A stretch of 40,359 bases of DNA, from positions 1 through 40,359 of IMG/VR virus record IMGVR_UViG_3300031176_000059. The stretch is one strand, 5' to 3'. This document shows positions 1-40,359 of the stretch, one piece after another. The first letter of the stretch is position 1; every line of letters begins with the position of its first letter. Made by a program: the position numbers and the translations under genes. The notes beneath the pieces were generated by a model. It saw only the letters and a program-made list of their open reading frames with translations. It was not told where the DNA came from and ran no database searches. Source of the DNA: a virus. Taxonomy: Duplodnaviria; Caudoviricetes.

Positions 1-1398
1 ATGGCCAAAAAAATGCCCGAACTGGAAGCCTACAAATACGGCTTCCGCGACGAGCACAAAGCGGTGTTCCAAACGGGCAAAGGTTTGAGCCCCGACGTCG
101 TGAAAGCCATCTCCAGCCTGAAGGGCGAACCGGAATGGATGCTGGATTTCCGCCTGAAGGCGCTGGACATTTTCCTGAAGAAGCCGCTTCCCCGCTGGGG
201 CGGCAATCTGGACGACCTGGACTTCGACGACATCCAGTATTACGTGAAACCGTCCGAGAAGCAGGGCCGTTCGTGGGATGAAGTGCCCGAGGAAATCAAG
301 CGGACGTTCGACAAGCTGGGCATTCCGGAGGCGGAGCAGAAATTCCTCGCCGGGGTTTCCGCCCAGTACGAATCGGAAGTGGTGTACCACAACATCAAGA
401 AGGAGCTGGCGGCGCAGGGCGTCATTTTCATGGACACCGACACCGCCCTGAAGGAATATCCGGAGCTGTTCCGGGAATATTTCGGCACCGTCGTGCCCCC
501 GACGGACAACAAATTCGCCGCGCTGAACAGCGCCGTCTGGTCCGGCGGCAGCTTCATCTACGTGCCGAAGGGCGTCAAGGTGGACATTCCGCTGCAGGCC
601 TATTTCCGGATCAACTCCGAAAACATGGGGCAATTTGAACGGACCCTCATCATCGCCGACGAAGGCAGCTTCGTCCACTACGTCGAAGGCTGCACGGCGC
701 CGATCTACACCACCAATTCGCTGCATGCGGCCGTCGTGGAAATCATCGTGAAGAAAAATGCCCGCGTGCGCTACACGACGATCCAGAACTGGGCGCCGAA
801 CGTGTACAACCTGGTGACGAAGCGGGCCGTCGCCGAAGAAAACGCCACGATGGAATGGATCGACGGCAATATCGGATCCAAGCTGACGATGAAATACCCG
901 GCCGTCATCCTGAAGGGCCGCGGCGCCAAGGGACACGTCATGTCCATCGCCGTCGCCGGCAAAGGCCAGCACCAGGACGCCGGCGCGAAGATGATCCATC
1001 TCGCGCCCGAAACGACGTCGACGATCGTGTCGAAATCGATCAGCAAGCAGGGCGGCAAGGTGACCTACCGCGGGCTGACGTCCTTCGGCCGCGATGCCGC
1101 GGGGTCGAAGGCCAACATCCAGTGCGACACGCTGATCATGGACAAAGAATCGACGTCGGACACGATCCCGTACAACGAAGTGCGCAACGACAACATCATC
1201 CTCGAACACGAAGCCACCGTGTCGAAGGTGTCCGAAGAGCAGCTGTTCTACCTGATGAGCCGCGGCCTGTCCGAGGCGGAGGCGACCCAGATGATCATCA
1301 TGGGCTTCATCGAGCCGTTCACGAAGGAACTGCCGATGGAATACGCCGTCGAGATGAACCGGCTCATCAAGTTCGAGATGGAAGGTTCGATCGGATAA
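1..1398 (+). CDS. sufB: Fe-S cluster assembly scaffold protein SufB (host gene, intact after prophage integration)
   Basis: 465 aa with typical SufB motifs ([61 protein letters not shown]-terminal FEMEGSIG). Confidence 0.97.
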
Positions 1399-1400
1399 TC
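1369..1400 (+). repeat. attL core aagttcgagatggaaggttcgatcggataatc (last 9 sense codons and stop of sufB)
   Basis: Identical 32-mer at 39052-39083. Confidence 0.95.
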
Positions 1401-1440
1401 CTTGATTTTACGGGGATTTTGAGGGGCTGAAAGTGGTCTG

Positions 1441-1462
1441 GACCAAAATCGGACCAAAATTT
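1441..1462 (+). repeat. Integrase arm-type sites (gaccaaaatcggaccaaaattt)
   Basis: Tandem gaccaaaat; near-identical copy at 38929-38950 at the other prophage end. Confidence 0.75.
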
Positions 1463-2607
1463 CAACGGACGTACTGCTCGTAAAGAGTGAGTGCGTCCTT
1501 TTCTATTTTCTTCGTGACGTGCAGGTACTTTTCGGTGGTCTTTATGCTGGCGTGTCCGAGCCGCTCGGCTACGTACCGGATCGGCGCACCGGCTTCAAGC
1601 AGATGGACGGCGTGGCTGTGTCGAAGGGCGTGCGGTGAGAGCTGCGGGAGACCGGCACGTTTGCAAACTTCTTTCATATACTCACGCACGACATTTATCC
1701 GCAGCCACCGACCGTCCGGATTGTGGAAAACCAGGTTGAGATCGGAGCGTTTGAGCCCGTATCGGAGAACGGTTTCTTTCTGATTCAGCCGATACTCTTT
1801 CATGACGCGGATCGTCTCCGAATCCAGCTTGATTGTGCGAATGCTTGATTTGGTTTTCGGCGTGGTAACCCGCGGATCGGTGTTGCGCGGGTAGATGAGC
1901 GTTTTCGTGACCGACAGCGTTCCGTTTTTCAGGTCGATGTCGTCCCAGGTCAGGGCAAGCGCCTCGCCGATCCGGAGACCGGTCCGAGCCATGAGTGTGA
2001 AAAGCGCTTGGTAATGCCGGGAGTGCTGATATTTCGCTCCTTTCGCCGGAACGCAGGCGTCCAGAAAGCGACTGAGCTCCTCGACCGTGAAAAACTTGAT
2101 CTTTTCGGCATCCTCGCTTTCGTCCTTTCGAATTTTGATCCGGACGAGGGGGTTGTCTCGGAGGATGCCGAATTCATGGATCGCGTCATTAATCGCGCTG
2201 CAGAAGATGCTGTGAATCCGCCGAACGGTTCCCTCACTATATTTTTCGCGCAGTTCGTTGATCCACTGTTGATATTCCGACCTGGTGATGTCCTTCAGCC
2301 GGTAGTTTCCCCAGCGCGGGAGGATGTTCAGGCGCACATTTTGCTCTTGGACAAGATATGTATTGAGCTTCACAGCCGGACGCTTGAACGTCTCCAGCCA
2401 CTTCTCCATATATACCGCGATCGTTTCATTCCCGTTTTCTGCAAACCCCCGCTCCTCGATCCGCAGCTCCTCGGCGGCCGCAGCAAGTTCCGCCTCCTTT
2501 TTGGTTTTGAAGCCACCTTTCGATTTTAGCCTATACTTTCCGGTCCTACGGTCAACATAGCTGATTCGATATTCCCAGCCATTGCTGCGTTTTCGGAAGG
2601 ATGCCAA
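1462..2607 (-). CDS. int: Tyrosine recombinase / phage integrase with N-terminal arm-binding domain
   Basis: TTG start with RBS; GFKTKKEAE arm domain; catalytic R (TGLRIGE), HALRH, LGH, Y (TEKY). Confidence 0.95.
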   Translation of the reverse strand: MASFRKRSNGWEYRISYVDRRTGKYRLKSKGGFKTKKEAELAAAAEELRIEERGFAENGNETIAVYMEKWLETFKRPAVKLNTYLVQEQNVRLNILPRWGNYRLKDITRSEYQQWINELREKYSEGTVRRIHSIFCSAINDAIHEFGILRDNPLVRIKIRKDESEDAEKIKFFTVEELSRFLDACVPAKGAKYQHSRHYQALFTLMARTGLRIGEALALTWDDIDLKNGTLSVTKTLIYPRNTDPRVTTPKTKSSIRTIKLDSETIRVMKEYRLNQKETVLRYGLKRSDLNLVFHNPDGRWLRINVVREYMKEVCKRAGLPQLSPHALRHSHAVHLLEAGAPIRYVAERLGHASIKTTEKYLHVTKKIEKDALTLYEQYVR

Positions 2608-2626
2608 GATTTGTCACCATCCTTTC

Positions 2627-2640
2627 CAAACGTACGTTCG
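2627..2640 (-). promoter_or_regulatory. Putative LexA (Cheo/SOS) box just upstream of the integrase RBS
   Basis: Minus strand CGAACGTACGTTTG matches the Firmicute CGAAC-N4-GTTY pattern. Confidence 0.6.
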
Positions 2641-2679
2641 ATAATAAGTGTATTTTAAAAAGTCTTACGTCTGAAAATC

Positions 2680-3735
2680 TCACGATGAGAATAATTGCTG
2701 CAGATGTTCCCTCTGTTTTGTCTTTTCTTCCTCCACTTCTTTATCCCACGGGAGCAGAAGTCCTTCCCTGAAGAATGTTGTTTCCGCGCCACATTTTATG
2801 CAGTACCTTGCGTTACCATCAGCTGTAGCGCCACATCCCCAAATTTGAACACCTCTCTCGTCGTATTCGACGTTTGTGCACTTGTTTATAAGAGTTGTTG
2901 CGCAAATTTTGCAGTATGTAGCATGTTCATCAATTTCTTCATTTCCGCAGCGAGGACAAACGATAGCTTTACCATTTTCATCAACCTCAAAACCTCGATA
3001 AATCATACCCTTCCCCTTTCTTCGAGTTGAAAATAATTTATATGCGCAAATCGGGCAGTATCTAGCATAACGACTGATAAAAGGTTGGCCACAAATTAAG
3101 CATTGTTTTGAATTTAAGATCTTGTTTGTGAAAGCCCTAAACCGTTCTTGAAGCGCGGGCATATATGTTGAAATATGGGCCATATCCCAACTAAGCATTT
3201 GCATTCTAGTTTCTACTGCTTTGCCTGAGATTTTAAAAACATGAGAAGTATCATCAGTAACATAATGCCCAAATCTTGCACGTAATTGATAAACAATGAA
3301 TGGTGGTGACAATACATTTCGAGCAAAAGCATTGGCCTCTCGTTCCAAGATCTTGTATCGCCATTCAGAAATTGAGCTTCTGGTTAGAATCGTCTCATTG
3401 AACTCTGTTAAATGCCCTAGTTTTATGTGGCCGATTTCGTGCATTAATGTGAAACGAATTCGATAGAGAGTCTCGATGGTGTCATTATAAGCAATTGTGT
3501 AATTTGTGCCATCGTAAATCACATAGCCATCTTGACTACCGAATGCGTTTTTAACCTGTTCAATCGACAAATTATTCTCTTTCGCCAATTCCGAATATGT
3601 TATTAGTCCCCACTTATTTTTCTTGATAATCTTAAAAGGGTTTATTGGGAAATTCTGTATTCCTTCTTCAATAAAAAATTCAAATACCCTTTTCATTATT
3701 ACATCGTATCTTGCGGCTTTTGGAAAAATCATCAA
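2680..3735 (-). CDS. ImmA/IrrE family metallopeptidase with C-terminal multi zinc-ribbon region
   Basis: RFTLMHEIGH (HExxH) and EREANAFA motifs; five CxxC pairs in the C-terminal half; overlaps the repressor stop. Confidence 0.88.
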   Translation of the reverse strand: MMIFPKAARYDVIMKRVFEFFIEEGIQNFPINPFKIIKKNKWGLITYSELAKENNLSIEQVKNAFGSQDGYVIYDGTNYTIAYNDTIETLYRIRFTLMHEIGHIKLGHLTEFNETILTRSSISEWRYKILEREANAFARNVLSPPFIVYQLRARFGHYVTDDTSHVFKISGKAVETRMQMLSWDMAHISTYMPALQERFRAFTNKILNSKQCLICGQPFISRYARYCPICAYKLFSTRRKGKGMIYRGFEVDENGKAIVCPRCGNEEIDEHATYCKICATTLINKCTNVEYDERGVQIWGCGATADGNARYCIKCGAETTFFREGLLLPWDKEVEEEKTKQREHLQQLFSS

Positions 3736-4076
3736 TCGTCTAGTGCCTCCTTGCCCCGTTTCTTCATTGACTTAATGAGTTGACTTAATACTGCGCGATC
3801 ACTGGGATCTAATTTTTGCATTTCTCTCGCAATCGCTCGAACATCTTCATCAAATTCAAATTGCGGTTCAGGATCATTTGTTCGACCCAAAAGGTAATCT
3901 ATTGAGACATTTAGAATTTCAGCAATCTGATTTAACTTGTCGCCTGGAGGAATACTTTTGTTACGCTCATAACTAGAAAAATTTGCTTCGGTCATCCCGA
4001 GTCTCTCTGCCATCTGGCTTTGAGTAAATCCTCTTTTGAGCCGATACTCTCTTATCCGATCGCCGAGCGTAGACAT
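3732..4076 (-). CDS. XRE/HTH prophage repressor (ImmR/CI-like), 114 aa
   Basis: ATG at 4076 with RBS ggaagggg; LGDRIREYRLKRGFTQSQMAERLG...SIDYLLGRT HTH; the longer ORF-track N-terminus is probably spurious. Confidence 0.9.
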   Translation of the reverse strand: MSTLGDRIREYRLKRGFTQSQMAERLGMTEANFSSYERNKSIPPGDKLNQIAEILNVSIDYLLGRTNDPEPQFEFDEDVRAIAREMQKLDPSDRAVLSQLIKSMKKRGKEALDD

Positions 4077-4116
4077 AATAATCCCCTTCCACAAAAGAAA
4101 TTTGATAAAACCCCCC

Positions 4117-4145
4117 TTGCTAAAATTAAATTTGAGTGTTATATT
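4117..4145 (+). promoter_or_regulatory. SigA-type rightward (lytic) promoter whose spacer is almost entirely an operator
   Basis: TTGCTA-17 bp-TATATT with extended TG; spacer contains aaattaaatttgagt. Confidence 0.7.
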
Positions 4146-4169
4146 GTTAGGCAAGGAGGTGATTCGAAA

Positions 4170-4412
4170 ATGGTAACGGCGACCAAAGGGCCTCATACAC
4201 GTGCGCTTTTGAAAAAGCTCAGAGAGCAAAAGGGAACGCAACGAAAGGTGGCCCAAGATCTTAACATCACCGAAACCCATTTGCGCGAATTGGAAAACGG
4301 TCGGTCCGTTCCCGGAACGAAATTGCTCATCAGAATGGAGCATTATTTTGGGGCCTCAAGTAAGGAGTTATTCCCCGATCTTTACGACCCGGAATTTTTT
4401 TCTCGGGATTGA
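4170..4412 (+). CDS. Cro-like HTH regulator, 80 aa
   Basis: ATG 4170 with RBS aaggaggtg; LKKLREQKGTQRKVAQDLNITETHLRELENGRSVP HTH; divergent from the repressor. Confidence 0.85.
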   Translation: MVTATKGPHTRALLKKLREQKGTQRKVAQDLNITETHLRELENGRSVPGTKLLIRMEHYFGASSKELFPDLYDPEFFSRD

Positions 4413-4523
4413 CTCAAATTTAATTTGCGCTTCATTGGTGATTATAATACGAAATTTGATTTTACGCAAGTTTTATTTGCGTAAATTGGTTAATTGTGCC
4501 CATATCTCAAATTAAATTTGAGT
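4412..4523. promoter_or_regulatory. Operator repeats (aaattaaatttgagt family) and leftward SigA promoter at 4469-4441
   Basis: Exact 15-mer at 4123-4137(+), 4412-4426(-), 4509-4523(+); near-palindrome ctcaaattaaatttgag; minus strand TTGCGT-17 bp-TATAAT. Confidence 0.7.
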
Positions 4524-4557
4524 CGAATCGAACTACTTAGGAGGTGAAATTGAATAA

Positions 4558-5361
4558 ATGAACAAACCGCAAATTTTCAACCATTCCGTTTTCGGCGAGC
4601 TGCCTATCGTCGTTGCAAACGGAATTGAATGGTTCGGGGCCGCGGAAGCAGCGAAAGCTTTGGGGTTTTCGAATCCCCATAAAGCCATTGACCATCACGT
4701 CGAGCAAGAGGACTGTACGGTCCATACAGTCCTTACCGAAGGTGGTCAACAAGGCAAAAAATTTATCAACGAATCCGGTCTCTACAGCCTGATTTTTGGT
4801 GCCGCCAAACAAGGCAACAACCCGGAAATTCAAGAGAAAGCCAGGCAGTTCAAACGATGGGTCACTTCTGAGGTTTTGCCTGCCATCCGCCAACACGGCG
4901 CCTACCTGACCCCGCAAAAAATCGAGGAAGTACTGTTGAACCCCGACACGATCATCGATCTGGCTCAACGCCTCAAACAGGCCAATGAAGAAAAAGCCAG
5001 GTTGGCTGCTCAGATCGAAGCAAACAGACCGAAGGTGCTCTTTGCCGAAGCGCTCGAAACATCTGGCAATTCCATCTTGATCGGGGAGCTGGCGAAGATC
5101 CTCAAACAAAACGGCATCAACATTGGTCAAAACCGCCTATTCGAGCGACTTCGTCAGGAAGGGTATTTGATGAAGACCCGAGATGAAAGATGGAACGACC
5201 CAACGCAGAAAGCGATGGAGCTCGGCTTGTTCGAAATCAAGAAGCGTACGATCAATTCCCCGGATGGCACCGTGAGAACCGTAAAGACGACCAAAGTGAC
5301 CCCGAAAGGCCAAATCTACTTCATTAACAAATTCAAGACTGAATTGGCAAAAACATCGTGA
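4558..5361 (+). CDS. Phage antirepressor (BRO-N + ANT/KilAC)
   Basis: INESGLYSLI, FKRWVTSEVLPAIRQHGAY, PKVLFAEA, IGELAK, VTPKGQIYF. Confidence 0.92.
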   Translation: MNKPQIFNHSVFGELPIVVANGIEWFGAAEAAKALGFSNPHKAIDHHVEQEDCTVHTVLTEGGQQGKKFINESGLYSLIFGAAKQGNNPEIQEKARQFKRWVTSEVLPAIRQHGAYLTPQKIEEVLLNPDTIIDLAQRLKQANEEKARLAAQIEANRPKVLFAEALETSGNSILIGELAKILKQNGINIGQNRLFERLRQEGYLMKTRDERWNDPTQKAMELGLFEIKKRTINSPDGTVRTVKTTKVTPKGQIYFINKFKTELAKTS

Positions 5362-5374
5362 GAGTCCCTGCAAG

Positions 5375-5662
5375 GTGATCGTGATGTTACAAGTCCAAAT
5401 CGACGAATTTGCAGTCCACGAAGAAGTCCGCCGGCAGGTCGCCGAGAAGCTCAGAGAAGCCGACACCGAACTGGTGTTTTGGGACGCAAAAGAGCTGATG
5501 CGGCGCACCTGCATGAGCTGGAACTTCATTCAACAGCAGTTTTTCTATGATCCCAGGTTTCCCAAAGCAAAGATCGGCTCCAAATGGTACTTTCCGGCGC
5601 GAGAAACGCGCGAATTCCTCGAACGGTGGCTTGCGGAGCAAATGAGGAGGTCTTCGGCATGA
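5375..5662 (+). CDS. Small winged-helix DNA-binding protein, putative excisionase
   Basis: WDAKELMRRTCMSWNFI...PKAKIGSKWYFP resembles Xis/MerR-like HTH; early-operon position; start uncertain. Confidence 0.55.
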   Translation: MIVMLQVQIDEFAVHEEVRRQVAEKLREADTELVFWDAKELMRRTCMSWNFIQQQFFYDPRFPKAKIGSKWYFPARETREFLERWLAEQMRRSSA

Positions 5663-5910
5663 TCGGCATCCACCCGGTCCACCGCCGCATCGCGGAACTC
5701 ACCATCATTGCGGAACAGAAAAAAGGCTTCGACCGCCTGTCGGCCGCCGAGCTCACCGAGCTCTATATGTGCCTCCGGCTCAATGCGGAATTGGTCCGGC
5801 GGCTCGACGAACTGAAAAACCTCGCCTTCGTGGCGCATTGTGCGGGCGATCACGAATGGGAGCAAGACATCTGCCGTCAAATCGACGCTCTGGAGGTGAC
5901 GATGCTGTGA
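5659..5910 (+). CDS. Hypothetical phage protein
   Basis: ATG with RBS gaggagg, ATGA overlap with the upstream gene. Confidence 0.7.
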   Translation: MIGIHPVHRRIAELTIIAEQKKGFDRLSAAELTELYMCLRLNAELVRRLDELKNLAFVAHCAGDHEWEQDICRQIDALEVTML

Positions 5911-6122
5911 CCACCAACCAACTCCTCGCAATCTGCCTGTTTTTCTTGGGCCTGGAGGAGCGAGCCCTGCTCGAACGCCGCCAGCCCCTCGCCCGCTGGG
6001 CCCGCCGCATGTATGAGCGGTATCGCGCCAGGTTGAACCGGGTGCGCTCCGGGGAGTCGGACGCGGCAGCCCGGTCGTACCGACCGGCGCGGGGGATGGA
6101 AGCGCCGGGGGTGGCGCCATGA
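5907..6122 (+). CDS. Hypothetical phage protein
   Basis: GTG with RBS ggaggtg, GTGA overlap. Confidence 0.55.
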   Translation: MTTNQLLAICLFFLGLEERALLERRQPLARWARRMYERYRARLNRVRSGESDAAARSYRPARGMEAPGVAP

Positions 6123-6322
6123 CCAAGCACATCCGCCGCTTCCAATTTTACTGCCGGAAAGCCGCCGCCTACGCGACGGACCGGCGGCCGCGGCAACAAC
6201 GCAACAAATATCGGTTCGACCGGCTCATGGCGTACAAGGCGGCCATGCAACGCCGGATCGAGGCCGACAGGTGGCGCTGGCGGGCGGCGATTGAGATGGA
6301 GGTTGAGAGAGCATGCACGTGA
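6119..6322 (+). CDS. Hypothetical basic phage protein
   Basis: ATGA overlap, RBS ggggtgg. Confidence 0.55.
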   Translation: MTKHIRRFQFYCRKAAAYATDRRPRQQRNKYRFDRLMAYKAAMQRRIEADRWRWRAAIEMEVERACT

Positions 6323-7113
6323 TCAGTTTGGGAGCCGGCGTCCAAAGCACGACCATGTTGCTCATGGCCGCGCGTGGCGAGATCGAGCCGAAACCGCGCT
6401 ACGCCATATTCGCTGATACGGGCTGGGAACCGAAGGCGGTATATCGCCACCTCGATTGGTTAAAAGGCGAGGCAGCGCGATATGGCATCGAAATCATCAC
6501 AGTGTCAAAGGGAAACTTGCGTGACGACCTGATCGAAGCGTGCGAACATGGGACGAGATTTGCATCCATCCCATTTTACACGATCAATCCAGATGGAAGT
6601 CTGGGAATGGTGCGGCGTCAGTGTACCAAGGAATACAAGATTGAAGTCATTCAGCGGAAATGCCGCGAGCTACTTGGTTACAAACCGAGACAACGAATTC
6701 CAGAAGGCGCTTTAACTCAATGGATCGGCATCAGCTTGGACGAGTACCAACGCATGCGGACGAGCCGGGATAAATGGATCGTCCTGCGCTATCCGTTGAT
6801 CGAAAAGGAAATGACACGAGCGGACTGCTTGGCGTGGTTGGAGCGTCACGGCTATCCACAGCCGCCAAAAAGCTCCTGCATCGGGTGCCCGTTTCACAAC
6901 AACCGCTACTGGCTCGAAATGAAACGCAACAACCCGGACGAGTGGGCAGAAGCTGTGGAAATCGATCGGAAAATCAGGAAGATTCCGCGCTTCCGAGGAC
7001 AGGTATTTCTCCATGCGCAACGGGTTCCGCTTGATCAGGTGGATCTTGGTGAAGATCAGATGGATCTGTTCGACGGATTCATCAATGAATGCGAAGGGAT
7101 GTGCGGTGTGTGA
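6313..7113 (+). CDS. PAPS-reductase-like / PP-loop (adenine nucleotide alpha-hydrolase) protein, Cys-rich
   Basis: ISLGAGVQS (degenerate PP-loop), FADTGWE, RQCT, YPL, KSSCIGCPF, C-terminal ECEGMCGV. Confidence 0.75.
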   Translation: MHVISLGAGVQSTTMLLMAARGEIEPKPRYAIFADTGWEPKAVYRHLDWLKGEAARYGIEIITVSKGNLRDDLIEACEHGTRFASIPFYTINPDGSLGMVRRQCTKEYKIEVIQRKCRELLGYKPRQRIPEGALTQWIGISLDEYQRMRTSRDKWIVLRYPLIEKEMTRADCLAWLERHGYPQPPKSSCIGCPFHNNRYWLEMKRNNPDEWAEAVEIDRKIRKIPRFRGQVFLHAQRVPLDQVDLGEDQMDLFDGFINECEGMCGV

Positions 7114-7343
7114 TCATCCACCGCATCGGTCACCCTCCGCTTGAAATCCGCCGCGGCGCCCGCGCCATGACCAATCAACCCCGTCCCTGCCGCGAAGACG
7201 ACGGCTACGCCCACCCCGAGGACCCGGTGGATCGCCTGGGCCGGCTGTTCGTAGCGCTCCGGATCAGGGAGCGGTACGGGGTGACGTTTGAGCGGTATGT
7301 GCAGCTGGTGAGGTCGGGCGCGTGGGAATCCTACGTGACCTAG
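7110..7343 (+). CDS. Hypothetical phage protein
   Basis: GTGA overlap with the upstream stop; alternative ATG at 7167. Confidence 0.55.
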   Translation: MIIHRIGHPPLEIRRGARAMTNQPRPCREDDGYAHPEDPVDRLGRLFVALRIRERYGVTFERYVQLVRSGAWESYVT

Positions 7344-7368
7344 CCTTGAAAGGAGGTGAACAGGAGCA

Positions 7369-7833
7369 ATGAGCGACAACAAATGCGCACGTTGCGGCCG
7401 CCGGCTGAAAGATCCGAACGCCACCTACGGACCGATTTGCGCACGGAAGGTGGCGGCCGAGCAGGCACGGGACCAGCGGAATGCCGACGACTCGATCGTC
7501 ATCACCCCGACCATTACCGACGGCTACGCCGGCGCCCGCGGTCCAGACGGAGCTGTGAAGGTGGTACGGATCCGTAACGGGGTGCAAGAGCCACTGGAGG
7601 GTCGATGGCATCATACCGGTTTCTCCCATGGCCAGTTCAACTGGGGATACGGTGGATCCGGGCCCGCTGATCTGGCGCGGAGCATCATCGCCGACTTAAT
7701 CGGCACCGACAACCCGGACCCGGCCATCTATCAGCCGTTCAAATGGGAATTCGTCTCCAGCTGGGGCGACCGCTGGGAAATTTCGCTCGACGAGATCCGT
7801 GCCTGGGCAGAAAAAAGAGCAGCCGCCCAATAA
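7369..7833 (+). CDS. Zn-finger (DUF6011-like) plus DUF6166-like protein
   Basis: CARCGRRLKD...YGPICARK; FNWGYGGSGPADLARSI; strong RBS. Confidence 0.7.
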   Translation: MSDNKCARCGRRLKDPNATYGPICARKVAAEQARDQRNADDSIVITPTITDGYAGARGPDGAVKVVRIRNGVQEPLEGRWHHTGFSHGQFNWGYGGSGPADLARSIIADLIGTDNPDPAIYQPFKWEFVSSWGDRWEISLDEIRAWAEKRAAAQ

Positions 7834-7893
7834 AGGGACGACTGCACAAATCCACCTTTCCGCAATTATAGCACGTTTTCGAGGAGGTTGCAT
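7809..7893 (-). ncRNA. Candidate antisense small RNA of about 50 nt (interval includes its promoter and terminator)
   Basis: Minus strand ATGCAA-17 bp-TATAAT with extended TG, then hairpin GCAGTCGTCC/GGGCGGCTGC and TCTTTTTT. Confidence 0.45.
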
Positions 7894-7895
7894 CC

Positions 7896-8213
7896 GTGCC
7901 CGTTCAAATCGCAAGAAAATCGCGCGACCTTGAGGCCGACCTCGCGATTTGCGAGGCGGCCACGCCGGGGCCGTGGGCGGTGTGCGGCCGGTATGTCGTC
8001 CGGGACAAGTACGAACTGGGCAATTACCGCCAAGCCGTGTTTAAGGCCGAACATATTCCGAAGATCGAGGCGGATATGCGGTTCGCAGTTGAAGCCCGCG
8101 AAGGCTGGCCGTATGCGATCCGGCGGGCGCTGGCGGCGGAAGCCGAGATCGATCGGCTCCGGAACGAGATCCAAATCCTGCAGGAGCAGCTGGAGCAATG
8201 CTCCCATCGGTAA
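7896..8213 (+). CDS. Hypothetical phage protein (Ead/Ea22-like)
   Basis: RBS gaggagg; DLAICEAATPGPW...DMRFAVEAREGWP motif, coiled-coil C-terminus. Confidence 0.65.
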   Translation: MPVQIARKSRDLEADLAICEAATPGPWAVCGRYVVRDKYELGNYRQAVFKAEHIPKIEADMRFAVEAREGWPYAIRRALAAEAEIDRLRNEIQILQEQLEQCSHR

Positions 8214-9535
8214 ATCTTTTCGAGCATCAGAAAACCATCCTGCGGGAACTCGAAAAGCGTCCCTATTTCGCCATCTTCGCCGAACAGGGCACTTCAAAGA
8301 CGCTCCCAATGCTCATCCACGCGTTTCGCCTGTTCAAAGCTGGTGCGATCCGGCACGCGCTGGTGGTGTGTCCCAGTTCGGTGCGGGGAAGTTGGAACCG
8401 GGACATTCGCCGGTTTTTCTCCCCGCTCGAACAGCGGATCTTTGAAAAGTTTCTGACCGTGACCACCTACGACCTGGTGTGGCGCCGGCTGGAATTTGAT
8501 CGGCAGTGGGACATGATGGTGCTCGATGAGTCCCACTTCATCAAAAACCGTACCAGCAACCGGTACCGCGGCCAGATCAAGAAGGTGGACGGCAAGCGCC
8601 GACGGGTGACAAACGGGATTCAGCAGATCAGCCGTCGGTCCAGATTCCGGTACATCATGACCGGCACGCCGATCGGAAACAGCCGGTGGGAAGAAATATG
8701 GGCGCAATTCGACTTCATGTGTCCGGGACTGCTCGGCACATATTCCGAATTCGAAAAGGAATATTGCATCATCGGCCCATATTACAAGCCGATCGAATAC
8801 CGGAATATCGACAAACTCAAGACCATCATTGCCCAGCATTCGATCTGGATCCGGAAAGCGGACTGTCTGGACCTGCCGGAAAAACTGCCGCCGGAGCGTC
8901 TGACGATGGAGCTCGAGGAGCGGAGGCTGTACAAGGAAATGCTCCAGAACTACATCGAAGAGCTCGACATCGAAGCGAAAAATCCGCTGGCGCGCCTTGT
9001 GAAGCTCCGGCAGATGTGCAGCGGTCACATCCGGGACGACGCCGGCACGGTCCATCGGCTGAAATGCGCGAAGTCTGCGGCGTTGGACGAGCTCCTCGAA
9101 AACTGGGATAAGAAGCTCGTCATCTTCGCGGAATTCGAGGAATCGATCGCCGACATCTGCCGCGTGCTGGAGAAACGCAAAATCCGCTATGTGACCCTCG
9201 ACGGCCGGCAGAAGAACAAGCAGATCTGGAAAAGGTTCCAGACGGAGCCGGACCTGCAGGTGATTGTTTGCCAGTACCGCTCGGCGTCGGCCGGAATCGA
9301 CTTGTTCGCGGCGGACACCATGATTTTTTACGAACCCACGCTCAGCAGTCAGACGTTCGAGCAAGCCTGCGATCGGATCCACCGGCCGGGCCAGAGGGAG
9401 AAATGCAGCTACATCCTGTTCGAGACGGCCGGGACGGTCGAGGTGAAGATCTGGGACGCCCTCATGCGGCATCGCGACTTCAATGAAACTGAGTTGCGGG
9501 CTTTCGTGAAGGAGGTGCAATACAACGTTGGATGA
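8198..9535 (+). CDS. SNF2-family (DExH) helicase
   Basis: EQGTSKT (degenerate Walker A), LDESH, MTGTP, LRQMCSG, AGIDL, QACDRIHRPGQ. Confidence 0.88.
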   Translation: MLPSVNLFEHQKTILRELEKRPYFAIFAEQGTSKTLPMLIHAFRLFKAGAIRHALVVCPSSVRGSWNRDIRRFFSPLEQRIFEKFLTVTTYDLVWRRLEFDRQWDMMVLDESHFIKNRTSNRYRGQIKKVDGKRRRVTNGIQQISRRSRFRYIMTGTPIGNSRWEEIWAQFDFMCPGLLGTYSEFEKEYCIIGPYYKPIEYRNIDKLKTIIAQHSIWIRKADCLDLPEKLPPERLTMELEERRLYKEMLQNYIEELDIEAKNPLARLVKLRQMCSGHIRDDAGTVHRLKCAKSAALDELLENWDKKLVIFAEFEESIADICRVLEKRKIRYVTLDGRQKNKQIWKRFQTEPDLQVIVCQYRSASAGIDLFAADTMIFYEPTLSSQTFEQACDRIHRPGQREKCSYILFETAGTVEVKIWDALMRHRDFNETELRAFVKEVQYNVG

Positions 9536-10871
9536 GCTCATCGTAGACAACTTTGCCGGCGGTGGCGGCGCCAGCACCGGCATTGAAATGGCGATCGGCC
9601 GTCCAGTGGACATCGCCATCAACCATGACCCGGCGGCCATCGCCATGCATCGCACCAACCATCCCCGGACGGTGCACTACAACGAGAACGTGTGGGACGT
9701 CGATCCGCGGGAAGCCACGAAGGGACGGAAAGTTGCGCTGTGTTGGCTTTCCCCGGACTGCACACATTTTTCCAAAGCCAAAGGCGGGAAGCCGAGGGAC
9801 AAGAAAATCCGCGGACTTGCATGGGTGGCGGTCCGCTGGGCAGCGACGGTACGGCCCAGGGTAATCATCCTTGAAAACGTGGAAGAATTCCGGGATTGGG
9901 GGCCGCTTGACGAGCGCGGGTACCCGATCGAAGAGCAGAAAGGACGAATCTTCCGGTCATTCGTGAGCGCTCTCCGCCGGCAAGGATACGAGGTGGACTG
10001 GCGCGAGTTGCGAGCCTGCGACTATGGCGCCCCGACTATCCGAAAACGATTTTTCCTCATCGCCCGGTGCGACGGCCGGACGATCGTCTGGCCAAAGCCG
10101 ACACACGGGGACCCGCAGAGTCCGGCAGTGCAGGCCGGAAGGTTGAAACCGTGGCGGACAGCTGGTGAGATCATCGACTGGTCGCTACCGGTTCCCAGCG
10201 TCTTCGACTCGTCCGAGGAGATCATGCGGAAATACGGAATCCGGGCGGTCCGGCCGCTGGCCGCCAACACTATGCGGCGAATCGGTCTCGGGGTTTGGAA
10301 GTTCATCCTGAACAATCCCAATCCTTATATCGCCCCGGTGGAATGGAAGGAAGGGGTTCACTCCGGACCGGTGGCGGCGTTTTTGGCGAAGTATCACACG
10401 GAGACAACGAACGATCCGAGAGGACAGACACTGGACAGGCCGCTGCTGACGCAAGACACGTCGAATCGGTTCGCGCTGGTCACGGCGAAGCTTCAGCGAG
10501 CGGAAGAACCGAACCCGAACGGTGAACGAGTCTGGGCATTCCTGATTGCCTACTACGGATCCAGCATCGGCCAGCAAATGAGCGAACCGCTGGGAACGGT
10601 CGTCACAAAAGACCGCTTTGGTCTTGTGATGGTGCGTGGGACACCATACCGGATCATCGACATTGGACTCCGGATGCTGGAACCGCACGAACTGTATCGG
10701 GCGCAGGGATTCCCGGAGGGGTATGTCTTCGACCGGGATGACGCGGGGAGACCGCTCCCGAAGAAGGACCAAGTCGAGAAGTGCGGGAATGCGGTTCCGC
10801 CGCAATTCGCGGAGGCTCTGGTCCGGGCAAACCTTCCGGAATTGTGCAGACGGGAGGCGATGCTTGCATGA
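9528..10871 (+). CDS. DNA (cytosine-5) methyltransferase
   Basis: FAGGGG, SPDC (catalytic Cys), ENV, RKRFF, AQGFP, GNAVPP motifs. Confidence 0.92.
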   Translation: MDELIVDNFAGGGGASTGIEMAIGRPVDIAINHDPAAIAMHRTNHPRTVHYNENVWDVDPREATKGRKVALCWLSPDCTHFSKAKGGKPRDKKIRGLAWVAVRWAATVRPRVIILENVEEFRDWGPLDERGYPIEEQKGRIFRSFVSALRRQGYEVDWRELRACDYGAPTIRKRFFLIARCDGRTIVWPKPTHGDPQSPAVQAGRLKPWRTAGEIIDWSLPVPSVFDSSEEIMRKYGIRAVRPLAANTMRRIGLGVWKFILNNPNPYIAPVEWKEGVHSGPVAAFLAKYHTETTNDPRGQTLDRPLLTQDTSNRFALVTAKLQRAEEPNPNGERVWAFLIAYYGSSIGQQMSEPLGTVVTKDRFGLVMVRGTPYRIIDIGLRMLEPHELYRAQGFPEGYVFDRDDAGRPLPKKDQVEKCGNAVPPQFAEALVRANLPELCRREAMLA

Positions 10872-11206
10872 TCAGTGGCAAAATCCGCACCCGGGACGGC
10901 GAGCTGGTTTTCGTCAGGGACGAAAAGGACTTTGTCCAGCTCGTCGAGCGCGAAATAGGATACGACGCCGCCCAGCTGGTTCGAGAGTTGGCTGATCTGG
11001 CCGACATGACTCAGCAGCGGTTGCAAACGGACCTCAATAGTTACGAATCAGAACTGTCAGAGCTCCAGATCGCAATCCGGGATCTAGACCGGAAGCCCGA
11101 CGCGCTGATCGCAATCTCCAATAAGCAGCGCATAAACGCTGCCGACAAGCGGGAGCTCCGTCGTCTGGCGGAAATGATCCGAGGGTTGCTCAGTCTGGCG
11201 CCATGA
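10868..11206 (+). CDS. Hypothetical coiled-coil phage protein
   Basis: ATGA overlap with the methyltransferase stop, RBS ggagg. Confidence 0.65.
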   Translation: MISGKIRTRDGELVFVRDEKDFVQLVEREIGYDAAQLVRELADLADMTQQRLQTDLNSYESELSELQIAIRDLDRKPDALIAISNKQRINAADKRELRRLAEMIRGLLSLAP

Positions 11207-11215
11207 GGTGGTGAA

Positions 11216-13762
11216 ATGAACGAAAACATCTGGATCTACGACTGCGAAGTCTTTGCCCACGACTGGATTTTTGTCGCCAAGCGGCCGGACGAAAGCGGCG
11301 AACAGGTGGTGTTGCACAACGACCCGGCAGCCTTTCGATGGTGGGCGGACAGCTTCGGACGGGACGGTTCCTTGGTCATCGGAGGATACAACACCAAGCA
11401 CTATGACCAGTGGATCATCAAAGCGATTTATTTCGGCGCCACCCCGGAAGAAATCAAGAAGATCAGCGACTTTATCATCGCCGGGGGTAACGGTTGGGAT
11501 CATCCGTTTTTCGCGGAAACGCGGTGGCCGCCCTGGATGAACTTCGATCTCATGGATGACATCCCGGTCCCGCTGCGGCTGAAAGAAATCGAGGGAAACC
11601 TCGGCATGGACATTGAGGAAAGCAAAGTTTCCTTCGACATCGACCGGCCGCTGACGGAAGAGGAGCGAAACGAAGTCATCCGGTACTGCTGCCACGACGT
11701 CGACGCCGCAATCCGACTCTATCATGAGCGCAAGGATTACCTGCAGTCCAAGATCGCCGTCGGCGCCATGTGTGGTCTGTCGGCCGGGGAAAGCCTGCGG
11801 CTGACCAACGCCAAACTCACGGCGGAATTCCTGGGAGCGCAGCCGCCGCAAACGGACTGGCCGGACCGGGACGTCTATGAATTCCCGGAGAACCTGATCA
11901 TCACGAAGTACCCGCAGGTGATTGAGTTCTTCGCCGACGTCGATCCGGAACGAAAGCGCAAACTCAAAATCGACATTGCCGGCGTCCCGCACACAATCGC
12001 CTGGGGCGGCCTGCACGGCGCCCGGGAGTGCTATCGGGAGGAACGGACGGAAACCCGCCGGATCTCCAGCCGGGACGTGACGAGCTACTATCCGAGCCTC
12101 ATGATCGTGAATGGCTACATGAGCCGGAACGTCCCGGATCCCGGACAGTTCAAACGGGTTTACGAGCGGAGGATCGAAGCCAAAAAGGCCGGGGACAAGG
12201 CCACCGCGGACGCGCTGAAGCTGGTTTTGAATACCACGTTTGGCGCCATGAACAACCAGTTCAACAAGCTCTATGACCCGCGAATGGCGCTGGCGGTGTG
12301 CGTGTCGGGGCAGCTCTATCTGATCGACCTTATCGAAAAGCTGGAAGAGGTCCCGAGCTTTCGCCTCATCCAGTCCAACACGGACGGGCTGATCATCTCC
12401 TACGACGCCGAGCACGAGACGGAGATCGACGCCGTAATCGACGAATGGAGCCAACGGACCGGCTTCGGGATGGAGGCGACCGACGTCGAGAAAATCGTCC
12501 AGAAGGACGTCAATAACTACGTCCTGCGGACCACCGGGGGCGAAGTGAAAGTCAAGGGTCCCTACCTCGCCGTCCTCGACGCCCCGCACTGGCGGCAAAA
12601 CAGCATGAAGATCGTCGCGAAGGCAATCGTCGAAAACTTGCTGAACGGCGTGCCGCCGGAGGAGACGATCGGCGCCTGCGATGATATGGAACAGTTCCAG
12701 ATCATCACGAAAGCCGGCAACACCTACGACAAGGTCATCTGGCGGAGCCCGGCCGGCGAGGTTGAGGTCCAGAATGTCAACCGGGTGTTCGCCAGCATCA
12801 ACGAGGACGCCGGTACGTTGTACAAAGTCAAGCTTCCGAAAGCGCCCGGCGAAAAAGAACGTCGGGACAAGATCGCCGATCTACCGGAACACTGTTTCAT
12901 CGCCAATCGGCAGATCGACTTCAGATTAGAACTGCTCGACAAGCAGTTCTATATAGACCTTGCAAAAAAGAGGATTAATGACTACTTGGGCGTGAAGCCC
13001 GAAAAACCTGCAAAAAAGGAGAGGAAGAAAACCATGGCAACGAAGACCAAAGCCACTGAAACCGCACAAGTGCAGGAAACTGTTCCCGCGGATCCGCGGC
13101 TCCGGCTCTACCAGAAACTCGCGAAGCTTCAGCAAATTATGGACTCGTTCGAATGGACGAAGGACGGTAAGAACCGGCACCAGTCCTACGAGTACATCAC
13201 GGAAAAGCAATACAAAAACAACTTCAAAAAGGCCCGGGCCGAGGCCGGGCTGCTGTGGAAGATGGAGGAGATCGGTCACGAGTTCATCGGCACCATCTCG
13301 GACAAGATGCACCTCGTGCTGACGAAATTCCGCGGCCGGCTGATCGACCCAGAGACGGGCGAGTTCGAAGAATACCTTTTCTCTGGCAGCGGCGCCGACA
13401 ACGGCGACAAGGCGCTGTACAAGGCGTACACCGGCGGGCTGAAGTTTTTCCTGGCGTCGAACTTTCTCGTCGCCGAAGGAAACGATCCCGAAAACGATGA
13501 GGAGGAAATGCGGCAACTCAAGCCGGCCTATGCCACGCCCGAACGGCGGGAAGAGATCCGCGGCGCGTTGACCAACCAGGACGAGCCGGCGACGGAGGAG
13601 CAGCTGGAGGCGATCGCGCTCGGCATCGAAGAATTGCAGAAGGCCGGAGTGGACGAGGAGACCATCGCGGGATTCGCGGAGGCCCTCGAAAGCGAGCTGA
13701 CCAAAGCGGACGCCGAGAAGCTGCTTGACGCCATCACCGAACTGACGGCGACGCCATTCTGA
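11216..13762 (+). CDS. Family B DNA polymerase (aa 1-~600) fused in frame to an ERF-family single-strand annealing protein
   Basis: ExoI YDCE, ExoII GYNTKHYD, ExoIII YCCHDV; Pol A DVTSYYPS, B KLVLNTTFG, C NTDG; C-terminal ERF motifs KDGKNRHQSYEY and GSGADNGDKALYKAYTGGLK...DPE. Confidence 0.85.
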   Translation: MNENIWIYDCEVFAHDWIFVAKRPDESGEQVVLHNDPAAFRWWADSFGRDGSLVIGGYNTKHYDQWIIKAIYFGATPEEIKKISDFIIAGGNGWDHPFFAETRWPPWMNFDLMDDIPVPLRLKEIEGNLGMDIEESKVSFDIDRPLTEEERNEVIRYCCHDVDAAIRLYHERKDYLQSKIAVGAMCGLSAGESLRLTNAKLTAEFLGAQPPQTDWPDRDVYEFPENLIITKYPQVIEFFADVDPERKRKLKIDIAGVPHTIAWGGLHGARECYREERTETRRISSRDVTSYYPSLMIVNGYMSRNVPDPGQFKRVYERRIEAKKAGDKATADALKLVLNTTFGAMNNQFNKLYDPRMALAVCVSGQLYLIDLIEKLEEVPSFRLIQSNTDGLIISYDAEHETEIDAVIDEWSQRTGFGMEATDVEKIVQKDVNNYVLRTTGGEVKVKGPYLAVLDAPHWRQNSMKIVAKAIVENLLNGVPPEETIGACDDMEQFQIITKAGNTYDKVIWRSPAGEVEVQNVNRVFASINEDAGTLYKVKLPKAPGEKERRDKIADLPEHCFIANRQIDFRLELLDKQFYIDLAKKRINDYLGVKPEKPAKKERKKTMATKTKATETAQVQETVPADPRLRLYQKLAKLQQIMDSFEWTKDGKNRHQSYEYITEKQYKNNFKKARAEAGLLWKMEEIGHEFIGTISDKMHLVLTKFRGRLIDPETGEFEEYLFSGSGADNGDKALYKAYTGGLKFFLASNFLVAEGNDPENDEEEMRQLKPAYATPERREEIRGALTNQDEPATEEQLEAIALGIEELQKAGVDEETIAGFAEALESELTKADAEKLLDAITELTATPF
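13034..13762 (+). CDS. ERF-family recombinase translated from an internal in-frame start (MATKTK..., 242 aa)
   Basis: aaggagagg RBS 9 nt before in-frame ATG 13034 at the domain boundary. Confidence 0.65.
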   Translation: MATKTKATETAQVQETVPADPRLRLYQKLAKLQQIMDSFEWTKDGKNRHQSYEYITEKQYKNNFKKARAEAGLLWKMEEIGHEFIGTISDKMHLVLTKFRGRLIDPETGEFEEYLFSGSGADNGDKALYKAYTGGLKFFLASNFLVAEGNDPENDEEEMRQLKPAYATPERREEIRGALTNQDEPATEEQLEAIALGIEELQKAGVDEETIAGFAEALESELTKADAEKLLDAITELTATPF

Positions 13763-13772
13763 GGTGAGGAAT

Positions 13773-14825
13773 ATGCAGATCGACCTCCAAACCCGAACAA
13801 TCCGACTTCCGGAAAAGCCGCGGCGAGTCAAAAAGATCACGGGGACGAGGCTGGCGCCGATCCTCGGCCTCTCCCCGTGGTCAACGGAATTCGAAGTCTG
13901 GTGCGATATGATGGGTGTCTACAAGAAGCCGTTCGAAGAGACAATTTACACGGCCGCTGGCAAAATCATCGAACCGAAGGTCATTAACTATCTGAACCGG
14001 CGGTACGCCTTTGGCAAGCTCCAAACACCGACCCAGTACTTCGGCGGCCAGCCGCGTTACGAATGGGACCACTTCCCGGACGAACCGGTATTCGGCGGCA
14101 TGTGGGACGCGCGGACGCCGACCGCGATCTGGGAACTCAAGACCACCAAACGGGTCGAGGACTGGTACAAACACGGCCAGTTCTCGCCACCCGAATACTA
14201 CAAGCTGCAGGGCGCGCTGTATGCGTATCTCTCCGGGCTGGACGAGTTCCGGATCGTGCTGTCGATCCTCACGGATAAGGAGTACGAGGCGCCGGAAAAG
14301 TTCGAGCCCTCGCCCGACAACACGATTGTCAAGAAGTACAGCGTGGCCGCGGAATACCCGAACTTCGCCGCGCATCTGGATCGGGCACTCAAATGGTACG
14401 AGCGGCACATCAACGGTCTCGTGAGCCCGGTCTGGGACGACAAGAAGGACCGGGAGATCGTCCAGGCGCTCACCACCGCGCACGTCCCGCAGCCGGCGGC
14501 CGGCGAGGAAGGCGATATCGTCGCGGAGCTCATCCGGCGGATCGAGCCGCTACAGGCCCGGATCGACGCCGTGAGCGAGCAGATCGCCGAGGATGAGAAG
14601 ACGCTGAAGCAGCTGAAAGACCAGCTCAAGGCGGAGCTGGAGGCGCGGATGAAGGACAGCGACAAGAAGATCCAGGCCGCCGGCAAACTGTACCTTTTCG
14701 AAGTCACCAAAACCGCCGCAAGCGGAATCGACACCGACCGCCTGAAAGCAGACGGGCTCTATGAAAAATACCGCAAAAGCGGGTTCACCACCAAAATCAC
14801 CATCAAAAGGAGCGATGCTGTATGA
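13773..14825 (+). CDS. YqaJ-like (lambda exonuclease family) recombination nuclease
   Basis: ITGTRLAPILGLSPW, G..IEP, GMWD...WELKT, YYKLQ; RBS gaggtg. Confidence 0.82.
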   Translation: MQIDLQTRTIRLPEKPRRVKKITGTRLAPILGLSPWSTEFEVWCDMMGVYKKPFEETIYTAAGKIIEPKVINYLNRRYAFGKLQTPTQYFGGQPRYEWDHFPDEPVFGGMWDARTPTAIWELKTTKRVEDWYKHGQFSPPEYYKLQGALYAYLSGLDEFRIVLSILTDKEYEAPEKFEPSPDNTIVKKYSVAAEYPNFAAHLDRALKWYERHINGLVSPVWDDKKDREIVQALTTAHVPQPAAGEEGDIVAELIRRIEPLQARIDAVSEQIAEDEKTLKQLKDQLKAELEARMKDSDKKIQAAGKLYLFEVTKTAASGIDTDRLKADGLYEKYRKSGFTTKITIKRSDAV

Positions 14826-15325
14826 AGCGCAAACTGGTCGAAGGATTCCAACCCATTCCGGCAGGGGAGCAAGTCGTCCGCATCAAGGAGATCGACGAGA
14901 CGGACTACGAGAAATTCGACAAGCTGGTCGTCGTAATCGAAGACGCCCACGGCCGCACGGCACGCGTCAACTTCACGTTCGTCAACGACGACGGCACGCC
15001 GAATGACACCGCCGAGTTCGTCTATTCGCGGATGGCCCGGGCCGCCATGGGCGACGAAACACTCGATGAAGTGGACACCGCCGACCTGATCGGAAAGTTT
15101 GTCCGAGTCGAGATCGAACACCGGACCGGTTCGCAGGGCGGCACGTTTGCGAACGTGAAACGCTGGATCGGCCCCGGAGAACCGTTCGAAGTGAGGAAGT
15201 CCGCTGCCGGCAACAAAACTGTCGGATCCGCGGGTGCCGCGTCGCCGGCCGGAGAAGCGCCGAAGAAGAAAACGGCCGCCGAGATCCTCGCCGAAATGAA
15301 GGCTCGGAAGGCTGCGGGGAAATGA
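14822..15325 (+). CDS. Putative single-stranded DNA-binding protein (DUF669-like)
   Basis: FQPIPAGEQVVRIKEI...DLIGKFVRVEIEH...FANV pattern; position in the recombination module. Confidence 0.65.
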   Translation: MKRKLVEGFQPIPAGEQVVRIKEIDETDYEKFDKLVVVIEDAHGRTARVNFTFVNDDGTPNDTAEFVYSRMARAAMGDETLDEVDTADLIGKFVRVEIEHRTGSQGGTFANVKRWIGPGEPFEVRKSAAGNKTVGSAGAASPAGEAPKKKTAAEILAEMKARKAAGK

Positions 15326-15611
15326 GAGAGAAGCAGCTGCAGGATGACTGCGTGCGGTATCTCGAGGGGCGCAATATCTACCATGTCGTGACACACGGGA
15401 ACGCCTTCGAGCGCCGCGGCCGGATCTGTATATCTGCTACCGGGGGCGTTTCATCGGTTGCGAGTTGAAGAAGGGGTCGGGCGACAAGCCCACCCCTTTA
15501 CAACAAAAGCACCTGCGGGAGATTGAAGCAAGCGGAGGGATAGGGGTATGGCTCACGTCGCTGGATCAACTGAAAAGCCTGCTGTCCTCGATCGATTCGA
15601 TGCCTTCCTGA
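15322..15611 (+). pseudogene. VRR-NUC nuclease, frameshifted near 15421
   Basis: First frame MREKQLQDDCVRYLEGRNIY...FERRGR; shifted frame DLYICYRGRFIGCELKKG...PTPLQQKHLREIEASGGIGVW; restoring 4 bp (ccgg) gives GRPDL. Confidence 0.8.
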
Positions 15612-17548
15612 AGCTCCGGGAAGACAAGGCGTCGATCAGTTGGGACACCTATCCGGCCGACAGGCTCCGCGCGTGGCCGAACGTCGGTCTGCCCATCCCT
15701 GAGCCCTACGTCGCCGTGGACATCGACGACGCCGAGCAGGCGGAGAAGCTGACCCGGCTGGTGACCGAGGAAGGCATCAAGTGTCAAATCATGCAGACGT
15801 CCCGCGGCAGGCACTTTTGGTTCGCGACGGCCGAACCGGTCAAGAACACGATCAAGTCGACCACCGGGATCGGCCTCGTCGCCGACTACCGCTCCTGGGG
15901 CAAGCAGTCTCAGGTATGCGTGAAATACGCCGGCAAGTGGCGGGAATGGCTGACGGATTGGGACTGGGACGAGCTCGACGAGTTGCCCAGGTGGCTTCGT
16001 CCTCTGCGCCAAACGAAATGGCGCTTTTATGAGATGGGCGAGGGCGACGGCCGGAACCAGGTGCTGTTCGAGTACCAAATTCTGCTCGCCAGCCGCGGCT
16101 ACACACACGCGGAGGCCGCGGAGGTCCTGCGCCTGATCAACCAGTACGTGTTCCGCGAGCCGCTGCCGGATGACGAGCTCGCCAAAGTCTGCAGGGAAGA
16201 GGCATACCCGGAAGTCGACCGGCCGGCGCCGGGCGTCGATGTCGACGCGCCCTGGTTCACGGAAAAGGGGAAGTTTCTCCATAACGTCATGGGGGACATT
16301 CTGATCAGCGAAATGCGCATCATCAGCCGGCACGAGCGCCTGTACGTGTACAAGGACGGCTACTACCAGCCGGGGGAATACGAGATCCTGCGGGCGATGA
16401 TCGAAAAATACCCGACCTCGAAGCGCAGCGAGCAGAACGAGGTGCTGAACTACATCACGATCCAGCGGCACATCGGCGACCCGCCGGTGGAGGAGTATGT
16501 CATCAACGTCAAAAACGGCCGGCTGGACCTCAGAACCGGAGAGCTTCACCCACACACGCCGGAGGCGTACGACTTCCAGCAGGTCAATGCCGTCTACGAC
16601 CCCACGGTCTATTACGAGCCGATCGACCGGATGCTCATGCGGGTCTTCTGCGGGGATTATCAGCTGTTCAAGCTGTTCGAGGAAATGCTCGGGTATTGCC
16701 TGATCAAGAATTGCCGGATGCAGAAGATCTTCATCATGTTCGGCGACGGCAACAACGGAAAGTCGACGCTCCTGCGGATGATCTGCGCATTCATCGGCGA
16801 GGGGAATTATTCAACCCTTTCGCTGCAGGATCTGGAGACAACGTTCAGGCCCGCAGAATTGGAAAACAAGCTGGTCAACCTGGGTGATGACATCCCGGCA
16901 ACGACGATCAAAGACTCCAGCCGGCTGAAAAGCATCTCGTCCGGGGAGCGGATCACAGTCGAACGCAAGAACAAGGACCCATTCATCCTGAAAAATTACG
17001 CAACCCTGATTTTCACCACAAACAAGATGCCACCGGTCAATGACAAGTCGTTCGGGTTTTACCGGCGTCTGATCCTGATTCCGCTGGATGCCAAATTTTC
17101 GAACACGGATCCGGACTACGACCCGGATATTTCCCAGAAGGTCGTTTCCGAAGAGGCGCGCAGCTACCTGCTGAACATGGCGGTCCGGGGCCTTCGCCGG
17201 CTGCTAAAGAAGGGCTTCACCCGGTCGGAGAAGGTGGAGAAGGCGATCCGGACCTACAAGGTTCAGAGCTCGCATGCGCTGACCTGGCTTTCGGAAAACG
17301 ACATCACGGAGGAATATCTGCTTTCGAAACACACCGGGGAGCTGTACGCCGAGTTCAAAACATGGTGTGAGCAGGAGGGTGTGGAGAACATTCCCCGGCA
17401 GCAGACGTTCACGATGGACATCCAGAAAGAGTTCGATTTCATGATTTCGAAACAGGTGCGGGATCCGAAAACGGGAAAACGGTGCCGGTTTTTCATACGC
17501 TCGGGTGGAAGTGAAACGGAAACCTCAGAAATTGAAGTGACGGCGTGA
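15548..17548 (+). CDS. Primase-polymerase / PriCT / D5-like SF3 helicase (P4-family primase)
   Basis: VAVDID and TSRGRHFWF prim-pol motifs, EGDGRN PriCT, NGRLDL D5_N, GDGNNGKST Walker A, FTTN motif C. Confidence 0.9.
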   Translation: MAHVAGSTEKPAVLDRFDAFLKLREDKASISWDTYPADRLRAWPNVGLPIPEPYVAVDIDDAEQAEKLTRLVTEEGIKCQIMQTSRGRHFWFATAEPVKNTIKSTTGIGLVADYRSWGKQSQVCVKYAGKWREWLTDWDWDELDELPRWLRPLRQTKWRFYEMGEGDGRNQVLFEYQILLASRGYTHAEAAEVLRLINQYVFREPLPDDELAKVCREEAYPEVDRPAPGVDVDAPWFTEKGKFLHNVMGDILISEMRIISRHERLYVYKDGYYQPGEYEILRAMIEKYPTSKRSEQNEVLNYITIQRHIGDPPVEEYVINVKNGRLDLRTGELHPHTPEAYDFQQVNAVYDPTVYYEPIDRMLMRVFCGDYQLFKLFEEMLGYCLIKNCRMQKIFIMFGDGNNGKSTLLRMICAFIGEGNYSTLSLQDLETTFRPAELENKLVNLGDDIPATTIKDSSRLKSISSGERITVERKNKDPFILKNYATLIFTTNKMPPVNDKSFGFYRRLILIPLDAKFSNTDPDYDPDISQKVVSEEARSYLLNMAVRGLRRLLKKGFTRSEKVEKAIRTYKVQSSHALTWLSENDITEEYLLSKHTGELYAEFKTWCEQEGVENIPRQQTFTMDIQKEFDFMISKQVRDPKTGKRCRFFIRSGGSETETSEIEVTA

Positions 17549-17897
17549 CAAGTACTGTCACTTCGTCACGTCGGAAAATCGGAAAAATTTCAAAAATCCG
17601 AAGTGACGACGTGACATTTTGTCACTTCACTTTTTCCGAAGTGACACGAAGTGACACCGAAGTGACAGGCTTGAACCCGCGCCAGAACTGGGAAGTTGGA
17701 TTTTGTCACTTCTGTCACTTCTATTTCCTTTCTTTTACGTACGCGCACGCGCGCACGCACGCGCACGCGCGCATGTAAAAGAAATCAGCAAAAATGACGT
17801 GACGAAGTGACAAATTCGGAAAAGTCCAATACTGACGCGGTATCTGGTTGTCACTTCAAATTTGAATGGAGTGACACGAGGTGACAGCGACGTGACA
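17535..17897. repeat. Putative replication origin: 18 GTGAC/GTCAC iterons around a central alternating purine-pyrimidine tract
   Basis: 12 forward and 6 reverse copies counted; mostly non-coding gap directly after the primase-helicase. Confidence 0.72.
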
Positions 17898-17920
17898 AAC
17901 GTTGAAAGGAGCCATTTGGA

Positions 17921-18229
17921 ATGAGCCGTGCGGAGAAGCGAGCCTTCTACCAGCGGGTCCGTAAACTCGGCTACCGCGAGTTCTGGCAGGCCATGGACGA
18001 GCTGCACACCCGGGCGTACCAGCTGGCCGAACAGCACTATCAAGAAGCTATGGACATCGTGCTGACACCCCGGCAGAAAGCCGCCGTGGTGGCGAAGGCG
18101 GAGGAGATCCGGGAGCTTTGGGACGGGGTTTTTGAAATCAGCGTTGATGCCACGGCAGATGTCGAGAATCTGGTGGATGAGTCGGCCGCTTTCGGGATCG
18201 ATTGCCGGAACGGGAGGTGCGAGTTTTGA
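17921..18229 (+). CDS. Hypothetical phage protein
   Basis: RBS aaaggag, 102 aa ORF. Confidence 0.7.
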   Translation: MSRAEKRAFYQRVRKLGYREFWQAMDELHTRAYQLAEQHYQEAMDIVLTPRQKAAVVAKAEEIRELWDGVFEISVDATADVENLVDESAAFGIDCRNGRCEF

Positions 18230-18237
18230 GCATAGAG

Positions 18238-18435
18238 ATGATGACCACCCAAAAATGCAGCCATCCATCCTGCCAGTCGCCGGCGACGCATACCTGGGCA
18301 CTGGTGCCGGTGTGCCGGGGACATCATGAGGCGATTCTGGTGGAGACGGTGAAATATTATCTGTTGGGTGGGCGAACGAGACGGGTGATGTACGAGCGAA
18401 TACGACACTTGACACCGTGGGGGCGATTGGATTGA
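18238..18435 (+). CDS. Small Cys/His-rich hypothetical protein
   Basis: CSHPSC...VCRGHH; abuts rinA. Confidence 0.5.
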   Translation: MMTTQKCSHPSCQSPATHTWALVPVCRGHHEAILVETVKYYLLGGRTRRVMYERIRHLTPWGRLD

Positions 18436-18857
18436 TCGAAAACAAACTTCGCCGCGGAACATTTCAGCATGTGGAGTCTGAGTTGTACGCCTATCATGAA
18501 ACGAAAAAAGAGATTGTCCGTCTCAAGAACGAAATCCTCTATGCTTCGGCTCCACCGGATGAGAACATCGGCGGCAGCCGCGGGAACATGCCGGGCGATC
18601 CGACCGGCCGGACGGCGGTGCTACTGGTGACGCATCGGAAGATCGAGCAGCTTGAGCGGATCGTTGAAGCGATTGAGAGCGTCGTTGAACGGCTACCGGA
18701 AAAGAAAAAACGGCTTGTTCAGTTGAGATATTGGGACAAGCCTAGAACATTAACATGGGATGGGATTGCGTTGAGGTTAAATGTCAGCCGGAGGACTGCT
18801 ATCAACTGGCGCGATCAAATTGTAACATCTATTGCCGAAATATTGGGATGGAGATAA
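18432..18857 (+). CDS. RinA/ArpU-family late transcriptional activator
   Basis: FQHVESELYAY, PGDPTGRTA, VQLRYW, C-terminal HTH; TTG start inferred. Confidence 0.85.
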   Translation: MIENKLRRGTFQHVESELYAYHETKKEIVRLKNEILYASAPPDENIGGSRGNMPGDPTGRTAVLLVTHRKIEQLERIVEAIESVVERLPEKKKRLVQLRYWDKPRTLTWDGIALRLNVSRRTAINWRDQIVTSIAEILGWR

Positions 18858-18860
18858 AAT
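18832..18860 (+). promoter_or_regulatory. SigA-type promoter in the rinA 3' end, driving the TIR gene
   Basis: TTGCCG-17 bp-TAAAAT. Confidence 0.6.
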
Positions 18861-18863
18861 GAA

Positions 18864-19577
18864 ATGGAGGAAATAGCTTCTATGGAGGAATTGCTAGTGA
18901 CTCCTGATCAAATGCAGTTAATTTTGCAAAGAAAGTATGAGATTGTCACAAGAAGTGAATTGCCAAATGGTTCTGGTACCCAATTTAGATTATCAAACAA
19001 TGCAATAGTGAACGTATTTAAGACCGGAAAATATAACGTACAGGGTAAAAATAGTGCCGAAGTTCAAACGTATATTCAAAATAATCTCGCAAGTTTTTCT
19101 GATGAATCCGCAAGCGTAAATAAGAATGTTTTTGTAGTTTACGGGCATGATCAAAATTCAAGAAATCAACTAGAGTTACTTTTAAGACGATTTGATTTAA
19201 TTCCGCTCATATTGGATCAATTGCCTTCTGGTGGACAAACCATTATTGAGAAATTAGAAGCTAATATTAGTAGAGCCCATTTTGGAATTATTTTAGCAAC
19301 TGCTGATGACGAAGGGTATAGAAGAGGACATCCAGAAGAGAAAATGTTTCGGGTCCGACAAAATGTCATCTTGGAAATGGGCATGTTATTAACTCGTTTG
19401 GGGCGGGATAGAGTATTTATTCTATTGCAAGATCAGGAAAACCTTGAAAGACCTTCTGATATCCAAGGGCTCATTTACATTCCATTTAAAGAAGATCTTA
19501 TCAAAGAAGCTGGTCCATTACTTGCAAGGGAACTTGAGAAACTTGGGATTATGATTCCGGCTTCAGCGCTAACATGA
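18864..19577 (+). CDS. TIR-like nucleotide-binding protein (CAP12/Pycsar-effector-type TIR) with a small N-terminal domain; AT-rich moron
   Basis: VFVVYGHD, GQTIIEKLE, ATADDEG, RQNVILEMG (catalytic Glu position), ERPSDIQG; true start may be 18882 or 18897. Confidence 0.85.
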   Translation: MEEIASMEELLVTPDQMQLILQRKYEIVTRSELPNGSGTQFRLSNNAIVNVFKTGKYNVQGKNSAEVQTYIQNNLASFSDESASVNKNVFVVYGHDQNSRNQLELLLRRFDLIPLILDQLPSGGQTIIEKLEANISRAHFGIILATADDEGYRRGHPEEKMFRVRQNVILEMGMLLTRLGRDRVFILLQDQENLERPSDIQGLIYIPFKEDLIKEAGPLLARELEKLGIMIPASALT

Positions 19578-19580
19578 AAT

Positions 19581-19624
19581 TTGCACAATTTGTGCACTTT
19601 TGGCCTTAAAATTTGTGATAAACT
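19581..19624 (+). promoter_or_regulatory. Putative RinA-activated late promoter
   Basis: tgcac direct repeats 11 bp apart, then extended -10 TGaTAAACT with no canonical -35; lies upstream of HNH/terminase. Confidence 0.5.
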
Positions 19625-19650
19625 TGTACCATAGAAGAAAATCGATTGCC

Positions 19651-19680
19651 AAGAGTCCTGGTTAATCCGGGACTCTTTTC
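19651..19680 (+). terminator. Intrinsic terminator-like hairpin
   Basis: aagagtcctgg-ttaat-ccgggactctt-ttc. Confidence 0.6.
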
Positions 19681-19690
19681 TCATATTGTC

Positions 19691-19756
19691 CAGCCGCCTC
19701 GCCGGGGTATGAGCCAGCCCTCTCCTCACTGGGACCGGACCGGTGCGGGGCGGCTG
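19691..19756 (+). ncRNA. Candidate structured RNA with a C/U-rich apical loop
   Basis: 12-bp stem cagccgcctcgc/gcggggcggctg, inner ccgg/ccgg and ccag/ctgg stems, loop ccctctcctca. Confidence 0.4.
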
Positions 19757-19771
19757 TCCGGGGTTATAGTC

Positions 19772-19802
19772 AAAAAGAAAGTCCGCAGCATTAATTGCGG
19801 AC
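19772..19802 (-). terminator. Terminator of the GIY-YIG moron
   Basis: gtccgca-N8-tgcggac hairpin with a T-tract on the minus strand. Confidence 0.6.
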
Positions 19803-19824
19803 CAGGCATCTTTCTCTTTGCAAT

Positions 19825-20130
19825 TTACCATAGTTTGTGCTGGACGTTACAGGGAGGATTGTATCTACGAATGAAGTCGGTTTCCATACTCTCGCGGATG
19901 ATTTGACTTGCAACAGGGATGTAAGAGAAATAATTCGCTCTTTTTGATACACAGTCATTTGCTCCATCGCAGTATTGAAGGAAACGTTGGCGCAAATTGC
20001 TTGTTTGACCAATGTAGATTGGTTGTCCGTTTGTGTTCCGATCACTCCAAAAGGCATAGACGCCTCCATGTTCAGGAATAAAGGCTGCAGACAACTTATT
20101 AAAAACCAATGGATTCGACCAATTCATCAT
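19825..20130 (-). CDS. Minimal GIY-YIG nuclease-family protein (moron)
   Basis: GVY...YIG, NLRQRF, E (SMETDFI), NPPCN; RBS aaaggaggtg. Confidence 0.82.
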   Translation of the reverse strand: MMNWSNPLVFNKLSAAFIPEHGGVYAFWSDRNTNGQPIYIGQTSNLRQRFLQYCDGANDCVSKRANYFSYIPVASQIIRESMETDFIRRYNPPCNVQHKLW

Positions 20131-20159
20131 TCGACATTCACCTCCTTTCTTTTGCATAA

Positions 20160-20186
20160 ATTCGACAGAATTATGTAAAAACCTTT
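20160..20186 (-). promoter_or_regulatory. SigH-like promoter of the GIY-YIG gene
   Basis: AAAGGTTTT-11 bp-GTCGAAT versus consensus RNAGGAWWW-N11/12-RNNGAAT. Confidence 0.55.
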
Positions 20187-20227
20187 ATTTGGTGGTTTTA
20201 ATGACAAACAAAACACAAGTTGCGAAG

Positions 20228-20620
20228 ATGTCCAATCGACCGCTTCGACCATGCGCCATTCCGCTTTGCCCGAATCTTACGCGCGAGCGATATTGCGGGC
20301 AGCACGCCTACCGAAAAAAGCAGGACGAGGCGGAGCGGCAGCGCTTCTATGACCGGCATCAGCGGGATCGGAAGGCGGCTGAGTTCTACCGAACTAGGGA
20401 ATGGCAGCGGCTGCGCGAAAGACGTCTGGCACTTGATCATTATCTCTGCCGGAATTGCCTCGCTGAACAGAAGCTCACCAGGGCGACAGAGGTTGACCAC
20501 ATCATCCCGATCAGGGTGAGGTGGGATCTCCGCCTCGAGCTGAGCAATACTCGGTCGCTGTGCCACCGGTGCCACATGAGGAAGACCGCTGAGGACCGGC
20601 GAAGGTACGAATTACCATAA
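20228..20620 (+). CDS. HNH endonuclease, packaging-associated
   Basis: CAIPLC...YC, CRNC, EVDHIIP, N.RSLCHRCH; directly upstream of terminase. Confidence 0.9.
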   Translation: MSNRPLRPCAIPLCPNLTRERYCGQHAYRKKQDEAERQRFYDRHQRDRKAAEFYRTREWQRLRERRLALDHYLCRNCLAEQKLTRATEVDHIIPIRVRWDLRLELSNTRSLCHRCHMRKTAEDRRRYELP

Positions 20621-20649
20621 ACTGGTAGAAAGTCGCTTTCACGCACTAA

Positions 20650-20735
20650 AGCGATGGGGTGGGGGAGGGGCAAAAATTTCCAGAACGGCTCCTATGACCG
20701 CGCGCCCACCCATTCGCGCGCAAAACTCCCTTTTT
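20650..20735. other. Probable cos region
   Basis: GC-rich gggagggg...gaccgcgcgccc...cgcgcgcaaaa gap between HNH and terS, the usual location in cos-type siphoviruses; exact cut site not determinable. Confidence 0.5.
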
Positions 20736-20760
20736 GGTGTGAGCTAAAGGAGGTGGTTCC

Positions 20761-21237
20761 ATGGGCAGGCGGGCTAAACCGGTTGAGCTGCTCGTGCTCA
20801 ACGGAAAAAAGCATCTGACGAAAAAGGAGATACAGAAGCGCCGGGATGCCGAAGCGAAGCTGAAGCCGCCCGCTGACGCCGTGAAACCTCCGTCTTGGCT
20901 GACGCGGGAGGCGCGGAAAGTCTGGAAGCGGGCGATCGCCTCTCTTGATCCGCTCAAAATCGTGACAAATGCCGATGTCGAGCAGCTCGCGATGTTCTGC
21001 GACGCTGCAGCGAGGTATGCGGAGTGCAGCCGGATCATCGCGAAGGAAGGTATCGTAATCATCGGCCCGAAAGGCCCGATGCAGCACCCGGCAGCTGTGG
21101 CCCAGGCGAAGTACGCGGCGATCGTGACGAGGATCGGCTCAAAATTCGGCCTTGACCCGTCCGGCCGGGCCTCGCTCGCAATTCCAAAGGGCGACGACGA
21201 GCCGCAGGATGAATTCGAGAAGGTGTTCGGCTCGTGA
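20761..21237 (+). CDS. terS: Terminase small subunit (P27 family)
   Basis: PPSWL...AR.VW, QHPA, FGLDPSGR. Confidence 0.9.
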   Translation: MGRRAKPVELLVLNGKKHLTKKEIQKRRDAEAKLKPPADAVKPPSWLTREARKVWKRAIASLDPLKIVTNADVEQLAMFCDAAARYAECSRIIAKEGIVIIGPKGPMQHPAAVAQAKYAAIVTRIGSKFGLDPSGRASLAIPKGDDEPQDEFEKVFGS

Positions 21238-22952
21238 TCGCGACGAAACTGGACGCCGCAACGCAGTACGCCTGGGACGTCATGGAGGGGCGCCAGGTCG
21301 CCGGCAAGTGGGTCCGGCTTGCATGCGAGCGGCACCTGCGGGATCTGGAACGCGCTGGCACACAAGATTTCCCATACGTGTTCAATCCGGAGAAGGCGGA
21401 ACGAGTGTTCGCCTTCTTTCGTTTTTGCCGGCATGTGAAGGGTCCGCTAGCTGGGAAGCCGGTCGAGCTTGAACCGTGGCAACGGTTCCTGCTCGGCAAC
21501 CTGTTCGGATGGGTGCATATGGACACCGGATACCGCCGGTTCCGCAAGTCATATACCCAAGTGGCCAGCGGAAATGGGAAGTCGACGGTGCTTTCCGGAC
21601 TCGGTCTGTACATGCTCATGGCTGACGGAGAGTTCGGTGCCGAGGTGTACGCCGCGGCGACGAAAGCCGAACAGGCCCGGATAGTGTTCAACGCCGCCAG
21701 GGTCATGGCGACCAGGAGCCCGGAGCTTCTCCGTCGGCTGGAACCGAAACGTGGGCGGATCGAGCACCCGGCGACGGAAAGCTTCTTCCGACCGCTCAGC
21801 AAAGACGACCAGCAAAAGGGCGATGGACTGGCGCCGCATTTGGCCATCATCGATGAGTATCACGCGCACCCGACATCAGAGATTTACGACGTCCTGGCAC
21901 AGTCACTCGCGAAGCGCGCGCAGCCGCTTCTCTTCGTCATTACCACGGCAGGATTTGACCTTTCTTCTCCATGCTACGAGGAATACCAGTACGCCTGCAA
22001 AGTGCTGGAGGGTGACGTCGAGAACGAGGAATATTTCGCTTACATCGCCCAACTTGACGCGGACGACGATCCGAAGGACGAATGCGTCTGGATCAAGTCG
22101 AATCCGCTGGTCGCCACGACGGAATGGGGCATGCGGTCGCTCCGGGCGCAGCTGAAGGAGGCCCTGGAAGTGCCGAGCAAAATGCGGCACTTCCTCACAA
22201 AAAACATGAACATGTGGGTTGACCAGAAAGAAGACGGATACATGAACATGGCGAAGTGGCGCTCCTGTGCGGCAACGAAAGATAATCCGATACCGGACCT
22301 GACCGGCGCGCCGTGTTACATCGGCGTGGACCTATCCGCAAAGATCGACCTTTGCAGCGTGGCATTGGAATTTCCGCTCGGAAATGGCCGTTTCGCGGTC
22401 CGATCCCATTCGTTTATCCCGGAAGAGCGCTTGAGAGAGCGGATGAAAACGGACAAGCGTCCCTATGACGCATGGGTGAGGTTGGGGTGGCTCTCTGTCA
22501 TACCCGGCGCCGTGGTTGACCAGGAAGCTGTTATCGAATGGATCGAAAAGCAGGTTGAAATGCACGGATGGAAAGTGCAAGAAATCTGCGGAGATCCTTG
22601 GAATGCCACACAGTTTGGCATCGAGATTCAAAGGCGAGGGTATGTTTGGGTTGAGATCATACAAGGCGTCCGGACGCTTTCCGAGCCGACGAAAGACTTC
22701 CGGGAGCGTGTCTATCGTGGTCAGATCATCCACGATGGAAGCCCGGTCCTTCAATGGGCGATGTCGAATGCTGTGGAGAAGATCGACGCGAAAGGAAACA
22801 TCATGCTGGACAAGGAGAAAAGCCGTGAGAAGATCGACCCGGTGGCCGCGCTCATGAACGCGCACACGCGAGCAATCCACTACGGAAAGGAGGCCACATA
22901 TGACCCGAACCGATATGCGACGGCAGAAATCCTGGAAAAACTTTGGGGCTAA
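21234..22952 (+). CDS. terL: Terminase large subunit
   Basis: LEPWQ, GNGKST, IIDEYH, ITTAG, GVDLS, KIDPVAA. Confidence 0.95.
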   Translation: MIATKLDAATQYAWDVMEGRQVAGKWVRLACERHLRDLERAGTQDFPYVFNPEKAERVFAFFRFCRHVKGPLAGKPVELEPWQRFLLGNLFGWVHMDTGYRRFRKSYTQVASGNGKSTVLSGLGLYMLMADGEFGAEVYAAATKAEQARIVFNAARVMATRSPELLRRLEPKRGRIEHPATESFFRPLSKDDQQKGDGLAPHLAIIDEYHAHPTSEIYDVLAQSLAKRAQPLLFVITTAGFDLSSPCYEEYQYACKVLEGDVENEEYFAYIAQLDADDDPKDECVWIKSNPLVATTEWGMRSLRAQLKEALEVPSKMRHFLTKNMNMWVDQKEDGYMNMAKWRSCAATKDNPIPDLTGAPCYIGVDLSAKIDLCSVALEFPLGNGRFAVRSHSFIPEERLRERMKTDKRPYDAWVRLGWLSVIPGAVVDQEAVIEWIEKQVEMHGWKVQEICGDPWNATQFGIEIQRRGYVWVEIIQGVRTLSEPTKDFRERVYRGQIIHDGSPVLQWAMSNAVEKIDAKGNIMLDKEKSREKIDPVAALMNAHTRAIHYGKEATYDPNRYATAEILEKLWG

Positions 22953-24234
22953 GATCCTGAACCTGTTTCGGGATTCGACAGAAGTGAAAAAGGAATACAG
23001 CCTGGATGATCGGGCGTTCCTCGAATTCCTCGGCCTCCGTCCGGATGAAATCGACGTGCGCGGGGAACGTGGACTGCGGGAGGCGACGGTTTTCGCTTGC
23101 GTGAAGATCCTTTCCGAGGCGGTGGGAAAACTGCCGCTGAAGGTCTACCGGGAAACGGAGCGAGGGATTGAAAAGGCGACGGATCACTATCTGTATCCGC
23201 TGCTGAAATACCGCCCTAACCCCTACATGACCGCATCGGACATGTTCCGGGCGGTCGAGGCACAGCGGAATCTGCACGGCAATGCCTACATCGTTCCGGA
23301 GGTAATCCAGTCAGGGCCGGACCGGGGAAAAATCCGTTGGCTGTGGCCGGTTGACGCAAAGTACGTGCAGATCTGGATCGACAACCGCGGGCTTTTCGGC
23401 GCCCGAAACCGTGTCTGGTACGTGGTTACGGTGGGTGGGGAAGAGATTCGCCTTGCCCCGGACGAAATAATCCACCTTCGGGCCATGACGCTCGATGGAA
23501 TCGTCGGCATGAGCCCGCTGCAGTATTTGCGCTGGCTCGTTGAGGCCGGCGCCGCGGGAACGAAGCACGTGCGGGACTTTTTCAAGCAGGGGCTACAGGT
23601 CAAGGGGCTGATCCAATATACCGGAGACTTGAACCCGGAAGCCGAAGAGGAATTCCGCCGGCGATTCGAGCGTATGGCGTCCGGCCTCAAAAATGCGCAC
23701 CGGGTCGCGCTTATGCCGATCGGCTACCAGTTCCAACCGATCGAGCTAAGCATGACGGACGCGCAGTTTCTTGAGACGGCGCAACTCACCGCGCGGCAGA
23801 TCGCGAACGCCTTCGGCGTGAAGATGCACCAGCTGAACGACCTTTCCCGGGCGACGCACACGAACATCGAACAGCAGCAAAAGCAGTTCTACGCGGACAC
23901 GCTGCAGGCGATCCTGACCCAGTATGAACAGGAGTTCACATACAAACTATTCACACCGTCGGAGATCACCGACGGTTTTTATGTGCGCTTCAACGTTGAC
24001 TCCATCGTCCGCAGCGATATCAAGACCAGGTACGAGGCGTACCGGACCGGAATCCAGGGCGGCTTCCTGAAACCCAACGAAGTTCGTGCGTGGGAGGAAT
24101 TGCCGGCCGAGCCGGGAGGGGATGAGCTCTACGCCAACAGCGCCCTGGCACCGCTCACCGTGCTAAGGGATCTCGCACTTGCGAAAGGAGGTGATCGGGG
24201 TGCAGCGGGAACGGAAAACGTCGAGGGGGCGTAA
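22900..24234 (+). CDS. HK97-family portal protein (start uncertain)
   Basis: VFACVKILSEAVGKLP, RPNPYMT, GNAY, DAQFLE, PNEVRAWEELP. Confidence 0.92.
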   Translation: MTRTDMRRQKSWKNFGAKILNLFRDSTEVKKEYSLDDRAFLEFLGLRPDEIDVRGERGLREATVFACVKILSEAVGKLPLKVYRETERGIEKATDHYLYPLLKYRPNPYMTASDMFRAVEAQRNLHGNAYIVPEVIQSGPDRGKIRWLWPVDAKYVQIWIDNRGLFGARNRVWYVVTVGGEEIRLAPDEIIHLRAMTLDGIVGMSPLQYLRWLVEAGAAGTKHVRDFFKQGLQVKGLIQYTGDLNPEAEEEFRRRFERMASGLKNAHRVALMPIGYQFQPIELSMTDAQFLETAQLTARQIANAFGVKMHQLNDLSRATHTNIEQQQKQFYADTLQAILTQYEQEFTYKLFTPSEITDGFYVRFNVDSIVRSDIKTRYEAYRTGIQGGFLKPNEVRAWEELPAEPGGDELYANSALAPLTVLRDLALAKGGDRGAAGTENVEGA

Positions 24235-24985
24235 ATTCTGGCAGTTCCGGTCCGCGGCCGAGCCAGGCGTGGGCGAACTGCTTCTCTACGGTGAGATCGC
24301 TGACACGACGTGGTGGGGCGATGAGGTAACGCCAAAGCAGTTCTGGGATGAGTTGCAGAAGATGGGCGTCATCTCGGAACTACGGGTTTATATTAACTCA
24401 CCTGGTGGTGACGTGTTTGCCGGCCAAGCCATCCTTTCGATGTTGAACCGCCATCCGGCTACGGTCACGGTTTACGTCGATGGTCTGGCGGCATCGGCAG
24501 CGTCATTGGTCGCGATGGCTGGGGACAAAATCATCATGCCGCGTAATGCCATGATGATGATCCACAATCCTTGGACGATCGCATGGGGGGACGCAAATAC
24601 GTTCCGTCAGGTGGCCGACGATCTGGATAAAATCCGAGAATCCATGATCCCGGTGTACGAAGCCCGGACGGGGTTGCCGCGGGATGAAATCATTAAAATG
24701 CTCGACGACGAAAAATGGATGACTGCCGAGGAAGCGGTCGAGCTTGGATTCGCCGACGAGATCGAGGAAGCGAAACAGGTGGCCGCATCGATTGCGGGAC
24801 AGCGGATCGTCGTCAACGGTGTGGAGATGGACCTGAGCAGGTTCAGAAACCCGCCGAAACTGATGCCGGTCACTCCCGAACCGCCAAAGGCGGATGGGGC
24901 GAAGCCGACCGACGACAAACTCAAACTGCTTTCGTTTGAACTGGAGCTGCTTACTGGCAGCTCTTCATCAAAAACCAAGAGGTGA
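24200..24985 (+). CDS. ClpP-type head maturation protease
   Basis: INSPGGDVFAG, DGLAASAAS, MMIHNPW, GFAD; GTG start after aaggaggtg. Confidence 0.92.
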   Translation: MQRERKTSRGRKFWQFRSAAEPGVGELLLYGEIADTTWWGDEVTPKQFWDELQKMGVISELRVYINSPGGDVFAGQAILSMLNRHPATVTVYVDGLAASAASLVAMAGDKIIMPRNAMMMIHNPWTIAWGDANTFRQVADDLDKIRESMIPVYEARTGLPRDEIIKMLDDEKWMTAEEAVELGFADEIEEAKQVAASIAGQRIVVNGVEMDLSRFRNPPKLMPVTPEPPKADGAKPTDDKLKLLSFELELLTGSSSSKTKR

Positions 24986-24993
24986 TTTTGAAA

Positions 24994-26190
24994 ATGACCC
25001 GTGAAATGAGAGATCTTCAGTCAAGACTCGCAACGGCCGAGCAGAACGCACGCCTCGCTATTGGCGAAGGTCGTGTGCAGGATGCTGAAAAGCACATGGA
25101 AGAAGTCCGATCGCTCCGGAAGCAAATCGAAATGCTGGAAGAGCTGGAAGCGCAGGCGCAGCGCGAAGCAGAAAACAGCATTCCGGCCGGCGAGGAGCGC
25201 GACCGCAAGGAGCTGGAAGAGCGGTATGCGAAGGCTTTCGTGAAGGCCATTCGCCGGAAGAATCTTTCTGCTGACGATCTCGATGCCGTCGTCTCCTATC
25301 GGCGTCATATCCTGAACGTCATGCACGAAGGCGGTGTGACCACTGATCCGGACGGCGACAGCTCGCTCATCGTTCCGCAGGACATCCAAACCCGGATCAA
25401 CACGATCATGCGGGAACTGAATGACCTGACGGAGTACATCCGGGTCGAGACGGTCAGCACGCTTTCCGGCAGCCGGGTGCTGGAGAAAGACGAAACCATG
25501 ACGCCGCTGCAAGTGGTGGAAGAATATGGGGAAATCCAGCAGACCGACAACCCGAAATTCGTTCCGGTCACGTACAAGCTCGTGAAGCGCGCCGGGTACC
25601 TGCCGCTGACCAACGAACTGCTCCAAGACAGCGACCAAAACATCCTGGCCTACGTCACCGACTGGATCGCGCGGAAGGTTGTGGTCACGCGAAACATCCT
25701 GGTTGCCAACCTGCTGAATACGCTGACGGCTAAGACGATCGCGGATCTGGACGCCGTGAAGCGCATCCTGAACGTCGACCTGGACCCGGCCATCAGCCGC
25801 ACGGCCGTCGTCATCACGAACCAAGACGGCTACAACTGGCTCGACACGCAGAAGGACAATCAGGGCCGGTATCTGCTCACGGACGACATCACGCAGCCTG
25901 GCCGGAGACTCCTGTTCGGCCGCCCGGTGGCCGTGGTGTCGAACCGGTATCTGCCGTCCCGGGAAGACACCGGCGCAGGAAAGACCTACGCTCCGATCTT
26001 CCTGGGCAACGGTCAGCAGTTCGCCGTCTGGTTTACGCGCGGCGCCTACGAGCTGGCCAGCACCCGCGAGGGCGGCGAAGCCTGGCGGCGTGACAGCACG
26101 GAGCTGCGCGTGATCACCCGCGATGATCTGAAGCAATGGGATGCGGCGGCGATGGTTCGCGGAGAAATCGATGTGACGACGGCGGTGTGA
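24994..26190 (+). CDS. HK97-fold major capsid protein
   Basis: Coiled-coil delta domain, LIVPQDIQTRI, TNELLQDS, KDNQGRYL. Confidence 0.92.
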   Translation: MTREMRDLQSRLATAEQNARLAIGEGRVQDAEKHMEEVRSLRKQIEMLEELEAQAQREAENSIPAGEERDRKELEERYAKAFVKAIRRKNLSADDLDAVVSYRRHILNVMHEGGVTTDPDGDSSLIVPQDIQTRINTIMRELNDLTEYIRVETVSTLSGSRVLEKDETMTPLQVVEEYGEIQQTDNPKFVPVTYKLVKRAGYLPLTNELLQDSDQNILAYVTDWIARKVVVTRNILVANLLNTLTAKTIADLDAVKRILNVDLDPAISRTAVVITNQDGYNWLDTQKDNQGRYLLTDDITQPGRRLLFGRPVAVVSNRYLPSREDTGAGKTYAPIFLGNGQQFAVWFTRGAYELASTREGGEAWRRDSTELRVITRDDLKQWDAAAMVRGEIDVTTAV

Positions 26191-26194
26191 GGCG

Positions 26195-26419
26195 ATGCGG
26201 CTCCGCACGACGAAAGGTTTCTATGACAAGAAAGCGTGCCGCTACCGCCCTACCGGGGAAGAGTTCGACGTAACGGAAGCGCGTGCAACTGAGATCCTCG
26301 CTGCTGGAGTGGCGGAAGTCGTCGAGGACTCCGCCGACTCTGCCCCGCCTGAAGAACCGGAACAGAAGTCTGTGAAGGTTCCCGCGGAAAAGCCGAAACG
26401 CCGTCCGCCGAAGGGATGA
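26195..26419 (+). CDS. Small head-associated hypothetical protein
   Basis: RBS, position after the capsid gene; GEEFDVTEARA.EI motif common in this slot. Confidence 0.65.
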   Translation: MRLRTTKGFYDKKACRYRPTGEEFDVTEARATEILAAGVAEVVEDSADSAPPEEPEQKSVKVPAEKPKRRPPKG

Positions 26420-26425
26420 TGCCCG

Positions 26426-26983
26426 ATGCTGGACCTGATCGAGGTCAAGCTTTGGTTGCGCCTGGAGCCATCCGACACAACCGAGGATGTCCTTCTCCAG
26501 ACGATCATTACTGCGGCAGAGGAATATCTGCGGAACGCGCTTATGTCCTGGATTGACCCTGCGAAAAACCCGCAGGCGAAGCTCCTCGCCATGGCGCTCA
26601 TCACCGACATGTACGAGAATCGTTCGGCGGTCATCGAGGACGCGCGAAGCGCAGCGCAGGCCAGCGGACTTCGGCCGACCATTCGGGCTCTGTTGGAACA
26701 GCTCAAATACGCGTATCCGCAGATCGAGCCACCGGATTTTCCGGACGTGGATGTCGGAGCAGCGGTCGAGCTTCAGCTGGTTGCTCGCGGCGGGTCGCGT
26801 CCCTACGAATGGTCGATTATCGATGGAGAGATGCCGGACGGTCTTGAACTTGATTCAGTGACTGGAATCATCGCGGGGACGCCGACGACGGCTGGCAGAA
26901 AGGTAGTCACGGTCGAAGTAAAGGATGCAGATGGGCGCACATCCAGCCGAACGGTAGCAATTACGGTGGTGGATTCGTCGTGA
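26426..26983 (+). CDS. Head-tail connector (gp6-like) with a C-terminal putative Ig (He_PIG-like) domain
   Basis: VKLWLRLE...AAEEY...DMYENR; then GGSRPYEWSI..GEMPDGLELD..TGIIAGTPT. Confidence 0.82.
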   Translation: MLDLIEVKLWLRLEPSDTTEDVLLQTIITAAEEYLRNALMSWIDPAKNPQAKLLAMALITDMYENRSAVIEDARSAAQASGLRPTIRALLEQLKYAYPQIEPPDFPDVDVGAAVELQLVARGGSRPYEWSIIDGEMPDGLELDSVTGIIAGTPTTAGRKVVTVEVKDADGRTSSRTVAITVVDSS

Positions 26984-27306
26984 AGATCGGCGATCTGAGG
27001 CACCGGGTGGAGATCGGCCGCTACACCTCCGGCAAAGATCAATTCGGCAACCCTCTGCCGAAACAGTGGCATCCTGTGGCCGCCGTCTGGGCCGCTGTGG
27101 AGGCTCTCACCGGGCGCCTTCGCTTCGAATCAATGCAGACGGCGGAGCAGTCCGACCATCGCGTGACGATCCGCTGGCGCCGCGGGATCGAGCCGGGGAT
27201 GATTGTTCACCACGACGGCCGTGAGTTCACTGTTCAAGCTGTTCTGGACCGGGATGGTCGCCGCCGCTGGCTGACGTTGCTCTGTAAGGAGGTGCGCCCG
27301 GCATGA
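26980..27306 (+). CDS. Head closure protein (SPP1 gp16-like)
   Basis: GDLRHRVEI, VWAAVE, TIRWR. Confidence 0.88.
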   Translation: MKIGDLRHRVEIGRYTSGKDQFGNPLPKQWHPVAAVWAAVEALTGRLRFESMQTAEQSDHRVTIRWRRGIEPGMIVHHDGREFTVQAVLDRDGRRRWLTLLCKEVRPA

Positions 27307-27734
27307 GGATGAAGGTCCGAGTGAAAGGCATGGAGGAAATCAGCACGCACCTGAACATGATGCCGCGGGAAGTGTCGGGCGCGCATCTTCGGGGGGCGGC
27401 ACTGGAAGGCGCCGAGGTGATACGGGCTGAGGCCGAAAAGAACGCGCGGGAACGGAAGGTCACCGGGACGCTTGCCGGCGACATCCACGCCGAGATCGCG
27501 AAAGAGAGCGTCGGCAGCCGCGTGGTCGTCCAGATCGGCCCGGGCAAAAAAGGCTGGTACGGTCGCCTCGTGGAGATGGGGCACGCCATCGTGCGCGGTA
27601 CCCGGAAGGCAGACAGGAAGATCATCGGCCATGTTCCGCCGCATCCGTGGCTCCGGCCGGCGCTGGACGCGAAAAAGCATGAGGCTCAGGAAGTGATGAT
27701 CCGGGCCTTCCGCCGGAGGCTGAAGCTGAAATGA
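27303..27734 (+). CDS. HK97 gp10-like tail morphogenesis protein
   Basis: TGTLAGDI, WYGRLVEMG, PWLRPA. Confidence 0.88.
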   Translation: MRMKVRVKGMEEISTHLNMMPREVSGAHLRGAALEGAEVIRAEAEKNARERKVTGTLAGDIHAEIAKESVGSRVVVQIGPGKKGWYGRLVEMGHAIVRGTRKADRKIIGHVPPHPWLRPALDAKKHEAQEVMIRAFRRRLKLK

Positions 27735-28132
27735 ACGTCTCGCCCCGGGAAGCCGTATATGCGCACCTCATGTCCGACCCGAACATCACCGCACTGGTCG
27801 GCGACCGAATCTACCACCAAACGCCGGACTTGGACGCCGCGTATCCGCTGATCGTGCTCAACACCATCTCAAACGTAAACCGCCGGGACCTCTCGTCGGT
27901 TTTTGCGTGCGACACGCGGATCCAGATCACGATCATGGCCGACACGCTCAAAGAGGCGGAGACCATTTTAGCTACCGTTCGGGCCAGCCTGGATGGTTAC
28001 AACGGAATGATGGCCGGGCACCTACCGGTGCTCGCTTGCCTCGTGGACAACTTTTCGCCTGATTACCTCGAGGACGTGGGGCAGACGCATTACCACGTCG
28101 ACGTGATTATCACGCACAAAGGAGTGTTGTAA
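27731..28132 (+). CDS. Tail terminator (DUF3168-like)
   Basis: ALVGDRIY...YPLIV...RIQI; gene order. Confidence 0.8.
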   Translation: MNVSPREAVYAHLMSDPNITALVGDRIYHQTPDLDAAYPLIVLNTISNVNRRDLSSVFACDTRIQITIMADTLKEAETILATVRASLDGYNGMMAGHLPVLACLVDNFSPDYLEDVGQTHYHVDVIITHKGVL

Positions 28133-28133
28133 A

Positions 28134-28556
28134 ATGGCCGAAACGACCGGTCTGCGAACGAAATTTTACCGCAGCGAAGACGGTTCTACGTTTACGCAGA
28201 TTGCGCAGGTCGCCTCGATCACGCCGCCACAGCCGGAACGCGAGGTGGCCGAGGTCGACGAGCTCGATCCTCCCGGGGACGTTCGGAAGAAACTTCCGGG
28301 CATCATCGACCCGGGCGAAGTGACGGTGACGCTGAACTTCGATCCGACGAACACCGGACACCTGGCTCTCGAGCAGGATTTCCGGGATGGCCAGGCTCGA
28401 CAGTACCGCATCAAGCTGCCTAATGGTTGGGGCTGGACATTCCAGGGCATCGTGACCTCCTACGCGCCGCAAGAAATCGCCTCCGGCGACGTGGTGCAGG
28501 CGGAAGTCACGATCACGCTGTCCGGCGTGTATCAATTCGGGGAAATCACGGACTGA
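28134..28556 (+). CDS. Tail tube (major tail) protein
   Basis: GIIDPGEVTVTLNFDP...FQGIVTS...TITLSG. Confidence 0.85.
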   Translation: MAETTGLRTKFYRSEDGSTFTQIAQVASITPPQPEREVAEVDELDPPGDVRKKLPGIIDPGEVTVTLNFDPTNTGHLALEQDFRDGQARQYRIKLPNGWGWTFQGIVTSYAPQEIASGDVVQAEVTITLSGVYQFGEITD

Positions 28557-28573
28557 TGTGAGGAGGACAGAAC

Positions 28574-28936
28574 GTGAGCAAATTTCTGACTCGCGACGCA
28601 ATCCTGAAAGCTCAGGACCTGCCGACTGAAGAAGTCGAAGTCCCCGAATGGGGCGGTGTCGTCCGCGTCCGCGGTCTCACCGGCGCCGAGCGTGACGCAT
28701 TCGAACAGTCGATCGTTGAGCAACGCGGGAAAAACACTCGCATGAATCTTCGAAACATCCGGGCGAAGCTCGTGGCTCTGACGGTCGTGGACGAGGAAGG
28801 GAACCGGATCTTTACCGACGAAGACGCCGAAGCGCTCGGCAAGAAGTCGGCGGCCGCGCTCGATCGTGTTTTCGCAGTGGCGCAGCGGCTGTCCGGTCTT
28901 CGGCCTGAAGACGTCGAAGAGCTCGCGGGAAACTGA
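28574..28936 (+). CDS. Tail assembly chaperone G
   Basis: VPEWGGVVRVRGLT; ends ...GN* at slippery site GGGAAAC (28927-28933). Confidence 0.85.
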   Translation: MSKFLTRDAILKAQDLPTEEVEVPEWGGVVRVRGLTGAERDAFEQSIVEQRGKNTRMNLRNIRAKLVALTVVDEEGNRIFTDEDAEALGKKSAAALDRVFAVAQRLSGLRPEDVEELAGN

Positions 28937-29292
28937 GGGCGAACCCGGCCCGCCGGTTCTATTTTCGTCTCGCCCTTGCACTTGGGATGACCGTCCAGGA
29001 GTTGCTTTCCCGTGTCAGTAGCCGGGAGCTGGCGGAGTGGATGGCCTTCTATCAGCTCGAACCGTGGGGAACAGAGACGGAGGACTGGCGGGCCGGACTC
29101 ATCGCGTCGACAGTCGCGAATGCGAACCGTGACCAGAAGCGTCGCCGCAGGCCATACGAGCCGCAGGACTTCATGCCGAGGAGGGATGTTCGACCGAAGG
29201 AAACAGAGGAGCAACCCGTCGAGGACCAAATCGCAATCGTGGAAATGTGGGCAAGGATTCTTTCAGCAGCAAATCAAGAAGGCGGCCGGTGA
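28927..29292 (+). CDS. Tail assembly chaperone GT extension via programmed -1 frameshift
   Basis: -1 frame from GGGAAAC is open (KLRANPARRFYFRLALALGMTVQELL...ELAEWMAF) into ORF 28987-29292. Confidence 0.8.
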   Translation, partial: GKLRANPARRFYFRLALALGMTVQELLSRVSSRELAEWMAFYQLEPWGTETEDWRAGLIASTVANANRDQKRRRRPYEPQDFMPRRDVRPKETEEQPVEDQIAIVEMWARILSAANQEGGR

Positions 29293-29306
29293 TTCGGCCG
29301 CCTTTC
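29278..29306. terminator. Hairpin between the convergent chaperone and moron genes
   Basis: aaggcggccg-gtgatt-cggccgcctt. Confidence 0.6.
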
Positions 29307-29308
29307 AA

Positions 29309-29755
29309 TCATTTTTCTGTTTCGGCAGGTGCCGAGGTAACCGATACGCTTTTTGGGGCACGAAGCCCGAAATAGGCTAGGATCGCGAAGATGATTCCGA
29401 GGAAAAACCCAATCACTCCGGCCGCTCCGGTCAGGAGTGTTGTTCCGATAGCGCCGCCGATAGCAGCTCCCGCCTGCTCGGCTTCGTTCGCTGATGTATT
29501 GATCGCATCTGCTGTGGTGCTGGCGCCCATTACGAAGGCGCTGATCGGGAGCAGGAAGCAGAGGATACATAACACGAGCCAAACCCGTCCCCAGGCACGG
29601 CTCTTTCCCGTTCCTGCCCAATAACCGACTAGGAGCCAGCCGACAAACAGAGCCCATACCTGAGGGGACGCTGCGAACATGGAAACCACGAAGTAGAAAG
29701 CCAGTCCGCTGAGGAAACCGCCGACGATGGCCGGGAACCAGCGGATTTTCTTCAT
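29309..29755 (-). CDS. Multi-pass membrane protein moron (148 aa)
   Basis: ATG 29755 with RBS aaaggag; about 4 hydrophobic segments; opposite strand within the tail operon. Confidence 0.75.
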   Translation of the reverse strand: MKKIRWFPAIVGGFLSGLAFYFVVSMFAASPQVWALFVGWLLVGYWAGTGKSRAWGRVWLVLCILCFLLPISAFVMGASTTADAINTSANEAEQAGAAIGGAIGTTLLTGAAGVIGFFLGIIFAILAYFGLRAPKSVSVTSAPAETEK

Positions 29756-29791
29756 ACATATCCGCTCCTTTGCAAAATTTTCCGCAATTCG

Positions 29792-29820
29792 ATCATAACC
29801 GAGGTGGCTAGAAATGGCAA
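29792..29820 (-). promoter_or_regulatory. SigA promoter of the membrane moron, overlapping the tape measure RBS and start
   Basis: Minus strand TTGCCA-17 bp-TATGAT. Confidence 0.6.
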
Positions 29821-32800
29821 CGGTAGGCGCTTTCAATGTCGCCCTGATCGCTTCGACAGGGCGCTTTGTTTCGGCAATCAGCAAGGCCGACCGCCGGTGG
29901 AACAACTTCGCGAGGAACATCCAGCGCCAATCCCGGTCCATGCCAGAGGCGATCCGGAAAGTCACCCCGGTCGCCCTTACGATGGCGCGGGTGGTGACGC
30001 GGGCAACCGCAGTTGCTGGTGCAGCCCTGACCGGTATGGGAGCTGTCGGGGTGAAGATGGCGGCAAACTTTGAACAGAGCCAGATCGCCTTCACGACGCT
30101 TCTTGGATCGGCTGAAGAGGCGTCTCGTTTTTTGCGTGAACTCGAAATCCAAGCCCGCCGGACGCCATTCGGAATGGCTGAATTGCAACAGGCCTCCCGT
30201 CAGTTGCTCGCCTACGGCTTCACGGCTGATCGCGTGCTCGAAATGATCACGCCGATCGGCGACGCAGTTGCGGCGATGGGCGGCGGCTCGCAGATGTTTG
30301 AGTCCGTCATCCGAGCGCTCGGGCAGATTCGCGCAAAGGGAAAGCTCGCCTCGCAAGAAATGCTCCAGCTCACCGAGCAGGGTATTCCGGCGTGGGAATT
30401 TCTCGCCGAGGCGATCGGCGTGACCGTCCCGGAAGCGATGGAGAAGGTCTTGAAGGGGGCCGTCAGCTCGACAGTTGCGATAGACGCTGTGCTGCGCGGC
30501 ATGATCCGGAAATTCGGCGGCGCCATGGAGGCGCAGTCGAAAACCATGCTCGGGCAATGGGAGCAGCTGAAAGACGCCATGACCACCATCACCCGCGGCA
30601 TGGGTCAGGACATCATCCGGATTTTCGGCCTCGCATCGGCGATGGAAAAGCTGAACGCGGCGATTGGTCGATTCGCCGATCTCGTGAGCCGTGAAGGGTT
30701 CCTCGGCGCTCTTCGTCGCGCCTTCCCGCCGTGGGTGCAGCCGATCATCATCGGAATCGCCGGCGCGATCGGTGGCGCGCTCGTGCCGGTCATTGTCGGC
30801 ATGCTAATCCCGGCGCTGAAAAAACTGCGGATGAGCCTGGTTGCGACGATGCGGCCGTTGCTCCCATGGATGGTGATCGGGGCGGCTGTCGCGGCGACCG
30901 CGCTCCTGATCGCGAGGTACTGGAACCAACTCGGTGATATTGCGCGCCGGGTGTGGTCCGGGATCGCCGCGATCGTTCTCTATGCCGTTTCGCTCATTGT
31001 GCGCGGGACGGGGGCGATCATCGGCGCCATTTCTGTTTTCGTTCCGGCCCTCCGCGGTGTCTCCCAGGCTCTAACCGACATGGCGAACCGCCTGAAGTCC
31101 ATGGCTGCGCAGTCCATGGCGGCCGCAAAGACGTCCGCCTCCGGAAGCACGGCTGTCGCTCAGTCTGCGCAGCAGGTGGCGACTACGGCGCAGAAGGCCG
31201 CGGAGGCACAGCAGGGGCTTGGGGAATCGGTAGAAGAGGCTGCGAAAGCGGCTCAGAGCAATTTGCAATCTTTCGACGAAGTGCATTCGATACAGGAAGA
31301 GATGGCCGATTCTCCCGCAACACTGGAGCTCGCTGACCTTGAGATCGGGGATCTGCCTGGCGTGGCCGGTCTCGGGAACGCATTCGCGGATCTGGCGGAC
31401 GAAGTGGATTCGGGAACCGGGCGGATCGCTCAGGCGTGGCAGAATACGGTGGATGCAATTTCTGGTGCATGGGAGCGTCTAAAGGCGGGAGCTTTATCCA
31501 CGTTTCCGTGGCTCTCGAATGTAGTCGACGGTTTCGCTAGGGCCGCGGACTGGGTGCGCAGCAACTGGTCGACCGTCGGTCCGGTCATGGAAACCGTCGC
31601 CGGCGTGCTGGCTGTGGTCGGCCTGGCCATTTTGGCCATCACAAGCCCGATCGGGGCGGTTGTGGCCGCCGCGACAATCCTCGTTACTATCGCGACACTC
31701 ATCATCGCCAACTGGGATGAGGTTGGAGCGTTTCTGAAGAATCTCTGGGAAAGGATTAAACCCTTCCTCATCTCGATCTGGGAAGTAATTAAGGATGCAG
31801 CCATTACCATTTGGGATGGCCTTGTTGCGACGGGGAAGGCAATTTGGAACGGATTGAAAACGTTCTGGGCTAACTGGGGTGACACCATTCTCGCTCTGCT
31901 CGGTGGTGTGTGGCGGCAGATCGGCATCATCATTGAGACTGCGATCAACTTGGTGAAGAACATCATCGGCCTTGTCTTGGCGCTGATTCGCGGCGACTGG
32001 GAAGCCGCATGGAACCATGTGAAGGCCATCGGACAGACGGTCTGGAACTTCCTCGTTGCGACTTGGGAGAATATCCGGGCCACGGCCGTAGCTGTGTGGC
32101 AGTCGATTAAGGATAATATTCAAGCTGCATGGACGTGGATCCAAAATGTCACGAAAGCCATCTGGAACGCGATTGTTGGATGGCTCACAGGACTTTGGGA
32201 AGGAATCAGGTCCGCTGTATCAAACACTTGGCAAAATTTTCGGGATACGATTTCAGAAAGGTGGAGCAACATCAAAACGAACACCGAAACAATTTGGAGC
32301 AAAACGAAACAATGGCTGAGTAATACATGGGACGCAATATCCTCAACTGCCTCCACCACATGGGGGTGGATCCGGGACAGAATTTCAGCACAGGCAAAAG
32401 AGAATACCGCCCAAATCGAGGCGAGCTGGAATAAGCTATCCGATATATTGTCGCGGATCTGGGAGCGCATTCGAGACCTGGCCGGTCAAATCTGGGATGG
32501 AATTGTGAGTCGGATCAAATCGGCAGTAAATGTCATTATTGGTGCCATCAACAAGTTTATCGACGGCCTGAATTCTCTCAAAATTACCGTACCAGAGATT
32601 AACATTCCGTTCGTTGGGACGGTTGGAGGTTTTACGATTGGTTTGCCTCCGATCCCGAAAATCCCGATGCTGGCGAGGGGCGCTCAGGTATTCGGGCCTA
32701 CGCTCGCCATGATCGGCGAGGGCTCACGCCCCGAGGCAGTTGTCCCGTTGCCGCCGGGCGTCCGGGACCTCGGGGACATGGTCCCGAGCGAAGAATCGCT

Positions 32801-32993
32801 GGCCCGAGCGATCTATCAGGCATTCGTGACAGCGTTGCGCGTCACGCAATCGTCCGGAGCGCAGTCCGGTGCGGATCGTGAGATCGTGCTCAAGGTAGGG
32901 ACACGCGAGTTTGCGCGCGCTATTCTGCCCGAGATCATCGCAGAAGGTCAGCGGCAGGGTCTTCAACTCGTCGTCCGGCCGCAAGGGATGTGA
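29814..32993 (+). CDS. Tape measure protein
   Basis: 1059 aa, Ala-rich, TPF...RALGQI tape measure domain, periodic Trp repeats, IPKIPMLARG C-terminus. Confidence 0.93.
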   Translation: MATVGAFNVALIASTGRFVSAISKADRRWNNFARNIQRQSRSMPEAIRKVTPVALTMARVVTRATAVAGAALTGMGAVGVKMAANFEQSQIAFTTLLGSAEEASRFLRELEIQARRTPFGMAELQQASRQLLAYGFTADRVLEMITPIGDAVAAMGGGSQMFESVIRALGQIRAKGKLASQEMLQLTEQGIPAWEFLAEAIGVTVPEAMEKVLKGAVSSTVAIDAVLRGMIRKFGGAMEAQSKTMLGQWEQLKDAMTTITRGMGQDIIRIFGLASAMEKLNAAIGRFADLVSREGFLGALRRAFPPWVQPIIIGIAGAIGGALVPVIVGMLIPALKKLRMSLVATMRPLLPWMVIGAAVAATALLIARYWNQLGDIARRVWSGIAAIVLYAVSLIVRGTGAIIGAISVFVPALRGVSQALTDMANRLKSMAAQSMAAAKTSASGSTAVAQSAQQVATTAQKAAEAQQGLGESVEEAAKAAQSNLQSFDEVHSIQEEMADSPATLELADLEIGDLPGVAGLGNAFADLADEVDSGTGRIAQAWQNTVDAISGAWERLKAGALSTFPWLSNVVDGFARAADWVRSNWSTVGPVMETVAGVLAVVGLAILAITSPIGAVVAAATILVTIATLIIANWDEVGAFLKNLWERIKPFLISIWEVIKDAAITIWDGLVATGKAIWNGLKTFWANWGDTILALLGGVWRQIGIIIETAINLVKNIIGLVLALIRGDWEAAWNHVKAIGQTVWNFLVATWENIRATAVAVWQSIKDNIQAAWTWIQNVTKAIWNAIVGWLTGLWEGIRSAVSNTWQNFRDTISERWSNIKTNTETIWSKTKQWLSNTWDAISSTASTTWGWIRDRISAQAKENTAQIEASWNKLSDILSRIWERIRDLAGQIWDGIVSRIKSAVNVIIGAINKFIDGLNSLKITVPEINIPFVGTVGGFTIGLPPIPKIPMLARGAQVFGPTLAMIGEGSRPEAVVPLPPGVRDLGDMVPSEESLARAIYQAFVTALRVTQSSGAQSGADREIVLKVGTREFARAILPEIIAEGQRQGLQLVVRPQGM

Positions 32994-32999
32994 TGAAGT

Positions 33000-33353
33000 A
33001 TGGCAATCATCAAAATTGCAGGTGTTCAAGTGGCGCGCCCCGCCGAGGTTAAGGTGGGGCGCTTTGACATTACGAAGGCTTCCCGGACGGCATCTGGCCG
33101 CATGGTGATGGAGGTTATCCGCCCGGGCGTCCGGCGGGTGGATGTTGTCTGGAGTTATCTGCCTGACACTGACCTGCAGACAATTCTCGACTTGCTGGCA
33201 GCGAACAAGCCTTTTTTCAGCTTCGAGTACCCGGATGCTGGCGGCCAGAAGACGATGACGTGCTACGTCGGCGACATTACGACGTCGCTCTGGCATACGC
33301 GAGGCGGCGTTCGGTACTGGGACGAGGTTTCGATCCCGTTCATTGAGCAGTGA
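33000..33353 (+). CDS. Distal-tail-like protein (DUF6711-like)
   Basis: SRTASGRM...CYVGD...FIEQ; follows the tape measure gene. Confidence 0.7.
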   Translation: MAIIKIAGVQVARPAEVKVGRFDITKASRTASGRMVMEVIRPGVRRVDVVWSYLPDTDLQTILDLLAANKPFFSFEYPDAGGQKTMTCYVGDITTSLWHTRGGVRYWDEVSIPFIEQ

Positions 33354-33367
33354 CAGGAGGGAGGACC

Positions 33368-33709
33368 ATGGCACGAGTGAGCATTCCGAGGCAGCAAGTA
33401 TCCGATGCCGGGCTGATTCCGGCCTATTCGCCGGCGGCCGAAGACGGGCACAGCGTTGAGAATTCGACGGGAAAGATCGTGCTTCACATTTGCAACACGA
33501 ACGAGGAGGAGGTCACGGTCACGATCCGCTCCGGATACACCGTGGGTGGTTTGAAACTTCAGGACCGGCAGGTGGTCGTTCCGCCGGCCGCATGCGTCTT
33601 CATCGGCCCGCTCGATCCGCAGGTGTACAACCAACCCGGCACTTCGCAGGTCTGGATCGATTATTCTCGGGCCGAGAGCGTGGACGTGGCAGCGCTTCTC
33701 ATCACGTGA
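33368..33709 (+). CDS. Hypothetical beta-rich virion protein
   Basis: RBS ggagg; in the tail module. Confidence 0.65.
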   Translation: MARVSIPRQQVSDAGLIPAYSPAAEDGHSVENSTGKIVLHICNTNEEEVTVTIRSGYTVGGLKLQDRQVVVPPAACVFIGPLDPQVYNQPGTSQVWIDYSRAESVDVAALLIT

Positions 33710-33710
33710 G

Positions 33711-35567
33711 GTGATTGACGTGTATCCCGTGACACAGGGTTTCATGGAGCGGATGCGGGCGGACAAGCGTCAGGTCGACGTCCGCGTGACCATCGACTAC
33801 ACGAACTGGGAGATCGATCAGAGCATCCAGATAGATGCCTCCGAACAGACCAATGTCAGCTATCCACGGCAGGTGGCCGACGGGGTGCTGGAAACGACTC
33901 ATAAATGGGCTTCGCTCGACGGTTCGTGGACGCTCGATGGATCCTACCATCTTGCCCCGGAGCCGGAGGACCTGAGCCGCTACCAGTTCGGCTGGTGGGG
34001 CCAGCAACTGGCCGGGGTGGACGGCGCCTTCGCCGCGCCGTATCCGCGCCTGATTATTACGCATCTTCCCCGGCCGATTCATTTTCTCCGGGTCGTCGGC
34101 AACACGGCGCGGGAAGAATGGCCTGTAGACTTCCGGGTCGATCTGTACGCGGAAAACGGGACGTTACTCCGCTCCGAAGTGGTCACGGGAAATAGCTCTG
34201 TGGACTGGCTGCTGGTTCTTCCGGTGCCGGTTCTGGACGTCGCCCGGCAGGAGCTGACCATCACCCGCTGGAGTCATCCCGGACGGCAGGCGAAGATCAT
34301 TGAGTTTTTCACATCGATCCAGGAGACCTATTACCGCGGCGACGTGGTCGAGGTGCGGATGATCGAGGAACGCGAGGTATCGCAGGGCAGTCTTCCGGTC
34401 GGAAACATCAGTGCGAATGAAATCAGCATCCGACTGGCAAACGAAGGCGGAAAATTCGACGTGACGAACGACCAGTCTCCGCTTTGGCGCCTGCTCAAAC
34501 CGAACCGCCGCATCCGGGTTTGGCTCGGCTCCGAAGACGAATGGGTGCCGCTCGGCACATTCTGGTCGCTGGACTGGGACAGCCCGGACGACGCGCTGGA
34601 GGCGATCGTGACGGCGCGGGATCGGCTCGAATTGCTTCGGAAAATCACGTATCAGTCCAGTGCGATCCAGCAGAATGTGAGCCTCTACACACTGGCCGAA
34701 CAGGTACTGGTGGATGCCGGGCTAAAGTCGGGCGAATACGCCATCGACCCGGCACTCCAGTCCATCATCATCCCGTGGGCGTGGCTCTCGCCCACGTCGC
34801 ACCGAGAGGCGTTGCGGATCATCGCTGAGGCCGGGCTGGCCGTCGTGTACGCAGACCGTGACGGCGTGATTCGGGTCGAGAGCATATCCAGCGTCCCCCC
34901 CACTCCGGTCGCGGAGATCACGGCTGACGACTATTTCCCGCCGCTCTCCGCCCCGTCGAGACAGGACCAAGTGGCGAATGAGGTCGTCGTGACGACTCAG
35001 CCGCTTCGTCCGGCCGACGCTCCACAGGAAGTCTACCGGTCCATGACGCCGATAAATGTGCCGGCCGGGCAGACTGTCGTCGTGACGGTGCAGTACATGC
35101 AGACGCCGGTGATCAACGCAGCGGCCTCGCTGATTAGCCCGCCGACGGGCGTGAGCATCACTGAGGTGACGTATTACGCCTGGGGAGCAGAGGTCTCCAT
35201 CCGGAACACGTCTAGCGCACCGGCAGACGTGACGCTCGTCGTCACCGGCAAACCCCTCAGCGTGCAGGGCGGGGAGCAGGTCATCGCCCGGGATCAGACC
35301 AGCATCATCGAAAATGGCGTCCTCCGGTACGAATACCCGGCCAACCCGCTCGTGCAGACGCTCGTGCAGGCGCAGGCAATTGCGACGGCACTACTGACCG
35401 GTGCCAAAGACCCGCGCCGCGACATCGAAGTCGAATGGCGCGGGAATCCGGCTGTAGAGCTTGGGGACAAGGTGAAAGTAGTTGGACAGGATGTGCACGT
35501 CATCAGGCAGGAAATCACGTGGGCAGGAGCGATGACAGCCAGACTCACAGGCAGGAGGGTGACATGA
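33711..35567 (+). CDS. Baseplate hub / minor tail protein
   Basis: 618 aa; VPLGTFW, ARDRL, WRGNPAVELGD tail-tip motifs. Confidence 0.75.
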   Translation: MIDVYPVTQGFMERMRADKRQVDVRVTIDYTNWEIDQSIQIDASEQTNVSYPRQVADGVLETTHKWASLDGSWTLDGSYHLAPEPEDLSRYQFGWWGQQLAGVDGAFAAPYPRLIITHLPRPIHFLRVVGNTAREEWPVDFRVDLYAENGTLLRSEVVTGNSSVDWLLVLPVPVLDVARQELTITRWSHPGRQAKIIEFFTSIQETYYRGDVVEVRMIEEREVSQGSLPVGNISANEISIRLANEGGKFDVTNDQSPLWRLLKPNRRIRVWLGSEDEWVPLGTFWSLDWDSPDDALEAIVTARDRLELLRKITYQSSAIQQNVSLYTLAEQVLVDAGLKSGEYAIDPALQSIIIPWAWLSPTSHREALRIIAEAGLAVVYADRDGVIRVESISSVPPTPVAEITADDYFPPLSAPSRQDQVANEVVVTTQPLRPADAPQEVYRSMTPINVPAGQTVVVTVQYMQTPVINAAASLISPPTGVSITEVTYYAWGAEVSIRNTSSAPADVTLVVTGKPLSVQGGEQVIARDQTSIIENGVLRYEYPANPLVQTLVQAQAIATALLTGAKDPRRDIEVEWRGNPAVELGDKVKVVGQDVHVIRQEITWAGAMTARLTGRRVT

Positions 35568-35568
35568 C

Positions 35569-36522
35569 ATGCCGTGGCAGACACCGAAAACGAACTGGGC
35601 GTCGGCGGATGTGCCGGCGCCCAGTGACTTCAACCGGATCGAGGGCAATGCGGCAGAGCTGAAATCGGCCATTGGCACCCACAAATTCGCCCCCGTCCTC
35701 GATCACCCGGACGGAAGCGTGACGGATGCCAAGATTGGCAGCCGCACGATCAACGACACGTCAGTGCCGTCGGGGAACACCGGGACGCTGACCTCGCTGC
35801 TTGGCTGGCTTGCATACATGATCAAGGCCATCACCGGGAAATCGAGCTGGCGCACGGTACCGGCGACGACGCTTGAGGCGGCCGCGGCGCATATCAGCAA
35901 CACGAATAACCCACACGCTGTCACAAAAGCACAAGTCGGTCTCGGCAGCGTGGATAACTACCCGACCGCATCGCAAGCCGAAGCGGAGGCAGGAACGGCC
36001 GCGAACAGGTTTATGACGCCGCAACGGACGAAGCAGTACGTGGATACCAGGTTACAAAACGGACTTACGCTTCGGGAGCACAACGGGACCGTGGAAAGAT
36101 GGAATCAGCAGAAAGGGGAGTGGGAGCCGGTGGCAGCGGTTTTCCCGGTCGGTCGGCTACGCGGGGCGACTTTGAGCCTAACCAGTGAACAAAACAATGC
36201 ATATTATACGGTTCTCGATATTTCGGGGGTCAGTGGGCGCCTCGAATTTGTACGGGCCCAAGTCTCGAACAACGGCCCCGGCTATGTCTTTTACATGAGG
36301 GTCACGGTTGACGGAAAATCGGACGAATTTTCTGCTCAATCCAACACGACGGCGAACATGTCTCTTGATTACTTGGTTCGTCCATATGGAAGCGCCAACA
36401 ACCTAGTCGGCGACGTCTCAGATCCTATTTATTTTCAAAATTCGGTAAAAGTCGAGATCAAGAAAACAAACGCCGTGCTTAGTGCAACGGTACGCTACAG
36501 GCTCGCCGCGGGCACACCATGA
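35569..36522 (+). CDS. Tail fibre / receptor-binding protein
   Basis: WQTPKTNW...DFNRIEGN N-terminus; NPHAVTKAQVGLGSVDN and ASQAEAEAG..MTP fibre motifs. Confidence 0.8.
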   Translation: MPWQTPKTNWASADVPAPSDFNRIEGNAAELKSAIGTHKFAPVLDHPDGSVTDAKIGSRTINDTSVPSGNTGTLTSLLGWLAYMIKAITGKSSWRTVPATTLEAAAAHISNTNNPHAVTKAQVGLGSVDNYPTASQAEAEAGTAANRFMTPQRTKQYVDTRLQNGLTLREHNGTVERWNQQKGEWEPVAAVFPVGRLRGATLSLTSEQNNAYYTVLDISGVSGRLEFVRAQVSNNGPGYVFYMRVTVDGKSDEFSAQSNTTANMSLDYLVRPYGSANNLVGDVSDPIYFQNSVKVEIKKTNAVLSATVRYRLAAGTP

Positions 36523-36800
36523 CCATGACGGAGGGGAAGGGTATGGCAGTCACGACCAAAATTATCGAAGAAAACGGGAAGCAGTATCGTGTGACTGAAG
36601 ATCCGGAAACAGGCCTTTATATCAAAGAATGCCTTGACGAGGGAATCCCGCCGATGCCGGAACCTGATCCGCTCTCCGACCCCATAACCCAGTTGCAGCT
36701 GGCAGTGGCCGAGCTCGCGGAAGCAATCGAAGCAGACAAGACCGCCATCCATCTCGCCCTCGCCGAGCTGGCCGAGATAATCGCGGGAGGTGACGAGTGA
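36519..36800 (+). CDS. Hypothetical tail-associated protein
   Basis: QLAVAELAE repeats; typical partner of CD1375-like genes. Confidence 0.65.
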   Translation: MTMTEGKGMAVTTKIIEENGKQYRVTEDPETGLYIKECLDEGIPPMPEPDPLSDPITQLQLAVAELAEAIEADKTAIHLALAELAEIIAGGDE

Positions 36801-36801
36801 C

Positions 36802-36924
36802 GTGGCAAAAATCTACTACGATTTGATCAAAAAGGGACTGCGCACCATCGACGACGTGCCGCTGCGGTGGCGCGCCGAGGTGCAGACCATGCTGGATGCA
36901 GACACGAACACGGGCTCCGCATAA
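36802..36924 (+). CDS. CD1375/XkdX-like small protein (not in the ORF track)
   Basis: GTG start, RBS ggaggtg; MAKIYYDLIKKGLRTIDDVPLRWRAEVQTML. Confidence 0.75.
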   Translation: MAKIYYDLIKKGLRTIDDVPLRWRAEVQTMLDADTNTGSA

Positions 36925-36937
36925 GCGGGGCCTTTTC
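36913..36937 (+). terminator. Terminator-like hairpin before the lysis cassette
   Basis: ggctccgc-ataa-gcggggcc-tttt. Confidence 0.5.
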
Positions 36938-36953
36938 ATTTGGGGGTGGTTTT

Positions 36954-37154
36954 GTGGAGGGAGATGTGCTCAAATATTTCCTCACGCAAGGACCGTTCGC
37001 GGTTCTTTTCGTTTGGCTGCTGATCTACGTGATGAAGACCAACCGCGAGCGCGAAAACCGACTTCAGGCGCTTTTGGACAAGTTTTCGGAGAAATACGAT
37101 GTGATTATTTCCGAAATCCGAGACATCAAAAATATGATCGAGAGGGATGGTTGA
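36954..37154 (+). CDS. BhlA/UviB-family holin-like peptide
   Basis: TQGPFAVLFVWLLIYVMKTNRERE. Confidence 0.85.
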   Translation: MEGDVLKYFLTQGPFAVLFVWLLIYVMKTNRERENRLQALLDKFSEKYDVIISEIRDIKNMIERDG

Positions 37155-37407
37155 AATGGAAACCATCGCTACGGACATTCTTTCACTCGCCGCCGTTGTC
37201 GCGGCATACGTCGGCGTCGTGAAGGCATACGGCATCGATCCAAAGCACAGCCACGTCATCGCCCTGGCGATCGCGGCTATTTTTGTTTTGGTGCCGGAAT
37301 TCATTCAGCAGAAGCTGTTGTTGATCTCTGTGATTGGTTTGACGGCGTCCGGGGCCTACCAATACGTGAAGAAGCGGGAAGGTGGTGGAAATGGCGCGGG
37401 GAATTGA
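37147..37407 (+). CDS. Holin
   Basis: Three hydrophobic segments, GLTASGAY motif, charged tail. Confidence 0.78.
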   Translation: MVEMETIATDILSLAAVVAAYVGVVKAYGIDPKHSHVIALAIAAIFVLVPEFIQQKLLLISVIGLTASGAYQYVKKREGGGNGAGN

Positions 37408-38149
37408 TTGCGCAATACCGTTGACGCTTGAAAAAGCCCGTGCCATCCGTGCTGCCGGGTATGAATTCGTCGCCCGGTATTTGGTGCCGGAGCGCTATGC
37501 CTGGAAACGCCTCACCCGGGCGGAAGCGGAAGCGATCACGGTGGCCGGCATGAAGATCGTGTCGGTGTTCGAGACGGCTGCGAACCGACCGGCCGGCGGT
37601 GCTGCAGCGGGCGCCGTGGACGGCGCAGAGGCACTTAAAGAAGCGAAAGCCATCGGTCAGCCGATCGGGACCGCGATCTATTTCGCCGTGGACTACGACG
37701 CCCAGCCGCGGGATTACGATGCCATCGAGGAGTACCTGCGGTCGGCGGCATACGCGATCCCCGGGTACCATGTGGGCGTCTACGGCTCGTATGCCGTCGT
37801 GGAGGAAATGGCCCGACGGGGAGCGGCGCAGCATTTCTGGCAGACCTACGCCTGGAGCCGCGGGCGGAAGTCGAGCTATGCGAACATCTGGCAGCACAAA
37901 AACGGCGTGACGCTGGCCGGCCACACCGTCGATTTGAACGAGTCTTACGGCGGCGAGGGCTGGTGGGATACGAGGCAGGAGGTGAAGCCGAAAATGGACC
38001 AGAAGGACGCTGAGAAGATCATCAAAATCCTGCAAGCTCACTACGGTGTGGTGGCCGAGCTGGCCGGAGCGAAGGTTGCCAACCAAATCACGGAATTTCG
38101 CCGGCTCGCAAACGAGATCCGTAAGGTGGCCGGACTGCCGTTACAATGA
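37391..38149 (+). CDS. Endolysin, DUF1906 (GH25-like) glycoside hydrolase
   Basis: GIDC, FVARYL, IYFAVDYD, GVYG, WQTYAWS. Confidence 0.85.
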   Translation: MARGIDCAIPLTLEKARAIRAAGYEFVARYLVPERYAWKRLTRAEAEAITVAGMKIVSVFETAANRPAGGAAAGAVDGAEALKEAKAIGQPIGTAIYFAVDYDAQPRDYDAIEEYLRSAAYAIPGYHVGVYGSYAVVEEMARRGAAQHFWQTYAWSRGRKSSYANIWQHKNGVTLAGHTVDLNESYGGEGWWDTRQEVKPKMDQKDAEKIIKILQAHYGVVAELAGAKVANQITEFRRLANEIRKVAGLPLQ

Positions 38150-38152
38150 CGA

Positions 38153-38190
38153 AACCCCGCCTGGCCGTGTGGCTGGGCGGGGTGTTTTTT
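38153..38190 (+). terminator. Late operon terminator
   Basis: accccgcctggcc-gtgt-ggctgggcggggt followed by T run. Confidence 0.75.
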
Positions 38191-38191
38191 A

Positions 38192-38221
38192 TTGACGAAT
38201 ATAGTCTAAAATTGCTATATT
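38192..38221 (+). promoter_or_regulatory. SigA promoter of the lipoprotein moron
   Basis: TTGACG-18 bp-TATATT with extended TG. Confidence 0.65.
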
Positions 38222-38297
38222 TTAGGTGTCCGATAGGACGGCCTCACGTGCAGGAAGCACCGCCGTGGGGCATTAGCATTATAAGGGGGATAATAGG

Positions 38298-38882
38298 ATG
38301 AAGAAGTTATTCTGTATCATCGTCACTATTGTTTTCTTACTGACCGGCTGTGCCGAGTCCACAATTGAAAGAGTTGACACAAGCACAAACAGTCAACCAA
38401 ATACTGGTGCTTCAACAAGCGGTGCATCAAGTAATCAGACAGCTACTGAGACGGCCTCCACTGCGCAGGCGAGCAATAAAAATGCGCCTGAGATATTCCA
38501 AGTGGGCGACACGGTTAAATTTGACAATTTACAAATTACATTGAACGGTGTCAGGGAAGTCAAAGAGACCGAGTTTTTATCGCCCGATAACGACAAATAT
38601 CTTGTGATTGATCTAACCATCGAGAATGTTGGGAGCGAATCAGAAATTGTATCCACTCTCATGCAGATGGAACTGATGGACGCTGACAGTTTCTCATATT
38701 CACCAACGATTTATCTCGACGCCAAAGGCTCGGTGGATGGAGAAATTGCCCCTGGTCGCAAACAGCGTGGCGAAGTGGCGTTCGATGTGCCGGACTCTGA
38801 TTACTATGAATTTATTTTTTCCGATCCGTTCACGACAGGACAAGCCATCTGGCGGATCGAAAACAATGACATTGTACAATAA
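38298..38882 (+). CDS. DUF4352-type lipoprotein moron (candidate superinfection exclusion)
   Basis: Lipobox LLTGC, Ser/Thr-rich linker, FQVGDTV...DLTIEN...GEIAPG..RGEVAFDVP. Confidence 0.82.
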   Translation: MKKLFCIIVTIVFLLTGCAESTIERVDTSTNSQPNTGASTSGASSNQTATETASTAQASNKNAPEIFQVGDTVKFDNLQITLNGVREVKETEFLSPDNDKYLVIDLTIENVGSESEIVSTLMQMELMDADSFSYSPTIYLDAKGSVDGEIAPGRKQRGEVAFDVPDSDYYEFIFSDPFTTGQAIWRIENNDIVQ

Positions 38883-38884
38883 GC

Positions 38885-38926
38885 AAAATCCCCCGTATGC
38901 GGAAGCACCGCTGCGGGGGAATTTTT
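38885..38926 (+). terminator. Terminator after the lipoprotein gene
   Basis: tcccccgta...tgcggggga then attttt. Confidence 0.6.
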
Positions 38927-38928
38927 CT

Positions 38929-38950
38929 GACCAAAATCTGACCAAAATTT
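38929..38950 (+). repeat. Integrase arm-type sites (gaccaaaatctgaccaaaattt)
   Basis: 21 of 22 bases match 1441-1462. Confidence 0.75.
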
Positions 38951-39051
38951 TGTGAAATAATATGGAATGATATGAAAAGAGAAAACAAAGAAAGCCCGAT
39001 TTTACGGGCTTTTTGATTTATTATGAATATATATAATAGGTATAAATAATA

Positions 39052-39083
39052 AAGTTCGAGATGGAAGGTTCGATCGGATAATC
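39052..39083 (+). repeat. attR core (duplicate of the sufB 3' end)
   Basis: Identical to 1369-1400. Confidence 0.95.
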
Positions 39084-39100
39084 TTCCGGTGTGCGGTGAT

Positions 39101-39134
39101 AAAAAGGCAGCTGGGATAACCCGGCTGCCTTTTT
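39101..39134 (+). terminator. Original host sufB terminator, displaced by the prophage
   Basis: aaaaaggcagctggg-ataa-cccggctgccttttt about 20 nt after the duplicated stop codon. Confidence 0.8.
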
Positions 39135-39358
39135 GGTTTGAGAACCCTTTTTTATCGCGGATGGGTGCTGGAGCCGGATCCGCACGAACGCCGGCAAAAA
39201 ATGGCCAGTCGCGGAGGACAACCCGTTCCGGACCGCCATACACTGTATCAGACAGGCCGGCGGGGGCCGGCGGCCCCGCGGCGGACAAGCCGGCGCCCGG
39301 GAAAGCCGACGGTCCCCGCCGGTCTGGTTCAGCGGTCGGAAGGGAGGCCGGTCAACCG

Positions 39359-39679
39359 ATGATCGACTGGAAACGAAAGCTCGCCAGCCGGAAATTCTGG
39401 GCCCTCGTGGTTGCCGTTGTCACCAGCGCCCTCGTGCTGGCCGGCGCCGGCGAGGACACCATCGTGAAAGTGACCGCCCTGGTCACGTCGGTGGGCGCCG
39501 TGATCGCCTATATTTTGGCCGAAGCGCAGGTGGACTGCAAAAACGGTAACGGCAACGGCTACGGAAACGGCATCGGAAACGGCGATGCCAGCGGTCATGC
39601 CGGCCGCCATGAGGGCAACGGCCCAAATGGCAGCGGCAGCGGCGGGAAGGAATCCGGAAAAAGGAGCGGCGGACGATGA
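39359..39679 (+). CDS. Holin-like membrane protein with a Gly/Asn-rich tail (outside the prophage)
   Basis: MIDWKRKLASRKFW + 2 TM + AYILAEA; RBS ggagg. Confidence 0.7.
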   Translation: MIDWKRKLASRKFWALVVAVVTSALVLAGAGEDTIVKVTALVTSVGAVIAYILAEAQVDCKNGNGNGYGNGIGNGDASGHAGRHEGNGPNGSGSGGKESGKRSGGR

Positions 39680-40359
39680 AGGCCGCCGATTTCATTGCCC
39701 GCGTCGCGCCCGTCGCCGTCCGGCTCCGCCTGGAAGGTTCGCCGATTTTTCCGTCCCTCCGGATCGCCCAGGCGGCCCACGAAACCGGATGGACCCTGCA
39801 CGAATGGAACAATCTCGTCGGCCTGAAGGCGGGCAGCGGCAAGCCGACGCCGTACTGGGACGGGACCGTCAAAGTGACGCGGACGTGGGAAGTGATCGGC
39901 GGCCAGCGTGTCGAAACGGCGGCCAGCTGGCGCGCATACAAGTCCATCGAGGACTGTTTCCGCGACCAGGACCTGCTGTTTGCCGGCAGCCGCTACGCGC
40001 GGGTACGGGCGGCCCGGACGCCGGAGGAACAGGCGGACATGCTCCAGGCGTGCGGCTATGCGACGGATCCCCGGTATGCGGAAAAATTGAAGGCTGTCAT
40101 GGCCGCGTACAACCTCGTCCAATACGACAGGGAGGCGTTGAGGATGCAGGAAGTGATCAAGTCGATGGAAGAGCGGCTGAAGCGCCTCGAGGAAAAAGCC
40201 GGCGAACTGGAAAAACGGCTGAACCCCGTTCCGGCGCCGGCCTGGTTCGTGGCGGAATTCGGCAGTGCGGACCTCGGCGGGCTCATCCGCGAACCCGCCC
40301 TCATTCCCGAAGCCTGGCGCGCGCTGGCCGTGGCGCTCCGGGCGCAGAGGAAGGCTTGA
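39676..40359 (+). CDS. GH73 glucosaminidase / FlgJ-like peptidoglycan hydrolase (outside the prophage)
   Basis: IAQAAHETGW, NNLVGLKA, WRAY, GYATDPRY. Confidence 0.85.
   Translation: MKAADFIARVAPVAVRLRLEGSPIFPSLRIAQAAHETGWTLHEWNNLVGLKAGSGKPTPYWDGTVKVTRTWEVIGGQRVETAASWRAYKSIEDCFRDQDLLFAGSRYARVRAARTPEEQADMLQACGYATDPRYAEKLKAVMAAYNLVQYDREALRMQEVIKSMEERLKRLEEKAGELEKRLNPVPAPAWFVAEFGSADLGGLIREPALIPEAWRALAVALRAQRKA

Follow-up and report, generated by a model that had tools for sequence, protein, structure and literature searches.

Organization of the locus

The window analyzed here, meaning the whole stretch of 40,359 bases under study, is a provirus record that begins with sufB and an integrase gene. 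A direct repeat of the sufB 3' end at 1366-1398 and 39049-39081 likely corresponds to attL and attR, pointing to a prophage that integrates in sufB. The early module presents the order SNF2 helicase, methylase, small ORF, PolB-Erf, exonuclease, SSB, VRR-NUC-like gene and primase-helicase. At its center, positions 11216..13762 (+) encode a stop-free translation of 848 aa that fuses a family B DNA polymerase (PolB) to an Erf-like annealing protein, with homologues of 790-970 aa aligning at near-full coverage.

Pfam and PHROGs searches identified the SNF2-type helicase (8198..9535, +), located upstream in 24 of 69 fused loci, and the Prim-Pol/D5-type primase-helicase (15548..17548, +). The same resources confirmed the first-pass annotation of the two genes following the fusion as an exonuclease and a single-stranded DNA-binding protein (SSB). 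The first (13773..14825, +; PF09588, phrog_434) encodes a YqaJ/RecE-like exonuclease, the likely partner of the annealing protein, for which ATG 13773 (Shine-Dalgarno [SD] value of -11.5) makes a better start than GTG 13764 (-3.5). The second (14822..15325, +) matches phrog_378 (E 4e-5). The gene at 15322..15611 (+), which from its motif we take to belong to a VRR-NUC-like nuclease family, is intact in seven close relatives. In the window it is frameshifted, a GGCC repeat being 4 nt shorter than its counterpart in close relatives, and it is broken in an identical contig (L006) too.

Two further genes of the early region, coding for a PAPS-reductase-like protein (phrog_424; 6313-7113) and a C5 cytosine methylase (9528-10871), possibly serve DNA modification. 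A gene encoding a CAP12/Pycsar-type TIR domain (18864-19577; PF10137, E 1e-33) lies between the late regulator and the packaging genes, and is likely a defence moron.

Domain architecture of the fusion protein

The first-pass annotation had read this ORF as a single stop-free frame holding a PolB and an Erf annealing domain, and translation, PHROGs profiles, sequence motifs and structure models all agree with that reading. With the 848-aa protein as query, PHROGs assigned residues 2-597 to phrog_1252, a DNA polymerase profile (E 4e-155), and residues 625-841 to phrog_155, the profile of an Erf-like ssDNA annealing protein (E 3e-16). The profile check of both domains hence succeeded with PHROGs but not with Pfam, which returned no match for either the polymerase or the Erf part of this protein. 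In the AlphaFold2 model, two confidently predicted modules flank a disordered segment spanning residues 600-625 (pLDDT <50).

The polymerase part (residues 1-592; 11216..12991, +) presents all the motifs of a proofreading enzyme, with ExoI at residue 8, ExoII at 58, ExoIII at 157 and motifs A, B and C at 287, 335 and 388, the latter reading NTDG. Residues D9, E11, D64, D161, D287, K335, N339 and D390 are invariant or nearly so across 41 homologues. The AlphaFold2 model adopts a PolB fold (pLDDT 87.9), and the top 50 Foldseek rows obtained with this module are all PolBs, the best being archaeal PolBs (E about 1e-15). The polymerase profile also matches E. coli Pol II (E 2.5e-6), and in a BFVD search crAss-like polymerases turned up only at lower ranks. 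This part is therefore a family B DNA polymerase with a 3'-5' exonuclease domain, for which proofreading polymerase activity is predicted.

A Lys/Arg-rich linker (residues 593-606; 12992..13033, +) follows, and its DNA doubles as a translation start region. The strong ribosome-binding site (RBS) claimed in the first-pass annotation was located at 13016..13024 (+), where AAGGAGAGG precedes the in-frame ATG 13034 by 9 nt. Initiation at this codon would yield a free Erf-like annealing protein of 242 aa with a Met-Ala start (13034..13762, +). This predicted product, searched alone, matches phrog_155 with E 7e-18, and its stand-alone relatives measure 210-260 aa.

The annealing part consists of a RAD52/Erf-fold core (about residues 627-755; 13094..13480, +) and a three-helix C-terminal domain (13583..13759, +) that is markedly acidic, with 26 Asp and Glu against 8 Lys and Arg in residues 756-848. 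When the annealing module was folded alone and compared with VIA-align, it matched RAD52 (Z 9.8, rmsd 3.7, 130 aligned), Mgm101 (Z 9.8), Gp77 (Z 9.4) and Sak (Z 6.7). The four best structural rows are RAD52 (two entries), Mgm101 and Gp77, all within Z 9.4-9.8, and the next row drops to 7.7. Based on the profile match, the modeled core fold and the gene context, the annealing part belongs to the Rad52/Erf/Sak superfamily, with annealing activity being predicted. The window protein does not match the Pfam ERF family PF04404 at E 0.01, a profile matched by 37 of 46 aligned relatives. The PF04404-positive relatives carry a TYxRRY-type signature in the last core helix, which we take to be the mark of the ERF family in the strict sense; this signature is absent from the window subtype, which presents a DKALYK-type helix instead. 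By sequence, the window domain is thus a divergent Erf-like subtype outside PF04404. The two Erf subtypes are about 20-25% identical and both occur fused to PolB (28 and 11 of 40).

Conservation of the fused arrangement

Among the best 120 of 1595 homologue matches, 113 read through into a downstream domain, as defined by a chain extending 60 or more residues beyond the polymerase end, and they do so down to about 40% identity. Conserved read-through coupled to an internal RBS and ATG, which had been proposed as the property to survey, is hence a trait of the family, and the notion that close homologues all carry a stop codon before ATG 13034 fails. The nearest named relative of the fusion protein comes from Paenibacillus alkalitolerans (72% identical), and fused forms are present in named isolates. 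A Logan contig covers 11000-15800 with one difference and no gap, although it possibly derives from the same DNA and is not an independent observation.

The locus arrangement was compared in 177 loci found with the fusion protein or its alignment, plus the window. Fourteen rows in which the polymerase was partial or split were set aside. Of the 164 remaining loci, all with a near-complete polymerase, 78 are fused, 53 have a separate erf gene (split), 32 have no Erf in the fetched DNA (bare) and one lies at a contig edge. Because the searches ordered loci by their resemblance to the full fusion, the fused share is inflated and the shares are not population frequencies. Where there was room to look, an exonuclease gene was found downstream in all 69 fused loci and in 45 of 47 split loci, as opposed to none of 29 bare loci. 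A search from the Erf side returned 79 loci (38 fused, 7 separate and 34 polymerase-free), some of them repeats of earlier contigs. The polymerase-free loci show that the counterpart of the predicted short product is elsewhere encoded by a complete gene of its own. Among 1040 matching records in a phage collection, a single one reaches 80% query coverage, and it is split.

A single substitution would turn 386 of the 687 linker codons, over half of them, into a stop (a median of 8 such codons per locus). Because the frame nevertheless stays open, read-through of the linker looks to be under selection at the sequence level. On a polymerase tree (quick LG+G4 inference, 85 rows, midpoint root), the Erf subtype changes four times, and the fused layout therefore survives replacement of the annealing domain. 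The Erf-less forms fall on one side of this tree; on the other, the deep branches are fused and the split forms are nested among them, fission having occurred several times (seven state changes). A single clade of fused forms was rejected (p-AU 7e-14). One reading of this quick, midpoint-rooted tree is that fusion is ancestral and fission derived.

Several architectural variants were observed among these relatives. Some fusions bear a linker insert of 60-70 aa (P0070, P0073, L076, L131), and others are about 120 aa longer overall, reaching 958-970 aa (P0059, P0061, P0065, P0083, P0094). In one sub-lineage the polymerase is itself divided just before motif A, so that one gene encodes the exonuclease and another the polymerase(-Erf) part. 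The break lies near polymerase residues 265-285 (L062, L066, L069, L071, L079 and L154; also L193 and L197), sometimes with an inserted ORF between the two genes, and L062 and L079 also carry a stop inside motif A.

Evidence for a selected internal translation start signal

Internal start statistics were computed on 47 fused ORFs, retained from 87 at <80% identity, using the first linker ATG irrespective of its SD or, in two loci without ATG, a GTG. These 47 rows are kin, so that pooled p-values overstate their independence, yet the effect is large. An SD duplex of -8 kcal/mol or stronger precedes 40 of the 47 linker starts, versus 20 of 844 other in-frame ATGs. In 44 of 47 fusions the linker SD is stronger than the average over synonymous recodings, and in 18 it reaches p<0.05 individually. 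The SD of the window pairs with the anti-SD at -11.1 kcal/mol but is not significant alone under synonymous recoding (p 0.115), and the case for more than chance rests, for this reason, on the family.

Codon usage and reading frame both indicate that the signal resides in the DNA. Arginine at the SD region is encoded by the rare codon AGG in 31 of 47 instances, compared with 143 of 1420 in the remaining sequence. The GGAG core is found in each of the three reading frames (15, 13 and 6 loci; 13 loci lack GGAG), encoding different peptides, and selection on the protein cannot explain its conservation. In 110 of 113 fused homologues a Met lies no more than 35 residues from the polymerase end, against 1011 of 1797 control windows, and the start codon is directly followed by Ala in 37 of the 47 fusions. 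Taken together, these sequence data indicate that an internal RBS and start codon at the domain border are selected in the DNA.

The first-pass annotation had further anticipated abundant free Erf, a claim that fared unevenly. The internal SD is not stronger than that of the polymerase start (-9.6 versus -9.8 kcal/mol, p 0.84). In all 40 loci compared, on the other hand, the internal start region is predicted to be more open than that of the polymerase, which favors an excess of the short product, with the caveat that this openness follows partly from A-rich Lys codons. In the window, local RNA folding at the linker is weak (-6.9 kcal/mol). A scan of 10500-16000 revealed no internal promoter before 13034, returning a single weak promoter-like site at 11970 where 1.3 are expected by chance. 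One sequencing run labelled as metatranscriptomic, but probably DNA, contained only short related contigs.

C-terminal tails of split polymerases

A C-terminal tail of 20 or more residues was found in 53 of 53 polymerases with a separate Erf, versus 1 of 33 without Erf nearby. These tails are basic and mostly amphipathic in pattern. Comparison by hhalign gave no support for homology between these tails and either Erf end (probability 0.2%).

The C-terminus of one split polymerase was modeled with three copies of Erf, giving a score of 0.39 compared to 0.01 for the best control. Runs agreed on at least 58% of contacts with a partner pLDDT of at least 72, and no interface was obtained. Of 157 solved complexes, 116 passed the mark used for complex models, as did 2 of 215 mismatches; at scores of 0.60 or under it was passed by 18 of the 157 solved complexes and by both mismatches, and a pass at such scores is rated as more often wrong than right unless the interaction is likely beforehand. 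The modeling hence weakly supports binding of Erf by the C-terminus of split polymerases.

Tail-less polymerases with a separate Erf were detected in L199/L200 and in Eggerthella phage EL753P1. Together with the 32 Erf-less relatives, such forms indicate that the polymerase does not need a tether everywhere. In L199/L200, a sequence resembling, by eye, a near-consensus sigma-70/sigma-A promoter follows the polymerase (L199/L200:3341-3500), and it precedes the separate erf gene along with a strong SD. In two other loci (L192:1601 and L194:2278), erf is a separate gene and the polymerase frame continues into another module, 55 aa long, that carries a helix-hairpin-helix-like motif. This module also sits behind a strong SD (-12.9) and an ATG, presenting the same nested-start arrangement with another passenger.

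A model for coupled annealing and extension, and its alternatives

The conservation of read-through and of the internal start makes it very probable that the fusion gene yields two products, a full-length PolB-Erf and free Erf, with the RBS and start codon in the linker probably providing the latter in excess. We lean, with considerably less confidence, towards a second proposition, namely that mixed Erf rings carrying a few polymerases couple annealing to extension by hand-over. The Erf-like protein Gp77 assembles as a 24-mer ring (PMC13017515). A ring made of 848-aa subunits alone would presumably be crowded, and dilution by free Erf would give a reason for the nested start: free Erf and a few PolB-Erf subunits would co-assemble into annealing rings. 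The YqaJ-type exonuclease would resect the DNA, SSB would coat it and the ring would anneal the strands. The flexible linker of about 25 residues would then give a tethered polymerase access to a 3' end annealed on the ring, and the hand-over of that end could serve gap filling, genome circularisation, concatemer formation or fork restart. Indirect support for mixed rings and annealing-coupled extension comes from the persistence of the fused layout through Erf swaps and from the tail in split relatives, while the existence of tail-less split forms weakens the case.

The two products could also co-assemble without any hand-over after annealing, the Erf ring acting as a DNA-binding anchor or processivity aid for ordinary replication. 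Many PolBs have a clamp-binding tail at their C-terminus, a position that is here occupied by Erf or, in split forms, by the tail, and the same module encodes a primase-helicase and an SNF2 helicase. We nonetheless regard this explanation as unlikely, given that 25 of 29 bare loci have a similar primase next to the polymerase but no Erf and that Erf always travels with the recombination exonuclease.

It is also rather improbable that the fusion provides only compact, fixed-ratio co-expression, with Erf on the long product as a tolerated passenger. The repeated fissions and scattered fused rows of the polymerase tree would fit such a passenger, as would the tail-less split forms and the nesting of a different small protein behind the polymerase in L192 and L194. 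A linker stop codon, reachable by one substitution at a median of 8 codons per locus, would however achieve co-expression just as well, and yet deeply diverged relatives still read through, also where Erf has been swapped.

We consider it very unlikely that the full-length protein alone is made and that the SD-like motif is left over from an ancestral erf gene, makes ribosomes pause or belongs to a frameshift signal. The window linker does contain an in-frame A AAA AAG heptamer, but this heptamer is not conserved (4 of 47 fusions versus 5.2 expected), and a relic would decay over divergence to 40% identity, whereas the SD (in all three frames), its spacing, the ATG or GTG and the Ala second codon are kept together. 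A programmed -1 frameshift in the linker was likewise rejected, since the 47 fusions show no enrichment of slippery heptamers (7 versus 14.3 expected). Finally, a strain-specific stop loss or assembly error, conceivable in a genome with a 4-nt frameshift two genes downstream in the VRR-NUC-like gene, has next to no probability in view of the 113 of the best 120 homologues that read through, the fused state of 78 of the 164 loci retained above and 38 of 79 Erf-anchored loci, and the fusions in named isolates.

The favored reading, two products co-assembling into mixed rings, places annealing and DNA synthesis in one gene with built-in control of their ratio, making their coupling testable through point changes in the RBS, the ATG or a linker stop. 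Current annotation hides the fusion, as these proteins of more than 800 aa are named 'ERF family protein', 'DNA polymerase' or hypothetical. If coupling holds true, the exonuclease-Erf-PolB-SSB module would be a candidate self-contained recombineering system for the Bacillota.

Relationship to known systems

A literature search over openly available full texts returned no description of a PolB-Erf fusion. The main text of a Firmicutes SSAP survey (PMC8093625) does not mention one, and those of two PolB surveys (PMC7544198, PMC4889955) do not mention Erf; the supplements of all three could list such proteins. The parts and the internal-start device are already known, and it is their combination in PolB-Erf for which no description was found.

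The closest parallel for the device is gene 4 of phage T7, which encodes the gp4A primase-helicase and, from Met64, the gp4B helicase (PMC1616965). Both are replication genes in which an in-frame internal start gives rise, by prediction in our case, to a long two-domain protein and a short ring-forming one. In T7 a helicase forms the ring and the added domain is a primase, whereas here an annealing protein would form the ring and a whole replicative polymerase is added to it. The annealing part shares a RAD52-type fold with P22 Erf, SECPhi27 Gp77 (PMC13017515) and the erf-ssb modules of Firmicutes (PMC8093625), as well as a small helical C-terminal domain and exonuclease and SSB neighbors. In these sources, Erf-like SSAPs are described as stand-alone genes; here the protein is fused to PolB and belongs to a subtype missing PF04404. 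The polymerase belongs to the same family as the primer-dependent PolBs of PHROG 1252 from Enterococcus, Bacillus and Paenibacillus phages, with crAss-like relatives. Fusions of phage PolBs to helicase and primase domains are known from HelPrimPolB, where these domains are N-terminal (PMC7544198, PMC4889955), unlike Erf, which lies behind the polymerase.

The tethering of a strand-joining domain to a polymerase also resembles, as a functional analogy only, DNA polymerase theta. The latter combines an SF2 helicase-like domain with a family A polymerase; the parts of the two systems are thus unrelated, and the internal start present here has no counterpart in polymerase theta. In the human enzyme, attachment of the polymerase to the helicase is required for end joining (PMC6764996). 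It is conceivable, if doubtful, that in a widespread clade of Bacillota temperate phages rings of internally initiated Erf and PolB-Erf capture resected ends, anneal them and extend the 3' end within a single complex as a counterpart of polymerase theta, with a docking C-terminal helix taking the place of the fusion in split lineages.
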